Notes under the pieces: model-generated
Databases searched by the model: none
The model's input: the letters and a program-made list of their open reading frames with translations, nothing else
Told to the model about the DNA's origin: nothing
Program-made: the position numbers and the translations under genes
Assembly (NCBI GenBank): GCA_025558095.1
Contig: JAIVFI010000023.1
Coordinates: 434,001 to 498,000 of the forward strand
Reading direction: 5' to 3'
Source of the DNA: Hyaloraphidium curvatum SAG 235-1
Taxonomy: Eukaryota > Fungi > Monoblepharomycota
DNA: 64,000 bases
Shown: in pieces, positions 1 to 64,000 of the stretch
How positions within the stretch are numbered: the first letter of the stretch is position 1
Layout of the letters: each line of letters begins with the position of its first letter

Positions 1-1238
1 GCCACCCGCGGGCGGGTCCGAGAGGCCATCGGCCGCGCTGGTGCCGTCGGGAGGGTCGAGGAGGAGGATCTCGCAGTGCAGCTCATCGGCGGCGTCCTTC
101 CACTCTCTGGCCTCGCGGATGGAGATCTGGAGGAGGGAGGGAAAGGTCAGATCCCGCGGCTGCGCCGAACATAGGGGAAGGGGACCTCTTTGATCGCGGA
201 CATCCGCTCGAGCTCCGCCGCCATGCCGCGGATCCGCTCCATGGCACCTGCGAGCAAGTCCAACGCTGCATATGGCACCTGAAAGTCAGCACGGTAAGGC
301 AGCAGCCACCCGGATCGGCCCACCGTTGGCCATCCTGCCCTTCCTCGCCTGCGCCCTGGCCTCCTCGCCTTCCCAGCGCGCGCGGTGCGCGGCGCGGCGG
401 GCTGCGGTTTCGGCGCGGTAGGCATCGAGGGCAGCACGGGAGGTGGCGTCGGCGGGGAGGGAGGAGAGGAGGTGCACGAGGGAGGGGCTGTCGGCGATCG
501 CGACGATCTAAGGAGCAGGCACATGAGCGAAAGTTGAAGGCAGACGAGCGAGGTCACGCTCACCATCTGGTCGGAGGCGGCTGGCAAGGCGGCAATCTGC
601 ATCCCGTAGTCCGCGGGGCGAGGCTCGGGCGCGGCGCGGGCGACCGGGTTCCCATCCGATGCGGCTGAGGCGACCGAGACCACCGATCCGGCGTCGTCCT
701 CGCGCTCCTCGCGCTGCGCGCGCCGGGGCTTGGGCGGCGGCGCAAAGGCGGGGAAGAGCGGCTGCTGCCTGCGCGGGGACTTTTGGCGCTGCGGCGTGGG
801 CGGGGCCGGGAGCGCTGGCGCGGGGTGCGAAGCGGCGTCGTCGGGGGGCTGGCCGCGATCCTCGGCAATCTGCGGCTGCCCGGCATCCTCCGGTGCGGTC
901 TCGGCTTGCGGGGCGTCGGCGGGGTCGGGCGCGTCGGGGTCGGGCGCCTCGGCGTGCGGCTGCGGGAGCACCAGCCTCTGCGAGATCTGCGGCAGGCCCG
1001 ACCTCGCGAACGGCGCCGCGAACGCGCGCGCGCCGGCGACCGGCCCTCCCGGTGCGCCGCCCGCGTGGCCGCCGATCGCGCCGAACGCGTGCGGGCGCGC
1101 CGCCGCGGCGGGGGCTCCGAGCGCGAACGCGCTGGCAGGCGCACGGGTCGGCGGCGCCCCGATTTTGAACCGCCGCGACGTCGACGACTGGCCGAACGAC
1201 GGCTCGGGCGACGGGGCGCCAGCGGTGTCCGCGCTCAT
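1..1238 (-). CDS. Hypothetical low-complexity (Pro/Ala-rich) protein, spliced, probably continuing beyond the left edge
   Basis: ORF from MSADTAGAPSPEP at 1238; likely introns near 555-510 and 296; no recognisable domain. Confidence 0.45.
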
Positions 1239-2517
1239 GGTTTCGCACGCAGAGTTTGTGAACGACGTTTTCTTCGAACCACGCGCAAACGACGCACCCC
1301 ACCACCACCCCGTCACGGAATCGTATTACGGCCACTGTCTAGCGCCAGCAGCTTGATACATCAGCGCTTCCAACCTTCATCCGTCCCGTGCTAAGCAGCC
1401 TCCGTCTTCGCGAGTGAGGCCTGCCAAGCGCAACGCCACCCCGGCGATCCTTTGCCACAGGGCTGGTGGTCCTCCCACTTCCGCAGCCGTTGTTCGAGCG
1501 GGGGGTGCTGAGGAAAGTGGTGGCTGCCCTATGATGGCCAGTGCGGCGATGCGGGAGTGAGGGGGCGAAGGAGGCGGGGATCTCTTTTCGAGGGCCAGCT
1601 AGCTGGAAGTCGGCTGTGGTTCCCGCCGAACCGCCCCGAACGATTCCCGCCGTTATTCGTCTCCAGGGCCGTCAATTCTGAGCTACGTGGAGGATTGATG
1701 CTCTGAAGGTGGATGCTCTCGCGCAGTTCGAGGGGAAAGCCCGCAGGTGGGGCTTCACTCCAGCGGAGTTTGGGGTTTACGGCAAAATCGAAGGGCCGAA
1801 AACTTCACTCCCGGGAGAAAAACGGGAGTCCCGTCCCGATCAGCGGCTCATCGCCACCCAACGGATATCGAACGATCAGGAGAGTAATTCGGAGCTGGTT
1901 GCGCCCGAAATGCGAGGGCCGTTCCTCCTCCTTTCAGTCCCAACCAGGTGGGTGGGCTGCCCTTGCGGCCGGCCGGTCAAGACGGTGCCATCGAAGTTCA
2001 CGGCGCATAGATGTGGGATGATCGAAGCTCTCGAGGCATGCTGGAGTGTATTGGAAGTCGAAAGGAACGAATGGGAGGAAAAGTGGGCTCCAAGGTGGCA
2101 AACGTTTCTGTCTCCCCCCCGCCTTTTCTCGTAAGCAGGAGAGGGAAACAGAGGACAAAGCCGGCAATTGAAGCTAAAGGGTCACATCACTCGCCTGCGC
2201 TTCATCCGGTTCCTTCCCCCGCTGGTTTAGTGTCCCAAAAGCGACCGTCTTTTGCTTTGGGCGCTCGCCACGCCGATCCTCGGCGGTTTGGCGTGGCCTA
2301 ACTCGTCGGGTTCCAGCCTTGATCCGGCCCCGTCCTCTCATCGGTTCTTCCTCCTCCGCACCGCGCTCCCAGCGGCGCTCGCTCTTCCTGCCCTCCTCTC
2401 GGCCTCCACGCTCCCTCGTCGCTCCGCTCGTCGCCGGAAGTCGGCAGCGACCTTTCTCCGTTCGCCACCGACACTCCCCCAAACCCCAACTCCAACCTTT
2501 CCTCCTTCGATTCCGAC

Positions 2518-3527
2518 ATGCACCTCCAGTACAACAAGGCCGACTTCCCGCGGTCCGCCGACTCGGACGAGGCGTGGGGCTCCTTCGTGCTCAACCACTG
2601 CGGTGGGTGCGGCGACCGCCGGCGGGGATCGGCGCTGACCTGGCCCCCCAACGCGCAGTGCAAGTGGCCACGTTCGACATCTTCGACCCGCGCACGCCGG
2701 CGCTGCTCGCGGCCGACGACTACGTCAAGGACCGCGACTCGGGGCGGCTCGCCGGCGTGCGCGAGCTGGATGCCTCCAACAGCTACCAGGCGTGGTGCTG
2801 CGTGATGCCGCGCGACGGCGCCGCGGCCGCCGTCCCCGCGGACGACGACACCGACCGCGAGGACAGCGAGGCCGACTTCTGGGATTCGGACCTCGAGGAC
2901 ATCGTGCCGCGCCCGGCGCCGCGCCCGCGATCGCCCCAACGGCGGCTGCCGCGCAACGCCGTCGGCGCCCTCACCGTGCGCGTGCTGCAGCTCGACTCCG
3001 CCGCGGCCTCGGCGGCGGACCCCGCAGCCTGGACCGAGGTCTGGCGCGCGCCGCAGCAGCCCATCACGCTGCGATCGGACATGGCGGGTGGCAACCCCTC
3101 CACCTTCTTCCGATTCCCGATCGACCTCTCCGCAGCCGTGATGGCCGCCGCCGACGCCGCCGCCACCGAGGACCCACTGCCCTCCCCCAAGCGCGGCCCC
3201 GCCTCGCCCTCCCTCGCCGCCGCCGCCTCCCGCGTCGGCATGCTCAACATGCTCTCGGACGCCTCCCGCCCCCGTTCCGACTCGTCCGCCTCCTCCACCA
3301 CCTCCACCGCCATCGCGCCGCAGCGCTACGCCTACAAGCTGCAGCTCGTGTTCCGCAACGGCGAGCGCGGCGCCGAGGTGCCGCTGCTGGACGCCAGGGT
3401 CGGCGAGCTCGGCGGGCTCGACCGCGCCGCGGCCCGGCTGGGCGCCGGCGCGGGCAAGAGGAAGGTCGAGGAGAGGGAGGCGCAGGCGCCCGTCGTGCCG
3501 CTGGCGGCCGTGCCCATGGTCTTCTAG
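2518..3527 (+). CDS. Hypothetical protein, 2 exons
   Basis: MHLQYNKADF... exon, GTGGGT...CGCAG intron (~2603-2658), then long GC3-rich ORF VQVATFDIFD...VPMVF*. Confidence 0.6.
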
Positions 3528-3834
3528 GACCGCACCCGGGCTTGGGTGCTCGCAATCTTGCCGGACGATCTGACATCTTGCCCCATTTTGGGATGCACTA
3601 TACCATGGCCGCTCTAGGCGGGCCGAGAGACGGGACCGGGCGTGGGGTTGAGGGGAAAAGCCCAAAGAAAAAGCTCGTGGCAGATGGCCATTGGGGCAGA
3701 TCTAGAGTGCCCGTGTACATACAGCAGACAGCTTCTTGGAGACGAAGAATAGGAGACCGCGCGCTTCGCATCCAGCTGATCGCAGCAATCCGTGGTCCGG
3801 GCCGCCCGTCCGTCGCCCGATCGTGTCAGTGGGG

Positions 3835-5148
3835 TCACCCCTTGTCGTTGAGGAACCCCTCGAACCATCTATCCCACCCCTCCACCAGGCCCCTCGTCCA
3901 CAGTCCGTGCTCGTGGTTCACGGACTGCACCGCCATCTCGATGCCGAAGAGGTAGTAGTCAACGAGCTTGGCCCTCATGGCGGCCGCCATCTCCCCGTCC
4001 GCGAGCAGCCGGGCCCATTCCCGCTGCGGGACCTCCGGCCGCGCGAGGGTGCAGAGCTCGTGGCCGGCCACGTCGCGGCACGAGGCAACGCCCGATCGGA
4101 CGAGGAAGGAGAACAGCAGCTCCGCGCCGGGGTCGGAGGAGGTGGTCTTCCAGGCGAGCACGTCGGCGGGCATGGCGGTGCGGTAGTGCGCCTCGGCATG
4201 GGGCAGGATCGAGAGGATGTACTCGCGCACCCAGGGCTCGAACTTGCTGCGGCGCTCGGGCAGTTTTGCGAAATTGAGCCGGAAGGAGCTGTCGCCGGTA
4301 CTGTTGGGCGCGCAGGAGCCCTCGAAGGTCGCGCAGTAGCGCTTAAGAATGGCGCGGGAGTGCGTCCGGTCGATAGCACCGGGGAAGAAGGTGGTGAGCT
4401 CATCCCAGTCCGCCTCCTCGTCCGTAGAAAGCGGGTACGAAGTCTCGTCGGGCATGACTTCCGACGGCACGCCGACGGCCTCCAGTGCCTTCCTCGACGC
4501 CGCGATTCTTTGCTCCGTGGCGTGCCAATCGAATGGCGTGGTCGTGAAGAGAACGGGCGGGTGGGCCGCATGGACCGCCGAACGTTCGGGCAGCGCGCCC
4601 TGGAAGACGGCCGCCCGGATGGTCACGTTGGCCGAGATCATGGAGGTGACGAAGCCGCCCGCCGAGCTGGCGTAAACAAAAGTCGGTACACGCGACTGAA
4701 TGCCCTGCAGGGAAGGGTGCGCGGCGCCCAGCACTGTCCAGAGCTCCTCCAGCGCGCGCGGTGTCCGCGGGACCTGTTCGCCCTTTCCGCGCACGTAGTC
4801 CGGGCAGCAGACATCCCGATCCGCTTTGCTTTCCGTGGGGCCGTTCGCCGCGACGGCCAGGTAGCCGCGGCCCACGAAATGCGCGACGATCCGGCGAAGC
4901 TCGGGCAGGATCCAGAAGTCGAGGTGCGTCGCGCGGCACGACGGCATCAGAAGCAGCACGGCGCGCGGGACCTCCCGGGGCACCGAGAACGCGAAGCCGA
5001 GTCCGTTGGCGGACAGCGCCGAGACCGGGAACGCGGCGTCCGCGTCCGCGTGACCCGCGTCCGACAGCCGTCCGTGGACGAGATGGAACGCAGCCAACGC
5101 GCCCAGCGCGTAAACGACATAGTTGAGCACGCCCCGATGGGTCCCCAT
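3835..5148 (-). CDS. Membrane-anchored or secreted alpha/beta-hydrolase-like protein
   Basis: 437-aa intronless ORF; N-terminal hydrophobic segment; VLLLMPSC strand and FVYASSAGG nucleophile-elbow-like motif. Confidence 0.6.
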   Translation of the reverse strand: MGTHRGVLNYVVYALGALAAFHLVHGRLSDAGHADADAAFPVSALSANGLGFAFSVPREVPRAVLLLMPSCRATHLDFWILPELRRIVAHFVGRGYLAVAANGPTESKADRDVCCPDYVRGKGEQVPRTPRALEELWTVLGAAHPSLQGIQSRVPTFVYASSAGGFVTSMISANVTIRAAVFQGALPERSAVHAAHPPVLFTTTPFDWHATEQRIAASRKALEAVGVPSEVMPDETSYPLSTDEEADWDELTTFFPGAIDRTHSRAILKRYCATFEGSCAPNSTGDSSFRLNFAKLPERRSKFEPWVREYILSILPHAEAHYRTAMPADVLAWKTTSSDPGAELLFSFLVRSGVASCRDVAGHELCTLARPEVPQREWARLLADGEMAAAMRAKLVDYYLFGIEMAVQSVNHEHGLWTRGLVEGWDRWFEGFLNDKG

Positions 5149-5441
5149 CGGGGAGTGGCCGTGCAGACGGCTTGCAGACGCGCCCCCAGATGGATTTGGG
5201 TGTCGGTCGGACTCGTCCTAGTCAAGGGTGCGTGTCCCGCATCAGCGCGACCTCCCATCCGGCTTCCAACTCTTCGAGGAAAAGAGACAAGATGGATCAG
5301 GTGATTGCCTCATGATGCTCCGGACTTCTTCGTGAAACGGGTACGTGCCGGTCCCGCGGGAGACACAGCCACCGGATTGTGACTCCAGCGTGACTCCAGC
5401 CTGACTACATCGTTTCGAATATCCTTGACATTCTATCACGC

Positions 5442-6791
5442 ATGGCTGCAAGCAACACCTCCAACACCTCCGTGTACTTCGCCTCGCGTCCCGTCACCGC
5501 TCCTGTGCCCAATGAGACGTTCTCGGTGCGGACTGGCCCTGTACCCAAGCCCGAAGCCGAAGGCGACGTCCTCCTTCGGACTATCTACCTCGCGCTGGAC
5601 CCCGCAATGGTCTGTCCTCCCACTCAGGATTGGATCACAGGCTTACGCTCGTCCGAGCAGAGAGGCTGGATGAGGGACAACACAATCTCCTACATGAAGC
5701 CTTTGGGTGAGTTCGAATGCCTCCCGCGGCGATGACTCGGGCTGACATCTCGCCCCAGAAATCGGTGAACTCATGCGCGGCCTGTCCCTCGCCGAGGTCG
5801 TCGAATCGCTCGATCCCGCCTACTCGCCCGGGGACCTCGTCCTGGCCCCCACCGGCTGGACGGAGTACGCCGTTTTGAACCCCACCAAACCAAACCCCGT
5901 TGGAGCCTCTTGGGTACGAGTGCCGTGCGAGCTGCCGCCTGGTATCAAGCCCATCGATTACGCGTCCGTGCTCGGCATCACGGGGCTGACTGCGGCGTGC
6001 GGCGTCTTCGAGTGCGGGAAGGCGAACGAGGGGACGCTCGGCAAGGACAGCACAATCGTGGTGTCCGGGGCGGCAGGGGCGACCGGCTCAACGGCTGCTC
6101 AGATCTACAAGAACGTGCTGGGATGCAGGGTCGTGGGGATCGCGGGCGGAAAGGGTGAGCTGTGAAGCGTAGAGCGGCAGCAGCACTCTGAGGCGTCAAA
6201 CAGCCAAGTGCAAGTTCCTCGTCGACGAGCTGGGCCTGGATGCCGCCGTTGACTACAAGTCCCCGAGCTTCCGCGCGGATCTCGCTGCTGCCTGCCCGAA
6301 CGGCATCGACGAGTACTACGACGTGGGCTTTTGCTTTGCCCGTAGTTTCGAGTTTCGCAAACTGATCACCGCCGCACAGAACGTCGAAGGCCTGGTCACC
6401 GAAGCTGTCTTCGACAACATGGCCCGCGGGTGCCGCGTCATCTCTTGCGGGGGCATCAGCAACTGTTCGTTTTCCTTGCTTCGATCTAGTTTCCAAACTG
6501 ATGAGCCCGATTGCACCAGACAACGACGAAGCAAACACGACCGGCCCACGGAACTACCGCCTCATCCGCGTGAAAGCAGCGACCGTCAAGGGGTTCGTCG
6601 TCACGTACTTTGCCGAGAAGCTGGCCGACTACCATCGCCAGCTCGTGGGATGGATCGGGGAAGGCAAGATCAAGAATCGCTGCACGGTCGTGCCGGGAAT
6701 GGACAAGGCGCCCGAGACTTTCATGATGCTGTTCCAGGGCGGGAACATCGGCAAACTGCTGGTCGGCGCGGGGAAGCTGGAGGGAGTGTGA
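5442..6791 (+). CDS. NADP-dependent alkenal/prostaglandin reductase (MDR, PTGR1/CurA-like), ~4-5 introns
   Basis: Motifs LRTIYLALDPAM|RGWM, VLGITGLTA, VVSGAAGATGS, GIAGG, GIDEYYD, LFQGGNIGKLLV across exons. Confidence 0.9.
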
Positions 6792-6880
6792 CGACCTCCG
6801 TTACAGCTGATCCTTGCCCCTCTTCTTCCATTAAACTACACATTTCTAGCAAATACAGTCTGCCCTCCACCCCGCTTCCT

Positions 6881-7792
6881 TCAAGCCTTCGGCCCAAACT
6901 CCTTGGTCGTGAACTCGAGCCAGAGGCTGACGAAGCCGATGATCTGGTCCGTCATCGTCGCCTCGACCAGGCTCCCCGGCAGCCAGCCCCCCAGCGTCAC
7001 GTGGATCATGTACGAGAACCGCCATCCGCCCTCCACCTTGTCCAGCACCGAGCCCGAGTGGTGCAGCTCCGCCTTCACCAGGCCCTTGAGCGACGACCCG
7101 GCCTTCTTCTCCGCGGCGGCCACCGCGGCGTCGTGCACGGAGTTGACGGAGACGGCCGAGAGGCAGTACCGCTCGGGGGTAAGGTAGCCGTAGTTGGTCC
7201 CGCAGACGAGGTACCGTGAGCTGATGAGGCCGCCGGCGACGGGTTTCGTCACGTCTGTTCCCGACCCGCTTAGCTCCCTTTTCTGGAAGGGGGTGGCGAC
7301 GGGCACCTACCGACGGATAGCGTCGTTGCCTCTCCCGGCGCGCCGCCGTCCTTCATCCAGAGGATTGCCGTCCTGGGGTCGACGGTGTGGTCCCATTCCT
7401 GCACGCGGCGTTAATTCCGCGTTCCACGCCACCGACGCGCGTCGACCGACTTTTCTCCGGAAGTAGAAGGTCTCCAACCCTGTTTTCCGGTGTCAGACGA
7501 GCGCGGGAGGTTTCGAACGCGTCGTACAGATGTCCGGAGTCAACCACTCGGGCAACACCGTCTCTGCCTTGAAAGCCGCGGGTTTCTTATCCCGAAACTC
7601 CGTCCGTTTCAGGATCGTGATCGTCTGCCCCGTGGGAGCATGGGCGACCTTCATTTGCTTCCACAGGTGGGCCTCGGGGGAGCCGGGCAGGAACGAGACG
7701 ATCGTGTCCGCTGCGCGGCGGGCGGCGGCGCGGAGTTCGTCCGCCGTCTGGGCGGGCAGTTCGACCGCATTTGGCGGCGGCTGGAAGGGCAT
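6881..7792 (-). CDS. START/SRPBCC lipid-binding domain protein, spliced
   Basis: Exons MPFQPP...AFKAETVL, LYDAFETSRARL, ...VAGGLISSR, VKAELHHSG...YMIHVTLGGWLPGSLVE (typical START C-terminus). Confidence 0.75.
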
Positions 7793-7939
7793 ATCGTCAG
7801 TCCTACGGTGGGGATCGATTGCGTGACGACGAGGGCCGGATCGGACATCAGGCGCCGAGCCGCCGACGGGAGCAGAAATCGGGCGGGCGAATCGGCGGTC
7901 CACCCGGTCGGTCCGGCAGCCGCTCTTGCAGCAGCCGCG

Positions 7940-10101
7940 ATGCCCGCAGCGAGCGCAGCGGGGCGGGCCGGGACGGCGGCGCCCGCGAAGCCCGCGCTCC
8001 GGGGCTCCTGCGACAACTGCATGGCCAGGTGGGGCACGCCGTGCCGGGACTCGCGGCGACCTGACCGCCCTCCCTGCGCAGCAAGAAGAAGTGCGTCGAG
8101 CCGCCCGACGGCTCGCCGTGCCCGCGGTGCGCGGACCGGGGCCTGCGGTGCGTCCGCTCGGCCCGAAGGAAGCCCGGCCCGAAGCCGACAAGGCAGAGGG
8201 CGGAGGACCCGGAGGAGCTGGATTCCGCGGCATCGCCGATATCGCTGGCCGCTGGCCCGTCTGCGGACTACCTCCCGCTCACGGGCGACTCGGCATTCGG
8301 CACCCCGAGCGTCACCGCGCCGGCCTCGCCGGCCTCCGCATTTCAGCAGCTCGAGGCACCGCCGAGCGGTCCCTCTTCATCCTCTGTCGTGCCGTGGCAG
8401 ACCGGACTTCAGATGAACGAGGCATTTCCAGCCTTGCCAAACGATCCACTTCCCTCGTTCCCGACGACGGTGTCGCTTCCTCTGTCGCTGCAACCCCAGC
8501 CGGTGCCCGAATTCCGCTCTCAGCTGCCATCGGAGCTCTTTACCCTCTGCTTGTCGTCGTACTTTGCAGAGCAGCACCCCCTCATCCCCCTGCTCCATCG
8601 GGCCCGCGCGCAGGCCTACCTTCCGATACCGCTCGCTTTTGCGGCCGCGGCAGCGGGCGTGCGCCACCTCCCGATCTCGCTGCCACCGGCCGACAGCATC
8701 CGCGTCGTGCGGTACCTGGTCGAGAGCGCGCGGGACACCCTGCTGGCCGGCTACTTTGAGCGCCGCCACGTATCGGACGTCGAGGCCGTGCAGACCATCA
8801 TTCTGATCATCGGCGTCTTGATGCCGCTGGGCAAGGGGGCTAGCGCGCGAACCCTCATGGAGGTTGGCTCGCGGATCCTGCTCGAGACCTGCTTCGCTTC
8901 GCTGGTGGCTGCAGACGGTGCCCACCGGGCGGATCTCCTCTCGTGCGTTTCCACCAGCGCCGAAGACTGGTACAACCACGAGCTCGCCGTGCGGGCGTGG
9001 ATCACCTTTGCCTCATTGGACGTGAACTATGCCTATCTGGCCTTCCGAAAACCGTTGCTGGACTACTTTTCTTTCCCGGCGCGGATGCCGGCCCATGCGT
9101 CCGTTTGGGACACGCCAGTCCCCGCCATGGGATTCGCCGTGCTCCAGCAGTTGCAGCAAGCTCCGCTGCTGGACTTTTCGGGCACCGTCGACCCCGCGGC
9201 CGTCGTCAAGGCGGGCTCCGCGGCCGTCTTTGACCTTTCGTGCTCGCACCTGGCTGCCAAGTTCGTGCAGACGTACATCCGGCTCCAGCAGCTGAACCTG
9301 CGCGAAGCGGCCTCGGTCGCGGGGGTCGAGCCGCTGGAAGTGATGGCGAGAGATGTCGCGAGCGACACCGCCTACGAGGCGGCCTTCCGGATCGGCGCGG
9401 CGAGAGTGGAAACGTTGTCAGCTGCGTTCTTTGCGGGCCTGCCGCCGCCGCTGGACCTAATGACCGGAACGGAGGACGTGGATCCGCTTTTTTCCCGGAG
9501 CCACGAGTGGTTCGCGGATCCGCGCACCGCATACGCCTGGTTTTCCGTCGCGTTGTGCCTGCAGGCTGGTCCGCTCGACAGCTGGATCACGGGCGATGCG
9601 ACGACCGCCGACGTCAGCGGGTTCCTCGGCCCCGCTTTCCTCCCCCTTCTTTCACGCACCCTTGCCTTCACGCGCTGCCTCTCGCGGGCGATCGCGGCGG
9701 ACCGCGATCTGCGCCACATCCCCGCGATCGCCTACACCCCCGTGCTCAAGGTCTCGGCCTTCACCCTCGCCCTGGTCGACGTGCTCCGTGGCACCGGCGC
9801 GGACGTTTCGGCCCTGCGCGAGGATCTCGCGGTCCTGGCGCACGCCCACCGCGCGATATGCGCGAGCCACGGCCCGGTGATGGAGTTTGCGACGCGTGGG
9901 TTCCGGGGCAGGCTGCTGGAGGCCGCGGCGCCATCGCCGCCGGCGGCTCCGGTGGACGGGGAGGACGAGGTGGAGCTCGAGGTCGCGGCGGACCTGGACA
10001 GGCTGACGAGCGGGGAGATCAAGGATCCGGGGCGAGACGGGAGGGCGTGGGCGAGGATCGCGGTGGCGGGGACGACGATGAGCAGGCCGTGGGTGTGCTG
10101 A
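7940..10101 (+). CDS. Zn(II)2Cys6 fungal transcription factor with middle homology region
   Basis: Spliced CDNCMASKKKCVEPPDGSPCPRCADRGLRC; downstream YFAEQHPLIPLLH ... VRAWITFASLD. Confidence 0.88.
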
Positions 10102-10226
10102 TAGGATCCTGTCTTTTGCAAGGATGCGGATTGTGGTGGAACGACTGGGGTCTGCTGATTCGAGGTGCTGTGTCGGGATTCGGCGCTTTGGTTTGGCCGA
10201 CCGCAGGCGGCCGCCTCCTCGCCAGC

Positions 10227-11110
10227 ATGACCCGCACGAATCCACGAATCCCGCTTCTGAAGCCCGTCGACTCATCCGGAATTGCCAGGGCACTCCAATC
10301 TGATGGCGTGGCGGTCCTCGACGGACTGTACGACCAGTCGTTCGTGGCGCAGGCTCGCGCGGAGTTCCTCGACTACCACGGGCGCCTCGCGGCCTTCGTC
10401 GACCGGAAACTGCCCCCTGAAACCGGTCCACACCTTTACGGCAACATAAGCATTCGCGTGCCGGGGCGTTGGGAGCATCTCTTCGACGTGGGTGTCGCGG
10501 ATGGCTTCCCGAAACCCGGTGTGACCGGTCCCCCTCGGCACAGATTCTGCCAAGCACTCGACCGAAGCTGCTCTCGGACTATGCGAATTTCTGCCCACCC
10601 GCCCTTCTTGCTGCCGTCGATGCCATCCTCGGCACCTCCCCCTCGGACCCTCCGGCTGTCGAGCTCGGGGGGATCCCTTCGCTGCCCTTTGCCCAAGCCG
10701 GAGCATGGCACAGGGATTCCTTCCCGCTCTTTGACGAGCGCACGGATGCGACGGTGCCGCCGTGGTACCTGACGATGGTCATCCCGCTGTGCGAGGATGG
10801 CGACGATGCCGCGGATTTCGGAACAACCTCGTTTGTTCTTGGCTCGCACCGCAAGACCATGGACGAGATTGGGCCCGGTAAAGGCTCGCCCGAGGGTGCT
10901 AAGGCGGATCTGAAGCCCGGACAGGCTGTGCTTTTCGACGGGAGGACGGTCCACCGAGGGGAAGCGAACCGCTCCGCAAAGATGCGGCCGTTCCTCTATA
11001 TGACGTTTACGAGGAGGTGGTATGTGGACCGTGAGGAAGGCTACCTTCCTCGCATCTACGACGATGATGTCTTTAAGGAAGGATTGGACGGGCCGAACGC
11101 GGCATGCTAA
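10227..11110 (+). CDS. PhyH-family Fe(II)/2-oxoglutarate dioxygenase, 1 intron
   Basis: LQSDGVAVL; WHRDS (HxD); TSFVLGSH; LKPGQAVLFDGRTVHRGEANRS...R. Confidence 0.88.
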
Positions 11111-11155
11111 CCACCTGTCAAGTGTCAACCCGAACGGATGCTTCATCGGCGGCGG

Positions 11156-12195
11156 ATGGACACTGAGTATCTATGTCTTTGGCGGATCGTAGACTAAATT
11201 AGACCTGATTTAGTGTCAACAAGCGCTTCGCAGTCGAGGACCTGGCACGAGCAGGAGTACGAGCCGATCACAGTTCGCGGTCTCTATACGACATCTACTG
11301 CCTGCGGCGCCTGTGCCGCGGCGTTGGCGCGTCCGCGTACTCCGAATTCCTGCGCCGCCTTCGCGTGGAGCTCGTAGAGAGGAAGAACTTGGACGTTCTC
11401 CTCGAGCTCATTGAGCGTGTTCGCGGCCCCCGGAGACGCAGGGTAGATGAGGACGTCGACGAGGGCCCTTTGAACATTGAAAGCTCCGCCTTGCTGCTGA
11501 AGACGGTTGGGCTGTCTCCCGACAGCCTCCTCGTTATCGAGACGGCGAAGGAGTATGTGCGAAGGGCGGGGCAGGACCACATCGGCGTCGAGCATTGGAT
11601 CGATGTGCCTGGCGTGTTTATCGGCGTCATGGGTCCCAAAGCCGGCGAGATCCCGCTGATCCTGCGGCATCTTGGCTTGGTCCCAGGAGAGATTGACGAG
11701 GACGCGGACAGCAGTCGGGTTCAGGACATCCTCGGGTATTTCGGCCTCGATACGCAAGGCACCAAAGATATCTTCCTCGGGATGCGAATGGACGTTCGAC
11801 ATCGCTGGCGCGTGATATTTGCTGCCTTCAGCCGCGATCCCGGCATGGAGGCGGACGCCTCCAGGTACTATAGGGAACATGTTTTCCCCCTTCTGGTCTC
11901 GCAGGCACGGGGAGCGTTTCCGGGTGATTTCGACCGCCGTGCCGCACGTTTCGTCAGCGAGGCCATGGAAGAGAAATGGCCGGAGGAGATCATTGCGGAC
12001 GTTCTCGCAAACACGACCGAGCTTTCGGAGGCGGAAAAGCAGATGATCAGGGTACCGTACGATGGTTCCCACGCAGGAACGGAGGAGGACGACGAAGGCC
12101 TGGATGAGGATGAGGAAGCGGCAGATAAACTGGCCGGCGTGGAATTGAGACGGGAGGACGTCGTTCTGCTGCCCTCATCCGACCTGTTAGCATAA
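11156..12195 (+). CDS. Hypothetical protein with acidic C-terminus
   Basis: Short first exon, intron ending ttag at ~11213, then >320-codon open frame; no domain recognised. Confidence 0.55.
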
Positions 12196-12314
12196 TCTAA
12201 GCGGCGTATGACACTGATGGCCGGAGTCGGTGGCGTTGCTTCGGTCAGCACTGGAGAACCTAACCGCTCTTCTCTCCAATACAACGGAAATAGATATGTC
12301 GGCGATAGATCTGT

Positions 12315-14723
12315 CTAGCTCTCGTCGTCCAGCACCATGTCCTGCCACACGTGCTTGTCCCCATCCCAGTCGTCCAACTCGTCCCGATCGAGCGATCGCT
12401 TCGTCGTGCGCGGCGGGCAGTCTGCAAACCGGCGATCGTCCGTCAGCTCCGCGCACACCTCGCCGCAGCGCCGGCGGAAACCCACTGTGGAACGTGTCGC
12501 TGGCCGGGAACCTCCTCCTGAGCGCCCTGCTCGAGTTGCGGTGGCCCCACCCCAGGTCGAGCCCGCAGTCCGACTGCGGCGTGCGCATGTTGTACAGCTC
12601 CACCAGGCCCAGGGCGGCGGACTGCATCGCGGCGGTGTAGTCCTGCGTGGGTTCCTGCGGGCGACCCGGGTCAGCGTCGGGACGGAAAGGGAGGCGAGGG
12701 ATGCGCCCACGGTGTAGGTGTAGTTCCAGTGGTCGTCCACGACCCTGTCCTCGGGCGTCGGGCCGCCCAGCAGCGCGCCGTAGAGGATGAACCGCTGCGG
12801 GGTCCGCCTGAGCACGCCCTGGACGACAAAGTCGTAGCGGATGATGTCGAGCCGCTGCCCGCGCAGCGGGAAGTCGATGAAGGAGTTGAAGGACGAGATG
12901 TGGTTGGGGTGCCGCGCCCAGGTGCGGCCGAAGCCGACCAAGTGCGAGTAGGGCCGCGGGCGGCCGGGTACGCCGGGGTTGTCTCCGAGCATGTAGTTGA
13001 TCTGGCGGATGCCCCAGTTGACGAGCGTGGTTGCGTAGGCGTCCGCGGGGTCGAACCGCCGCAGCAGCTTGGCGTACTGCAGCGCGATGCCGACGATGTT
13101 GGCCGTGTGGCGGAGGGCGCCCCAGTTCGGGCCGCGGGCGAGGCCGGCCGGGGTGTAGTACACGCACGGGCAGCTGCGGTTCATGGCGCCCGTGGGAGGG
13201 GGGTTGAGCCGGTTGGGGCGGCAGTTGCCGTACGCGGCGGGGCACGAGGGCAGCCACAGGTCCAGGTTGCGGCGGAGCTCGGCCATGTAGACGTTGCTCG
13301 AGGTGTTTGTGATTTGAGCCAGGAGCAGCGTCAGTGGGAGGAAGTGGTTCTCCCATTCGTAGGCCATGTAGAAGCGGGGGAACCGCGTGCCGTCGGCGGC
13401 GATCAGCCGGTTGTTCTCGCGCGTCCAGTAGTTCTGGGCGTCAGTGAGGTAGCGCGCCTCGCCGGTGGCCAGGTACAGGAACGCCGCGGCCTGGCCGACC
13501 TCGTCGAGGAACGACGAGGAGGGGTAGAACTCGACTGTAGACGAGGAGGGCCGTCAGCCGACGGGCCCCAAAGGCGTGTGACAGGGGGCCCCACCGTGCG
13601 AAGCGTACGCGGGCACCCTCGCGCCCCAGTTCATGTACGTCCCCGGGAACTGCGTGGCAAAGTCGTACAGCTCCCTCGACACCTGGAGGCACCGCGCGGC
13701 AAAGGTGGCGTTGGACGTGCGCAGCGCCATGTAGGCGTTGGCCATGGCCGCCGCGGACATGCCGACGATCTCGGACGACCGCCGCGCCGTGGTCAGGTAG
13801 GCGCTGTAGATGCCGCCCCGGCGGTTGCGCCCCAGCGCGGCGACCCATTCCTCCGGCGGGCCCTGCCACAGGAAGTCCTGGTTGGTGCCGATGCCCATCT
13901 GCCCCACGAAGACGTTGCGCCGCGGGTAGGCCCGGAGGATGTACTCGGCGCCGTGGGTGATCCAGCGCCGCGCCTCGTCGAGGTTGTTGATGGCGCGCAG
14001 GTGCTCGGCGTAGTTCCACGTGTTCCACCCGAGGATGGTGAGCGTGTGTGCAAAGGGGCCGCCGAACTTGAGCGCGTTGGTGGCCTCGTCTGGCAGATCG
14101 AGGGGTCAGCGGGCGGCATATCTGGCGCAGGGGGGGGGGTTACCCACACCACCCGCCCGACATGTCCTCGCCGCCGGGTCCGCGGCAGTCCATGCACGAG
14201 TGGTAGCGCCACGCCAGGCGCTGGTACGGCAGCTGGCCGCTGCGCTGGGCCCTGCGGGACGGGGTGCGGATCGGCGGTCAGTTGTCGCACAGCGGGGTAG
14301 CGAGGTGGATGGTGCGCACCAGAAGTAGAGGTACGTCAGGTGCACGGCACGGGCTGCGGTGTGGTGTCGATCGCGTGTGGGATGGGTTGTTGAGGCGGGC
14401 AGTTCAGCGAGGGGAACAGCGGCAGGGCCAACATGGGGCCGGGCGGGCAGGCGGGGCACGGAACCGCGTCAGCGCCATTCCATCCCGGCGGGCAAGCACC
14501 ACCGACCGTAGTCGTACTTTGGCCTGGGCGGCGTGGGCAAGGGCACGGCCTGGCGCCGTTCCAGCGCCGCGTCCGCGTCGTCGTGCCCCGCGAGCTCGGC
14601 ATCGCCCTGCGGCTCGGAGGCGGGGGCGGCGGCGGCGAGGGCGCAGAGGGCCGCGAGGAGGAGGACGGCGAGGAGGGCGGCCGCCGTGCGGGGTTGGGAA
14701 GGAGGCCGGCGCGGGGCGGCCAT
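12315..14723 (-). CDS. Secreted glycoside hydrolase family 9 (cellulase-like), ~6 introns
   Basis: Signal peptide, Kex2-like RR; KYDY, AQRSGQLP..RLAWR, GGWYE..LKF, YSSSFLDEVGQAAAFLY, QINYMLGDNP, SHLVGFG, LYGALLGGP, TEPTQDYTAA. Confidence 0.88.
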
Positions 14724-15301
14724 CGCGCGGTCGGCGGGCGGCCTGCGCCCCGGCAGCGGTGGGCGAACGGTGCGATGCGCGCGGCGGCGGGAGCGGAGGG
14801 CGTCGGCGGGCCGGCTGCGGGTCCGGGAACCTGACCGATTTGTGCAAAGTCGGGGGACGTGCGGCTGCGCCTCGGCGAGAAGGCTGGTGGCCGCCGCGCC
14901 GCTGACTGCGGCCAAACGGCACCCCGGATCGACCTTGTCGCGCACGGGACACTGGGCTTCTTGGGGAGCACAGTACGTCCGAGCTCGCCCGCTCGGGACG
15001 CGGCCTGGAGCCGGGCAGGATGCCTGACGACCTGAGTACCTAGATCAGGGCCCCGCAACGCCAACCTTTAGGCGTTCAACCCCTCCATCAGGCACCGAGC
15101 CCGGTCCGTCGGCAGATGCAATCCGCGGACGGTCGCGATGCGTGCTCCGGCGTGCAGTGCTCGTTAGCCGTCCGCGTCCGAGCATCCCGACGACGCCGAT
15201 CACGCCGCCACGCGGTACCCCCGACACCCATCCGCGACCGCGATCCCGCCCGTCGCGCCCCGAAACGCGTCGCAAACCCCGCTTTGCCCCTCGCCCGCGC
15301 G

Positions 15302-15829
15302 ATGTCCGCCCCGCCCACCCCGCACCCCCTCCTCCCCGCCTTCCCCGCGCTCCCCGTCCCCGGCGCGGGCCCCCTCCCTCCCCAGCTCCTCGCGCAGCTG
15401 CAATCCCTCGCCGTCGCCGCCCGAAACAACTCGTACTCGCCCTACTCCGGATTCCGCGTCGGCTGCGCGCTCCTCGCGGAAGACGGCCGCGTGTTCCCGG
15501 GCGCCAACGTCGAGAACGCGGCCTACACCCCCTGCGTGTGCGCCGAGCGCGCGGCGCTGGGCACCGCCGCCTCCGCCGGCGCGCGCAGGTTCCGCGCGGT
15601 GTTCGTGGCGTCGGATTCGCGCGGGTGGATATTCCCGTGCGGGGTGTGCAGGCAGGTCCTGCGCGAGTTTTCGGCGGGGGACCTGGAGGTGTGGTGTTCC
15701 CGGCAGACCGCGGGGGAGGGGGCCGAGTGGAAGGTGTGGACGCTGGGGCAGCTGCTGCCGCACGGGTTCGGGCCCGAGGACCTGGGGATGGGGACGGGGG
15801 GTGCGGAGGCACGGGCGGGCGGGAGCTGA
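15302..15829 (+). CDS. CDD1: Cytidine deaminase (homotetrameric type)
   Basis: SYSPYSGFRVGCAL, GANVENAAY, CAERAA, PCGVCRQ. Confidence 0.95.
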   Translation: MSAPPTPHPLLPAFPALPVPGAGPLPPQLLAQLQSLAVAARNNSYSPYSGFRVGCALLAEDGRVFPGANVENAAYTPCVCAERAALGTAASAGARRFRAVFVASDSRGWIFPCGVCRQVLREFSAGDLEVWCSRQTAGEGAEWKVWTLGQLLPHGFGPEDLGMGTGGAEARAGGS

Positions 15830-15889
15830 GGTGCCATTGGGGGTATCGCGGGACCCGTACACAGCGTGGGCCGACGGAGGTTGCGGGGA

Positions 15890-16797
15890 TCACGGGGGCG
15901 GCTTGGACCGCCGCTCGCGGTGCTCGAGGCGCTCGGTGAGGATCTCGTAGGCCTGGTTGATCTCGGAGATGCGGGTGTGGCAGTCGGTGCAGCCGGGGTT
16001 CTTGTCCGGGTGGCTGCGACGCCGGAGGCGGCGGGCGGAATGGATAGGGGAATCGAGGTTGTCGGGCAGAGGGACACGCAGGGTCAGCCTGTGCCGGCTT
16101 GGGGCGCCGCCCCGCGGTAACCCACTACTTGAGCACCAGCTCCCTGTACGCCTTCCTGACTTCCGTCCGGGTCGCCGACGAGCTCACGCCCAGCACCCTG
16201 CGGTACTTGCCGTCCCCCAGCCAGCTCTCGAAGAAGCGCGAGCCCGCGCCGCCGCTCTCGCCGCCCTCCCTGCCCGCCGAGCCGGCGTAGTAGGTCCACG
16301 TGCCGCCGGGGCCGTCGGCGTGCGGGATGTACTCCTGAACGGGGCAGGCCGTTGGCCGACAGCAGGCGGAAGTGCGGGCCGAGGAGACCCACGAAGCCCC
16401 ACGACTCGAGCATCCTGTTGCCCCGCGCCGTCAGCATCAGCGCCACCAGCACGCCGACCAGCGCCACCCAGAAGGCGATCGACAGCAGCGTGCACCACCA
16501 TATGCAGCGGCAGCAGCCGCCCACGCAGGCGCGGCAGCACCCGCGCTGCGGCGGCGGGGGCGCGGGGCGCCCCCCGCGGTCGGCCGCCCCGCTGCCAGCG
16601 CCCCGCGCGTCCGGCGCCCCTTCCTGCGCCCGCCTGTCCCGCAGCGGCTTCGCGTCCAGCGCGAAGCTGCCGATGTCCGGCGGCGGCGCGTCCCGCCGGG
16701 GCGGCGCGGGCGGCGGGCGCGTGTACTGGTAGCCCGCGTACGCGAGCAGCGCCACGGCCATGGCGCCGAGCGCCGAAAAGTCGCCGGCGCCCTCCAT
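15890..16797 (-). CDS. Transmembrane protein with C-terminal DnaJ (J) domain, 2 introns
   Basis: Spliced YRRVLGVSSSATRTEVRKAYRELVLKY|HPDKNPGCTDC...EINQAYEIL; two N-terminal hydrophobic segments with a Cys-rich juxtamembrane stretch. Confidence 0.85.
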
Positions 16798-17099
16798 TGG
16801 CCTCTCGCGGGGGAGATCGGTCCCTAGGAGGACGGTGGTTGGCCCGCCGGGCCCTAGCCTGGCCCTTCTAGACTGCCTAGCGAGGTTAGGGGAAGACCCG
16901 CGGGGGACCGCTCGCCGCACGGAAAAGCTATCAGACCTGCCTAGACGACCCCTGCCCGTCAGCACTCCCCTCCGCCCGGCCGCCGGTCCGTGGCACCGCG
17001 TGGGCCGCCGCGGGAAGGGCTAGAAGCACTCGCCGGAGCGGGTGCCGCGGGCAGCCGGCGACGCGGACCGCGCCCCCCGCCCCCCGCACCCCCGCCACC

Positions 17100-19864
17100 A
17101 TGGACGACTCCCCGCCGCCCGACGACGAGCTCGGGGGCGGCGGCCCCGTGCGCCGCAAGAACTCGCGCGGGCGGGGCGGCCGCGCCCAGGCCGACGGCGA
17201 CGGCGGCGGCAAGAAGTACGTGTGCAGGCACGCCGACTGCAACAAGACGTTCTCGACGAGGTGGGCTCCGGCGGCGCCCCGCCCGGGAAACTGACATTGA
17301 GCTGACGTTCCTGCGGTCTCGGAACAGCGGCCACCTGGCGCGCCACGTGCGCATCCACCTCGACGGCATGGCGACATTCACTTGCATCTTCCGCACGTGC
17401 TCGTCGACCTTCTCGCGCAAGGACAACCTCAAGCAGCGTGGGTGGCTCGCGTCAATTTGCTGCTACCTTGCCTCACTGTCGGCCGTCGTTGGCTCCCCCG
17501 TGGCCAGACTTCAAGGGCCACTACAAGCCGCTCATCTCCGGCGCCCCGCCGCAGCGCGCCGCGCAACTGACCGCCGAGATGGAGCACGGCCTCGACCAGA
17601 TCGCGCGGATGCCCGAGCCCAAGATCCAGATGGTCGACGGCCAGGGCGTGCTCGAGACGGAGGACCAGGCCGCCGCAAAGGCGCGGCGCCGCGAGGCGCA
17701 GGCAAAGAAGCTGCGCGCCGCCGCAGAGGCCGGCGCCACCGGCGACGCCGTGGCCTTCCCGCCAGACCCGCCGCCCAACGTGTCGGCCGAGGCCGCGGCG
17801 GCCGCCGGCGCAGCGGGCGCGCTGTCTTTCCCCGCCGTCTCGCCGACGCCCCCGTTCGCCCAGCACATGTTCGGCGTGCCGCCCGGCGGGCCCGCGGCGT
17901 TCGGCGCGAACCCGTACATGCCGCTGCCGCCCGACTACGCCTATGGTGCGGCCGCCGCAGCAGCGGCCGCGGCGGGCGTCAAGCGCAAGCGCGACGAATC
18001 CAACCCGCACGCAGCAGACTCGGGCGAGATCCCGGCCGGGCCGGGGCCCGCAGGCTGGACCGCCGCGGGCTACCCACCGTACGGGCTGCCGCCCTCCGAG
18101 CACTCGCAGTCGGGCGCGATCCCGGGGATGCCCCCGCCCGACGCGTACTTTGCCGGCTCGCCCTACCCGGCCCCGTCGGGCCACCTCGGCTACGGCGCCG
18201 CCGGGTTCTACCCTCCCTACGGCTACCAGACGCCCTACGGCTACCCCCCGCACTACCAGCCGTCGCCGCAGATGGCCGAAGAGTACGCCAGCGGGCCGGC
18301 GATCCCGGGGCGCAACCTCTCGCAGGCCATGATCCCGGCCATGAACGCCCCCTCTGGGACGGGCTTCCCCATGCAGGACTACCGCTACGGCCCGTACCCG
18401 TACGGCCCGCCGTCCGCGGGGCCGGACTTCCCGCCCGGCGGCTTCTCCTTCGCCGGCCCGGGCCTGTCGGCCTACGGCCTCCCGTCTGGCGGGCAGTCCG
18501 GCCAGCCCGCCGGCGACGGGCCCGGTTTCTCCTCGCTGCAGCTCCCCGTCGGCGACACCGTCACCCTCGGCGTCCCGAACCCGAACGGCGGCGACCCGCC
18601 CGTGTTCAAGGTTCCCGACGGCCCCGCGCGCCCGCACGGGGACGGCGACACGGACGCGTCGCCCAACCCCAAGCCGGACTCGGAGGACCTCGCGGCGCGC
18701 GCGGTGGTGCCCACGCTTTCGTCGCTCGGGCTCACCAGCGCCACGTCGGACGGGCCGTACCCGAGCATGTCGCAGTTCCCCGGCTTTTCGACGTTCGGGA
18801 TCGACGCCGGCGGCGGGAGCGCGGCCGAGGCCGCCGCGGCCGCCGCGGAGTTCGCCAAGCCGCGCACCGAGGCGTACCGCAGCTCGAGCATGGAGATCCA
18901 GGGGTTCCTCGTCGACGGCGGGGGCAGCGACGCGGAGCAGGCGGCGGCTGCCGCGGCGGTGGTCGAGGCGCGCGCGCGGCTGGATTCGCCCATGAGCGCC
19001 GCCACGCCGTCGGACAAGGTGGACATGCTCGTGAGCCCGCAGGGCAAGAAGGCGACCGTGGCGTTCGACCTCGAGGCGCAGGCGAGGCTGCGGCAGGCGA
19101 CAAACGGGGAGCTGGTGGGGATGGTCGACGTCGAGGGGTTCAAGCCGCGGCCGTCGCGCGGGTTCCCGTTCGCCGTCGCGCCCGGTGGTGATGCGGCGGT
19201 GGACGTGGCGGCGATGCTGGATCCCGGCGTCGGCGTGGCGGAGCAGGCCGCGCTGCTGAACCGGACGCTGCTGGCAAACAGGCTCATGCAGCAGCAGATG
19301 GCGGCCACGGCGCCGGCGGCCATGTTCCACAACCTGCCCTTCACACGGCCGTCGATGGCCGGCGCCGTGGCGCCGGAGCTCTACCCCGCCACGGCGAGGT
19401 TCTTCATGGACCAGCAGGCCGCGCGCAAGCAGCAGCATGCCGCCGCGGCGTTTGCTGCGCCCGAACCCTCCTTCGCCTCCCCCGGCCTGCCCAGCGGCAC
19501 CATCGACCCCTTGCTGCTCATGTCGGGCTTCCAATCCCTCCCCACGCGCCCCGCCCTCGGCGCGCGCCGCTCGACCACCGCCACCGTGCGCGTGGCCCCC
19601 GCCCCCCCGGCGCCCGCGAGGCGGCTCGACGCCGTCCGGCCGCAGCTCATCCGGCGCCTGACCACGGGGCAGCTCGTCGACCGCACGGTGCCCGAGGGGT
19701 CGATCGTGGGGATCGGCGCGCCGCAGGTGCCCGGGACGGCGTTCGGGAGGGTCTCGCTGCCGCCGCAGCAGGACGCGGTGCAGCAGCAGGAGTTCCTGAT
19801 GCAGGGGAACCAGACCATGAAGACGTACCTGGAGAGGCTGCTGGCGAGCAGGCCGGGCACGTGA
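17100..19864 (+). CDS. C2H2 zinc-finger transcription factor (2 N-terminal fingers, long Pro/Tyr/Ala-rich region)
   Basis: YVCRHADCNKTFST|SGHLARHVRIH and FTCIFRTCSSTFSRKDNLKQ|HFKGH across two introns. Confidence 0.88.
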
Positions 19865-20138
19865 TCGGGAGGCGTTTGGCGGCGGGATGGAGGGGCGTCG
19901 GCGGGGCTGCTGCGCGGCGGCGGTGGATCGGGTGTTGTAGCGTGGGGTTGCCGTGTGCAGCGTCCATCTCTTGAGATTTAGAAGTAATGAGTTCGCTGTC
20001 GCTTCGCGTGAACTATCTCGGCAACGCGGGGGGGACTAGAGCGAGTGATCGTGCGGGTCCGCCCTCCCGAAGTCTCCCTGTGGCCGAACCCCCATTCAGC
20101 AGCTGCACCGCATCGCCCGACCATTCGACGCGGCCGCG

Positions 20139-21297
20139 ATGCCGGTCGACTCCACCTCCTCGTCCTGCGCGGGCTGCTCCAAACCGTTCGGCCTCTTTTC
20201 CAAATCGTACGAATGTGCGACGCCACCCGTCCCCCCCGGCGATTTCGCCCCCTGCGGCCGCCGATTCTGCTGGGACTGCCTGAACCACGCGTGCATCACG
20301 GCCACCGAGGCCGCAAAGGCCCTGGCAGGGGGCTTGGAGGGCATCGGAAAGGCGCGGATCGAATCCATGTGCAAGTCCTGCTACAAGAAGGCCGTTCCCC
20401 TGGAGTTTGGCTCGTCGGACCCCGCGATCGCCGAGGGCGTCGAGGTGTTCGAGCCCGAAGCGTTCCGCAAGAACGCGCAGACGACCGTCTTCTTCGCGCA
20501 CGGCGGCGGCGGGTGCAGGCTCATGTTCCGGCCGCACGCGAGGCACTTCCAATCCCTGGGATACCGCGCGGTGGTGTTTGATTTCCCGGGGCACGGGGCG
20601 CTGATGGACGAGCCGCTGAGCATCGAGAGCGCGATGCGGAGGATATCGCACGTGTTTGAAAAGTACGGGAGCAAGGGGCCGGATACCGCGGACTACTACG
20701 TGGGAGGGAGCTTGGGCGGCTACATCGGCATGGAATTTCTCGGTGAGGGGCACAAGGGGCTCGTTGGAAGCTCTGTCTTGACGATAATCGTGCTTCCTCC
20801 TGGCAGGCAAGTTCCCAACCATGTTCAAGAAGGCCGTCATCACCATGTGCGGCCAGAACGTCGGCGTGGGCCGCGGCATGATGGCGTCGGCGGGCCTGAT
20901 GCTCATGGGCGGCGTCTCCAACAATCTCTCTTCGGCCACGCTGCTGTCCACCATGCGGCAGCAGACGCTCGCCAACAAGAACCTGGACCCCGAGCTGCTC
21001 ATGGAGCTGCTCCGCCCTGGCTTCTTCTTCGGGCAGAACAACGAGCAGATTGCGATCCTCCGCAATTCGCACCCAGCCGCGGCACTGGAGAGGTATCCGG
21101 GGCCGGTGCTCTTCATCAACGGCTCCAAGGACTTCAGGGACTCGGAGGAAAAGTGGCTCGAGGCGTCCAACAAAGGCAACGGGGGCAAGAGCAAGCTGAT
21201 CGTGTACGAAGGGGCGGATCACTTCTTCTCCCACGATCGCCGATACATGGAGCGCTTCTTGTCGGATATGGCGGACTTCTTCGAGGAAAGGGGCTGA
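20139..21297 (+). CDS. Alpha/beta hydrolase with N-terminal FYVE-like Cys finger, 1 intron
   Basis: CAGC...CGRRFCWDC...CKSC; FAHGGG, DFPGHG, GGSLGG (Ser), NGSKD, GADH. Confidence 0.85.
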
Positions 21298-21466
21298 TGA
21301 GAGGGGGAGTGGCGATGTGTATTTGTAGTGTTATCTGTACTATTCTTGGCTGCTTAGCGTGGATGGAGACTCGGAAGGGGCCGGGCGGGCCAGATCGGAT
21401 CCGATACTCCGCACAACGCTCCTCGAACACGTCTCGCGCTCGCCCCCTTCCTACCATTAAATGACG

Positions 21467-22928
21467 ATGGCGAGCAGGAAATACGCACTTACCGTGTACG
21501 GAGCCACCGGTTTCACCGGCGAGAGAGTCGCGAGGGAGGCCGCGAAGCGACTCCCGCCGGGGGTCACGAAGGGCGACTTCCGGTGGGCCATCGCAGGGCG
21601 TGACCGCGCCAGGCTGCAAGGTGTGTCATTCCTCGGCACTTTTCAGAGGTCGGACATGTTGCTGACACCCATGAATCGGTCGAACTCGCTGGTGCTCGGT
21701 CCTTCGTTTCCCCTCCGACCGACACGTGGGCACAGACGTGCTGGGCCGCTTGCAGCTCGGACCTGGGGTGCCCGAGCCCGACATCGTGATCGCCGATTCG
21801 AAGAACGAGCCGTCGATCGAGGACATGTGCCGCTCCGCGCGTGTCGTGATCAACTGCGTCGGGCCGTTCCGGTTCTACGGCGAAGTCGTCGTCAGGTTCT
21901 GCGCGCAGCACGGATCGGACCATGTGGATATAACTGGAGAGCCGGAGTTCGTCGAGACGATGTACCTGCGGTACCACCGTGCCGCCAGGAAGAGCGGCGC
22001 TACGATCAGCTCGTGTTGCGGGTTCGACTCGATTCCGGCCGAGTTGGGAACCGTCTTTGTCAAACGCGCTTTCGCAGCGGAGGGAGCAACGGCGACGCAG
22101 GTCGAGATGTTCCACCGCGTGCTGTACGACGAGCGCTTCGGGCTCACGGCCAACTTTGCCACGTACGAGTCAGCGGTGAACGGATTCGGTTTCGCGCACG
22201 AGCTGCGCGAGACCCGCAAGATGATCGACGCCGAGATGGACCTCCCCAAGCTCCCTACGATCCGGCCGAAGCTGAAGCTCAACACCGGGCTGTTCCACAA
22301 GGAAAAGCGGCTGGACCTGTGGACGCTGGTGTTCCCCGGGGCCGATGCCGCTTGCGTTCGACTTTCTCAGCGTCAGGTTCTGCAGCTTGCGAAGGAGGGG
22401 TCTTCACCGAAAGGAAACAGCAGCCTGCGATCGATACCTCCTGTGCAGTTCAGCGCTTATTTTGGGATTCTGAAGCTCTGGAACCTTCTCTTGCTTCTGT
22501 TCTACGGCGCCGTCTTTTCCCTGCTCGCACGCTACGAATGGGGCCGCAAAGCTCTCTTGGATTATTCGGGGCTCTTTTCCCACGGCGTGTTTGTGAGGAA
22601 CAAGACCCCATCGGAGGAACAGCTGCGCGGCGCTGCGAGCGAGACCGTGCTCATCGGCCGGGGCTTCAAGCGAGGTTCGTCTGGCAACAAGCTCGATCTG
22701 GAGATCGTGGTGAAGCAGTCTGGACCCGAGCCGGGCTACGTGGGCACGCCGATCTTCATCGTCGCTTGCGCCCACCAGCTGCTGAAGGAGAAGCACGGGG
22801 CTAAGCCCACGGGGCTCATTCCACCCGGCGTGCTGCTCCCCGCCGCGGCTTTTGGCGACACGGACTTGATTGAGCGACTGCAGGACCTGGGGGAGAAGTT
22901 CGAGGTCGTGGAGCGGCGCGAGTTGTAG
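21467..22928 (+). CDS. Saccharopine dehydrogenase-like oxidoreductase (SCCPDH-like), 1 intron
   Basis: VYGATGFTG, WAIAGR, INCVGPFRFYGE, DITGEP, CGFDSIPAELG, GPEPGYVGT, GVLLPAAAFG. Confidence 0.92.
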
Positions 22929-23168
22929 TGATAGCTCTCGTCGTGGTCGTGCATCGTTAGCTGTTTGCTTGGTAGTAGCGCTTCGTTGTGGCTTTCTGGC
23001 GCGGAAGATTGAAGGCGGATCGGCGATGGCGAGCTTTCCGCCCCGCGTCGTCAACAGTTTCGCCCTTTTCCCGGCAGTCCCAAAGCGAATCCCGTAATGG
23101 ACGGACTTCTACGATAGAGTCTTCCTTCTCGGTGTCATCTGATTCCGCGCCGGCCTGCCGTGGAAGAG

Positions 23169-25027
23169 ATGGACGACGATAAACGGCCTCCTGCGCCGGC
23201 TGTCGCGGGGAACAATGTGGGGCCTGAATCGCTCTCGAACGGGACCGAGGACATGAGAGCGGAACTTGAACTTTCTCCTGCTGCTGCAGTAGATCCCAAA
23301 GGGTCTTCTGGCAGCACGAAGCTGGAAGAGTCCTCACCGAAGGCGCTTTCTCGGGGCCTGGACGGCGAAACGTCGCCGCGACGGACATTCGCAGAACGTC
23401 TGCGATCTTTCTTCTTTTCTCTTCGCGGAATCACGACCGTTCTGTACTCCCTGTCTTTCTTTGTGCTCGGACTCTGCTTGAGCACCCTCGGCCCGGCGCT
23501 CCTCAGCCTAAGCTATCAGCTGAACGATACTCTCCAGCAGGCAGCGTTGGCCTTCACGATTCGTTCGGTCGGCTACGCTCTGGGCTCCTTGATTTCGGGC
23601 CCCCTCTTTGATCGGTTCCCTGGTCACCCGTTCCTTGGCCTGTCGCTGGTGGTTGCTGGGATAGGAACCTGCCTCATTCCGAGTGCTCGGACTTCGGCCG
23701 CACTGTTTGCCATCACGGCGTTCCAGGGCCTGGCTATGGGCGCGACGGACACGGGCGCCAACCTGCTCATCATCTTTCTCTGGGGCTCGGAAGTCGGTCC
23801 GTGGATGCAGCTGCTACATTTCTCCTTTGCAATCGGTGCGGCGCTCGGCCCGCTCTTCTTGAGGGCATTCTACAAGCCGATACCGGGCAACACCGTGACG
23901 GGAGACTATTCGGGTGCCTTTTACTGCATTGGTGCCCTGACTCTGCTCGTCGGCGGGGCGCTTGCCTTTGTGAAGAGCCCGAGGTCGCGGACCGACACGA
24001 AGATCGGGACCCTGGACAGTGCGGTCGAAGAGATTGTCGTGGATACCACGAAGGAGAAAGAACCCAGTGCTGTGGAGAGCGTGGCCCTGCGGAGCGCGGC
24101 GCCGACACCAACAACCGCGGTGCCGACGCCCGCAAGCGCTACCCTCGACCAAGACGGGTTTGCGCAGTACCACAAGCAGCGCGACCGCATCATTTGGGTC
24201 GAAGTCTTCATGATGTTCTGGTTGCTCTTTTTGTACGTGGGCGCCGAAACGGGCTATGGAGGCTACGTAACTTCGTATGCCGTCCTCGCGCTCTCCACCA
24301 CGGAGGCAACGGGGCAGCTTCTAGCCTCTGTTTTCTGGTGGGCGATCACCGCTGGAAGGTTTTCAAGCAGTGAGTGTTCTCCGTGTTCTTCGCGTTACGC
24401 TTGTGGACTGACTTGGAATTCGCAGTCTTCATCTCAATGCGGATCACGCCGCGTCTGTTCCTTACATCCTCAATGGCCCTGAGTTTCGTGTTCACGGTCA
24501 TGCTGGCGGTTGGAGTGGGCGTCTTCAAGTCGCTCGAGACCCTGTGGGCCGGAACGGTGCTTTTCGGGCTTGCAATGGCGTGCATCTTCCCTACGTGAGT
24601 GGCTACCAATAATGGCGAGTATATCGAGCTGATGGACACTCTCCCAAGATCGATCGAACTCGCTGAAACATATTGGCCTGTCAAGGGTATTCATACCATG
24701 GTGTTCGTCGTCGGCGGTGCTGTGGGCGAGATTGTCCTGCCGCTCGTGATTTCAAGGTTCCTCGGAGGTGGGATGCGGCGGTCGTTGCCGCCGGACGTCG
24801 TTTCTGACCAGCACCCTGCAGATCCCTATGCCGAACCGGGGTCGGACGATCACAGCAAGAACGTCCCGGACGTGCTCCTGTGGACATGCTTGGCCGCGTG
24901 CGGGATCAACCTGAGCATCCTTGCGATCGTACTGGTTCTCGGGGAGGGGATGAAGCGGAAGGAGTGCGATTTCCGGGCCTTGTTGAGCACAACGGCGGAA
25001 CGGAGAGCTGCGGAGGCTGCGATCTAG
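23169..25027 (+). CDS. MFS transporter (MFSD4/fucose-permease-like), 2 introns
   Basis: Multiple TM helices; GPLFDRF, DTGANLLI, MQLLHFSFAIGAALGP, LYVGAETGYGG, FWWAITAGR. Confidence 0.9.
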
Positions 25028-25223
25028 TAGAACTGTGTATTGGATGTGGCATTGAAACGAGGAGAATGAAACGATAAATTGGAGGACAGTTTGGGGAACC
25101 CGATCGGATTTGCGAAGCGGATGACGCGATTCGCGGCGTGGACGCCGAAATCCCCCCCGATCCCGCGCGCCCGACAACTTCGAATCGCAGGACCGCAACC
25201 CACTCGCCATCAAAGCCAACACC

Positions 25224-26009
25224 ATGGGAATTGTTGATGAAGTCGAGGCCGCCAACGCCAAGTACGCTGCCGACTTTGGCGACAAGGGCAAGCTCGCCCT
25301 GCCCCCGGCGAGGAAGGTTTGTTTCACGGTGGCCGCAGAGCGCTTCCTGGACCTCACCATCGTCCATCCCCTCAATAGCTCTGCATCCTGACTTGCATGG
25401 ACGCTCGCATTGATCCCGCCAAGGCGTGGGTGGCTCGCGAAGGCCGTTGCGGTTGATGGGGTTCTGATCCAATTCCCCCTGTCAACCGTGATCAACGTGC
25501 TCGCCGGCCCCTTCACCTCCTGTTTCTCATCATCCAGGTTCGGCGTTGCCGAGGGAGATGCCCACGTTATCCGGAATGCCGGCGGGAGGGCCAGCGACGA
25601 CGCTATCCGCTCGATTGTGATTTCCCACAAGCTTCTGGGTACCCAGCAAGGTACTCTTCACAGTTCCGTGCTTCCGAAACGTTCTAAAGTCGTCGTAAAA
25701 CTAGTCGTTCTCGCGCAGCATGAGGATTGTGGCATGTTGTACTTTGACAACTCCACGATGGCCGGCCTTCTCGAGAAGTCGCTCGATAGCGTCGAGATTG
25801 TCGCCGGTCCGGCCTTCAAGGATGTTGGCGCTGGCCCAGGTTCCAAGGAGGGCAACTACATCAATTGGCTCACGATTCCGGGGGACCTGAAGCAATCGGT
25901 CCGCAACGACATCGATCGGATCAAGAACCACCCCCTCTTCGACAAGAAGGTGCCTATTGCTGGCTACGTCTACGATGTCACGACCGGGAAGCTCATTAAG
26001 GTCGAGTAG
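25224..26009 (+). CDS. Beta-class carbonic anhydrase, clade D (COS/CS2-hydrolase-like), 3 introns
   Basis: LALPPARK|LCILTCMDARIDP, GDAHVIRNAGGR, HEDCGM, GYVYDVTTGKL. Confidence 0.92.
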
Positions 26010-26067
26010 ACAACGTTCTATGTACTGCTCAACAACCATTCGTAGCTTAATCTAAACTGGTGGCTCC

Positions 26068-27004
26068 TCATCGGAGCACGATCCGCCCGCCCGGCCCCCG
26101 CATCACACCCTGCACCAGACTGTCGTGTGCTCGCTGCCACTCCCTCTTGCGCCTCTCCTGTTCCGCCTCGAGCTTCTCGCGCCCACCCCAATACGATTCG
26201 GAGAGGGCGCCGAGCTCCTTCCGCAGGAAGTAGTTCACCTCGTAGACCTTGATGGGGTGCAGCGCCGTCGAATTGAGCAGCATCTGCGGCGGAAGGCAAA
26301 AGACGGCGGCCGCGGTCGTCTCTGCGATGAACAGAACGTCCTGGCAGTCCTGGCAGAAGCGCTGGCCACGGAGCCGGAGGCAACGCCGACCGAGCGCAGT
26401 GCCGGGGTCCGGGCACGATATGCCGCAGCGTAGGCATCGGGAACGGTTCAGGACAATCATGAAGTTGCCTGCGAGGGGCGTGAAATGTGAGTGAACAAGA
26501 ACGAGCGCTCCGACCCTCCAAGTACGCACGGAAGTCCTGCGTTGGGACCGGCGGTCCCTCGATCTTTCCCAAAGTCAGGTACTTGATTCGTTTTCTCAGT
26601 CCTTGAATGGGCGAATCGGCCGCGGGAGCAGAAGGAACGGGGTGGTACGAAGAAAGGACGAAAGGTTGCCACAAGACATCGTCGACGCCGATCGCGTAGA
26701 GACGTTTGCACGCCAGGAGAATGGCGCAGAGATCGTTCGCGGACAGCATGGCGAGAATCGGCAGGAGAAGCTCGTCGGGGAGCTCCACCAGAGAGCTGAG
26801 CTGGTTGGGGGAGCGTCCAGCTACGACCAACGCCGACTTCCCCGCTGCTCCGGGCGACGAAGGCTCGGCAGCAACACGATTGGAGGCCGAGGCCCTCCGT
26901 CCCGTGGCTCCCGCGGGCACAGGCGAGGGGCCGGAGCCATTCGTCATGGCCACATTCGCCGTACCGGCCCGCGCGGGCTTGCCCTTCGACTGGTTGGCTC
27001 CCAT
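26068..27004 (-). CDS. F-box protein with C-terminal Zn-finger/XPA-C-like region; predicted N-myristoylation
   Basis: MGANQS start; LVELPDELLLPILAML...CKRLY..DDVLW; CLRC..CQDC, YFLRKEL..YWGGREKL. Confidence 0.8.
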
Positions 27005-27271
27005 AGCGGCAGTTTGGTATTGCAAGCTTCGTCGTCCTTTTTGCGAAGCAGACCCCGCACCGTTGTGCCCCGGAGCTGCCGCCTGCCCGACGCCGATCAC
27101 CGCCCGGCCAATAAGTCCGATCCGCGAATGCTACGCGCGGACCGCCCCATCCGGTCGATCGTAGCTCATCTCCTCAATCGTACAACTCGGACTGCTTCTT
27201 GTGCCTTCACAAGCCTCCCGCGCCGCTCAACGCCCCTCGTTCTCCCCTACATCGCGTCCCAATCGCGCGCA

Positions 27272-27942
27272 ATGTCGACGGAGCTCACTTTGCTGTCGGG
27301 GAGCACGGTCGCGCCCTACTCCCCAGCCGTGACCGCAAATGGCTTCATGTACGTTAGGTGCGTGATGCTGCGATGTCGGCCGTGGTTCAGCGAAGGCGCG
27401 GAAGTTGTTGACGCGTCCCCTGGCATGCCACAGCGGCCAGGTCGGCATCGACGCGAACCTGAAGAAGGTTGAGGGAGGATTCGAGGCCGAGGTGAGATTC
27501 CTGATGTGAGGGCTGTCCTCACCGAGTCTGATTGGCACGGTCGGCACAGGTCAAGCAGGTCCTCGCGAACCTCAAGAGCGTGATCGAGCGGGGTGGAGGC
27601 AAGCTGGACAGGGTGCGTCCAACCACTCCTCGCATCACCCTCTGACCTAATTGGGATGGCGCGGGGACAGGTCGTCAAGTGCACCGTCTTTCTCACAGAC
27701 ATGAGCAACTTCGGAAAGCTGAACGAGCACTACGCCGCGGTATGCCGTGCTACTCGCTCGCGAGACTCTAGTTGTTGACACGAACGATCTCACACAGTTC
27801 TTTGGCTCGCACAAGCCGGCGCGATCGGCCTTTGCGGTCAAGGGTAAGAACGCAGGGTCATTTGCCCTTGGCGCAGCTCACCCTTCCCTCAGAACTGCCG
27901 CTGGGTTGCCTTGTCGAGATCGAGGCAGTGGTGGCGATGTAA
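27272..27942 (+). CDS. RidA/YjgF/YER057c family imine deaminase, ~6 introns
   Basis: APYSPAV, SGQVG, QVLANLKSVIE, VVKCTVFL, PARSA (conserved Arg), LVEIEAV. Confidence 0.9.
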
Positions 27943-28062
27943 AGCTGGCATCAACGAACAATAGCAATGTTCAGGATCATCATACATCGCTCCTCCATCG
28001 TTCGCACCGCATCCGCAGGGTATAGAATTGAATGAAGTTGACCACGTCCAACAGTTCCCTCC

Positions 28063-28855
28063 TCAGGCCGACATGAGCCCGGCTCCGCCAGCCGCGAATC
28101 CGTATCCTTTCGGGCCGTGAGTTTTGGCATAGCAAGATTTGCACACGATCCCGTCCTTCGATTCCGAGATCGTCGAAGTCTCGAGCAACTTCGAGCACGA
28201 CGTGCACTTCAGGCAGAGTTTGTGAAACTTCGCCCCCTGGGGCCCGATGACCTGCTCCGCAAAATACACAGTCTTGGAGCATCCTGGACAGGTGGAACCG
28301 CCGCCCCCGATGCCGGGCAAGACTTTGGCCTGGACTTTGCCCCCGCTGGTCCGTTCCTTGTCGGCAGAGAGAGTCGAGTCCGTGCTGCCGTTCGATCCGG
28401 CAGAGGCCGGGGTCGTCGGCGACGCCCTGACGGGCGACCCAGAGCGAGGAGCAGCGACGGAGCCCGTTGCCACGGGCTCTGGGTTCAGGAACGCGCCTCC
28501 ACCGGCAAATCCGTACCCTATCCGAGCACCCGTTGCCGTTAGGATAGATTTCGAGCCCATTGTAGCGGACGACCCACCGCGAGGGCCCCAGTTCTTTCCG
28601 TAACACGCCTTGCAGTAAACCTGGCCCTCCCGTTCCGCCAGGGTGGTCGAATCGATGCGCTTCGAGCACGTCAGGCACGTCAAGCAGTTCTTGTGGTACG
28701 GGCCGCCGGGAGCAACGACCTGTAGGTATCCAAAGTGGAAGTCCGGGGTAAGACGCATCCTCCGAAGTTCAACGACAAACACTGACCTGCTCGGCCATGT
28801 AGACCGCTTTGGAGCATCGCGGGCACGTCGGAGCGCCGCCAAACTTAGTCGCCAT
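28063..28855 (-). CDS. Cysteine-rich two-LIM-domain protein (CRP/CSRP-like), 2 introns
   Basis: CPRC..VYMAEQ..HKNCLTCLTC..YCKACYGKNWGP.GYGF and CPGC..HKLCLKCTSC..CKSCYAKTHGPKGYGF. Confidence 0.92.
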
Positions 28856-29026
28856 GGCGTTTCTGTGCTTCCACGTCGCGAGCTAGACCGTGTTTGTCGG
28901 GGTTGTTTGCTGGGTCGCCTTCCCCCTCTCACGAGCAGCGACGATCGGACGGTCAAGTGAGGTCAGCGGAAACAGAATTCAATAGAAAGACCCCAGGCAG
29001 AAGAAAGGCATTTACAAGAAAATGAA

Positions 29027-29906
29027 CTACCACTCGTCTCGCACGCCGAGGACCCGGCCGGTCTCCTTCTCCAACGTCACCAGCAACCTAGTCTTGATTT
29101 GAAGCTCGTCCATGCCCGCAATCCAAGCCAACGCCCTTGTCCGAACCTTGTACACCTGAAGTGTAGGTACAGCCACGCAGATCGTGTTATCGGGATCGAT
29201 CGGGGCAGCAGGTCCGGCCAAGGGGCCAACGGCCGCCGCGAGAGCGGCAGGAATGGCGCGATCGACGAAAGGATCCGCAGGAGGGGAAGCTTGTAGAAAG
29301 ATTGAAGGCGGTTCCAAGAGCTTCACGTCGATATCCTTGAAGACGGTGAGGAGAGTCGCAAAGTCCCGCCTCACATCGGCCGCGGTGCGCCCGCAAACAA
29401 TGCGGTTTTCATAGTGGATGGCGCTTCCGGTCGACAGCTAAGAGATATCGTGCGTCAGCGTAGGGACGAATTGATTTCGAGGCGAGGCTCACGTCCTCAA
29501 TGATTCGTGCCTGCGATTCAGAATCCGATGCCGCGTACAGCGCCAAGACCCGCTCCAAGGCCATCTGCGCCAGCAAGGGAACCGAGGAGGCCGGTTGAGG
29601 CGAGGAGTGTTTCTCCAGGGCCTCCCGGTCACATGTCCTCGCAGGAGTTGACGGGACCGAGGCGATGCTCGTAGGAACGTGCCACAAAGCCGCCGGAATT
29701 ATGCCCGCAAGACTCCGTGACGCATGTGTCGCTCCGCGAGGGGGCAGCATGGCCGCTCTCGCCGCGCTGACGGCTGCCGGATGCGGGACCCCGAACGGGA
29801 GACGGGAGCCCGTGCCCGTCCATGCAGGCGAAGAGGGAGCGAACGAAACCAGGCGAAAGGCAGGAATGCCAAAAAGAACGCGCGGGTCGAACGCAGGGAC
29901 GTCCAT
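29027..29906 (-). CDS. Hypothetical protein, C-terminal NTF2/SnoaL-like region possible
   Basis: Spliced ..RIIED|LSTGSAIHYENRIV...TRLLVTLEKETGRVLGVRDEW*; start uncertain. Confidence 0.5.
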
Positions 29907-30221
29907 GTCGAGGAAGCTGCCGTCGTCGCGACGACGATTGGGAACGGATCGGCGGGCGGAGGGATCGGAGACCGCAAAAACTATCGGCACAGAGGCGACA
30001 GTCTCGACCTGAGAACCAAGGCTACAAAGCTCAAAGCCGTTGATCAAACATCCTCGAGCGTGTTGATTTGCGAATCCAATCTGTAGCGGCGCTCGGGATA
30101 GGCCTTCTACTTGTCGCGGTCCCCGAGATCGGCCGTCGTTTCCATCATGCGCTTAAGATGCTCCCTTGTCTCCGGGTTCTGAAAGCGACCATTGCATCAT
30201 CGGTGAGCTGAAGATCCTCCC

Positions 30222-30665
30222 TCAGGACTCCTGGCCGACCGTGAGCGTGAACTCGTTCTTGGTGTTCGGGGAAGGCTTGATCTGCGTCGCCTCCTGGTCG
30301 CGGATGCCGGTCATTCCGGGTCCCGACTGATCCTGAGCGGCAATGTTGCTGGGAGAAGAGCCGTAGGAATCGATGGCTGAGGGCGGAACATAAATCGATG
30401 AGCGTCTCGTGCGTGACCGTGGAGTCGAAGAGCGAAAGCATGCGTGATCCGATCCCCTGCATGATTCCGGCAGTCCCAGATGGAAGTCCTTCTACTCACT
30501 TTTGCTGCCTTCGCGCCACTCAAGCCTCTCGTTCCCGGTCTGGGTCGAGAAGGGGTCGAGGGCCTCCGCGACTTTCGACGCGGCCGCGCCGACGGAGCTC
30601 ATGGCCGACGCGACGAGGCCTTGGGCACCGTGTTGCTGAGAAGAGGTTTCGTCCTTCTTGTCCAT
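30222..30665 (-). CDS. Small hydrophilic protein, spliced
   Basis: MDKKDETSSQQHG... exon and terminal exon GSSPSNIAAQDQSGPG...TVGQES*. Confidence 0.5.
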
Positions 30666-30887
30666 GGCGACGTGCTTTTTCTTGGTCGTGCGGAGGATGT
30701 TGTCCACGTCAGCTCCCAGCACTTCGACCGACGCGCGGGGAGAGCTCAAAACTTGACCTCCCCACGTCGACAAAAAGGACCGAATCCTACGAATGCGGCA
30801 TGCTTTGCTTTGTTTCAATGCCCAATGACCCCCCGCTGGTCTGCAACTGGAGCATTTGTTCAGTAGAAGCGGACTTCTCGAGGAGCT

Positions 30888-32081
30888 ATGCCCCGCATCG
30901 CGAACCCCGTGGTTCGGCGGCTCGGTGCCATCGTCATCCTGCTCATGGCGGCTCTCTCCGTGCTGGGTCTGCTTTTGTATCGTCGGAACCCGGCTGGAGC
31001 TGCCAGCAAAGCTTCGACACCGGCTCTGGAGCGGACGAACATGTCTCTCGTTGACGTTGTCGCGCTTCCGGACTTGGAGGCTCCGCTCAAGGACCCCTTC
31101 TACAATGCTGGCTTTCTTCGGAACCTGATTATTGTTGCTGGCCATGCCGTACTGCGCTTAGGGCTCAAAGAAGCTCTGAAAGGTAGACCGAGCACCATTT
31201 CTGGCGAATCGGCCTGGGCTCTGCAGAGCTACCAGAATCAAACGGACGTCAACGCGATCGTGCAGCACATTCGTTTGGGCGTCGAGATAGCATCGAAGGA
31301 TCCAAAGTCGCTACTGGTCTTCAGCGGAGGGCGGACGAACTCCGCCTTTGATAGGAGCGAGGGCGTGAGCTACTGGTTGGCTGCTCGAGCTCTCGGATGC
31401 TTTCGAAACAGGACCGGACTTGGCGTGGCAAACATCGCTGGAGTGCTGGCCGGGAGCAATGGAAGTATCTTGCTGCCGGTTGAGTACCGCTCAATAGCTG
31501 AGGAGTATTCGCGGGACTCGTACGAGAACCTGCTGTTCAGCATTTGCCGGTTCAGAGCATTCACGGGACGATACCCCACAAATGTGACGGTGATCTCGTT
31601 TCGGTACAAGAAGCTCCGTTTCGCAGATTTCCACCGAGCCGCGATCCGGTTTCCTGCCGACCGCGTTTCCTTCTTCTCCGAGCCTCGTGCTTTCTCCTCA
31701 AGCGGGAAGCACCGACGCAGCATTGCGTCTGCCCTTTACCGCTCGCAAACGGAATCGCTTGCCAGAGTCCGGAACGACTCTTCAATTCCGGAGCATGAGA
31801 TTTCCCATTCCCTCATGTCGTCGCTGCAGGACCCACACGGATGCTTTCCTCCCCTGTCAACGAAGCGGAAGCAGCGGGATCCGTTCCAGCAGGGACCTGT
31901 TCCGACCGATGAATGCCCGGAAATTCGAGACCTGATTACGGTTTGCAATCCAGCGACCATGGCGAAAGTCGCGAGACTCAAAGGAAAAGGAGGCGGCATC
32001 AAACGACTCTACATCGGTCCCGTGCCATGGGATGGTGCTGCGGGTGATGTTGGGGTTGAAAGTGCGGACGAAGACATATAG
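30888..32081 (+). CDS. DUF218-like protein (yeast YOR238W-like) with N-terminal TM anchor
   Basis: LIIVAGHAV, LLVFSGGRT, SEGVSY, EEYSRDSYENLLFSICRF, YKKLRFADFH. Confidence 0.8.
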   Translation: MPRIANPVVRRLGAIVILLMAALSVLGLLLYRRNPAGAASKASTPALERTNMSLVDVVALPDLEAPLKDPFYNAGFLRNLIIVAGHAVLRLGLKEALKGRPSTISGESAWALQSYQNQTDVNAIVQHIRLGVEIASKDPKSLLVFSGGRTNSAFDRSEGVSYWLAARALGCFRNRTGLGVANIAGVLAGSNGSILLPVEYRSIAEEYSRDSYENLLFSICRFRAFTGRYPTNVTVISFRYKKLRFADFHRAAIRFPADRVSFFSEPRAFSSSGKHRRSIASALYRSQTESLARVRNDSSIPEHEISHSLMSSLQDPHGCFPPLSTKRKQRDPFQQGPVPTDECPEIRDLITVCNPATMAKVARLKGKGGGIKRLYIGPVPWDGAAGDVGVESADEDI

Positions 32082-32172
32082 AGCTTCTCAGAACGATGCG
32101 CTGCGGCACGGTTGAAGGCTAGATCATACTTTGTCTCGAGATCATAATTATGTATCTCAATATACCCATGGA

Positions 32173-33492
32173 TCACAACGCTGGTAATGGCGGAAGTCGC
32201 CTGGGTCTGGGTTTCGCTATGACCTTCTCGCACCAGGCAGCCGCTTGCAAGAGGTGTAGATCGTCAAGGTACTTTCCTACGAGCTGTATTCCCAACGGCA
32301 GCCCGCTTGCACCGTCACCGGCCGGCAAAGCGATTGCTGGAGCGCCGAGAAAGGACCATGGGGCGCAAAATATCGGATCTCCCGTGTTGCCGAGCCCTTC
32401 TGGAGCGGTCCCCGGGGAGGCCAGGGTGATGAGGGCATCGAAACCTTCCATGACGGAGTTCATAGAGCGACGCAGCACTCGTTGCAGCTTCAATGCTTTG
32501 GCATACTCTGATTCGGGGACAGTCGAGCCCTCGCTGACCAGATCTTTCAAGTGTTGGGTAACCTCGTTCGGATTGTTCGCGACGAGGTCTGAAAAGATGG
32601 CTGCGGCCTCCGTTGCTAACACCGTACGGGCTGCGCTCCACATAAAGCCGAACTCGGCTGGCAGCTCTGCGACCACGATGGTGGCTCCCGCCGTCGACAG
32701 CAGCGAGATGACACGATCAAAGAAGTCCTTCATCTCCGTGTCCGTTCGATCCCATTCGGCCGTGCGTACCACTCGAATCCGAGGAGCCGTCGGCATATCC
32801 AAACCAAGACCCAGGCCGATTCCGAGTGGTGGCACAGTTTCACCATGAACGTCGGCCGCGTCCGTGCCAAAGAGGAGGCTCGCCGCAAACGCGGCGTCGA
32901 CAACGCAAGGAGCAAAGACGCCGACGTGGTCCAGGGATCCCGCCAGCGGTTGAATGCCAGTCCTCGGTATTGCGCCGTAACTCGGTTTGAAACCGACGAC
33001 ACCACAAAATGCGGCCGGCCGAATGATTGATCCGTAAGTCTGCGTCCCCAAGGCAAGCGGGACGATTCCGGCGGCTACAGCGGCCGCAGAACCACTCGAC
33101 GAGCCTCCTGGCGTGTATCCGAGCTTCCAGGGGTTGTGTGTCGGCCCCGGTCCGCGCCAGGCAAACTCGGTCGTCACCGACTTGCCAAGCAGTGTCGCTC
33201 CCAGGTCGCGGAGCCGAGAAACGACCCAGGCGTCCTTCCCGGGCTGTCGGCCCCTGTAAACCGGTGAGCCACATTCCGTAGGCATGTCGAAGGTGTCCAT
33301 GAGGTCCTTCACGGCAACTGGAATACCACGAAGAGGTCCGTGATTCGAAGCAACGATCTCCTGGGGAAGGAAGGCAAAGGCGCGTATGTGGGGCTCCCAT
33401 GCCCGGGCAGCCGCCATAGATGCGTTGACATATTCGTTTGGATCAGCATCGCCAGCTTGGAAGGCCCGCAACGCATCGACGAGGCCTAGCAT
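32173..33492 (-). CDS. Amidase-signature family amidase, intronless
   Basis: PLRGIPVAVKD (Lys), TPGGSSSGSAAAVAAG, LGTQTYGSIIRPAAFCGVVGFKPS (Ser-cisSer-Lys triad). Confidence 0.93.
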   Translation of the reverse strand: MLGLVDALRAFQAGDADPNEYVNASMAAARAWEPHIRAFAFLPQEIVASNHGPLRGIPVAVKDLMDTFDMPTECGSPVYRGRQPGKDAWVVSRLRDLGATLLGKSVTTEFAWRGPGPTHNPWKLGYTPGGSSSGSAAAVAAGIVPLALGTQTYGSIIRPAAFCGVVGFKPSYGAIPRTGIQPLAGSLDHVGVFAPCVVDAAFAASLLFGTDAADVHGETVPPLGIGLGLGLDMPTAPRIRVVRTAEWDRTDTEMKDFFDRVISLLSTAGATIVVAELPAEFGFMWSAARTVLATEAAAIFSDLVANNPNEVTQHLKDLVSEGSTVPESEYAKALKLQRVLRRSMNSVMEGFDALITLASPGTAPEGLGNTGDPIFCAPWSFLGAPAIALPAGDGASGLPLGIQLVGKYLDDLHLLQAAAWCEKVIAKPRPRRLPPLPAL

Positions 33493-33677
33493 CCGCGTAC
33501 GCGTTTGGGTTTGTTTACGGCTCGGCGACGCCGACATCAGGGGTCCGTCGTTCCGCTCCTGCTGAGGACCCTCATCATTGAGCCCCAAGCTTCTCGGGAC
33601 CCTTGCGGTGCTCAAGAAGACCTCCAACTTCCTGCAGACTGGTCTGCGTCGTTCGTTCGATTGCATTCCCTGCCAGC

Positions 33678-35235
33678 ATGGCGACCGTTCCTTCCTGGAC
33701 GCCCGAGGGCGTCTTCGTCGCAGGGCAGCAGTGCATTCACGCCGGAAACCTCTTCGTCGCACAATGGTGGACTCAAAATAACCTCCCCGGCGACACGGGG
33801 CCGATGGCGTCCAAAGTGTGGAAGCTCGTGGGACCGGGCGGCGCCGCGATAGCCGCTGCTCCGACCCCGGCGCCGGCGGTTGCTGCACCGACTCCGACGC
33901 CCGCAGCACCTGCTCCGGCGGCACCCGCGCCCGCTGGCCCCGTGGGAGCTTGCAAAGCTTGGAATCCGACCGCCGTTTACGTCGAGGGCAACACGGCCTT
34001 CTTCAACGGCCACGCTTGGAGGGCCAAGTGGTGGACTCAGAACAACCAACCCGGCCTGCCCGCCTCGAACATGTGGCAGGACCTCGGACCGGGAGTCGAG
34101 GCGCCGCCGGACGCCTGGGACCTGCTGGACGCCCTGCTTGTGCCGGCGAACGCCGGCAAGGAGCTTCCCATCACAGACGCCGCCCAGCTCACGGCCATGT
34201 GGGGCTCCGCGGACCCCGTGAACCCCGCAACCACCCCTGCCGCGGTGGCGGCGGCGCTCGCGGCCCATTTCCCTGCCGCAACCTACGACTCCATGTTCCC
34301 AAACGCGTTCCAGTCGCCCGCGCACCTCGCACGGAACAACCTTCCCCCACTGCCTTCGCAGGCCCAGCCCTACTACTCGTACGCCAACTTTGCAGCGGCC
34401 GTGACCAAGATCGCGGACATTCTGGTGCTCCAGCAACACAACACGGACGGCACCTCCCGCCACGTCCACTTTTCCAAGTCGTCCCGCACGCACGTTCTCC
34501 TGCGGTGCGACCCGACCTTCACCCGATCTGCAACCACCGCGTCGACCGTGATCGACTACGGCGCCTTCTTCACCGTGCCCGCCCCGGCGCTGCAGCGCAA
34601 CCTAGCGGCCTTCCTCGCCAACATCGCCCACGAGACCACGGGCGGCTGGGACGGCGCCCCGGGCGGGCGCTATGCGTGGGGGCTGTACCACAACGAGGAG
34701 CAGGAGGCGCACAAGTTCCCCGAGGGACAGTACGTCGACACGGGGCGGTTCCCGGCGGAGAAGGGGAAGCGGTACCACGGGCGCGGGCCGATCCAGCTCA
34801 GCTGGGTGAGTTTCGCGGTCCTTTGCGCCCGAAGCTGCGATGCTGATGGTGGCGCGACGGCAGAACTACAACTACTACCAGGCTTCGCAGACCCTCTTCG
34901 GAAACCATGCAACGCTGCTCTCCGACCCCGAGATGGTCACCCGCGACGGCACCGTGGGCTTCATGACGGCCCTCTGGTTCTGGCAAACGCCGCAGCCGCC
35001 CAAGCCGTCGTGTCAGCAGGTGATGACGGGGGCTTGGCAGCCCACCCAGGCCGATCTCGCCGCGAACCGCCTTCCTTGCTTTGCTACGACCATCAACGTC
35101 ATCAACGGACGGCTCGAGGCCGGAATCCCGAACGATGCCAGGGTCAAGGACCGCGCGGGCTTCTACCAGACGTTCTGCGCCACGCTGGGCGTCCAGCCCG
35201 ACGAGGCAGACTGCTGCAGGCAGAAGAGCTGGTGA
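33678..35235 (+). CDS. GH19 chitinase with two N-terminal CBM5/12 chitin-binding modules; intron 34806-34863
   Basis: AQWWTQNN and AKWWTQNN modules; AAFLANIAHETTGG, WGLYHNEE, YHGRGPIQLSW|NYNY, ALWFW, KPSC, INVING. Confidence 0.92.
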
Positions 35236-35431
35236 GGCGTTGATGGGCAGCTGAAGTGAATTGCTAGAATCTTTGTCGTGCCGTTTGTTGCGTTGTGCGA
35301 ATGCCGCGATCGATGAATTGATCCTCACCATTGCCGATCAAGCGCGTCGACTCCCCACGAAAACGACCGCGCCCGCCTCGCCCGGCGTCTTTCCTACTCC
35401 ATTCCGCGACCGCGCAAGTCTGCCAACCAGA

Positions 35432-35890
35432 ATGGACTCGCTCTGCCGCGCCGTCCGTGCCCTCGCGACCGCCTGCCTCCTGGCCGCCCTCACCGCGATC
35501 GGCCTCACCTGCTGCCCCGCGGCCCCGGGCCCCGACTCGGACCCCGAAGCCGCCGAGCCGCTCCGCAAGTCGCCGACGCCGGGATCGTCGCCGCAGCGGG
35601 GCCGCGTGGCCGCCGGCACGGCCGACGCGCCCGACGCGCCCGCCCAACCCGGTGCGAACTCGCCGCCCCACCCCGCTCTGCCACCTCCGATCCGCACCGA
35701 GCTCCCCGCCGGCCGCTCGCGCTCGCTCCCGCCCCCCGATTCCGGCGGCACGCTATCGCCCGGCGCCTCGCCGTCCCCCGGGCCGGCGGAGGCCGCCGCG
35801 GCGCACGGCGAGGAGCCGGAGCACATCTGGGATCACACGGGGGGGACCACACTCGGACAGCCGGCCAAGAAGAAGCGCAGGCCGAGGTGA
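35432..35890 (+). CDS. Hypothetical Pro-rich protein with N-terminal hydrophobic/Cys segment
   Basis: MDSLCRAVRALATACLL... ORF with GC3 bias; basic C-terminus. Confidence 0.45.
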   Translation: MDSLCRAVRALATACLLAALTAIGLTCCPAAPGPDSDPEAAEPLRKSPTPGSSPQRGRVAAGTADAPDAPAQPGANSPPHPALPPPIRTELPAGRSRSLPPPDSGGTLSPGASPSPGPAEAAAAHGEEPEHIWDHTGGTTLGQPAKKKRRPR

Positions 35891-36326
35891 CCTCTCCCCC
35901 CCCGCCGCGACCCGGGCCGCGGGTGCCGCGATCGCCGTCTGACATTTCCGATCGCCCCGCCGCAGGCCGCAGACGCCGCTCCCGCCGCTCCCGAGCACCG
36001 GATCGGGCGAGAGCAAGCCGAAGAAGGGGAAGAAGGCGGGGAAGGGCGGGGCGAAGGGCGAGGAGGGGGCGGCCGGGCCGGCGTAGGTGGGAGGGACGGG
36101 GGGACTGATCGGGGGCAACGTGGGGGAGAATCGGGGCAAGGGGGGCGCATGAATTATCGTCAGATGAACAAGAGATGAGATCGGGTGCGGGGATGGCTCT
36201 GATATCTCCGAATCGGCTGTCTTTCCGTCCCGTGTCTGGTGACGTTCGAGGAACTCTAGTCCGGGTGTCGACCCTGACTGTCGCCCACCGCTCCAACTCC
36301 TCGCGCTCTTGCCGGCGTTTCCAAAG

Positions 36327-36770
36327 ATGATGTCCGCCGGCCCGCCACCGAGCATCTACGCCCTCGTCCAGCTCTTCCAGGACCCGCAGCCCTACGGCGC
36401 CCGCGCCGTCTTCATGCCCACGGTCAAGTTCACGGAGGACACCTGCCGGAACGTTTACCTGGGCCAGATGCTGGGCAACGCGCACGTGGAAAAGTTCGGC
36501 GGCCGCGACGCGTTCCTGAAGGAGTGGAAGGAGCTCTACAAGGGCCCGCCGGTGGCCGATCCGGTGGCGTGGCTGCAGAAAGTGAAGGGGTCGGCGCTCG
36601 AGTGGGAGCAGGTGTTCCAGAACGCGGACAATGCCGAGGAGGCGAGGGGCAAGGTGAAGGAGGCGCTCGAGGGCGAGGAGTGGGAGGAGTGGGCGGTCTA
36701 CAAGACGGGAAACGGGGACGTCGAGCACGGTCGGTGCTTCGGGGACCGAGAGGGTCGAAGCGTGCCTTGA
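36327..36770 (+). CDS. Hypothetical protein
   Basis: ~147-aa ORF with strong GC3 codon bias and globular-looking composition. Confidence 0.6.
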   Translation: MMSAGPPPSIYALVQLFQDPQPYGARAVFMPTVKFTEDTCRNVYLGQMLGNAHVEKFGGRDAFLKEWKELYKGPPVADPVAWLQKVKGSALEWEQVFQNADNAEEARGKVKEALEGEEWEEWAVYKTGNGDVEHGRCFGDREGRSVP

Positions 36771-36960
36771 CATCTCGCGCTTCCCTTCCAGGAGCGATGT
36801 TCGCAGGGAGCCTGAAGTCCGGGGGCGTGTTCTTCCTCTCTTTCTTCTCGGATTGAGCCGTGGAGCAGGGCAGAGCAGGGTAGCATGGCAATCGATGGTA
36901 TTGTACTTCCCCAAGATCCGGAAACCCGCGACTCCCCCCCGGCCTGCCGCCGCCCGGCAC

Positions 36961-38402
36961 CTACACCCTGCTCCCCACCTCCTCCATGACCATCTTGACC
37001 GTCTCTTCCCTGACCTTGAGCCCCTCGGCGCCGCCCTGCACGCCGACCTTGCGGAACACCAGCGCGGCCCAGCCGTCCGTCTTGACGACCGAGGAAAAGT
37101 TGGCCGCGGCGAAGCCCACCAGGGCGGCGCGGAGGGGGGTGGATTCCAGCCCGATGAGGAGGGGGCAGACGGTGGAGGGGGTGAGGAGGGGGGGGGAGGT
37201 GATGAGGGCGCGGGTGAGGGGGAGCAGGGAGGGGAGGGGGTATGCGACTGCATCGAGGGGGGAAGAGGGGTCAATGGATGAGGTCGGAGCATCGAAGTGG
37301 GGTGCATACCGAGGGCAGAGTGCAGCGCGCAGGCGGCTTCGACGCCGGCGGCGTCGGGCTCGAACACGGGCGTCTTGTAGAGGTAGATGTACTCGACCAG
37401 GATGCGCAGCGTGGCGATGGGTATCGGCAGCCTGACGCGCACGAGCGGGCGCGGGTGCGAGACGGTGGAGATGGCGAAGGAGCTCGGGGCGCCGGGCGAC
37501 TGCGGGCCGGGGACGGGCTTGGCCTCGCCGGTCGAGGCGTCCCCGTTCGTCGACGGGGCCGCGGCAGCCGCGGGCTCGGCGGCGGCGCCGTTGGCTTGTG
37601 CGGCCGGGGGCTCGGCGGGGGCAGTTTCGGCCTTGGGCGCGGCGCCTGCGCCGGCCTGCGCCTTGCGGAACCACTCCCACCCGCTCGCGAGCACCTTGGA
37701 GTGGGCCCAGACCGAGCCGCCGTCGGCGATCAGCTCGACGTCGCCCGTGCGCGCGTCGTCGAGCAGCAGCGGGCCGATGCCGTCGCGCGGCAGCCTGCGC
37801 ACGCCGGTGACCGAGTCCAGGTGCACGTACAGCAGCGCGTCGTGTGCGGCCATGTGCGCCGAGAAGTCGTCGGGCGGGGCGGCCTCCGTGGGCGTTGACA
37901 GGCCGGGTGCGTCGCCTGTGCGCACGAGCACCCATAGCTCGACGAGCTGCGCGGGCAGCGCGTCGTCGAGCGCGAACTCGAAAGAGAACAGGCCGGGCGT
38001 TGCGGCGTTAGGCTCGCGGATCGGCAGCACCGCGCCGCCGGCGACGACGCGCACGTCGAGCGACACGGAGGTCAGCGCGGGGCCCACGCGGGCGCGGCAG
38101 CGGAGCGACACGCCGACGAGCGTGCGCGGGCCGCCGGCCTTGGAGCGCGCCGGCGCCGCCGCAAACGACCAGTTCAGGCCGTTGACGCGCAGGCCGTCCA
38201 CGGACAGCGGCGCGACGCGCGTGGTCGTCGCCGCGTCGACCGGGATGGCCGCCGCGTCCAGCGCCGCGCGCGGCAGCGCCCAAACAACGCCCGCGACAGG
38301 CGAGTGCGCCGTCGCCGGCGCCGCCGAAAACGCCGCCGACGCCGCAACAAGCGGAGGCGCAAGCATGGAGGAAGTCGACGGCCGCGGCTCCGCCATGGCC
38401 AT
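36961..38402 (-). CDS. BTB/POZ domain protein, 1 intron
   Basis: TGDVELIADGGSVWAHSKVLASGWEWFR...TLRILVEYIY; C-terminal BACK-like LRAALVGFAAANFSSVVKTDGW. Confidence 0.8.
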
Positions 38403-38611
38403 GGTTGTTTGAAACCTTGAAACCGTGGTCCTTGGCCCGGGACGCGGGCACCAAATCACAGGCGCCCCAAATGACCGCTCGCACAAAGCATCGCTAAAAT
38501 GAATCGGCCAGGATGTGCAAAGACGCTTGCGTTATTGCAGCAGATGGTTGAGCGTGCAAGGACACGCTCTAATGCACATGGCCGGCAACCCCGACGACCG
38601 GCGCATCCACC

Positions 38612-39710
38612 TCACTTCTTGAAGTGACCCCACTTGCGAAAGTCCTGCACGACCTCTGCGAGCGTCTCCCCCAGCCCCTTTGCGTACGGCACCCCCAGCT
38701 CCCTGCTCCTCGACGTGTCGATCTTGTACGCCCTCCCGAGCTGCGTCCGGACGAAGTGCGCCTTGCCGACCGGAAGCGTGAACGACACCAGGTAGGCCGC
38801 AAAGTTGGGCACGGCCATGAACCGCTTCCCCGTCAGTTTGGCCGCGGCGGGGGCCACGTCCCGCGCCAGGTTGTGGCTTCCCCCGCTGACGAGGTAGCGC
38901 CCCGACGCTGTCGGCGACCGCGCGGCGAGCACGTGAGCCGCCACGACGTCTTCCACATGGACCCATGCAATTCCGAGGTCCATGGATGGCATGGCACCGT
39001 TGACGAGGTCGGCGAGGATGCGGGTGGAGACGCTCAGGGCGGGCGACAGGGAAGGGCCCCAGATCTGCGGGACGGCGAGCCAGTCAAGTCATCAACCGGC
39101 AGGGATGGCGAGAAGATGCACGCACGAGCGACGGGTGGATGGTCACGAGGCGGAACTTTTCCCTCCCGGGGGGAGACGTCCAGGCGTCGTAGGCCTCGCG
39201 CAGCGCCCGCTCGGCCTCGACCTTGGAATAATTGTAGCCATCCCACTTTAGCGTTGCCTCGGTGTTCCAGTCGGCTTCCGTGATCGCCCGGCCGTCCTTG
39301 GACGGGGCATCCGCGATCGAGAGCAGCGAGGCGGTGACGACCAGCACCTCGACGCCCGGCGCCTTCTTGCAAGCCTCGAACACCGCCAGCGTTCCCGTCA
39401 CCGCCGGATCCACCAGCTCCCTCTGCGGATCCTTCAGGGTATCCACGACGAACGGCGACGCCACGTGGAACACCGCCGCACAGCCCGCGACGTGCCCGTC
39501 GAAAGACCCGGGCACCGAAAGGTCCGCCTCGACCACCTGCAGCCGCTCCGCGCCGGGGAGCTCGGAGAGGAACGCGTTCTTGGGATCCGACTTGCGGCGC
39601 ACCGAGGCACGGACGGCGTATCCGAGGGAAAGCAGCGCCGCGACCAGGTGCGCGCCGAGGAAGCCGCCGGCGCCGCTGACGAACGCGCGCGGGGGGGTGG
39701 CGGGGTCCAT
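38612..39710 (-). CDS. NAD(P)-dependent epimerase/dehydratase-type reductase (DFR/CCR/aldehyde reductase-like SDR), 1 intron
   Basis: VSGAGGFLG, VFHVASP, LVDPAVTGT, YNYSK, WVHVEDVVAAH, GRYLV. Confidence 0.92.
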
Positions 39711-40090
39711 AGCGGGGACGGGATGCATCGGCGGCGGAAACGGCGGCGCTGCGTGCCCGCGGAGGGCGGATTTATGCGGGGACGCGGCGGCGCAACGTCG
39801 ATGGGGCCGGCGGGCCTTCGGGGAATGGGCCTTTCGCCGCGGACCCCGAAATCCGCCCGGCCGCAGAGTTCTCGCGACCCCCGGCCGCCTGCGGGCAGTT
39901 AGGTTACGCCGCTTTCGTTACTCCGGCTCCGGCGGCGGCTTTTTCGATTGGTTCCGCACGGAACGCGAGTACCGTCTCATGTGACGGCTCCGCCTCGACC
40001 GACCAACACAACCGTCGAAATGCGAGCCGGCCTAGTGCGGACGCCTATATTCGCCGCGCCGGCTCCGCATCCGGATGCGATCGCCGGGCA

Positions 40091-41333
40091 TCACATGTAC
40101 GCCTTGCTCACGATCCTGCCCGCCTCGGCGATCACGTCCTGCGGCTCCTGCTTCTCCCCCGCGAAGAACCTCTCGAGGATCCGCTTGGTCCCGGCGACGT
40201 AGCGGATCTGCGCGTCGAGTGAGGTGCCGGATACGTGCGGCGTCATTGCGTTGTGTTTCATGGTTCGCCAGGGGTGATCTGCGCCGCGCGGCGATGAAAG
40301 GAAAAGGCGATTTGCGAAAATATGAAGCATGGATAAGTACGAGCGGCAACGAACACGAGGATAACCTCACCTTTTGGGGCCGGCTGCTGGTCCCATGTGT
40401 CGCCGCCGTAGCCCGCTACCTGGCCCGAGTTCACCGCGGCGACGAGATCTTCGCGGTTCATGATGGCGCCGCGGGCCGTGTTGACGATGAAGATGCCTGC
40501 CGGATCCTGTCAGCGTCGGAACGTGCGCTTGCGAATCCGCTGTACCTTTCTTGGCCTTGTCGAGAAGAGATTTGTTGATCATTCCCCGGGTCTCGGGCGT
40601 CAAGGGGACATTGACCGAGACGACGTCGCACGTGGCAAACAGCTCTTCGACGGAGACGTGCCGAGCGCCGACGGCATCCTCGAGCTCTGCGGATCCGTGC
40701 TCAGCCCCAGAACCCAGAGCAAGCCGGGGCTTGACTACCTTTCGGCAAGGCATGGCGCTGCGAGTAGAGCAGCTCTTTGCAATCGAACGGCTTGAGCCTC
40801 TGCAGCAGCTTGTACCCGATGCGCCCGCACCCTAGCGTGCCGACCGTCTTGCCCATCAGATCCCACTCGTCGATGGCGACCGCGGCCACGTCCCAGCCCC
40901 CCGAGCGGACCATCTCGTGCGCAAAGGTGTAGTTCCGGACCAAATCTAGGATGGTCATGATGGCGTGCTCGGCGACTGAGGTGACGTTGGATCCGGTGAC
41001 TTCGTACACGCCGATGCCGCGGGCGTTGGCGGCGGGCAGGTCGATGTGGTCGGACCCGACGCCGGCGGTCACGCAGATTTTGAGCTGCTTCGCCGTCGCC
41101 ATCCGCGCCGCCGTGAGGTATGCGGGGTGGAACGGCGTGCTGATCAGGATGTCGGTGTCCACCAGCTCTCTCTCGAACTCGCATCCCGGCGCGTCCTTGT
41201 CGCTGGTGACGACGTAAGTGTGCCCGAGCGACTTGAGCCACGGGCCGAGCCCAAGGCCCTGCTGCGCGCAGCCGAGCAGCCGCGGGTCCGAAGCGTGGGC
41301 GCCGCCGTCGTAGAGGACCGCGAGGATCTTCAT
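40091..41333 (-). CDS. FDH1: Formate dehydrogenase (NAD(P)+-dependent, D-2-hydroxyacid dehydrogenase family), 3 introns
   Basis: [76 protein letters not shown]. Confidence 0.95.
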
Positions 41334-41492
41334 TTTCGCCTGCGTTTTGGTGAAAGCGGAGGTTCGGGCGCGATCGAGAGACCAATCAGACCAGCCAGGA
41401 CCCGCAGCCCGCCCGCTCCTCCGCACCGACTCCCAACGTGCAAAACAAACATGAAAGCTACTACCGGTCGACAAAGAAAACATACTTCAAGA

Positions 41493-44290
41493 TCACCAAA
41501 CCGCACCGTGCCGACGCTCAGGTCGCGAACGCACTCCCCGGCTCGAGATCTCCACGTAGCCGTTTCATCTCCTCGGGCGAAGGGCCGATCCACACCGCTT
41601 CCGGGCTGCTGTCCGACTGCGAGGGATCGACGAGGGACCTGGAGGAAACGGCGGTCAGGGAAGTCGAGGCGGATCCGAGGAGCAACCCACATGATGTCCC
41701 TCTGTACCAGATCGCGCACCACGTTGTAGGCCGAATGTATCAGCTTGAACGACGTGCCCGTCTCGCCGAGCCCTGCAGAAACCGTTAGCCACGTCCACTT
41801 GCCCACTCCGCGCAACCCACCCTCGAGCACCCCGTCCACGTCCTCGATCAGGCTGCGCACCGTCTCGAGCGCCAGCTGGATCAGCTCCGGGTCCCCCGCA
41901 TGCCGGTGCAGCAGTGCCCTGAACTTTCTGATGGCGACCACGTGCACCCAGCATGCCCTGAGCGCCACCAACCCCCAGACTGGGCTGATGCGCTTGATCT
42001 CGTCCTCGCGCCGGCGGCGGAACCGCGCCTCCTTTACCGCCTGGGACTCGCCCGGCCGCCCCGGCCCGTCGTCCGGCTCCACCCGCAGCGACGACTTGCA
42101 GATCCGGCTGACGGTCATCGCAAGCGCCTCCGCCTCGACGAACTGCGGCGAGTACGGCCAAGACTCGTCCACGATGACGCGGTCAAAAATGTCGCTCGGC
42201 GAGTTGAGGATCAGCAGGTGCGTGTACGCGATCACCACGGCGTTGGGCAGCGTCGTGCGCCAGGGCCGGCCCCACTCGCGCTCCGCGATGGCGCGCAGGC
42301 CCGCGCCGTCGGTGGCCCCGACCAGCCGGCCGATCGCGGGGTGCAGCTCGCGGAACCACTCCCCGATCCCGGAAACCAGCTCTTCCCTCATTTTGCGGCC
42401 CTCGGCCTGCTCCCCGCCCGGCCCGGAAGGGGGAGCGTGCAGCCTCCATCCGCGCTGGACGAAGAACGCCTTGCACCGGACGAACTTGGCCCACAGCGGG
42501 GTCAGCGCCATCTGCAGCCACGCGTAGCCGTTGCGCAGCGCGCCCCGGCCCAGCGTGCGCGCGGCGGCGGTGCGGCGGGGGTCGCCCAGAGCGAGTGCGT
42601 GCAGCGCGTGGGCGTCGCCGAGGCGGGGCCAGCGGCACCCGGCCAGCACGCGCGCAAGGGAGGTCTCGAGCTCGTAGGGCGGTTCGGCCAGCTCGACGGT
42701 CTTTTCGGCGCGGAGGATGCCGCGCCAGACATGGCGCGGGGTCGAGGCGGGGGGAAGGGATTCGAAGAGGACGTTGGGGCCGGAGCTGAGGCGGACGTTG
42801 GCCCAGGGCACGTCGTACCGGCCCGAGGCGTCCTCGACGGGCGCCTGCGCGTCCACGAGAACGGGGAGAATGCCGAGCGCGTCGGCGAGCGCGGCGTCGC
42901 CGAGCAGCATGGCGGCACAGTGCCGAACGCGCACCTCGCGGCGGATGAAGGCCGGAAGGTCGTCCGGCGACGGCGGGTTGTCGTCGCCGGGCAGCTCGCC
43001 GAACCGCAGGCGGCCGAACAGCTCGGTCCACAGCTCGGTGATCGCAACGGCATCGGCGACCGCGCCCATGACGGTGAACGAGTGCCTGCACAGCTGGGCA
43101 AAGGTCGAAAGGTCCGTCAGCCGTTTGAGCAGGGTGGGATCCGGGCTGCGGGGGTCCAGCTCCGGCGGTGGGCGCTCCCGGATCGCACGCTGCTCTGTGC
43201 GCACGCGGTTCAGGCACTCGGCCTTGAGGGCGGCGAACCACGCGCCGTCGTGGTCAAACACGTCGTCCCAACCCCCGCCGGCAGAACGCGACCGGCGCCG
43301 CCCGATCTCGGTGTCGGCCATCCGCGAGCCGCTCAGTAGCACGCCGAGCAGCACGTTGGGGTCCGCGCGACCAGTGGCAACATCGTCGTAGAACGTCGGC
43401 GGGTGCATCGACGGGACCCTCACGTGATCGAACTCGAAGTACTGAGTGATCAGGTACGACATGACCGGCCACGGAGGAAGCATGGCGGCCGGCACCGTGG
43501 GATACAGCGACGTCAGCGGCTCGACGGGCTCGGGGATCACGGGTTCCGGCAGGAGGGCTTTCACCAGCACCGGGAAGGGTACCTGGGGCCGCTCGTCCTG
43601 TTCGGGTTCGGGAGCCAAGGGCATGGCGATGAAAGGAATGGAGGCGCGGAGGGAGAAAGACGCGCGGGCATCTTCGGGGACGCCAGCCACGAGCGCCTGG
43701 TCGTGCGTAATGTAGCCCAGCATCTCGAGCGTGGCCGGCGTGAGCGGGTCAAAGGCGTAGTGGCCGCCTTCAGGGTCCGGAAAGTGTCCCACGTCCACGG
43801 CCCACGGGTTCTGCTGAGCCGGCTCGTAGGGAGAGCCGACGGACGAGCCGCTGCCTGAAGCCGGGTTGGAGGCGGCGGCGAGGAGCGCCGAGAGCTCGCC
43901 AGGACCTCTGATGTCAGGAACGTCCTCCCCAATTGCGTCCTCGTCGCCGTCATCCGACGCCTCGCGCCGCCGCCGCCCAGCTCCCCGCTTCCGCGTGCAC
44001 GGCACGATCTCGCTGCGCCTGCGGTGGCGCTTGAGCGCGTCGCCGCGGCGGAACTCTGTCCCGCACGCCTCGCACACGTGCTTTTGGATCGAAGGAGTCG
44101 CACCGGGCTCGCCGTGCGTGACGACGTTGTGGCGCTTCAGCTCGTAGATGCGGCCGAACACCGTCCCGGGGCAGCGCTCGCAAGTAAAGGTCTCCACCTC
44201 GCCCGTGTGTTTCTTCATGTGGAGCCGGAGGTTCGCCTGGCGCTTGAACGACGCGCCGCAGTCCTGGCACACGAACGCCGAGTCGGCCAT
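41493..44290 (-). CDS. C2H2 zinc-finger transcription factor with fungal-specific TF domain
   Basis: Three fingers (CQDC..HMKKH, CERC..HNVVTH, CEAC..H); YFEFDH..MHPPTF; two short 3' introns. Confidence 0.88.
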
Positions 44291-44581
44291 CGCGGCCAAA
44301 AGCCGGCGACGGGGCTCGTGGCGTCCGCAGGCGCCCGCGGCTGCGGCGGGTCTGTCGCCGTCAAACCGCCCCCCACGGGGTCGCGAGGGGCAAAACGGTC
44401 CGTTCCCTTGGTCGCGGTCGATCCCGCGCTCGTGCCTTCCCCAAACATTGGAATCGGAGATTCCGAGCCTCTCTGCGGCGCAGGTTGCCGGCGGAGGTCG
44501 CTTGCGCAGCTCTTTCCACTTCTTTCTGTTGAGATTCGGCTCGGACTGGTCCGCGGCCCGCGCCGTCGTGCCGGAACGGAG

Positions 44582-44788
44582 ATGCCCCTGGACGCACCGA
44601 AACCCCGCGTGCGGACCCAGCAGTCGCTCGTCGCGCTGCTCGAGAGGAACTTTGCGCTGCTGCAGTCGTGGCTCGAGGACCCGCAGACCAAGCGCGGTCA
44701 GCTGCAGGAGGCGCGCCGGCCGTCGTGGGTCGGAGAGGACTCGACCGGGGTCCGGCGGGGTTCCGAAGTCGCCGATTCCCGGGCGTAA
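44582..44788 (+). CDS. Possible small protein (68 aa)
   Basis: MPLDAPKP... ORF with GC3-biased codons and an amphipathic helix; no homology recognised. Confidence 0.25.
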   Translation: MPLDAPKPRVRTQQSLVALLERNFALLQSWLEDPQTKRGQLQEARRPSWVGEDSTGVRRGSEVADSRA

Positions 44789-45124
44789 CTTCGTTGCCGG
44801 CATTTCTTGAATCTGCCATGGACTTGGACCAAAGGCAGCTCGCTGCTGGTCGGTTCGCGGGCGTGCTCCGGCCGAATCGGAAGTTGTAGAAAGACCTCAA
44901 CCGACCTCGGAGCGGAGCGCGGACATGAATGTCCATGGCAGGTCGTCGGTGTAACCTGCACGCTGGGACTTGGGATTGCTGGACGTCTATGTGAAGAGCA
45001 GGGGTGAACTTTGCCATGTCGGTGGACTTTGCTATGTCGGGATACCCAGATTCGTTTCGAGATGTATATATGCTCTCTATCGAGTTAAATCTATCTGCCT
45101 GTCTTCCATGGTGACCTTGTTCGA

Positions 45125-48100
45125 CTACCAGCCGTCCCGAAGCACCACCTCGAGCTGGTCGGCGAAGAAGTCCGCGTCCTCGACCGAGATGCACATCGGC
45201 GGCTTGATCTTGAGCACGTTGCTCCGCTCTCCGGTCGGCTGGCAAATCACGCCGAGCTCCCTGAGCCTGTCGCAGATGGCCCCGCACTCTTTGGTCGCCG
45301 GCTCGAGCGTTTCCCTGTCCCTGACAAGCTCGGCGCCCAGGTACAGCCCGATGCCGTGCACCGCGCCGACTATCGGGTACCGCTCCTTCATGTCGGCCAG
45401 CCTCTCGAGGAGCCTGGACCCCACCCGCGCCGCGTTCTCTTGCAGCCCCTCGTCCCGTATGGCATCGAGCACGGTGCACCCGACTACGCACGAGACGGGG
45501 CTCCCTCCCGCGCTGGAGAAGAAGTTGCCCTGCGCCGAAAACGCGTCGGCGATCTCCTTCCGGGTGATCACCGCGCCGAGCGGGTGCCCGTTCCCGAGCG
45601 CCTTGGCGACGGTGATGATGTCCGGCACGACCGCGGGGCGGGCGAGCTCGTGCGCCCAGAACGCGGCGCCGGTGCGGGCCAGGCCGACCTGCACCTCGTC
45701 CGCGATCGCGTAGCCGCCGGCCTCGCGGACCGCGGCGTAGGCGGCATGGAGGTAGCCGTCGGGGAGCACGACGCCGCCGGCGTTGCCGAAGAGGGGCTCG
45801 CAGATGAAGGCGGCGGGGGGCTTGCCGTCCGTGGCCAGTGAGCGGATGAGACCAGTGACGTCGGCGGCGTAGCCGGCGGCTGCTTCGGCGCCGCGGTAAG
45901 TGCCGCGGTAGCTGTTGGGCGCAGCTGCGAGGTGGATCCAGTCGGGACGCGTCTCAAGGGCCCGTGGATTGTCGTATAGCGACGTGGTGACGGAGTCGGA
46001 CAAGAAGGTCCTGCAAAGCAGTCAGTGACAACTCAAGCCCTGTCCAAAATGTGCTCACCATCCGTGATATGCCTCCCGAACGGCCACAACGTCCTGCCGC
46101 CCGGTGATAGTCCGCGCCATGTGAAGTGCAAGATCGACGGCTTCCGACCCGCTGTTGACGAGGAACACCGTGTCGAGCCCCTCGGGTGCCAACTTCGCCA
46201 GGCGCTCGCAGAGCTCGGCAATAGCGGCATAGTGGAACCTGGAGTTGGTGTTGAGCAGCCTCATCTGCCTCGACACAACCTCCGCCAGCTTCGGGTGGGA
46301 GTGCCCGATCGCGGCAACGTTGTTCACCATGTCCAGGTACGTCCTCGCGTCGCAGTCCACCAGGTGCGCCCGCCAGCCGCGCTCGATCCGCATCGGATCG
46401 GCGTAGTAGTGCTCCTGCAGCCGTGCGAAAGTGGCGTCTCGGCGGGCCAGCAGGGCGCGGGCGTCTTCGGGAACGTAGGAAGCCTGAACGCCAAGAAGGA
46501 CGTCCGGGGACGGGCACAGCGATGTCCAGGCTCCACGCCACACGGGGGCGACGAACTCGGGGGGTTCGAGATCGCGAGCGAGGCAAAGGCGGATGCGCAG
46601 CACACCGGAGCTTGAAACGCGTCCCAGTGGATCGCCAACTGCAACAGAAATTCCGGCGGCAGGAGCCGATTCAGCACCACGAATGAAAACACGACCCGGG
46701 CCACCATCCAAGACGAGGTGATCGCCGTGGTGAGCCACAGTTCCCGTCCAGGGTGCACGAATCTCGGTGCCCGCCCCAGCTAACACGTCGATGCCCAGCG
46801 GCACCGTGGCAAGTGTAACGCTGCTGTTCACCACGGTCCGCGTAAGCCGCGGCTCGGCCCAGCGCGTACACGCGGCATGTGTTGGCGATTCCGCGGCGGC
46901 TTTGCGGAGGATCCGATCGTCCTCAGCGGCCCCGTGCAGATGGTTGCCCGAATGAAGCTTTTCCGACGTCGAAGACAGGTCCACCACAGCAAACGTGCCG
47001 TGCAGCGACGGCAAAAGCGGGGCGGCCGAGGCCAGCAGCGCCAACTGTTCTGCCACCTTGGGCGAAGGGCCCTTTCCGAGAGCGCGCCGCAAGGCCTCCT
47101 CCCCGGCAACAAAAGGAACAGAGCAGGCCATTTTCCAAATCCTCGTCTCGGATTCCAGCGCTCCCGTCGCAGATTCGTTGTCGGGATCCAGCTTGGTTTG
47201 GTGCTCACCGCACGCCACGAGGACCGCACCGCGGAGCACCACCAATGGCCAGAAGGCCGAGATCTCGGCGTCAGTCAGTGGCACGAGCTGGTTGAAGGAA
47301 ACTATCGCCGGAATGACCGCCATGGGATCGCCATCGCCGTGCCTGAGTACGCAAGAAGCTGTTACGGCAAGCTCCCCGACGCGCCAGCTGCGGCCAAGGT
47401 CCCCGAAATCAATAATCCCGTTCGGTCGGAGCCGGCCCGCAGCATCGGGAGAGGCGACGACATTGTCGTCCGTGATGTCGCCGTGGATGGTCTGGATCGC
47501 AAGGTGCGGAATCAAAGGCTCCAGAGCTCCCAGCACACGGTCCACGCTTGCCGCAACGGCCGCCCGCTTGGCGGGGTCCGCGATGGAGCCCAACAAGGCG
47601 CGCGTGACGGCCGCCGCGTTCCGCAGGTCCCACTGTCCCATCGGCTGGTCGAGGCCGGGGTGGTCAAAGTCGGCCAGCGCCGAGACGGAGCGGCCGGCAA
47701 GCCTCCCGAGGTCCTCGACGACGCAAGGTGCCAGGTAGCTCTTCTGCGGCAGAGGAACGCCTTCCAGGTAGGTGACCACGCGGACAAGTAGCGTCTCCTC
47801 GCCGATGCGGGCTTCGCGGATGAAACTCCCGTCGAGCGACTGAACGGGCTGAGGAACGGCAAAGGGCTCTGCGCTCCCTGCGACGTGCGCCGCGATGTGG
47901 AGCAAAGCGGAATCCTGAGCTTCCAGCGACAACCGCGGCCAGGACCGGTTCGCTATCTTGAGCACGAGGCGGCCGCCGGGCTTTCCGACGCGGAAATTTC
48001 TGTCCTGGTTGGATCCGAGCTCTCTGATTTGCAGATCGCCGGACAGGCCCCAGAGGGACGAAGCAAGCGCCGCGGCGCCCGCATCGTCGATGACGGGCCG

Positions 48101-48133
48101 CGGAAAAAGCTCAATCCCGGCCGCATCGCTCAT
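45125..48133 (-). CDS. Fusion: APH/hydroxylysine-kinase-like phosphotransferase + M23-like linker + class III aminotransferase/phospho-lyase; intron 46011-46058
   Basis: ELGSNQDRNF, IHGDITDDNV, IIDFGD; LGIDV..GTEIRAPWTGTV; YLDMVNNV, NSGSEAVDLA, AYHGW, IADEVQVG, VAKALGNG. Confidence 0.92.
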
Positions 48134-48293
48134 TTTCGCGCGTTTCTGGCGCAACAGGCGCTCGGAAGCGCGTTTTCTTAGTGGAGCAAGGGCGACGAAA
48201 ATGGTGTGTGATCGACGAGATCGACCCGCCCGTGGCGACTTCTACAGCATTGTGTTTGCCAAACGCCAAGATCGCTGACCGGGAGGGAGTCTA

Positions 48294-49413
48294 TCAATAC
48301 GCAACTTCGCGATAATACTTCTCCATGAGCTTCTTCGCCTTTTCCGCCCTCGGAACCTCGGGAAGAAGCATGGGATAGTAGGAAGCCCCAGCAACGTGCA
48401 GGAGAAAGTCACCCTTCTGCCACGGCCGCTTGTCCCTCTGGCAGGGGATCTCGGGAGGGTAGGCGTTGATCAAGTGTTGGTCGACGAAGACCGTGCTATC
48501 TGCGATGCCCAGGTAGTTGGTCGAAAGAAACGTGTGCAGGACACCCTGCTCGTTGCTCGTGGGGTCACGTTCGTCGTGGTACCGAATCATCTCGCGCAGA
48601 AAATGCCGCATGTAGGCCGAGTTGCGGAAAAAGACTGAGCCTGCGTTGATCATGTTGCAGTCCTTCGAGATCACCATCTCCGGACCGTTCTCGGCGTCGA
48701 AGCCCGGAAGAATGTCCTCCAGCCGCACCGTCAGGTTGGTCACGAGCGTGTCCGAGTCGATCATCCATATCATTTCGGCCGCGTCGGATGCGTTGAAGGC
48801 AGCAAGCACGGCGTAGATTTTAGCCCACATGATCCACGTCCCTTGAGGCATGCCCGCGATTGAGTCTGTTGTCGTGTGCAGGTGTAGCGGGTATCCGTGC
48901 TTGTGTGAATAAATCAGCTTGTTCGAAATCGAGGGGAGACTTGATCACAAGTTCCCGTTGATGTAATGGACGTAGATGGTGCAGGGTGATCAGCGGAGGA
49001 AGGGTTGTGTAGCCCCGGGAGAGTGATCACAGGTAAGATTGTGATCCGCAACGAGTCAAAGGAACTCACGTATAGCCCGTTTCCGCGGTCGCGAGCATCA
49101 CTATGCCGACCCTCTTCCTCGGCGGGGTTGGAGCAGCAGCGTGCGACGGGCCAGCGTGTTCCACGAAAAGCGCGGCGAATGAGCAGAGCAGGACCACGAC
49201 CAGTAAAACGTTCCAGAGAGGTGCTCGCCACGTAAAGTCGCTGACGAAGCGGGGCTCTTTGGAAGGGGACGGCGATCGTCCCCGGCGCGGAGGTGTCAAT
49301 GGCGGAGTGAGGGAGGGCCAACTGATCCCGAGTCCGACCGGCTTTGACCGGGCACCGGGGTGCTCCCATGCCATTGGCAGAATAGAAGGCAATGAGGTCG
49401 ATGCAGAGGGCAT
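48294..49413 (-). CDS. GT34 glycosyltransferase (Mnn10/galactosyltransferase-like), type II membrane, spliced
   Basis: TM anchor; NKLIYSHKHGY, WAKI, WMIDSDTLVTN (DxD), INAGSVFFRN, EQGVL, WQKGDFLLHVAG. Confidence 0.88.
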
Positions 49414-49627
49414 TTTGGAACACGAAGTGGGACTTCTTGAAGTTTGGCCTGAAGATTCGACGCGTCGCACGAGCAAGTTTGGCGATCCGAACTCCGCGCT
49501 CCGTCCAAGCGTTGGTCCACCCTCCAGGCCCTTCAAGAGCGCCGGCTTCAACACGTTGCGATTGGCGCGGCAAACTTGCCTTGAACGTGTCCAGCGCAAC
49601 GCGCTCTGCACCCCGACCGGCCTCGAG

Positions 49628-50549
49628 ATGCCCTCCATGGCGGCGACACCGCAGACCCTGACCGCGGCGCTCTGGGCACACGTCAAGGGCCGGCACCGGC
49701 GGTCAAACAACCTCGTTAACCTGAAGCTCGTTGGGGCGCTGAGCTCGCGTTCCGTCTACGCGCAACTCGTGCGCGATTTCTACGAGGTCTTCAGAACGTT
49801 CGAATCGCTGTGGGATCAAGAGCTGCGCGATTCGAAAGAGCGCGACTCGGGCCGTCTCCTGCGTGGCGCTGGCGAGGCGTTGGCGCTCTTTGGCCGCACC
49901 AAGGCATTCGAGAGGGACCTCCACTACTACTATGGGAGCGATTGGGAAACGGTGTCGAAGCCCACGCCAACGGCTCTGGCCTATTGCGACCACATAAAGG
50001 ACGTCGCGAAACAAGATCCGGACTTGCTGCTCTGCTTCATTTACGCGTTCTACTCGGGTCTCATGGCCGGGGGCTGGGTGCTAAGGAGGAAGATCATACG
50101 CGTGGTCTGGCGGCTGCCCAGTGAGATCGACTGGGACAAGAGGTCCGGCGGTTCAGTGAGTTCTTGAAGATGCCCGCCTAAAGAATGGACCACCAACAAC
50201 GGGCCCAGGGGACGTCGATCTTTGAATTTTCGCTTCCGAGCGCCCCGCGCGAGCTGGCGGAGATTCACCTCGTGCGGACACAGCTCAAGGCGATCCTCGA
50301 TGCGGTGCCGTGGCGGGAAGCTGGACCTGACAAGCTTCAGAAGATGAAGGAAGAGCTCGTCCGCGTGTTCGAGTGGAACGATATGGTTATCTCCAACGTT
50401 CCTGGTGAGCCGCTGTTATGTTGATTATAGGACGCTCATTGACCGTCGACGACGCTTTCACAGGCGGCCTTTACGAGTTTGTGATGGCGTGGATCTGGTG
50501 GATTGTTGGATTGGTCTTGCTGATCTTTCTTTGGCTCATGTTTCGCTGA
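49628..50549 (+). CDS. Heme oxygenase-like protein with C-terminal TM anchor, 2 introns
   Basis: Proximal His (KGRH), FYEVF, RTKAFERDLHYYYG, YCDHI, YSGLMAGG, VFEWN, hydrophobic tail. Confidence 0.85.
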
Positions 50550-50623
50550 TGACATAGACCTTTACACTTCCTTTGATGCTACTTCCATGGTTGGGCAGTT
50601 CCGTTAACACTTCCTTACAAGCT

Positions 50624-52265
50624 TCAGCAATTGATCTCCGGGTAGCAGCTTGGCGGGCGGTAGCCGACAAACAGTCCGATGTTGACGGCGACGTAGATCA
50701 CTGCAAGGTTTTGTTATTCTCCTTCCCATCAGCTTCTCGCGCAACCCACCGAGAGCAACAACAAAGGTGATCAGCGAAAGCGACACCAGAAAGTCGCGGT
50801 ACGAATCTCCCTTCGCAATCGAGCAAGGCCCGTATCCCCAGCACACCCTTGCAGGCTTCGAAGGAACCTCGTCCGGATCGGAGACGTCGCCATTGATTGC
50901 GACAGCGGTCGTCTTTCGCTGCGACGCCGTGCTGACATGGGGTGACACGGACGAAGCCTCCTCGGCGAAAGCAGCAGCCTTTCCTTCGATTTCGGAGGAC
51001 GACTTCTCCGCGGCGAGTTTTTCCTGCTTGGCCTCGTACTGTATGAGGAGCCATCGTTCCACGATGCTCTCGATGAAGATGAGGCCCACCAAGACCATGG
51101 TAGTGATATTAATGTAGTCCCCGACTGAAAGTGATGTAGGAACTGTTGTGATGGGATGGATGGTAAGCAGCAGGCCCCGTGCAAGAAGAGATGGATGGGA
51201 ACCCACAGCCTAGGAAGGCGTTCAAGGAATTGATGTTGAGCACAACGACGAAGATGCTATGAAGGTGGTTAGCTTCCGCCCGGCGATCAAGAGCTTGTTG
51301 CGTCTCACCTGGCGCCGAGGATGCCCATCCTCGCATCAAAGTGGTCCGTGACGGGGAGAACAAGGGCGCCCAAGCTCATGGCGAAGCTCAAATAAGAGGG
51401 CAACATTATCTGCACAAAATTCGTCGTATCGTCTCGTGCCAATTCGAAAACGATGGTAACGCGGTCAAACTGAGGCACCTGGGAAAGGTACGTTGTGCCA
51501 ATCAGAAAACGATGGTAACGCGGTCAAACTGACGCACCTGAGAAAGGTACGTTTCGCTGTACTCCACGACGCTTCGCAAGACGGTCGGCGGACCGCTGCG
51601 GAGCGCGAGGGCCGGGTCCATCGCAACGTCCGGGGCAACCACGCTGTTCTTGTCGTCGTAGACCAGCTTGAGTGCAGTTGTGTCCGGGAGCGCCTCGATG
51701 ATCAATCGCAGATAGGTCTCGTCGAAGGGATAGTATCTCAGATCCTCGTCGACCCTGATGTGGGGGACATTCGTCGTGGAGAGGTTGGAGTTGGGACGCT
51801 CCCTCTATAGATGCCGCGAGCCTACCTGGCTGTCGCCTGAACCTTCATCGTGCTCCAGTGAACAAAGGCGGGGCCGAGCTGGGCGGCGGGAGGAATCGTA
51901 CGGTACTCCTGGCCCGACACCGACAGGCCTCCCGGCTTCAAGTTGAGGATCTCGACAGTGTCCCAAAGGGTCACGTTTGCGTCGCAGACCATGGTGATCC
52001 ACCCTTCCCAGACCGCGCTGTCGTCCGCGAAGGAGAAGCCGAGCAGAGACATCGTGTACGTCTCGAAATGGCACTCCGTGGCAGTCTCGTTCGTCTGTCT
52101 GGCGGCAATGTCCCGCTGGACAGGTCGACCGGTCTTGCCGGCGTCGCGGCCCACGGCCCCTCGCCGGTAGGCGGCGGCCTCGACCCGCCCCGCCGCCAAA
52201 AAGACGAGGAGGACGAGCAGGGAGGCGCGGAGGAGGAAATCGGGCAGACTTCGGCGGTGTCCCAT
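50624..52265 (-). CDS. Pentameric ligand-gated ion channel subunit, Cys-less (GLIC/ELIC-type), 5 introns
   Basis: Signal peptide; Pro-loop DLRYYPFDETYLRL; pre-M1 Arg (FELAR); M1 FVQIMLPSY; M2 FDARMGILGASIFVVVL; M2-M3 FPTSLSVGDY; M3; long loop; M4. Confidence 0.85.
51436..51553. repeat. Direct tandem duplication, 2 x 59 bp, 4 mismatches
   Basis: 51436-51494 gtgccaattcgaaaacgatggtaacgcggtcaaactgaggcacctgggaaaggtacgtt vs 51495-51553 gtgccaatcagaaaacgatggtaacgcggtcaaactgacgcacctgagaaaggtacgtt. Confidence 0.97.
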
Positions 52266-52355
52266 GTTAGGGATGTTGGTGTGGCTGATGGCGAGGGACG
52301 CCGCCGATGAAACCCTCAGCCCCTGAACGACCGATTCCTCAAAGCAACATCCACT

Positions 52356-54386
52356 CTATTCGCTGAAGCAGCACAGGATTGCATCCCACATCAACTCCGA
52401 AGCCGCAATCCCCAGCGCTGCGGTGTTCAGGCGCGGATCATCGATCTCGTTCGTCGAAACCATGTACAGCTGGTCGCCATCCTGCGGGCAGTGGAGCGGC
52501 TGTATGCCGCGGGCCATTGAGCTGTGAACCTGGCGCGCCAGCTGCGTCAGGAGCACATCGGGAAGCCTGACGTTGGTAACGACCAGCGAGATCGTCGTGT
52601 TGCCCATGATTCCTTGAGCTGGAGTCGCAAGTTCTTGAAGAAGCTCCTCCGCGGAGGCGATCATGTCCTTCCTGTTGCTGCCCGGCTCAGCCACCCACAC
52701 CGTGTGCTGCGACGGATCAAGAGAGCCGCGGACGATCTTGTTGGAGCGGTCGTAGACGGCACCCAGGGCGTTGATGACCGTGAAGCACGCCAAACGGATG
52801 CCGCCGGCCAGCAATCGGTAAGCCCCGCCTTGGCCAGCACGCTCGCCCCGTCCGAAAAGCTTGCCGGCCGTAGCGGAACGACCCGCACCGTAGCTGCCAA
52901 GGGGAAAAATCCCAGGCTTCGCGGCACGAAATGCGGCGCGACCCAATTCCTTGTCTGGATGAATCGCATTCTCTCGACCCCGGAAATCGTAGATGATGGC
53001 ACCCCGAACGACGGGCAGGTTGTTCCACGTGTAGTTGTAGCGCCTTTTCTTGAACAGCTCGGCCAAGACTCCCGTTGAGGCTTCCAGGCCATAGTACGAG
53101 CCCCCTGCGAAACAGATGGCATCCACAGGGCCGTCTCCAGGCTGGAAAAGCCCCGGGGCACCGCCGCGGACGTCGTGCGCGCACGTTGCTGTGGTTCCAA
53201 AATGGAACACCGTGCACCCCGTCGGTCCTGCGGCGTACTCGGCGACGCCGATCGAGAAGGCGGGCCAGTCAAACTCGAGCTTCCTTGTGGGCTCCGGAAT
53301 CGAAGGATCCAAAGAAACGAGGTCGTTTGTGAGCGCGATCGGCTCCCCACGAGGATAAGGCAGTGGCGCTCCGGAATCTCTCCATCGAACGAGGTGATCG
53401 CGAAGCTCCGACACCTTGTGCTCTCCTCCGAACTCGTCCACGCGCCGGGCGTAAAGTTCCTCGCACAAGCGCTTCTCCAGCGTAGCTTGCACTTCGTTGG
53501 CACGGGGTCGGTTCCGCATGAACCGGTTCTCCATCTCTTCATCCGAATTGATGCCTGACATTCCGCCGAGGATGAAGCCCACCATTTTGCCGGCCAGCCA
53601 CACCGCATCCGGCAGAAAGTTCATGCGATTATCGCAGTCCAGGTAGGTACGCGACTGAAGGTACTCCTTTCCAGCTTCGCGCGAATAGAAGCCCCACCAC
53701 GAGTCCCAAAGAGCCCAACACTCCATCAGACCGCTGCCGTACTCGATGTGCCCTTCGTTGGTGAACACGCGGTCCGATAAAATGGCCTGTACCGGCGTTT
53801 GAAAGGAGGAGGACACGAGAATCACGCCCGGCGGTGGCGACACCACCGTGTCCCCGTGGTGGTTGTGCACGTGGTAAGCCTCCTTCGTAGTCCGCAGTGC
53901 CTCTCGCCCCTCGGGCGTTAGCGCAGCCCTGACCGCGGCGTTTTCCCAGCCCGTGAACGACTTCATCACGTTCCTCCCGCCCGGGTTCAAGGCCCACGCG
54001 ATGACTTGGTGGCCGAAAGACAGACCAATCCACCTCGTTCGGGAGACATTGTCCGCGATGTACTGCTCCAGCTTCGCGACATACGGCACGTGGTGATCGT
54101 AGGCCCCTTCATCTGCCCCCGTCACGAAGATGCAGTCGTACGCGCTCAACGCGTCGCCCTGGGGCCAGCTCTCCGGAACGTGAAAGATGTACTCGTCGAA
54201 AGAGAATCCGGCGACCTCGTCCGCAAAGTAACGTGCCGCCGCGAGCTCAAAGATGGCCTGGAGCCGGTATCGCGTCCCTCCAGCGCAGTCGGGGGCGTAG
54301 GCTTCGTGTTCAATCATGAAGTCCGGAGGATCCGGCAGCATGACCGCAACACGGATCGTGCGCGGCTGCGGCGGGGCGGAGGTCAT
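52356..54386 (-). CDS. Intronless fusion: class I glutamine-amidotransferase-like domain + NylC/DmpA (peptidase P1/S58) Ntn hydrolase
   Basis: N-term IFVTG, IGLSFGHQ, HGDTV, EGHIEY; C-term GPTGCTV, DVRGG, AICFAGGS, AIIYDF, PDKELGRAA, GNTTIS, QVHSSMARGIQP, DGD. Confidence 0.9.
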   Translation of the reverse strand: MTSAPPQPRTIRVAVMLPDPPDFMIEHEAYAPDCAGGTRYRLQAIFELAAARYFADEVAGFSFDEYIFHVPESWPQGDALSAYDCIFVTGADEGAYDHHVPYVAKLEQYIADNVSRTRWIGLSFGHQVIAWALNPGGRNVMKSFTGWENAAVRAALTPEGREALRTTKEAYHVHNHHGDTVVSPPPGVILVSSSFQTPVQAILSDRVFTNEGHIEYGSGLMECWALWDSWWGFYSREAGKEYLQSRTYLDCDNRMNFLPDAVWLAGKMVGFILGGMSGINSDEEMENRFMRNRPRANEVQATLEKRLCEELYARRVDEFGGEHKVSELRDHLVRWRDSGAPLPYPRGEPIALTNDLVSLDPSIPEPTRKLEFDWPAFSIGVAEYAAGPTGCTVFHFGTTATCAHDVRGGAPGLFQPGDGPVDAICFAGGSYYGLEASTGVLAELFKKRRYNYTWNNLPVVRGAIIYDFRGRENAIHPDKELGRAAFRAAKPGIFPLGSYGAGRSATAGKLFGRGERAGQGGAYRLLAGGIRLACFTVINALGAVYDRSNKIVRGSLDPSQHTVWVAEPGSNRKDMIASAEELLQELATPAQGIMGNTTISLVVTNVRLPDVLLTQLARQVHSSMARGIQPLHCPQDGDQLYMVSTNEIDDPRLNTAALGIAASELMWDAILCCFSE

Positions 54387-54655
54387 TTTCAGGGAAGTGG
54401 GGAGGGAGCAACTCGGTTCGGGCGCCGCCGCGCGGCAACGATCACTCCGCAAGGCAGTTCCGGATCCGCATCAACGGTCCCGAATGCGCGAGAGCAGGAG
54501 GAGCAAAGCAAGCTGCACCTATGTTGGATATGGCAACGAAGACGTTGAGGATACTCTCTGGGTCTTGATCCTTCAATCAGCTTCAACGATGTACTGAGCT
54601 CGCCCTAGGACGAATGGAAGCCACTACGTCCTGCAGAGTGTCCCGGCCGCCTTCT

Positions 54656-55224
54656 TCATCGCGGGACCTCTCGTTCCACGCGGTGTAGCCTCTCGACTTC
54701 GTCCGGGTCCGCGCTGTTTTCGGCCTCGCGCATCACGGGCGGGTGAAGATCTACCGAGTCCAGCCGAGGCGACTTCGGAGGCTGAGCAGACTGCTCGACA
54801 TGGTGGAGCGCCTTGAAATGGAAGCTGTAGTAAGCTTCCGCACTCAAGGAGGCTTGAACGTGGTGCTCACGTTAACTTCGGCAGTGGACCCCTTGTTTTC
54901 GATCTCCTTGGCCACGGCAGGGTACATGTCGGGCTGCGTGTCGTCATACTGCGATGCGACAGCGTGAATGGGCACAAGTAGGGGACAGAGAACGGTTCCG
55001 GACCCACCTCCATGCTGTTGAGGGTCGTGTCGACGCCCCGAACAGGGAAAAGTCGCGCGTCAGTCCACCGAAGGAAGTCGAGGCAAAACGGGCGAGACTC
55101 GCGTCTTGATCAGTTCCTCCTGGAGCTGAGAAGTCTTGGCGTCCACCTTCCCATGCGGCTCGGGGGTCTTGGGTCGCTCATTCACGGCGTCCCGGAGTGC
55201 TTCGGGATGCAAGTCATCCGACAT
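54656..55224 (-). CDS. Small hydrophilic protein, multi-exon with a probable 7-nt microexon
   Basis: MSDDLHPEALRD...LIK, microexon 55014-55008, YDDTQPDMYP..., ...LHHVEQ...EVPR*. Confidence 0.45.
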
Positions 55225-56557
55225 GGTTCTGCCGCTTCGCGCCTTTCTCTGGGCTCAAACGCCTTAGTCTTCGGATCTCGGCCTTTCCCTTTGACTGGGA
55301 ACGCGTAGACGGGCGTTGCTCCGCGTCGCGTGGTTCGGAGTCGTGACTGGGGGATTGGAGACTGGCGCGCCGACCACAGTCGAGCCTCGAACTTCGTTCC
55401 CCTACACCCTTTCGGAAACCAAGAACTTTGCCCGAGTCTTATCTTGAGATTTGTGATGCTTCTAACGTACAAATCTACAGATGGATGGTGGAAACGGAGA
55501 TGGAGCCGCTGGTCAGCGCTTCCTCGTCTCGATCAGCCTTGCTAGGGCGATTTGTTGGTCCTGGGCGCGAATGGCAATACTTCAACGTTGCTCCCAAAGG
55601 TCGAGGACACGAGGGTGCTGCCGCAACAGGCTGTGCAGCACGGAGTCGCGAGGTCGGGGTAGGTGCCCTGATAGATGCTGAAGTATTCGGGTCGCTACGT
55701 CGCGTCGGAGCCACCTTGATCCGCATATCGAGCTTGATCGCTTGATCTGGCGCCCTATCAACGAAGGAGGTTGTGTGAGCAAGTTTTTGGCCAGATCTTG
55801 TCCGACAAAGGCCTGGTCGGCCCCCGTGACCGCGTTGGAACGCTCATTCAATTTCATCTTTCCGCTACTGCTTTCCAGTGGTGATTCGCTGGCCAGCGCC
55901 ACGTTGTCCGAGGAAATGGAGGCTGGCGAGAAGCTTTTCAAACCAAGCCCGTGAAAGTGGCAGATCTATTCCCCAGTGCGCCGCTGCCCCTCAGGCTGCT
56001 GACTCCGAGGTAACCGTCCGCGCGAGAGGATCAGGCGGGGCATGGGTGCGACGAACACGCGACTCAGCACGGTGCTCGAGGTGGTGCTTTGTGGCGATGC
56101 TTCGCCTCATTCTCCCTCCTCCTCGGCGCCTGCCTGGCGTTTGAAAGTCTTCAGATCTTTGAAAGGCAAGTTTCTGAGCGACGGAGGTGGTTGGGGAGGG
56201 CGGAAGCGCCGGGCGCCCGACAGCTTGAGGTCCGCATCGAGGCGACGTCCCAGCTGCCTCCTCTTCCGGCATCGCGCCTGCCTAGCGTTCGGGAAGTCTC
56301 GAAACCCCGTGATCTCTGATTCTGAGCTTTGAGGAGGGGCGGAAGAGGACGGGAAGAGCCCGGAGACCGGTTTTGTTTGGTTGTGAGTCCGACGTGACAT
56401 TCTGAGGACCTCGACTACTTGTACACCTTTCGATTCCGAAAGGTAATGAACTGGGAACAGTTGAGATTCTCTCTCCGAATACGTGCTAAGCATAATGATC
56501 GCTCTAGCATCCTTCCGTCCCAAATCCCACCAACTTGATGTGTGATTGCCGCGGCGA

Positions 56558-57992
56558 TCACCTCCTGCGGCGCGGGGGAGGAGGCCTCATGACCGAGCTG
56601 AGCACGGCCGCGCCAACGAGGGCGCCGCCAACGCTCGGGCCCTGCCTCTGCGGCGGGGGGGCACCCTGGGGAGGCGCGTAGGCGTTGGTGACGGGAGCGG
56701 GCGGAGCGGCGTAGCCCTGAGGCGCAGGAGTGTAGTACGAGGCCGGCTGGGGCACCGGAGCGTAGGCCACAGGGGCAGGCGCCGGAGCGGGAGCCGCAGC
56801 CCTCGGAGCACTGGGGGCGGTCTCGACTGCACAGACGTGGACGCATTAGTTATTGAATATGGCGGGTTTGAGCGCAACCCACCTTCAGCCGTGCGAGGAT
56901 CGTCCCAGGTGATGAGAGGGGGGTTCTTGGACTTGTCTGGAAGAATCATCACTCAGCACAATTCATCAAGCGATCAAAGCCAAAGGCGATGCTCACCAAC
57001 AAAGAAGTACCTTCCCGAAGGGGGGTCCAGCTGGGCGATCCAGTCCTTGTGCGGGAAAGGAAGACCGCTGGGGGGCGCACCAACGAGGTCGAGAACGACC
57101 TCGCCGGTCGCAACCTTCGTGGCCATCTCGGCCTCGGCGCGGGCGGCAGCGGCAGCCTTTTCGATCTCCGCAGCACGGGCAGCGGCAGCAGCAGCAGCCT
57201 GGTCGCGCGCGAGCTGCTCCTCCGCTGCCTTCTGTGCCTCGGCGGCCTTGCGGGCAGCCTCAGCCGCGGCGGCAGCGGCGGCAGCAGCAGCCTCGGCTTG
57301 ACTGGGTGGTGATGGAGAATTGAGCCGAAGCAGGAAAAGACGCAACGTGAGACTCACGCCTGGGCAGCGCTCTTGGACGCGGCAAGCTTGGCTTCGCGCT
57401 CGGCAGCGGCCTTCTCGTCCGCAGCTGGAGCAGGAAGGAATCAGACGATCGTCAAGTTGTCAGACCAGCAAGATCACGAACCCTTCTGGGCGGCAGCAGC
57501 CATCTCGCGGTGGGCCTTGGCCGCATCGAGGTCGGCCTGAGCCTTGGCCTCTGCGGACGCGAGGGCGGCGTCCGTCGCCTTGGCCGACTCCTCGGCGGCC
57601 TTCTTGATGCTCTCCTCGGAGCCTTCGGCCTTGGCTACCTCGGCCTTGACTTCCTCGACGATGGCGTTGCGAGGATCATCCCAGGTCACAACCGGCGGCT
57701 CCTTGCTGGATGGGGGAGACAGAAACAAGTCAGCAGACACACTACGTCTCGGTCTCTCGACACAAACGAGGTATCGACAAAAAAGTACGCCTTAGAGGCC
57801 TCGTCGTACTGGGAAATCCAGCCAGTCGGCAGCGGGATGGCAGTCTTGAGAGTTCGGGGGATGTCGGAGGGAGGAAGCGGCGGCCACCGGAAGTCGTCAA
57901 ATCCAGGCCTCCAGGACGTGCGGCCAATTGTCAACGCTTACAGCAGGGACTTCGCCAGCGGGAGCAGCGGGCGCGGCGGCGGCGTCGGCCAT
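56558..57992 (-). CDS. Two-WW-domain protein with Ala-rich coiled coil and Pro/Tyr-rich tail, several introns
   Basis: PLPTGWISQYD...YFFVD..VTWDDPR and DWIAQLD..GRYFFV..ITWDDPR. Confidence 0.85.
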
Positions 57993-58117
57993 TTTGCCAG
58001 GCGCGATGGCAGATGGACAACGGAAAGGGACCACTTCGTCGGACGCGCGCCGCCCGCGCGGACCCCTAGACCCTGATCACCGCCGAAAGTCACTGCTCGT
58101 ACTCCGAATCTCGTGTA

Positions 58118-59200
58118 TTAGCGCGGAAGCGGCACGAATTCCTCTCTGTCATCAGGAATCGGAAGAAACCTCGAGCCGTCTCGGGGTTCATTCCCTCTTT
58201 CCACCGAGTCGGTGAACGCGGCCCAGTCTCTCTTCGCCTCTTCGATCCGGTGTTTGGAAGACGAGACAAAATTCCACCAAATGAATCGCGGGCCATCCAG
58301 TTTTGCTCCACCAATCAGGGCCACGTTGATGGGCGACGATGACGCGGGGCCGGCGGAAGACAAAAGAACGGGGGAAGCCGGAAGAACTGAGGAAAGATGG
58401 AACGGCGGAAGCTCCAGATTCCACCCCGGCGAATCAGCACCGCGGAGATGTACAGCGCCGTCGATGGAGTAGACGGCGACTTCTTCGAAGCCATCCTTGG
58501 TCAGTTCCGTGACATCGATCGGCAACCGTGCTCCGGGCTTCAACGAGATCGTCGCCAGGAGCGTTGGTACCAGAGTCCGCACTGGCGAAGGGGCAATGCC
58601 GAGTTCGGTACCAAGCGATCCCATAACGAGGTTGACCGTCGCGTCCTCGTTCCCTGATTCCGTCGACAGCTCCTGTTGAGGCAACGCCTCCGCGGCATAA
58701 TGCGCGAAACTGGGATCGGCTTCCTCCATCTCCCTGGGGTGCGCTGTCCAAAGCTGCAGACCATGCATGAGCGACGACTCTCCGAATCCTTCCTCGCCGG
58801 CTTTCGGCCTCCTTTCGGAGTGCACGATGCCTCTCCCAGCGGCCATGACGTTCAGAGCGCCAGGTCGTATAGCTTGGCGAGTCCCCAGCGAATCGCGATG
58901 AATCAATGGAAGGGAGCCCGGTAACAAGAAAGTAACTGTCGATAAGCCGACGTGGGGATGCGGAGGGATGTTGACGGACGCGTTTCCGTCTCCGAGGGAG
59001 ACAGGACCCCTGGCGCGGGCGTCCGATGCGAAAAAGGGCGCAGATACGCGTCAGCTAACGTCCGGAACTGACGGAGTCGTGACCTACATGTGGTCAAGGA
59101 AGATGAACGGCCCGACGGTCCGTTGCGACACGCTCGGGAGCAACCGTCGGACCGGGAGGCCGAGTATGTCCTTCAAGCGGGGCTTGATGAGCCCCACCAT
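58118..59200 (-). CDS. Pirin family protein, spliced (start uncertain)
   Basis: VRRLLP, VGPFIFLDHM, PHPHVGL, HRDSLG, MAAGRGIVHSE, GLQLW, IWWNFVSS. Confidence 0.92.
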
Positions 59201-59399
59201 GTCCGCGAAAGTTGACAAGGGCAATTCCTTTGAACGGAGAGGAAGAGGGCGCGAGAAAGCCCGTGATCGACACGCGGCGCGCGCCCGTATATCGTCGTGC
59301 GGCGCGCCGAGCAACTCAGCCCGTACCAAGACCGCATTGTCCGCGGCATCCATATCGGAGTCGACTATCGCCAATCTATTGATCGAGAGACAGGATGCA

Positions 59400-61015
59400 T
59401 TACCAGAGATCGTAGCGAGCGGAACCATAAGTGGGTTGCTGCACATAGATCTGGTTCTGCGAGTATTCTGGAGGCTCCTCGTCAGCAAAATGATCTCCAC
59501 TAATGGCACCGATGTACCCACGGTAGACGGGCGCAGGGCCAATCTGCATTTGCTGGCCACCCGAGATGACCGTCGCAGGCGCAGGCGAACTCCGGACCTG
59601 ACTCGACACGGGCAACGTCGGCGGCTCCAGCATCATCTGCACCGGGGGGAGCGATTCGCCGAACTTGACGCTGACGAGCCCTTCGGCAATGGCCACACGC
59701 TTGCCGAGGAGCCGTGATCGGGCCACGTCGAGCTGGTTGCGCAGGCTGTCGACGGTGCCTCGCTTCTGCGCCAATGCGTTGGCAACCCAACCGTTCACAC
59801 CGTCTGCAGATAGGGCTCAATGATGAGACACGCAGCTACGAAAGAAGCCAAGCTCGCTCACCGAGGATCTGTTTCTGGCCGACGAGGTACTCGAAGCTTT
59901 CCCGAATCCGCTGCCGTGCCACCAAATCCATCATCATTCCTCCCGCCATGAGCTGGAAGAGGAACAGTCCCTGCTGCTGGTTGATCTGGATGGACTGAAG
60001 GTTTGGAATGCTAGGCATGATCTGCTTGGCAATCATGATCTCCTGGTTCGCAGCCTGGCAAACTTCGCCAGACGCCCTGATCTGGGCTTGCTGGGCGACC
60101 TCCATGAGCGTGCCGCGGCCGTATCCGATCGCCATGATCCCGGCCGCCGCGTTGGCGCCAAGGGCGCCCTGAAGGCGCTGGAGCCCCTCCGTGAGCAGCG
60201 CTCCGGCCTTTTGCAAATGTCCGCTCGCGTTCTGCAGAGCCGGAAGGTCCGTGGCAACGTCGACCCATCGCGCGTAGGCGGCGCTCGCGGTATCCTCGAG
60301 CGCCTGCTCCTCCGGATAGCCGGGGCTTGCGCCGTCAAACATGGCCGACAGGGTACGCGCGTAGGCGCGCCGCGCGGTCGCCAGCTCCTGCGATTCGGCG
60401 AGCAGGCTGTTCACGACCTGCTGCGCCGCCTGGATCTGGGCCGAAACGGGCGGGAGGGCCGCCTCGGCCGCGGCCTTGTCGGCCTGGGCCTGCGCGATCT
60501 TGCCCTTCCACTAAAAGGAAATCAGATCATTGTTCGGAAGGCCCAGATGATGACCCGCCTCATCCTTGTTCTTGAAAGGATGGAATCCTTTGAGAATCTC
60601 CTCCCCTGCGGGTTGTGGCGCGACGGGTTGACGTGGTGAGTGCCACGCGGCAGAACGCCGTCACGTATTGCGCTTGCCTTTCGCGATGGTCGCGATGGCC
60701 GTGTTCAGCTTGGCCTGCAGTGCCTGCTGCTGCTGCTTCAGCGGAGCCAGGGTGGCCTGGGCCTGGGGAAGCTCCTTCGTGTGCTGCTCCAGGAAGGCGA
60801 TACGCTTCGTGACGTCCGCAAAGTACTTCAGGTTCTCCTCGATGCGCGGCTCCAAGGTCGCAGCGACCGTCTCGTACTGGCCATCGGTCGCGCTCGTCGT
60901 TAGTCGGGTGCTGAGCACGCGGGAGGACGGCACCGACTTGGTACGGCGGAGCCTCATCGCGAGGCGGCGGCGCGACGTGCGGCTGCTCGTCGCGCGGAGG
61001 CGGGGCGAACGACAT
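59400..61015 (-). CDS. Hypothetical coiled-coil protein with Pro/Tyr-rich termini, spliced
   Basis: Several GC3-biased helical exons linked by GT-AG introns; N-terminal PPPRDE repeat. Confidence 0.65.
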
Positions 61016-61238
61016 CGTTCACGAGGAGGCTACGCGTCGCTTTCGCCGAGGACACGCGCGTCGAGGTTCACTGAGGTTCAGACGTCGGGGCTTCGCCCGG
61101 GCTGGGGGTGGGCGGGCGGGAAAACGTTTCGGCGCCTTCCTTTGTCTTCGTTCTCAACCAAAGAACACGGCGGCAGTCATCATTCGAAGGGGTTCAGACC
61201 ATTTGCGGCCAGCGATCCTGTTCTCTCGCATCCGGTCA

Positions 61239-62546
61239 TCATTTGAAGAGGTCGAGGACGATGCGGCCAGCGATAAGGTTCGCCCGCATCCGATCGTAGA
61301 CGTCGTTGAGACTGTCGAACGGCTCCACCTTCACGATCGGCTTCACTTTGCCTGCCGCGACAAAGGCCAAAGCGTCATGGGTGTCCGAGCGAGTTCCGAC
61401 GAGAGAGCCACGGATGGTCAGGCAGCGCCCCGCGATCTGCCCAACCGGAGCCGTGAAGTTGGCATTCTTGGGCAGTCCGACACAGACCAAGGTTCCATAG
61501 CGCCGGAGGTAGTTGGCAGCCTGCTTGTACGGGCCTTCCGAGGCGGCAACGACGATCGCGCCGTGCACACCCTGGCCATCGGAAGCGGCGATCACGTCGG
61601 CGACGACGTCCTTCGAGGTGGTGAAGTCTGGGAAGATGTCATGAGAATACGCTCCGCCATCGAGGATGCGACGAATGAAGCCCACCGATGAAGACATCGG
61701 CGCCGAGCTCCTTGCACAGCTTCTCCTTCTCCGGGCCGCCGTCGATTGCAATCACTTTGAGACCCATGGCCTTCGCGTATTGAACTGCCAAGTGCCCGAG
61801 ACCGCCTCCCGCGCCCGGAATTGCCATCCACTGGCCCGCTCGCGTGTCCGTTCGGCGCAGACCAGCCAAGACTGTGGCACCGGCACACATGATCGGGGCA
61901 GCATCCTCGTAGCTCACGCCGTCCGGGATCTTTCCGACGTGAAGGGCTTTGGCCACGCAGTACTGCTGAAAAGACCCGGGAGCGGTGAAACCGCTCATCT
62001 TGAGCTGCAGGCATTGGTTCTCGCGACCGCTGCGGCGGCGTTGGCTTCAGATCGCGAAGCAAATAGCCATTCGAAAGACCCACGTCAAGCAGAACTCGCA
62101 GACTCCGCAGCCGTACGCCTGCCACTTCACGCCAACCCGCTCGCCGACCTTGCACACCGTGGGATCAACGTGACTCCCAACCTTGACCACGCAGCCAGCG
62201 CCCTCGTGTCCACCGATGCAGGGAACGGCGAAAGGAAGATCGCCTTCGACGAAGTGCAAGTCGCTGTCTGCAGTTGGTGGAAAGACGGAGATGAGCTTTA
62301 TGATGGACGCCCCTCATCGTCGGCCGCCCAGTCGGCAGAGAGGCGCTGCCACCACGACCTGGTCGCGCAGTTCATGGCAAACTCACGGCAGACGCCGGAC
62401 ATGACCACCTTGACGAGCACCTCGTCCGGTCCCGGTTCTAGAACGGGCGCCTCCTTGATGACGACGCGTCCATTTGGCTTCGGATCCTCAAGAATGGCAA
62501 TCTTCTGGGTCGCCGGAACGGCCTCCGCTGCCTCTCCGCTCGGCAT
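61239..62546 (-). CDS. Zinc-dependent alcohol dehydrogenase (ADH1-like), 3 introns
   Basis: SGVC|H, GGHEGAG, CGVCEFC, APIMCAG, GAGGGLGHLAVQYAKAMG, AIDGG, GRIVL. Confidence 0.93.
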
Positions 62547-62709
62547 TTCACCACGAAAGAATGAACGAGAGAACGACTAGATGCGTAACTTTGGGCTCGC
62601 GGCGTGCAGTTGGCGGAGGGAAGTGTCACGGAGGAGTTGTCTCCCAAGTCGAGTCGCGCGGGTCGCGCGCGGCGCGCGGTTGTGCTCGGACTCTCCTTGG
62701 TCCACCTAG

Positions 62710-63090
62710 ATGCCAATACGAATTCAACTCATCGATGGCGAATTCTGCATATCGCGCCTTCCGCCGGACGCGTCGGTGCCAGCGTGGGCGGATTCCCGGA
62801 GGTTCAGCTCCATCGCGCGAACCGCGGACGAGTTATCCATCTTGTGCCCAACGAACCAAGTCCCCGATGACGTGAAGAAGGAGCCGGACTGGAAACTGAT
62901 GAAGCTCGTTGGACCGTTTGACTTCAACGAGATCGGGATCCTCTCTTCGCTGCTCCAACCCCTCGCCAAAGCCGGAATCTCGATCCTGGCGGTCTCTACC
63001 TTTGATACGGACTACATTCTCGTCAAGAAGGACAAGTTGGACGCGGCGATTGAGACTCTGAGCCCTCACGCAACAATTGAACGGGAGTAA
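62710..63090 (+). CDS. Small ACT-domain protein (ACT_7/CASTOR-like, bacterial type), intronless
   Basis: RTADELSILC, GPFDFNEIGILS, LAKAGISILAVSTFDTDYILV. Confidence 0.9.
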   Translation: MPIRIQLIDGEFCISRLPPDASVPAWADSRRFSSIARTADELSILCPTNQVPDDVKKEPDWKLMKLVGPFDFNEIGILSSLLQPLAKAGISILAVSTFDTDYILVKKDKLDAAIETLSPHATIERE

Positions 63091-63603
63091 CCAAGGCGCG
63101 CTGATGCTACACGCTTGCCACGGGAATGCCTGGCGCAGACTGGGAGCTGGCGGTCATCCAGTCGTAGCTTCGTGCTTCTTGCAATACATTTCGCGCTCTG
63201 CCGAGGACGCAATCGAGGGTGATTTGAATTTGATCACGAGAGGGGTGCGCGGCTAGGCGCCGCCGCGTCGGAACCTCCACTTCCGATCCTTCTTTTCTGT
63301 CCTCTCCACGCGCTTGGGGGGCCTAGCGCGCCAGGTGAGGATCATGGTGCTTCACATCTTTCCCATTCGTCACGATTCGTGGGGCAATCTTGCCCACTTA
63401 TCGCTATTTGCGGGGCTCCGGGACGATGACAACGGATGGATAGGGGAGCGTAGAACTCGCCCTGCTGCTTCACGCGCGGGCGGCGATGACCGAGGAAAAT
63501 TACTTGATCTTATCTTGACCGGAGCCGGGATGGGCGCATGAGGCGGAGGATACCTCTTGGCGCCGAGCTACGCGTCCTGACACGCGTTTTCGCCCAGGGC
63601 ACC

Positions 63604-64000
63604 ATGGAGGTCGACCTCCTTTCGTCACCGCCGGCTGCCGACACGGCCATCGCAGCCCTCCCTCGACCTCCCCTATCTCTACTGGCACCCGTCATCCTCA
63701 TCTTTGCGCTACCCGTGGCAGCCCTTGTGTCACGGTGGAGCTCGAAGCCGCTGCCAAGGCCCACCGACTGGCCGGCATGGCTCGGTGCCCTGCCGCGTTA
63801 CGTGACGAAGGGGCCTCGATTGAACCGCGCATACATGGCTGTTGTGGCCCTTGTTATTGGCGTTTTGCTCGTGGACGCGGGGAGCTACCTCAACCGGAGC
63901 GGGTTCCTCGACAAGCCGTGGGTTGCTGATTCGCCTTTCCGGCGCCTGTTGCTTGCTGACGCGGAACCGGACCACGTGCCACTTTCTTTGCCGCGGCAGT
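63604..64000 (+). CDS. 5' end of a membrane protein (partial)
   Basis: MEVDLLSS... open frame with two hydrophobic segments, running towards the window end. Confidence 0.5.
   Translation, partial: MEVDLLSSPPAADTAIAALPRPPLSLLAPVILIFALPVAALVSRWSSKPLPRPTDWPAWLGALPRYVTKGPRLNRAYMAVVALVIGVLLVDAGSYLNRSGFLDKPWVADSPFRRLLLADAEPDHVPLSLPRQ

Follow-up and report, generated by a model that had tools for sequence, protein, structure and literature searches.

A predicted Cys-less pentameric ligand-gated channel in the fungus Hyaloraphidium curvatum and a likely recent intron gain in its gene

Ion channels of the pentameric ligand-gated family (pLGICs) have been found in every major group but land plants and fungi (PMC4795631), and in the survey of Jaiteh, Taly and Henin (2016) none were detected in Fungi (PMC4795631). 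A gene interrupted by five short introns in Hyaloraphidium curvatum (Monoblepharomycota), a non-flagellated and poorly studied organism (PMC6899921), raises the question of whether this kingdom does contain such a channel, and of how the channel came to be there. The window analysed here is a stretch of 64,000 nt from this fungus, in which the original prediction had proposed a complete channel gene of a family most familiar from the neurotransmitter receptors of animals and generally reported as absent from fungi. The 2016 survey says as much, and our literature search, which covered few subscription journals, returned no later report of a fungal pLGIC. The sections below treat the gene itself, its family, its residence and origin in the fungus, and its place among known systems.

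Exon chain and gene models

The gene lies on the minus strand of the window (52265-50624), where six exons joined across five GT-AG introns give an open frame of 448 codons. The exons sum to 1347 nt, equal to 448 amino acids and a stop, with compatible phases and no internal stops. The features of the locus are as follows, residue positions having been placed by alignment.

52356..54386, minus strand: upstream gene with a peptidase S58 domain, separate from the channel gene
51826..52265, minus strand: exon 1, with the ATG, signal peptide (about aa 1-30), basic linker and beta1-beta6
52073 and 51986, minus strand: Cys codons of exon 1 conserved in the clade
51755..51825, minus strand: intron 1, 71 nt, phase 2; identical junction in the NCBI model
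51538..51754, minus strand: exon 2, with the Pro-loop YPFD (51732-51721) and beta7-beta9; Val at P-8, Leu at P+6
51479..51537, minus strand: intron 2, 59 nt, phase 0; one unit of the tandem duplication
51436..51553, strand not applicable: 59-nt tandem duplication, two copies with four differences
51309..51478, minus strand: exon 3, with beta10, pre-M1 Arg (51436), M1 Pro (51400), the M1-M2 linker (Asp -2', Ala -1', Arg 0' at 51331) and the start of M2
51257..51308, minus strand: intron 3, 52 nt, phase 2; GCTAAC branch motif
51207..51256, minus strand: exon 4, with M2 from 8' to 23' (Phe 9', Leu 13', Asn 16', Gly 23')
51143..51206, minus strand: intron 4, 64 nt, phase 1
50750..51142, minus strand: exon 5, with the M2-M3 loop, M3 (Asp 26', Glu 10'), the cytoplasmic loop and the first half of M4
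50701..50749, minus strand: intron 5, 49 nt, phase 1; identical junction in the NCBI model
50624..50700, minus strand: exon 6, with the end of M4, an extracellular tail, a conserved Cys pair (50647/50629) and the stop

Exon 1 also encodes two N-glycosylation sequons, and the hydropathy maximum of its leader falls at aa 10-28, signal-like leaders being present in the relatives as well. The cytoplasmic loop of exon 5 is about 82 aa long and contains 12 D/E and 10 K/R residues.

The main evidence for this exon chain comes from an orthologue (P0002) encoded on L001, a 24-kb eukaryotic contig with Sas10 and zf-MYND neighbours. P0002 is about 50% identical to the window protein and its mature protein is encoded without an intron; in tblastn it aligned with all six exons, in order, at 48, 48, 67, 54, 63 and 60% identity. 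As an orthologue without introns in this region matches the six exons in order, the chain cannot be ascribed to chance. The exon-intron arrangement of the original prediction therefore stands, with fitting phases, no internal stop and a collinear orthologue, and every motif that it quoted is present in the order given, by exon reading and residue alignment. Exons were searched singly, and full-length tests used P0002 from L001, the proteins P0008 and P0009, or a part of the NCBI model (P0001) that is without beta10 and six residues of the M2-M3 loop. A 23-nt alternative for intron 1 (acceptor 51803) was rejected, as it adds about 16 residues that are not in the relatives.

When exon 2 was searched against 1.84 billion representatives, four proteins came back, the identical one being KAI9016126.1 of H. 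curvatum, a 1114-aa 'hypothetical protein' in which the upstream peptidase S58 gene is fused to the channel gene. This model independently shares the junctions of introns 1, 3 and 5 but drops 23 residues (beta10, the pre-M1 Arg and part of the M2-M3 loop) that are included in P0002. Its acceptors after exons 2 and 4 were rejected because they remove residues that all relatives have, including the pre-M1 Arg. Only 90 nt separate the peptidase stop from the channel ATG. The fusion was likewise rejected, since the relatives begin with their own signal peptides and L001 and the window have no neighbour in common; it is disfavoured in particular by P0002, which carries its own signal-like leader behind one 5' intron. 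The fused and incomplete NCBI model, together with blank Pfam results, explains why the gene was previously unnoticed. By eye, the N-terminal half of the upstream gene (52356-54386) resembles a class I glutamine amidotransferase, with no Pfam match; an exact look-up of this ORF returned nothing.

Family assignment and predicted working

Domain models were the first check proposed for the original prediction, and here they gave nothing: Pfam Neur_chan_LBD and Neur_chan_memb matched no exon and no fungal relative. Taken alone this outcome is a false negative, and Neur_chan is also blank for the bacterial relatives L007, L010 and L011. Matches of single exons to Pfam and of exon 2 to the PDB (VP40, RsbW, MscS_TM) were rejected as chance. 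A scan of prokaryotic genomes returned four relatives at 20-23% identity, one of which, the bridge sequence L006, passes the Pfam Neur_chan_LBD cut-off and matches ELIC and GLIC. When fungal and bacterial pLGIC profiles were compared with hhalign, they aligned at 98.6% (E 1e-15, 243 columns), and exon 2 alone reached 91.9% against the bacterial profile. Against the PDB, the fungal-only profile gave a weak match, in register, to glycine receptor beta (E 0.2); the fungal plus Streptomyces profile matched GABA-A rho1 (E 1.5e-6) and other pLGICs, and broader profiles matched GABA-A, glycine, ELIC and GLIC sequences.

Structure prediction points in the same direction. A model of the orthologue made from fungal rows only had a pLDDT of 51, yet retrieved pLGICs alone. 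With 28 rows the pLDDT rose to 84, for a beta-rich ectodomain and four helices; this model is of the orthologue, not of the window protein, and is not fully independent, as its alignment held bacterial pLGIC rows. In a Foldseek search with it, the PDB matches listed, down to rank 50, were all pLGICs (best E 2.6e-15), with TM scores (by target) of 0.65-0.70 to ELIC/GLIC. The succession of a beta-sandwich ectodomain and four membrane helices was thus found on the orthologue, to which the six exons align.

The residue register is consistent with this fold. YPFD occupies the tip between beta6 and beta7, where F/YPxD is expected, and its Pro is present in every aligned row; the spacing from pre-M1 Arg to M1 Pro is 12, the same as for R192/P204 of GLIC. 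The M2 pattern includes Arg 0' and Phe 9', the latter a 13% variant in Table 1 of the 2016 survey, where 23' is conserved as Pro in 88% and is Gly in 3% (PMC4795631). Position 23' is the minor variant Gly in the window protein, and a Pro is conserved in the clade at 25'. The beta9 aromatic column has no Trp, being Leu or Arg depending on the alignment, and Phe or Tyr in the paralogue; in the family as a whole, both the 23' Pro and the beta9 aromatic are usual but not invariant. The disulfide-forming Cys residues at P-8 and P+6 that mark the animal Cys-loop receptors are missing (Val and Leu); the protein is a Pro-loop receptor, not a Cys-loop receptor.

The pLGIC architecture originally proposed is upheld by the agreement of profile-profile comparison, PDB profile search, predicted fold and residue register. 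Its individual elements fared similarly: the signal peptide and beta-rich ectodomain agree with the hydropathy maximum and the orthologue model, the Pro-loop has no flanking Cys, and the pre-M1 Arg and M1 Pro are in place. Two descriptions need amendment. The quoted M2-M3 loop motif is present, but the canonical 23' Pro is replaced by Gly and the quoted Pro is that at 25'; and 'Cys-less' holds for the Pro-loop but not for the whole protein, whose six Cys include four that are conserved in the clade. On this evidence the gene very probably encodes an intact subunit of a Cys-less pentameric ligand-gated channel belonging to a divergent clade. This clade is small and so far seen solely in Hyaloraphidium and close relatives. 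Across its five sequences (35-55% identity) frames are open and M2 is conserved, and is indeed the best conserved segment, which argues for functional constraint.

By analogy with GLIC, ELIC and the Cys-loop receptors, a working scheme may be proposed. The signal peptide would direct the ectodomain into the secretory pathway, where modification of the two sequons and of both conserved Cys pairs (beta1-beta2, and after M4) would be possible, and five subunits, alone or with the paralogue, would come together in the plasma membrane. A small solute from outside the cell, or protons, would act on the ectodomain; a bridge between the Pro-loop Asp and the pre-M1 Arg, together with the M2-M3 loop, would carry the movement to M2, which would open a hydrophobic gate at Phe 9' and Leu 13'. 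Through the channel the cell would rapidly sense chemicals or pH in the water around it. Swimming is an unlikely role in a fungus that has no flagellum; a plain guess is that the channel responds to water chemistry or to neighbouring cells.

In such pores the narrowest point is at -2' (PMC5715906), and in GLIC the Glu at this position is the key filter residue (PMC5760087). At -2' each of the five fungal proteins carries Asp or Glu, aligned with the GLIC Glu and followed by Ala as in GLIC, and for this reason cation selectivity is the better guess and would seem the likelier outcome, anion selectivity being distinctly less probable. A protein with the pLGIC fold could also be non-conducting, serving as a sensor or scaffold, and a reading as an anion-selective or non-conducting protein draws on several residues: Ala -1' and Arg 0' resemble those of anion channels, Asp 26' and Glu 10' of M3 are anion-type features, Phe 9' is bulky, and both the 23' Pro and the beta9 Trp are lost. 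Yet position -2' is without Pro and acidic throughout the clade, Phe 9' and Gly 23' are known substitutions within the family, the M3 Glu is also found in GLIC, and the strongest conservation is that of M2 itself. This reading is the less likely one, with a modest share of the probability.

Residence, origin and intron gain

As the family is unexpected in fungi, the contig or the gene might be suspected to be a bacterial or protist contaminant. This is extremely improbable. A 15.8-kb part of the window surrounding the gene has an exact match in a 699-kb contig of H. curvatum, the neighbours in the window are eukaryotic (including a C2H2 transcription factor), and the GC3 of the channel gene (0.76) is like that of its neighbours. 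A second H. curvatum copy, KAI9032210.1, is uninterrupted and lies on a separate 1.15-Mb contig (L005:5800-7332), flanked by ankyrin and TPR genes. This order is kept on L004, which comes from the same sequencing run as L001, and synteny is partly kept (TPR, LCM methyltransferase, Fcf2) on L002 and L016, which come from other metagenomes, so that the paralogue is syntenic across independent samples. Proteins flanking the channel genes on the relatives' contigs mostly match H. curvatum, at about 40-77%, and the five fungal sequences form one clade (support 100/100). We infer from these comparisons that the metagenomic contigs belong to organisms related to Hyaloraphidium and that the gene was duplicated before these lineages separated. 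The syntenic paralogue and the presence of the family in the metagenomic relatives argue against contamination, and the spliceosomal introns, the GC3 value and paralogue synteny in three genomes indicate that the gene is resident in the fungus, in keeping with the fungal host originally stated. The NCBI start of KAI9032210.1 leaves out an in-frame upstream signal-like leader with a short repeated peptide. A word-based protein search missed a known relative (P0004), and absence from other fungi is not readable from it; further metagenome scans, viral scans and phage tblastn returned no relatives.

Regarding the origin of the clade, the original prediction left a choice between a retained ancestral and a horizontally acquired channel. 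Bacterial horizontal acquisition is favoured here over vertical retention on sequence grounds: the family was probably acquired by an old bacterial transfer into the Hyaloraphidium lineage, with subsequent duplication, growth of the cytoplasmic loop and later intron gain in the window copy. A tblastn search of 72,556 plasmids with the orthologue returned two Streptomyces genes only (E 3e-9 and 1e-6). Among the bacterial rows compared, this pair alone shares the beta1/beta2 Cys, Gly 23' and Leu 13' with the fungal clade; the two rank first and third against the fungal-only profile and join the fungal clade with support 97/92, in an unrooted tree of fungal and bacterial rows that has no eukaryotic, GLIC or ELIC rows and a fungal branch of about 3 substitutions/site. 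AU tests did not reject other bacterial sisters (p 0.20 and 0.32). A bacterial transfer is suggested because the nearest outside relatives found are these Streptomyces proteins with shared derived residues. Alphaproteobacterial and chlamydial matches from one search were discounted as circular, since their relatives were in the query.

The alternative of vertical inheritance from an opisthokont ancestor, through the eukaryotic Cys-less clade and with loss in nearly all other fungi, is less likely, with a modest share of the probability. A long M3-M4 loop is a eukaryote-like feature of pLGICs, and its presence here counts in favour of this alternative, as do the retention of other animal-like traits by early-diverging fungi and the ranking of animal anion channels above ELIC by the fungal plus Streptomyces profile (31 vs 23 bits). 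In addition, Capsaspora and Monosiga have pLGICs, and unicellular lineages often lose them (PMC4795631). Against it, many independent losses would be required, the sequence searches retrieved no protist or animal protein, and the coding core is intron-free in most relatives. The derived residues common to the clade and Streptomyces also speak against it, as does the fungal-only profile, which scored the Streptomyces proteins at 58-73 bits (filters off) and the best animal receptor at 14, under different settings.

Several observations on bacterial and viral sequences were made alongside. A bacterial pLGIC subfamily (P0013/P0015 clusters, L007, L008, L009) is present in Candidatus Nucleicultrix amoebiphila, where two copies lie near each other, in a Chlamydiales MAG and in alphaproteobacterial MAGs, and several of these organisms look like protist symbionts. 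On a plasmid of Azospirillum sp. B510 (L012, L013) there are two pLGIC genes; the first lies directly upstream of alanine racemase and the second upstream of cheW, a context that hints at ligands or a chemotaxis link. In a viral fold library, the pLGIC fold was found in A0A5J6VL22 (Megaviridae sample) and in A0A7S9SUV3 (virus NIOZ-UU159, 822 aa, uncharacterised); at 9-12% identity these are not close kin. The window itself contains at about 45125-48154 (minus strand) a gene for a 986-aa fused phosphotransferase (APH) and class III aminotransferase, whose architecture looks bacterial and which is possibly another transferred gene.

The introns of the window copy appear to have a history of their own. 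None of the five is found in the mature coding region of L001, L002, L004 or L005, and the window copy may have gained all of them, possibly in a burst in one gene. Intron 2 is likely a recent gain by tandem duplication of its own exon: it matches the adjacent exon copy at 55 of 59 positions (0 of 2000 shuffles), CAG/GT stands at both of its junctions and a CAG/GT proto-splice site lies inside the duplication, and L001, L002, L004 and L005 are uninterrupted in this region. The intron copy gained a +5 G, present in the other four donors, and a two-base change that gives a CTGAT branch-like motif and also creates a stop. The sequence of intron 4 is weakly similar to that with which exon 5 begins (16 of 500 shuffles, not significant after five tests), and intron 4 is possibly an older duplication-born intron. 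A duplication origin of introns 1, 3 and 5 was rejected for want of any signal.

The same duplication could be read as a frameshift or an assembly artefact, the window copy being damaged and only the paralogue functional. An unspliced duplication yields an immediate stop, both repeat copies are skipped in the NCBI model, and the exon is four residues shorter than that of the orthologue. This reading is improbable: three of the four differences between the copies fit splicing (the +5 G and the two-base change to CTGAT), a simple artefact would give identical copies, and all six exons are open and conserved.

Significance and comparison with known systems

The fungal proteins represent a new and divergent subfamily within an established superfamily of channels, so far seen in one small lineage of a kingdom believed to have no such channels. 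A wider reading may be offered tentatively, at slightly less than even chances: that these are the first pLGICs of the fungal kingdom, forming a bacterial-derived, working subfamily independent of the animal and protist receptors, with a convergent long loop and disulfides of its own, and with two subunits that may combine into a heteropentamer in an organism that does not move. A two-gene pLGIC family in a fungus removes one of the exceptions named in the standard inventory. The biological role is unknown for every pLGIC of single-celled organisms (PMC4795631), and the sequenced H. curvatum isolate is a eukaryotic cell in which such a role can be tested. The clade also provides a natural experiment on two points: the contribution of a long M3-M4 loop to a channel of prokaryote type, and the tolerance of gating for Gly where the M2-M3 proline usually stands. 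As the fungal proteins and those of Streptomyces alike go unrecognised by Pfam and NCBI, the spread of pLGICs is probably undercounted.

Compared with ELIC of Dickeya/Erwinia and GLIC of Gloeobacter, the fungal channel shares the fold, the Cys-less Pro-loop, the pre-M1 Arg and the M1 Pro, the lack of an N-terminal helix (in the orthologue model) and, with GLIC, the aromatic-acidic-Ala stretch preceding M2. Identity is only about 15%, and the fungal side differs by an 82-aa cytoplasmic loop in place of their short linker, Phe 9', Gly 23', extra conserved Cys pairs, sequons and a spliced gene. The nearest non-fungal sequences found, at 24-26% identity, are the Streptomyces proteins WP_329460756.1 and WP_263280302.1 (plasmid). 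They share with the clade the beta1/beta2 Cys, M1 Pro, Ala -1', Gly 2', Phe 9', Leu 13' and Gly 23', but have no acidic -2', no M3 Glu 10', a short M3-M4 linker and no C-terminal Cys tail. The pLGIC-like genes on Streptomyces linear plasmids (L010:3809-4849, L011:3680-4816) are annotated as hypothetical, with Pfam blank, and the main text of the 2016 survey does not mention Streptomyces or Actinobacteria (PMC4795631).

The Cys-less pLGICs of protists and invertebrates (PMC4795631) have in common with the fungal proteins a eukaryotic host, a Cys-less Pro-loop and an unknown role in single cells; none were retrieved by searches with the fungal clade, and the survey itself found none in Fungi. 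The animal GABA-A rho1 and glycine receptors, which are the best PDB sequence matches of the fungal profiles, share the fold, Ala-Arg at -1'/0', Asp 26' and Glu 10' of M3 and a long M3-M4 loop, whereas the fungal proteins are without the Cys-loop disulfide and without Pro -2', at 12-15% identity.

For intron 2, the appropriate comparison is with the Rogers model; documented cases of introns gained in this manner are few (PMC4974935). As in that model, an AGGT-containing exon segment was duplicated and gives both splice sites, with the protein unchanged. It differs from the previous cases in that the copies are 93% identical and the splice-improving changes can be read directly, splicing itself being predicted, and intron 2 would be a clean, recent example of a rarely documented mechanism.

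Follow-up and report, generated by a model that had tools for sequence, protein, structure and literature searches.

The channel gene and its relatives

A gene of six exons lies at positions 52265-50624 of the window (the whole 64,000-nt stretch of Hyaloraphidium curvatum DNA that was analysed), and in our own gene model it has 448 codons plus a stop and five introns, the second of which falls within a tandem repeat (Table 1). By homology, the host gene is identified as a Cys-less pentameric ligand-gated ion channel (GLIC/ELIC-like): a profile of the host family matched the GLIC and ELIC structures in the PDB with an E of 3.5e-26, over profile positions 9-329 of 337. The family alignment (A3, obtained by a profile search followed by alignment) was built from homologs, with the joined protein of the window left out, and in it the P, F and D of the [FY]PFD motif were conserved. 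Database queries consisted of single exons or individual proteins, and exons were joined only locally, for the frame check. The match to homologs extends to the C-terminus, and the remaining five exons are open.

Although the family profile resembles GLIC and ELIC at an E of about 1e-25, the fungal proteins, unlike these two, have no Pfam match when taken alone, and a Pfam search with the exons and the paralogs returned no real match. A word search with exon 2 found no homolog, and a metagenome scan gave a single locus (L028), which was spurious. Three GLIC/ELIC-like channel genes are thus present in this one fungus (the gene at 52265-50624 and its paralogs L002 and L003), none of them matched by Pfam; close channel homologs occurred in only a few assemblies, and the other family members were about 20% identical. 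One of the paralogs is 100% identical to a protein recorded at NCBI for H. curvatum, which belongs to the monoblepharid fungi, an early-diverging lineage. A TPR-repeat gene adjoins the paralog L003 (2320-3162) and homologs in two other organisms, L005 (7652-9076) and L029 (361-1782), being located downstream in L003 and L005, where it is on the opposite strand, and upstream in L029, where both share a strand.

Two NCBI protein models in this family look mis-annotated. KAI9016126.1 (1114 aa, window 54452-50624) joins an upstream long ORF to the channel gene and omits conserved residues; it uses the donor at 51537 with an acceptor at 51410, 69 nt further on than ours, which deletes 23 residues conserved in homologs, and it is presumably a prediction made without transcript support. 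KAI9016919.1 reads through the intron of the paralog L002.

The five introns of the channel gene compare with one each in L002 and L027 and with none, over the aligned part of the coding regions, in L003, L005 and L026, and the gene may be gaining introns. Intron 4 (51206-51143) is displaced by 2 nt from the intron of the syntenic homolog L027 (927-1023), and both start with GTGGGT. In L027 the intron interrupts a Gly codon after GG, and intron 4 comes one base into the codon that follows; the intron may have slid by 2 nt, or two gains may have occurred independently at almost one site.

Table 1. Positions in the window of the channel-gene exons, the tandem repeat and the predicted splice signals
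Feature	Position	Strand	Remarks
Exon 1	51826..52265	-	Hydrophobic N-terminus, start of extracellular domain
Exon 2	51538..51754	-	YYPFD loop to TYLSQ
Repeat copy 1	51495..51553	-	First 16 nt close exon 2; the other 43 nt form the 5' part of the predicted new intron
Predicted new intron (intron 2)	51479..51537	-	GT-AG, phase 0, 59 nt; self-trained gene model; best frame-restoring pair
Donor GTGCGT	51532..51537	-	+5 G at 51533, derived from C
Putative branch site CTGAT	51501..51505	-	A at 51502; created by GA>TG at 51504-51503
Pyrimidine-rich acceptor ending CCCAG	51479..51490	-	Derived from Leu-Ser-Gln codons; 37th percentile of the genome's acceptors
Repeat copy 2	51436..51494	-	First 16 nt form the 3' part of the intron; the other 43 nt open exon 3, ancestral codons kept
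Exon 3	51309..51478	-	Last extracellular-domain strand and first membrane helix; 74% identity to L027
Exon 4	51207..51256	-	Between intron 3 (51308-51257) and intron 4; alignment to homologs
Exon 5	50750..51142	-	Followed by intron 5 (50749-50701)
Exon 6	50624..50700	-	Final membrane helix, then the stop codon; agrees with P0001 and P0002 at the C-terminus

A tandem repeat of intron length

Tandem Repeats Finder reported an array at 51436-51553 with a period of 59, 2.0 copies, a match of 93% and no indels, and its score of 208 compares with 67 for the next-best array in the window. Alignment of the two copies on the minus strand (51553-51495 and 51494-51436) gave exactly four mismatches in the one assembly available (copy 1/copy 2: T/C at 51541/51482, G/C at 51533/51474, T/G at 51504/51445 and G/A at 51503/51444), and CAG|GT is present in both copies. 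Pairing the GT at 51537 with the AG at 51479 would remove 59 nt in phase 0, which is one repeat unit, and restore the reading TYLSQ|VPQFDRV, while in unspliced RNA the frame stops at a TGA (51504-51502), so that the CTGAT of the putative branch site doubles as an in-frame stop when the intron is retained. From the branch A, 23 nt separate it from the next exon. The original prediction, made from the sequence alone, had described an ion-channel gene with two adjacent 59-bp copies differing at four positions, a CAG|GT in each, the excision of one unit with restoration of the frame, the TGA in the unspliced frame and a CTGAT 23 nt from the acceptor, and all of these were confirmed, the identity of the gene by homology.

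The sequence of the predicted intron is that of the start of the downstream exon (43 nt) followed by the end of the upstream exon (16 nt), with an identity of 0.93, and its length equals that of the unit. The scan for introns resembling their flanking exons that had been proposed with the prediction was run on 264 kb, and among 199 predicted introns this was the sole such case; the background of intron-to-flank identity had a median of 0.33 and a 99th percentile of 0.46, and the next-best intron reached 0.55. A DNA search of the whole 31.9-Mb assembly found the duplicated DNA at this one place only. Introns 1 and 3 of the channel gene also come after CAG, yet resemble their flanks in nothing, and a duplication origin was rejected for the other four introns of the gene, whose flank identities (0.27-0.31) were those of the background. 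Elsewhere in the sampled DNA, one tandem repeat unit of 29-30 bp was found at two sites on contig C1 separated by 79 kb (about 183,660-183,810 in L014 and 262,900-263,020 in L022).

Direction of change and strength of the splice signals

The two copies were polarised by comparison with the homologs, in which, for the most part, Pro stands at the CCT of the exon copy and Glu at its GAA. Because the homologs keep Pro and Glu, the CGT and TGA of copy 1 are derived and lie within the intron; on this comparison, the exon copy (copy 2) is ancestral and the three changes, all located in copy 1, arose in the intron. The fourth difference (51541/51482) is silent in the exon and exchanges one pyrimidine for another in the intron, and C-ending codons in relatives weakly suggest that C is ancestral there. 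No derived change was found in copy 2 across the 43 exonic bases.

To score the signals we used a gene model self-trained on 264 kb of the genome (L006-L025 and the window), the training introns of which are themselves predictions. The model converged on 199 introns with a median length of 58 nt, a +5 G in 93% and the branch consensus CTGAY, and it picked the 59-nt intron unprompted. Retraining from neutral seeds with the window left out gave a +5 G in 86% and a +5 C in 4%, with GTGCGT as the third commonest donor; the share of predicted introns with +5 G was thus 86-93%, and that with +5 C was 2-4%. Among the donors predicted in the 264 kb, GTGGGT was the most frequent (54/199), ahead of GTGAGT and GTGCGT, and about 69% of donors had a +3 G. 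The general donor consensus is GTRAGT, beside which the +3 G-rich donors of H. curvatum are unusual.

Under this model, the predicted intron in its present form scored 17.3 bits, at the 54th percentile of the other 198 introns, as compared with 6.3 bits and the 5th percentile for the reconstructed state just after duplication. The claim that three of the mismatches strengthen the splice signals was therefore supported with a splice model trained on the genome itself. In the reconstructed state the donor stood at the 9th percentile and the branch at the 2nd, and it contained no CTGAY, the branch motif most enriched in the genome; at present, the donor, branch and acceptor stand at the 79th, 43rd and 37th percentiles, and the length of 59 nt is close to the median of 58 nt. 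Judged by its sequence, the predicted intron lies within the genome's range for U2-type introns in donor, branch, acceptor and length. The starting site was already favourable: by the sum of its donor and acceptor scores it ranked among the top 9% of 294 AGGT sites in exons.

Of the 177 possible single changes, the +5 C>G gains most and the branch G>T takes 4th place, after which the A>G adds a further 1.8 bits. By exact enumeration, 141 of 877,743 triples of changes gained as much (1.6e-4, or 5.7e-5 with a transition bias), and a model-free version (+5 G plus any branch-like motif) gave 3.6e-4; these values are uncorrected for how many coding duplications the genome holds and for the choice of a case that resembles an intron. 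The placement of the three mutations suggests that selection acted on them, and changes so well placed argue against an assembly error or a pseudogene.

Probable origin of the predicted intron

Recency of the gain, as originally proposed, was supported, as was the expectation of a single copy without the intron in orthologs and paralogs: both were found at the site in two paralogs in the same genome (L002 and L003) and in three genes of a relative (L005, L026 and L027, run SRR26194948), all of them distant homologs (26-74% identical by exon), which for this reason show the absence of the intron and give no date for its gain. L027 is syntenic: a heme oxygenase gene some 4 kb away from it is 61-81% identical to the one that adjoins the channel gene of the window. 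In the tree, L027 groups with L026 (97/97). The divergence of the copies amounts to one change per roughly 59 neutral site-lineages, or about 0.02 per site (95% range 0.0004-0.09), a value that conversion between the tandem copies could make look too young. As a single change lies off the signals, and is silent or neutral, the duplication event appears young. Two other sources were rejected: an introner or transposon, since the DNA was found once in the assembly and the intron derives from its own flanks, and multiplication of a pre-existing intron or boundary, since the whole unit is coding sequence in the homologs.

It seems highly improbable that the repeat is an artefact in which one true copy was doubled by a consensus error or by the joining of haplotypes. 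The DNA was seen in one assembly, exact look-ups of eight ORFs of the window having found no independent one, and diploidy has been reported for the phylum (PMC9457484). However, an artefact should have produced identical copies or random errors, whereas four indel-free substitutions were found, three of them on splice signals; a haplotype join would moreover need an allele with a stop codon and a local divergence of 7%, and the duplicated DNA is single-copy in the assembly. We give just as little credence to use of the donor mainly with another in-frame acceptor, at 51410 (128 nt, that of the NCBI model) or 51470 (68 nt). The acceptor at 51410 is the stronger one when scored alone (7.6 as compared with 5.8 bits), and the 68-nt form would cost just three more residues, but the totals for these pairs are lower (15.5 bits for 128 nt and 13.5 bits for 68 nt, against 17.3 bits for 59 nt) and their branch support is weaker. 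The 128-nt form would also lose, among its 23 residues, an Arg that at least 90% of the 84 family members share, and the new branch site is spaced for the AG at 51479, the first AG past it.

Somewhat less far-fetched, but still very unlikely, is a real duplication that broke the gene, leaving a young pseudogene buffered by two paralogs, with splice-like mismatches that arose by chance. Such a reading would agree with the frameshift and TGA of the unspliced form, with the presence of the two paralogs in the genome and with the NCBI model, whose fusion with the upstream gene suggests little transcript support. Against it, the chance of such placement is about 1e-4 to 4e-4, the six exons showed no further lesion, and copy 2 has kept its 43 exonic bases free of derived changes.

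A rival with a small though appreciable probability accepts that the intron is spliced and questions whether plain duplication of an exon with CAG|GT produced it: a single repair event could have lost 12 nt and copied both flanks, or an older intron could have been lost first, leaving CAG|GT behind. The channel gene is four residues shorter in a loop than its three closest homologs (L027, P0004 and P0015), the aligner put the gap at the junction, and in Daphnia exon loss and intron gain have been seen together (PMC4202315). On the other hand, the 12-nt gap can be placed anywhere from 0 to 6 nt from the junction, and it fits equally well 6 nt upstream, where L026 has Ser-Glu-Ile-Pro and this gene Ser-Gln-Val-Pro; the 12 nt are absent from both copies; and the length of the loop varies in the family (5, 6 or 9 residues). 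Given that the gap is movable, that the loop is variable and that neither copy has the 12 nt, the simplest explanation is a separate deletion that came earlier. The branch to the relatives is also long (0.33 changes per site) and the duplication very young, and none of the homologs has an intron at this site. Since the gene is shorter near the junction, we infer the single-copy CAG|GT precursor allele only indirectly, and none was present among the homologs compared, all of which are distant.

With either history, we consider it very probable that the locus carries a spliced intron made of duplicated exon sequence. The reading we prefer, and regard as probable, is that a tandem duplication recently produced a precise gain and that selection then improved the splicing. 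Gain in this way would have started from an intronless exon with a CAG|GT behind a pyrimidine-rich run, as the homologs and both copies indicate, and a 59-bp segment spanning the CAG|GT would then have been duplicated head to tail, the arrangement seen in the assembly; 59 nt is within the modal intron size class of the genome. The first GT would have paired with the second AG to take one unit out, weakly to judge by the scores, given a poor donor and no proper branch, and unspliced RNA, being frameshifted, would have been cleared by nonsense-mediated decay, as expected from known biology (PMC2809761). The +5 C>G and then the branch GA>TG would have been fixed in the intronic copy, every step being uphill in score, to result in an intron of average strength; the changes themselves are observed and polarised, and selection would be the force that fixed them. 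Collapse of the present repeat to one copy would restore the protein in 21 of 60 registers, change Pro to Arg in 29 and introduce a stop in 10, so that with 39 of the 60 registers now harmful the intron would tend to be locked in.

The model of Rogers, under which 188 tandem-duplication intron events have been reviewed, many imprecise and with latent sites (PMC3443670), was re-enacted in cells in 2011 (PMC3265369), and cases of gain by tandem duplication are known from fission yeast, Drosophila, teleosts and potato (PMC3629103, PMC2891723, PMC3265369, PMC4974935). Three features expected of this model were found here: the tandem unit holds AG|GT, the intron has the sequence of its flanks and the length of the unit, and the homologs are single-copy and intronless. 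In common with the reviewed events, an exonic AG|GT supplies donor and acceptor, and the intron has the length of the unit; excision would restore the reading frame, with a protein four residues shorter near the junction than in the closest homologs. Many of those events are imprecise and use latent sites, whereas the H. curvatum case is precise and purely exonic, with copies 93% identical. The vertebrate ATP2A1 intron and the ATP2A2 re-enactment (PMC3265369) involve the same mechanism, but the natural ATP2A1 event is more than 420 million years old and its source inferred, while in H. curvatum, a case of predicted splicing, the copies and signal changes can still be read. The freshly duplicated ATP2A2 exon was spliced weakly, in about 6-16% of mRNA (PMC3265369), which agrees with the weak starting state proposed here.

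SPOG_01682 and SOCG_00815, both fission yeast genes (PMC3629103), likewise contain fungal introns of repeated exon sequence, with non-identical copies and a proto-splice site in the unit. ESTs support these introns, which extend over several in-frame repeats of 24 nt that carry AGGC; in H. curvatum, by contrast, a unique sequence was duplicated once, over 59 nt and with a frameshift, and the signal changes are polarised. The tandem-duplication introns of Drosophila (PMC2891723) and the model backed by nonsense-mediated decay (PMC2809761) share with our case a proto-splice junction, a premature stop if the intron is retained and weak signals that strengthen, although they rest on residual proto-splice signals or population-wide statistics, while here the improving mutations can be listed singly. 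A recent tandem duplication also made the intron of the potato RdRp gene (PMC4974935); there, however, the unit was an existing intron-exon boundary and the signals were inherited, while in H. curvatum no earlier intron was involved. The original remark that clean natural examples are few is right for gains that are precise and can still be recognised, though gain by tandem duplication as such is an established mechanism (PMC3265369; PMC3443670, 188 events).

The mechanism is thus known, and what distinguishes this case is that unique coding sequence was duplicated once, precisely and with a frameshift, that the duplication is still 93% intact and that its few changes can be polarised and lie on the signals. 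In the literature searched, with most subscription papers falling outside the search, we found no polarised, mutation-level case of intron birth and nothing on nuclear intron gain in Hyaloraphidium. To our knowledge, the source of most newly gained introns is untraceable, and models in which introns start weak and are later strengthened draw mainly on statistics pooled from many introns. In this gene the starting sequence survives in the exon copy, so that the state before, the present state and the three mutations linking the two can all be given, and the weakness of a tolerated newborn intron and the gain per step could thereby be measured directly. We tentatively suggest, as a conjecture that may well fail, that H. 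curvatum repeatedly gains introns through tandem duplications that span AG|GT and have the size of an intron (50-60 bp); such introns would start weak, climb to the consensus by a few selected mutations and then be held because collapse damages the protein. If this recurrent route is true, the genome of H. curvatum would be a replicated series on how newborn introns mature.

What the first reader, a model, noticed from the sequence alone, without database searches (positions are those of the whole stretch)
52356..53345. Eukaryotic homolog of the nylon hydrolase NylC with intact catalytic residues
Seen: the C-terminal ~330 aa follow NylC (6-aminohexanoate-oligomer endohydrolase) motif by motif: LEFDWPAFSIG, GPTGCTV, AICFAGGSYYGLEA, AIIYDF, PDKELGRAA, SATAGK, GQGGAYR, GN|TTIS, QVHSSMARGIQP, DGD, ALGIAASELMWDA. 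Known: NylC is an Ntn hydrolase that self-cleaves at Asn-Thr and uses Thr as nucleophile with supporting Tyr, Lys, Asn and an Asp-x-Asp pair; equivalents of all appear present. The comparison to NylC is from memory. Inference: an intronless, bacterially derived polyamide/amide hydrolase in a fungus, of biotechnological interest.
Basis: partly seen in the sequence, partly recalled or inferred. Interest (0 to 1): 0.82.

Follow-up and report, generated by a model that had tools for sequence, protein, structure and literature searches.

The report
Fungal NylC-type amidase fused to GATase-like module
An early-diverging fungus (Hyaloraphidium curvatum) expresses an intronless gene whose C-terminal half is a bacterial-origin relative of the nylon-oligomer hydrolase NylC with every catalytic residue intact, fused to a fungal gamma-glutamyl-peptidase-like module whose catalytic Cys is replaced by Ser; this is a new domain architecture, but nylon hydrolysis by it is untested.

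Summary
Window 52356-53345 (minus strand) encodes 329 aa that match crystallised NylC at E 3.7e-70 (about 45% identity). A high-confidence model superposes on NylC at TM 0.88-0.90. Y146, K189, N219, N266|T267, D306 and D308 are all identical.

This is only the C-terminal half of a 676-aa intronless ORF (ATG 54386, stop 52356-58) in Hyaloraphidium curvatum. RNA contigs lie colinear on the gene. They do not support the public 1114-aa model, which skips the stop through a 36-nt "intron" and joins the next gene.

The N-terminal 347 aa are a class-I GATase / gamma-glutamyl-peptidase (GGP1-like) module. Ser replaces the nucleophile Cys in all seven known copies. Its nearest relatives are fungal.

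The NylC-like half sits inside a large bacterial "P1 family peptidase" radiation, beside but not within the narrow NylC lineage. That fits an old bacterial acquisition. A second, intron-bearing, stand-alone paralog exists, and two other eukaryotic contigs carry the same fusion.

Most likely it is a self-cleaving Thr-nucleophile oligoamide/peptide hydrolase. Nylon-oligomer activity is plausible (about 40% of diverse family members have it) but untested, and the native substrate is unknown.

The parts
52356..54386 (-). Complete intronless CDS: 676 codons plus the TAG stop at 52356-52358. The predicted precursor is 74.4 kDa.
   Evidence: ORF. The first in-frame ATG is at 54386, the same start as the public model P0001. 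The RNA contig is colinear over 52384-54700 with no joints. Homologs P0002 and P0003 and the bacterial proteins end at the homologous position.
53637..54386 (-). N-module core (residues 1-250): class-I glutamine-amidotransferase / C26 gamma-glutamyl-peptidase fold.
   Evidence: AF2 model of the module has pLDDT 94.4 and pTM 0.94. The best Foldseek hit is Arabidopsis GGP1 9k7i, TMt 0.82. The family profile A2 matches GGP1 at E 1.4e-53. NCBIfam amidotransferase hits are weak and below cut-off.
54018..54020 (-). Ser123, at the position of the GATase/GGP1 nucleophile Cys (motif GLSFGHQ).
   Evidence: Alignment: all 7 monoblepharid-type modules have Ser and all 15 nearest GATase relatives have Cys. 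Coordinates.
53742..53750 (-). His213-x-Glu215, the other two members of the GATase triad (motif GHIEY).
   Evidence: H213 is invariant and E215 nearly invariant in alignment A2.
53373..53612 (-). Helical extension of the N-module (residues 259-338, four long helices). It is absent from ordinary ~250-aa GATases and is part of the module family.
   Evidence: DSSP of the models. It is present in the stand-alone Gonapodya P0222/P0004 repeats and in the own-genome C9 copy.
53289..53372 (-). Inter-domain linker (residues 339-366). Model confidence is lowest at 347-349.
   Evidence: pLDDT is below 50 at 347-349. Full-length pTM is 0.63 although both domains score above 90.
52359..53345 (-). NylC-type P1/S58 Ntn-hydrolase domain (residues 348-676).
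52596..52601 (-). Predicted autocleavage site Asn596|Thr597 (equivalent to NylC N266|T267). Thr597 would become the N-terminal nucleophile of an 80-aa, 8.8-kDa beta chain. The alpha chain is residues 1-596, 65.6 kDa.
   Evidence: Alignment. Residue numbering and masses. Roles in NylC from PMC6021441. T is present in 216 of 217 bacterial homologs and N in 198 of 217.
52860..52862 (-). Lys509 (equivalent to NylC Lys189, a presumed catalytic residue).
   Evidence: PMC6021441.
52770..52772 (-). Asn539 (equivalent to NylC Asn219, a presumed catalytic residue).
   Evidence: Invariant in 217 of 217 homologs.
52989..52991 (-). Tyr466 (equivalent to NylC Tyr146).
   Evidence: Most bacterial homologs have Phe here (164 F against 50 Y). 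NylC, its Nonomuraea proxy and the three fusions have Tyr.
52473..52481 (-). Asp636-Gly-Asp638 (equivalent to NylC Asp306 and Asp308).
   Evidence: D is present in 215 and 216 of 217 homologs. The role of the Asp pair in autoprocessing is from my own knowledge of Negoro et al.; I did not re-read it here.
52354..52389 (-). The 36-nt GT..AG 'intron' of the public 1114-aa model, which removes the last 11 codons and the stop and joins the next gene. I judge it an annotation artefact.
   Evidence: Deduced by comparing P0001 with the DNA. No RNA contig shows this joint, and the two genes are separate contigs. It is shorter than the five verified introns next door (49-71 nt). The skipped C-terminus is conserved in homologs.

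Best explanation
The gene encodes a probably cytosolic 74-kDa two-domain amidohydrolase. The C-terminal domain is a NylC-type member of the P1/S58 (DmpA/NylC) Ntn-hydrolase family. It descends from a bacterial 'P1 family peptidase' gene acquired by an ancestor of Hyaloraphidium. By homology it assembles into dimers or tetramers and cuts its own chain between Asn596 and Thr597. It then uses the freed Thr597 amine and hydroxyl, with Lys509, Asn539 and Tyr466, to hydrolyse internal amide bonds of linear oligoamides or unusual peptides. Nylon-oligomer hydrolysis would be a promiscuous side activity. The N-terminal module is a lineage-specific offshoot of the fungal GGP1-like class-I amidotransferase (gamma-glutamyl peptidase) family. 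It has gained a helical extension and has Ser in place of the nucleophile Cys. It stays attached to the alpha chain and most likely binds, or slowly hydrolyses, a gamma-glutamyl-type amide on the same substrate. Shown here: homology, fold, residue conservation, transcription, lack of introns, the fusion and its conservation, and nesting among bacterial sequences. Inferred: autocleavage, oligomerisation, substrate class, cytosolic location and the role of the N-module.
For: The domain matches NylC at E 3.7e-70 with all seven functional residues identical. The full-length AF2 model has pLDDT 91.7. Its C-domain superposes on NylC at TMt 0.88-0.90 and rmsd about 2 A, ahead of Nyl50 (0.83), ThnT (0.63) and BapA/DmpA (0.52-0.57). 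Thousands of bacterial homologs reach 51-55% identity. In the tree, the three eukaryotic fusions plus exon 2 of the own-genome paralog group at 93/80 inside a bacterial clade with Cyanobacteria, Actinomycetota, Chloroflexota and Abditibacteriota. A single eukaryotic clade is not rejected (AU p 0.32). The transcript contig is colinear with the genome, and the neighbouring gene's five introns are spliced out in the same run. GC3 is 0.74, like the neighbouring genes. The fusion is conserved at 59-61% identity in two other eukaryotic contigs, with catalytic residues kept. The N-module has the GGP1 fold and its family profile matches GGP1 at E 1.4e-53. Its nearest Cys-type relatives are fungal: Hyaloraphidium, Synchytrium, Jimgerdemannia, Chytridiales and Gonapodya. 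Ser, His, Glu and the S1 Gln of GHQ are fixed in all seven modules. Of 95 diverse family members, about 40% hydrolyse nylon, with no relationship to phylogeny (PMC11601465).
Against: There is no biochemical data on this protein or on any eukaryotic homolog. The GGP1 C100S mutant has no detectable activity (PMC12958103), so the N-module may be catalytically dead. The full-length model gives no confident inter-domain packing (pTM 0.63), so cooperation between the two domains is unsupported. Bacterial gene neighbourhoods are inconsistent (ABC transporters, M16/M81 peptidases, amidase, FKBPs) and give no clear native substrate. The RNA contig stops 26 nt before the stop codon, so the 3' end is not covered. 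The donor lineage is unresolved, because the relevant part of the tree is a polytomy.
Confidence: 0.75

Rival explanations
1. The public 1114-aa model is right: the NylC-like protein continues, through a 36-nt intron that removes its stop, into the downstream multi-pass membrane protein, making one three-part protein.
For: The NCBI protein P0001 has this structure. The proposed intron has GT..AG ends. No RNA contig covers 52274-52383, so the junction region is not directly observed.
Against: The two genes assemble as separate RNA contigs that end at 52384 and 52273, and no joint is reported at 52389/52354. A 36-nt intron is shorter than the five verified local introns of 49-71 nt. The residues the intron would delete (the MWDAIL motif onward) are conserved in NylC, in the bacterial homologs and in P0002/P0003, which all terminate there. 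The downstream gene has its own ATG at 52265, 8 nt inside its contig's end.
Confidence: 0.04
2. The N-terminal module is a pseudoenzyme. With Ser for Cys it no longer hydrolyses anything and serves only as a substrate-binding, regulatory or oligomerisation domain for the NylC-type hydrolase.
For: The C100S mutant of the closest solved relative, GGP1, has no detectable activity (PMC12958103). The module has drifted so far that Pfam GATase no longer detects it in the Hyaloraphidium copy. It occurs as three tandem copies in one Gonapodya protein, which is more typical of binding modules.
Against: Ser123, His213, Glu215 and Gln127 are strictly conserved in all seven copies across Hyaloraphidium, Gonapodya and two unidentified eukaryotes, which argues for continued selection on the active site. 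Ser-His-Glu triads do work on this fold in peptidase family S51 (my own knowledge).
Confidence: 0.4
3. The NylC-like domain is not a horizontal acquisition but an ancient eukaryotic gene retained only in this fungal lineage.
For: The gene has host-like GC3. A paralog carries a spliceosomal intron. The acquisition, if any, predates the split of three fusion-bearing lineages. Other eukaryotic genomes could not be searched exhaustively here.
Against: Among 5.8 billion proteins, the full-length search found only these three fusion proteins as eukaryotic relatives. No eukaryote-named protein appears among the 120 listed bacterial or metagenomic hits of the domain search, most of which carry no name. 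The eukaryotic group sits on a short stem inside one bacterial sub-clade rather than as sister to all bacteria. At 53-55% identity to bacterial proteins, it is as close as bacterial phyla are to each other.
Confidence: 0.1
4. The stretch is bacterial contamination or a mis-assembly in the fungal genome.
For: It resembles bacterial proteins strongly and has no introns.
Against: It is in one ORF with a fungal-type module. It lies on a 699-kb contig. A gene with five spliced GT..AG introns starts about 90 bp downstream. The gene is present in the organism's RNA run. Two other eukaryotic assemblies carry the same fusion, one with an intron at a position shared with a Hyaloraphidium paralog.
Confidence: 0.01

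Closest known systems
NylC, 6-aminohexanoate-oligomer endohydrolase of Arthrobacter/Paenarthrobacter sp. KI72, Agromyces and Kocuria (PDB 3AXG, 5Y0L, 7YU0)
   Same: Same fold (TMt 0.88-0.90, rmsd about 2 A) at about 45% identity. The N|T autocleavage site and Thr nucleophile are identical, as are Lys189, Asn219, Tyr146 and Asp306/Asp308. The C-terminal end is at the same place.
   Different: This protein is eukaryotic and carries a 347-aa N-terminal GATase-like module in place of NylC's short N-terminal tail. It belongs to a neighbouring bacterial sub-clade: the NylC proxy Nonomuraea scores 386 bits to NylC against 240 for this protein and groups elsewhere in the tree. Activity on nylon oligomers is untested.
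Bacterial 'P1 family peptidase' of about 320 aa, for example Calothrix sp. NIES-2098 (P0116), Gaiellaceae (P0121), Abditibacteriaceae (P0166)
   Same: These are the closest sequence relatives (53-55% identity over 97-100% of the domain) and fall in the same tree clade, with the same catalytic residues.
   Different: They are stand-alone single-domain proteins of unknown native function in varied operon contexts. None has a GATase partner fused or adjacent.
Nyl10, Nyl12 and Nyl50, nylon hydrolases from a 95-enzyme diversity panel (PDB 9Z0A, 9CXR; PMC11601465, PMC13015463)
   Same: Same superfamily and tetrameric Ntn-hydrolase design. They show that nylon hydrolysis is widespread in the family, so this protein falls within the sequence range of proven nylonases (176 bits to Nyl12, 108 bits to Nyl50).
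   Different: They are more distant from this protein than NylC is. All are bacterial single-domain enzymes.
DmpA, BapA and ThnT (other P1/S58 members: L-aminopeptidase D-Ala-esterase, beta-peptidyl aminopeptidase, pantetheine hydrolase)
   Same: Same Pfam family PF03576 and alpha-beta-beta-alpha Ntn fold with self-cleavage.
   Different: They are much more distant (TMt 0.52-0.63, 14-28% identity). DmpA and BapA use a Ser nucleophile and act as exopeptidases (my own knowledge).
Arabidopsis gamma-glutamyl peptidase 1 (GGP1, MEROPS C26; PDB 9K7I-L), compared with the N-terminal module
   Same: Same class-I GATase fold (TMt 0.82). The family profile matches at E 1.4e-53. His and Glu of the triad and the Gln of the GHQ S1 site are kept.
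   Different: The nucleophile is Ser, not Cys, and C100S inactivates GGP1. The module has an extra 80-residue helical extension, is fused to an Ntn hydrolase, and is only 16-18% identical to GGP1.

Membership tests
P1 / S58 (DmpA-NylC) Ntn-hydrolase family | Sequence match to the family model above the curated threshold | tested here: met
   PF03576 at 51.6 bits against a cut-off of 23.9.
P1 / S58 (DmpA-NylC) Ntn-hydrolase family | Alpha-beta-beta-alpha Ntn fold | tested here: met
   AF2 model has pLDDT 91.7. Foldseek TMt to NylC is 0.88-0.90, and Nyl50, ThnT, BapA and DmpA are also hit.
P1 / S58 (DmpA-NylC) Ntn-hydrolase family | Internal self-cleavage site with Thr/Ser nucleophile at the new N-terminus | tested here: met
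   GN|TTIS aligns with NylC N266|T267. Actual autoprocessing cannot be tested with these tools.
NylC-type subfamily (as opposed to the DmpA, BapA or ThnT types) | NylC is the closest characterised member, and the NylC catalytic set is present (Thr267, Lys189, Asn219, Tyr146, Asp306, Asp308) | tested here: met
   240 bits to NylC against 176 to Nyl12, 108 to Nyl50, 75 to the DmpA-like chain and 66 to ThnT. All six residues are identical.
NylC lineage in the narrow sense (NylC-p2/A/K and close actinomycete relatives) | Falls in one exclusive clade with NylC | tested here: inconclusive
   NylC itself could not be placed in the tree because no tool provides its sequence by reference. Its proxy Nonomuraea (386 bits to NylC) groups with Variovorax/P0012 at 97/95, apart from the eukaryotes. 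Forcing the fusions and Nonomuraea together costs 21.6 lnL, AU p 0.038, which is marginal.
Nylon hydrolase (EC 3.5.1.117) as a function | Hydrolysis of 6-aminohexanoate oligomers or PA6/PA66 | not testable with these tools
   The prior from the literature is about 40% of diverse family members, with no link to phylogeny (PMC11601465).
NylC-type quaternary structure | Dimer or tetramer assembly, which is required for autocleavage | not tested
   Known for NylC and Nyl10/12/50 (PMC6021441, PMC13015463). Not modelled here.
Class-I glutamine amidotransferase / C26 gamma-glutamyl peptidase (N-module) | Class-I GATase fold | tested here: met
   Model pLDDT 94.4. GGP1 TMt 0.82, and many GATases are hit at E below 1e-8.
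Class-I glutamine amidotransferase / C26 gamma-glutamyl peptidase (N-module) | Cys-His-Glu catalytic triad | tested here: not met
   Cys is replaced by Ser123 in all seven modules. His213 and Glu215 are kept. I therefore do not file it as a working C26 cysteine peptidase or glutaminase.
Class-I glutamine amidotransferase / C26 gamma-glutamyl peptidase (N-module) | Match to Pfam PF00117 above threshold | tested here: not met
   The Hyaloraphidium copy gives no PF00117 hit at E up to 0.1. A Gonapodya repeat does hit (45.9 bits), and phmmer links the module to PF00117 proteins at E 1e-18 to 1e-10.

The most novel reading that the evidence does not exclude
The fusion is a true two-active-site enzyme. 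In it, a Ser-type gamma-glutamyl-peptidase-like head and a NylC-type endo-amidase head cooperate on a natural non-alpha-linked polyamide or isopeptide substrate, for example poly-gamma-glutamate, gamma-glutamyl oligomers or similar microbial polymers met by a saprotrophic freshwater fungus. If so, it would give the NylC family its first physiological polyamide substrate and provide a natural Cys-to-Ser switch in the C26/GATase fold.
Probability: 0.12. Interest if true: 0.8.

Novelty: new variant of a known kind. Interest (0 to 1): 0.5.

Why it matters
NylC-type enzymes are the main scaffold for enzymatic nylon recycling, and every characterised member is bacterial. I found no paper on a eukaryotic NylC-type enzyme. 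This locus shows that the family has entered and been domesticated in an early-diverging fungal lineage. There it duplicated, gained an intron in one copy, and in the other copy fused to a lineage-specific Ser-variant gamma-glutamyl-peptidase-like module. That fusion is a Rosetta-stone hint about the unknown native substrates of the whole family. It is also a ready eukaryotic sequence for nylonase panels. In addition, the work corrects a public gene model that merges two unrelated genes. The biotechnological value should not be overstated, because thousands of bacterial homologs are equally close to NylC.

Tried and rejected
1. NylC itself in the tree. pOAD2 is not in the plasmid collection, and no tool returns PDB sequences by reference. 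I therefore left NylC's own sequence out and used Nonomuraea L015 as a proxy, after checking its 386-bit match to NylC.
2. The genome-contig scan for named close relatives returned a single Pseudomonadota MAG at 43% identity, so no donor could be named.
3. Complex prediction of the N-module against the C-domain gave 'no answer' (score 0.00). This is neither support nor evidence against docking.
4. Bacterial gene neighbourhoods showed no conserved partner and no adjacent GATase, so context gives no substrate.
5. Synteny of the fusion gene with the downstream membrane-protein gene in the two other fusion contigs: none by tblastn.
6. The accession numbers of the two Logan runs appear in no paper, so the organisms behind P0002 and P0003 remain unidentified.
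7. Bacterial contamination and the 1114-aa merged model were considered and rejected (see the rival explanations).
8. Spliced paralogs (C20 NylC-like, C9 N-module) were handled exon by exon. The two C20 exons are therefore separate rows in the tree, which weakens their placement.
Full report
**Observation.** Nyl12 follows at 176 bits, Nyl50 (9CXR) at 108, a DmpA-like chain at 75 and ThnT at 66. It passes Pfam PF03576. Counting along the printed alignment, NylC Y146, K189, N219, N266|T267, D306 and D308 are matched by identical residues. In the 676-aa numbering these are Y466, K509, N539, N596|T597, D636 and D638. PMC6021441 gives autocleavage at Asn266/Thr267, Thr267 as nucleophile, and Lys189 and Asn219 as presumed catalytic residues. 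The role of the Asp306/Asp308 pair is from my own memory of Negoro's work.

**Organism and gene model.** The identical protein start is found in NCBI's [quoted passage not shown] on a 699-kb contig. The window is G000:C23:434001-498000. The first in-frame ATG is 54386 and the stop is 52356-58, giving 676 aa and 74.4 kDa.

The public model is 1114 aa. Comparing it with the DNA shows that it removes a 36-nt GT..AG segment (52389..52354) holding the last 11 codons and the stop. It then reads on into the next gene, whose own ATG is at 52265.

One public run holds the locus. It is a transcriptome, because its contig over the downstream gene lacks five GT..AG introns of 49-71 nt. It gives two separate contigs:
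- one covering 50500-52273, spliced;
- one covering 52384-54700 and 455 nt further upstream, colinear with the genome and without any joint.

The gene is therefore transcribed and intronless, at least up to 26 nt before its stop. Nothing supports the merge, and the residues it would delete are conserved in NylC and all homologs. The hole at 52274-52383 leaves the exact 3' end open.

**Fold.** A full-length AlphaFold2 model (49-row alignment A1) has mean pLDDT 91.7 but pTM 0.63. The only very low-confidence segment is 347-349, so the model shows two well-defined domains on a flexible linker. Foldseek places the C-domain on NylC at TMt 0.88-0.90, rmsd 1.7-2.5 A and 43-46% identity. The next hits are Nyl50 (0.83), ThnT (0.63) and BapA/DmpA (0.52-0.57).

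**Relatives and origin of the C-domain.** Searched alone, the domain finds 3211 proteins at E below 1e-20. The best 120 are bacterial or metagenomic proteins of about 320-360 aa at 51-55% identity, called "P1 family peptidase" or, by JGI, "6-aminohexanoate-oligomer endohydrolase".

I built a 69-row maximum-likelihood tree (IQ-TREE, LG+C20, rooted on two 31%-identical P1 proteins). The three eukaryotic fusion domains group with exon 2 of a second Hyaloraphidium copy at 93/80. This group lies within a poorly resolved bacterial clade that holds Calothrix, Abditibacteriaceae, Gaiellaceae, other Actinomycetota and Chloroflexi proteins. One clade for all eukaryotic rows is not rejected (AU p 0.32).

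NylC's own sequence could not be entered, because no tool gives it by reference. I used Nonomuraea gerenzanensis as a proxy: it scores 386 bits to NylC, against 281 for a clade-A bacterium, 240 for the fungal domain and 202 for a clade-B bacterium. Nonomuraea groups with Variovorax/P0012 at 97/95, away from the eukaryotes. An exclusive fusion-plus-Nonomuraea clade costs 21.6 log-likelihood units (AU p 0.038, marginal).

The domain is thus NylC-type but lies beside the narrow NylC lineage, not in it. GC3 (0.74) matches the neighbouring genes. Together with the restricted eukaryotic occurrence, this fits an old, fully ameliorated bacterial acquisition. The donor phylum is unresolved.

**A second copy.** Contig C20 (221413-222549) of the same genome carries a stand-alone NylC-type gene at 42-48% identity. 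It is interrupted by a 54-nt GT..AG intron with an in-frame stop. It keeps Lys, Asn, Thr and the Asp-Gly-Asp motif. It has Ser instead of Asn before the nucleophile and Phe instead of Tyr146, and it sits on a very long branch.

**The N-terminal module.** Residues 1-347 give only weak, sub-threshold amidotransferase hits and no Pfam hit.

An exhaustive phmmer search of 1.84 billion representatives finds just three proteins at E below 1e-30: the query's own protein, a Gonapodya prolifera protein with three tandem copies of the module, and the fusion P0003. It then finds about 250-aa PF00117 proteins at E 1e-18 and weaker. The nearest of these are fungal: Hyaloraphidium, Synchytrium, Jimgerdemannia, Chytridiales and Gonapodya. 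The word search adds a 348-aa stand-alone Gonapodya copy. The own genome has another copy on contig C9 with at least four introns.

The module model (pLDDT 94.4) is closest to Arabidopsis gamma-glutamyl peptidase GGP1 (TMt 0.82), and the family profile hits GGP1 at E 1.4e-53.

All 15 nearest relatives have the nucleophile Cys (G-x-C-F-G-H-Q), while all seven monoblepharid-type modules have Ser. His, Glu and the Gln of GHQ are kept. In GGP1 that Gln binds the substrate's alpha-carboxylate, and the C100S mutant is inactive (PMC12958103).

The module also has an 80-residue helical extension that stand-alone copies share.

**The fusion.** Two Logan contigs (SRR26194948 and SRR23967301, organisms unidentified) encode the same two-domain protein at 59-61% identity over its full length. 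P0002 contains a read-through intron. It lies in phase 1 of the codon that follows the Gly-Ala of the GA[D/K]EGAYD motif, exactly where the Hyaloraphidium C9 stand-alone copy has an intron.

The N-module is therefore an old, intron-bearing resident of this fungal lineage. The fusion to the bacterial-derived domain predates the split of three lineages, and the Hyaloraphidium fusion gene has since lost the intron.

**How it most likely works.** By homology, the C-domain oligomerises and cleaves itself at N596|T597, giving an alpha chain of 65.6 kDa that carries the N-module and a beta chain of 8.8 kDa. It then hydrolyses internal amide bonds of linear oligoamides or unusual peptides with Thr597. 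This step is inferred from residue and fold conservation only.

Nylon-oligomer hydrolysis is plausible. [quoted passage not shown] For the same reason it is neither special nor the native role.

The N-module keeps a GGP1-like S1 site with a Ser. I rate it roughly 60:40 as a Ser-type (slow) gamma-glutamyl or other amidase, or an acyl-binding head, against a dead scaffold.

There is no signal peptide: strand beta1 starts at residue 9. There is also no PTS1, which suggests a cytosolic enzyme (inference). Bacterial neighbourhoods give no consistent clue to the native substrate. They include branched-chain or peptide ABC transporters, M16 and M81 peptidases, an amidase and paired FKBPs.

**Known versus new.** The P1/NylC family, its mechanism and its promiscuous nylonase activity are known. 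The new points are:
- a eukaryotic, domesticated NylC-type gene;
- its fusion to a lineage-specific Ser-variant GGP-like module, found in only three proteins among billions;
- the correction of the public model.

No paper found here mentions eukaryotic NylC-type enzymes.

**Limits.**
- No biochemistry exists for this protein.
- NylC was placed in the tree only by proxy.
- Eukaryotic genomes other than this one could not be searched.
- The inter-domain docking test gave no answer.
- The 3' end of the transcript is not covered.

Noticed in passing
It has five short GT..AG introns (skips 50700-50750, 51142-51207, 51256-51309, 51474-51534, 51753-51825; 49-71 nt) that are confirmed in an RNA contig. 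Pfam found no channel domain in that part of P0001 at E up to 0.01, so its identity is unverified. The 59-nt skip confirms that the intron noted in s1-697338 is spliced.
   Followed up: partly
G000:C20:221413-222549 (+), locus L005 1111-2247: A second, stand-alone NylC-type gene lies in the same genome. It has a 54-nt spliceosomal intron, Ser instead of Asn before the Thr nucleophile and Phe instead of Tyr146, and it sits on a very long branch. It may have a changed function.
   Followed up: partly
G000:C9:98318-99552 (+), locus L008: A stand-alone copy of the Ser-variant GATase-like module has at least four introns and a long Ala/Pro-rich N-terminal extension. One of its introns shares position and phase with an intron in the fusion gene of an unidentified eukaryote (L002 about 906-1007).
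   Followed up: partly
P0004 (Gonapodya prolifera JEL478, 831 aa) and P0222 (348 aa): Gonapodya has the Ser-variant module as three tandem copies in one protein (the third copy is cut short) and as a single-copy protein on the same 1.49-Mb contig. No NylC-type domain is attached.
   Followed up: no
window 46055-48154 (minus strand): A 699-codon ORF combines an APH-type phosphotransferase domain with the start of a class-III aminotransferase (Pfam).
   Followed up: no
L020 4209-6963 and L023 4125-7053: In two planctomycete-like metagenomic contigs, the closest bacterial P1 peptidases sit directly after two tandem FKBP-type isomerase genes and before a Ser/Thr kinase gene. This is a conserved arrangement of unknown meaning.
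   Followed up: no
window 54387-55155 (minus strand): The RNA contig carrying the fusion gene continues about 770 nt upstream of the ATG and contains at least one short upstream ORF near 54655. This is either a long 5' UTR or an overlap with a neighbouring transcript; contigs cannot tell which.
   Followed up: no
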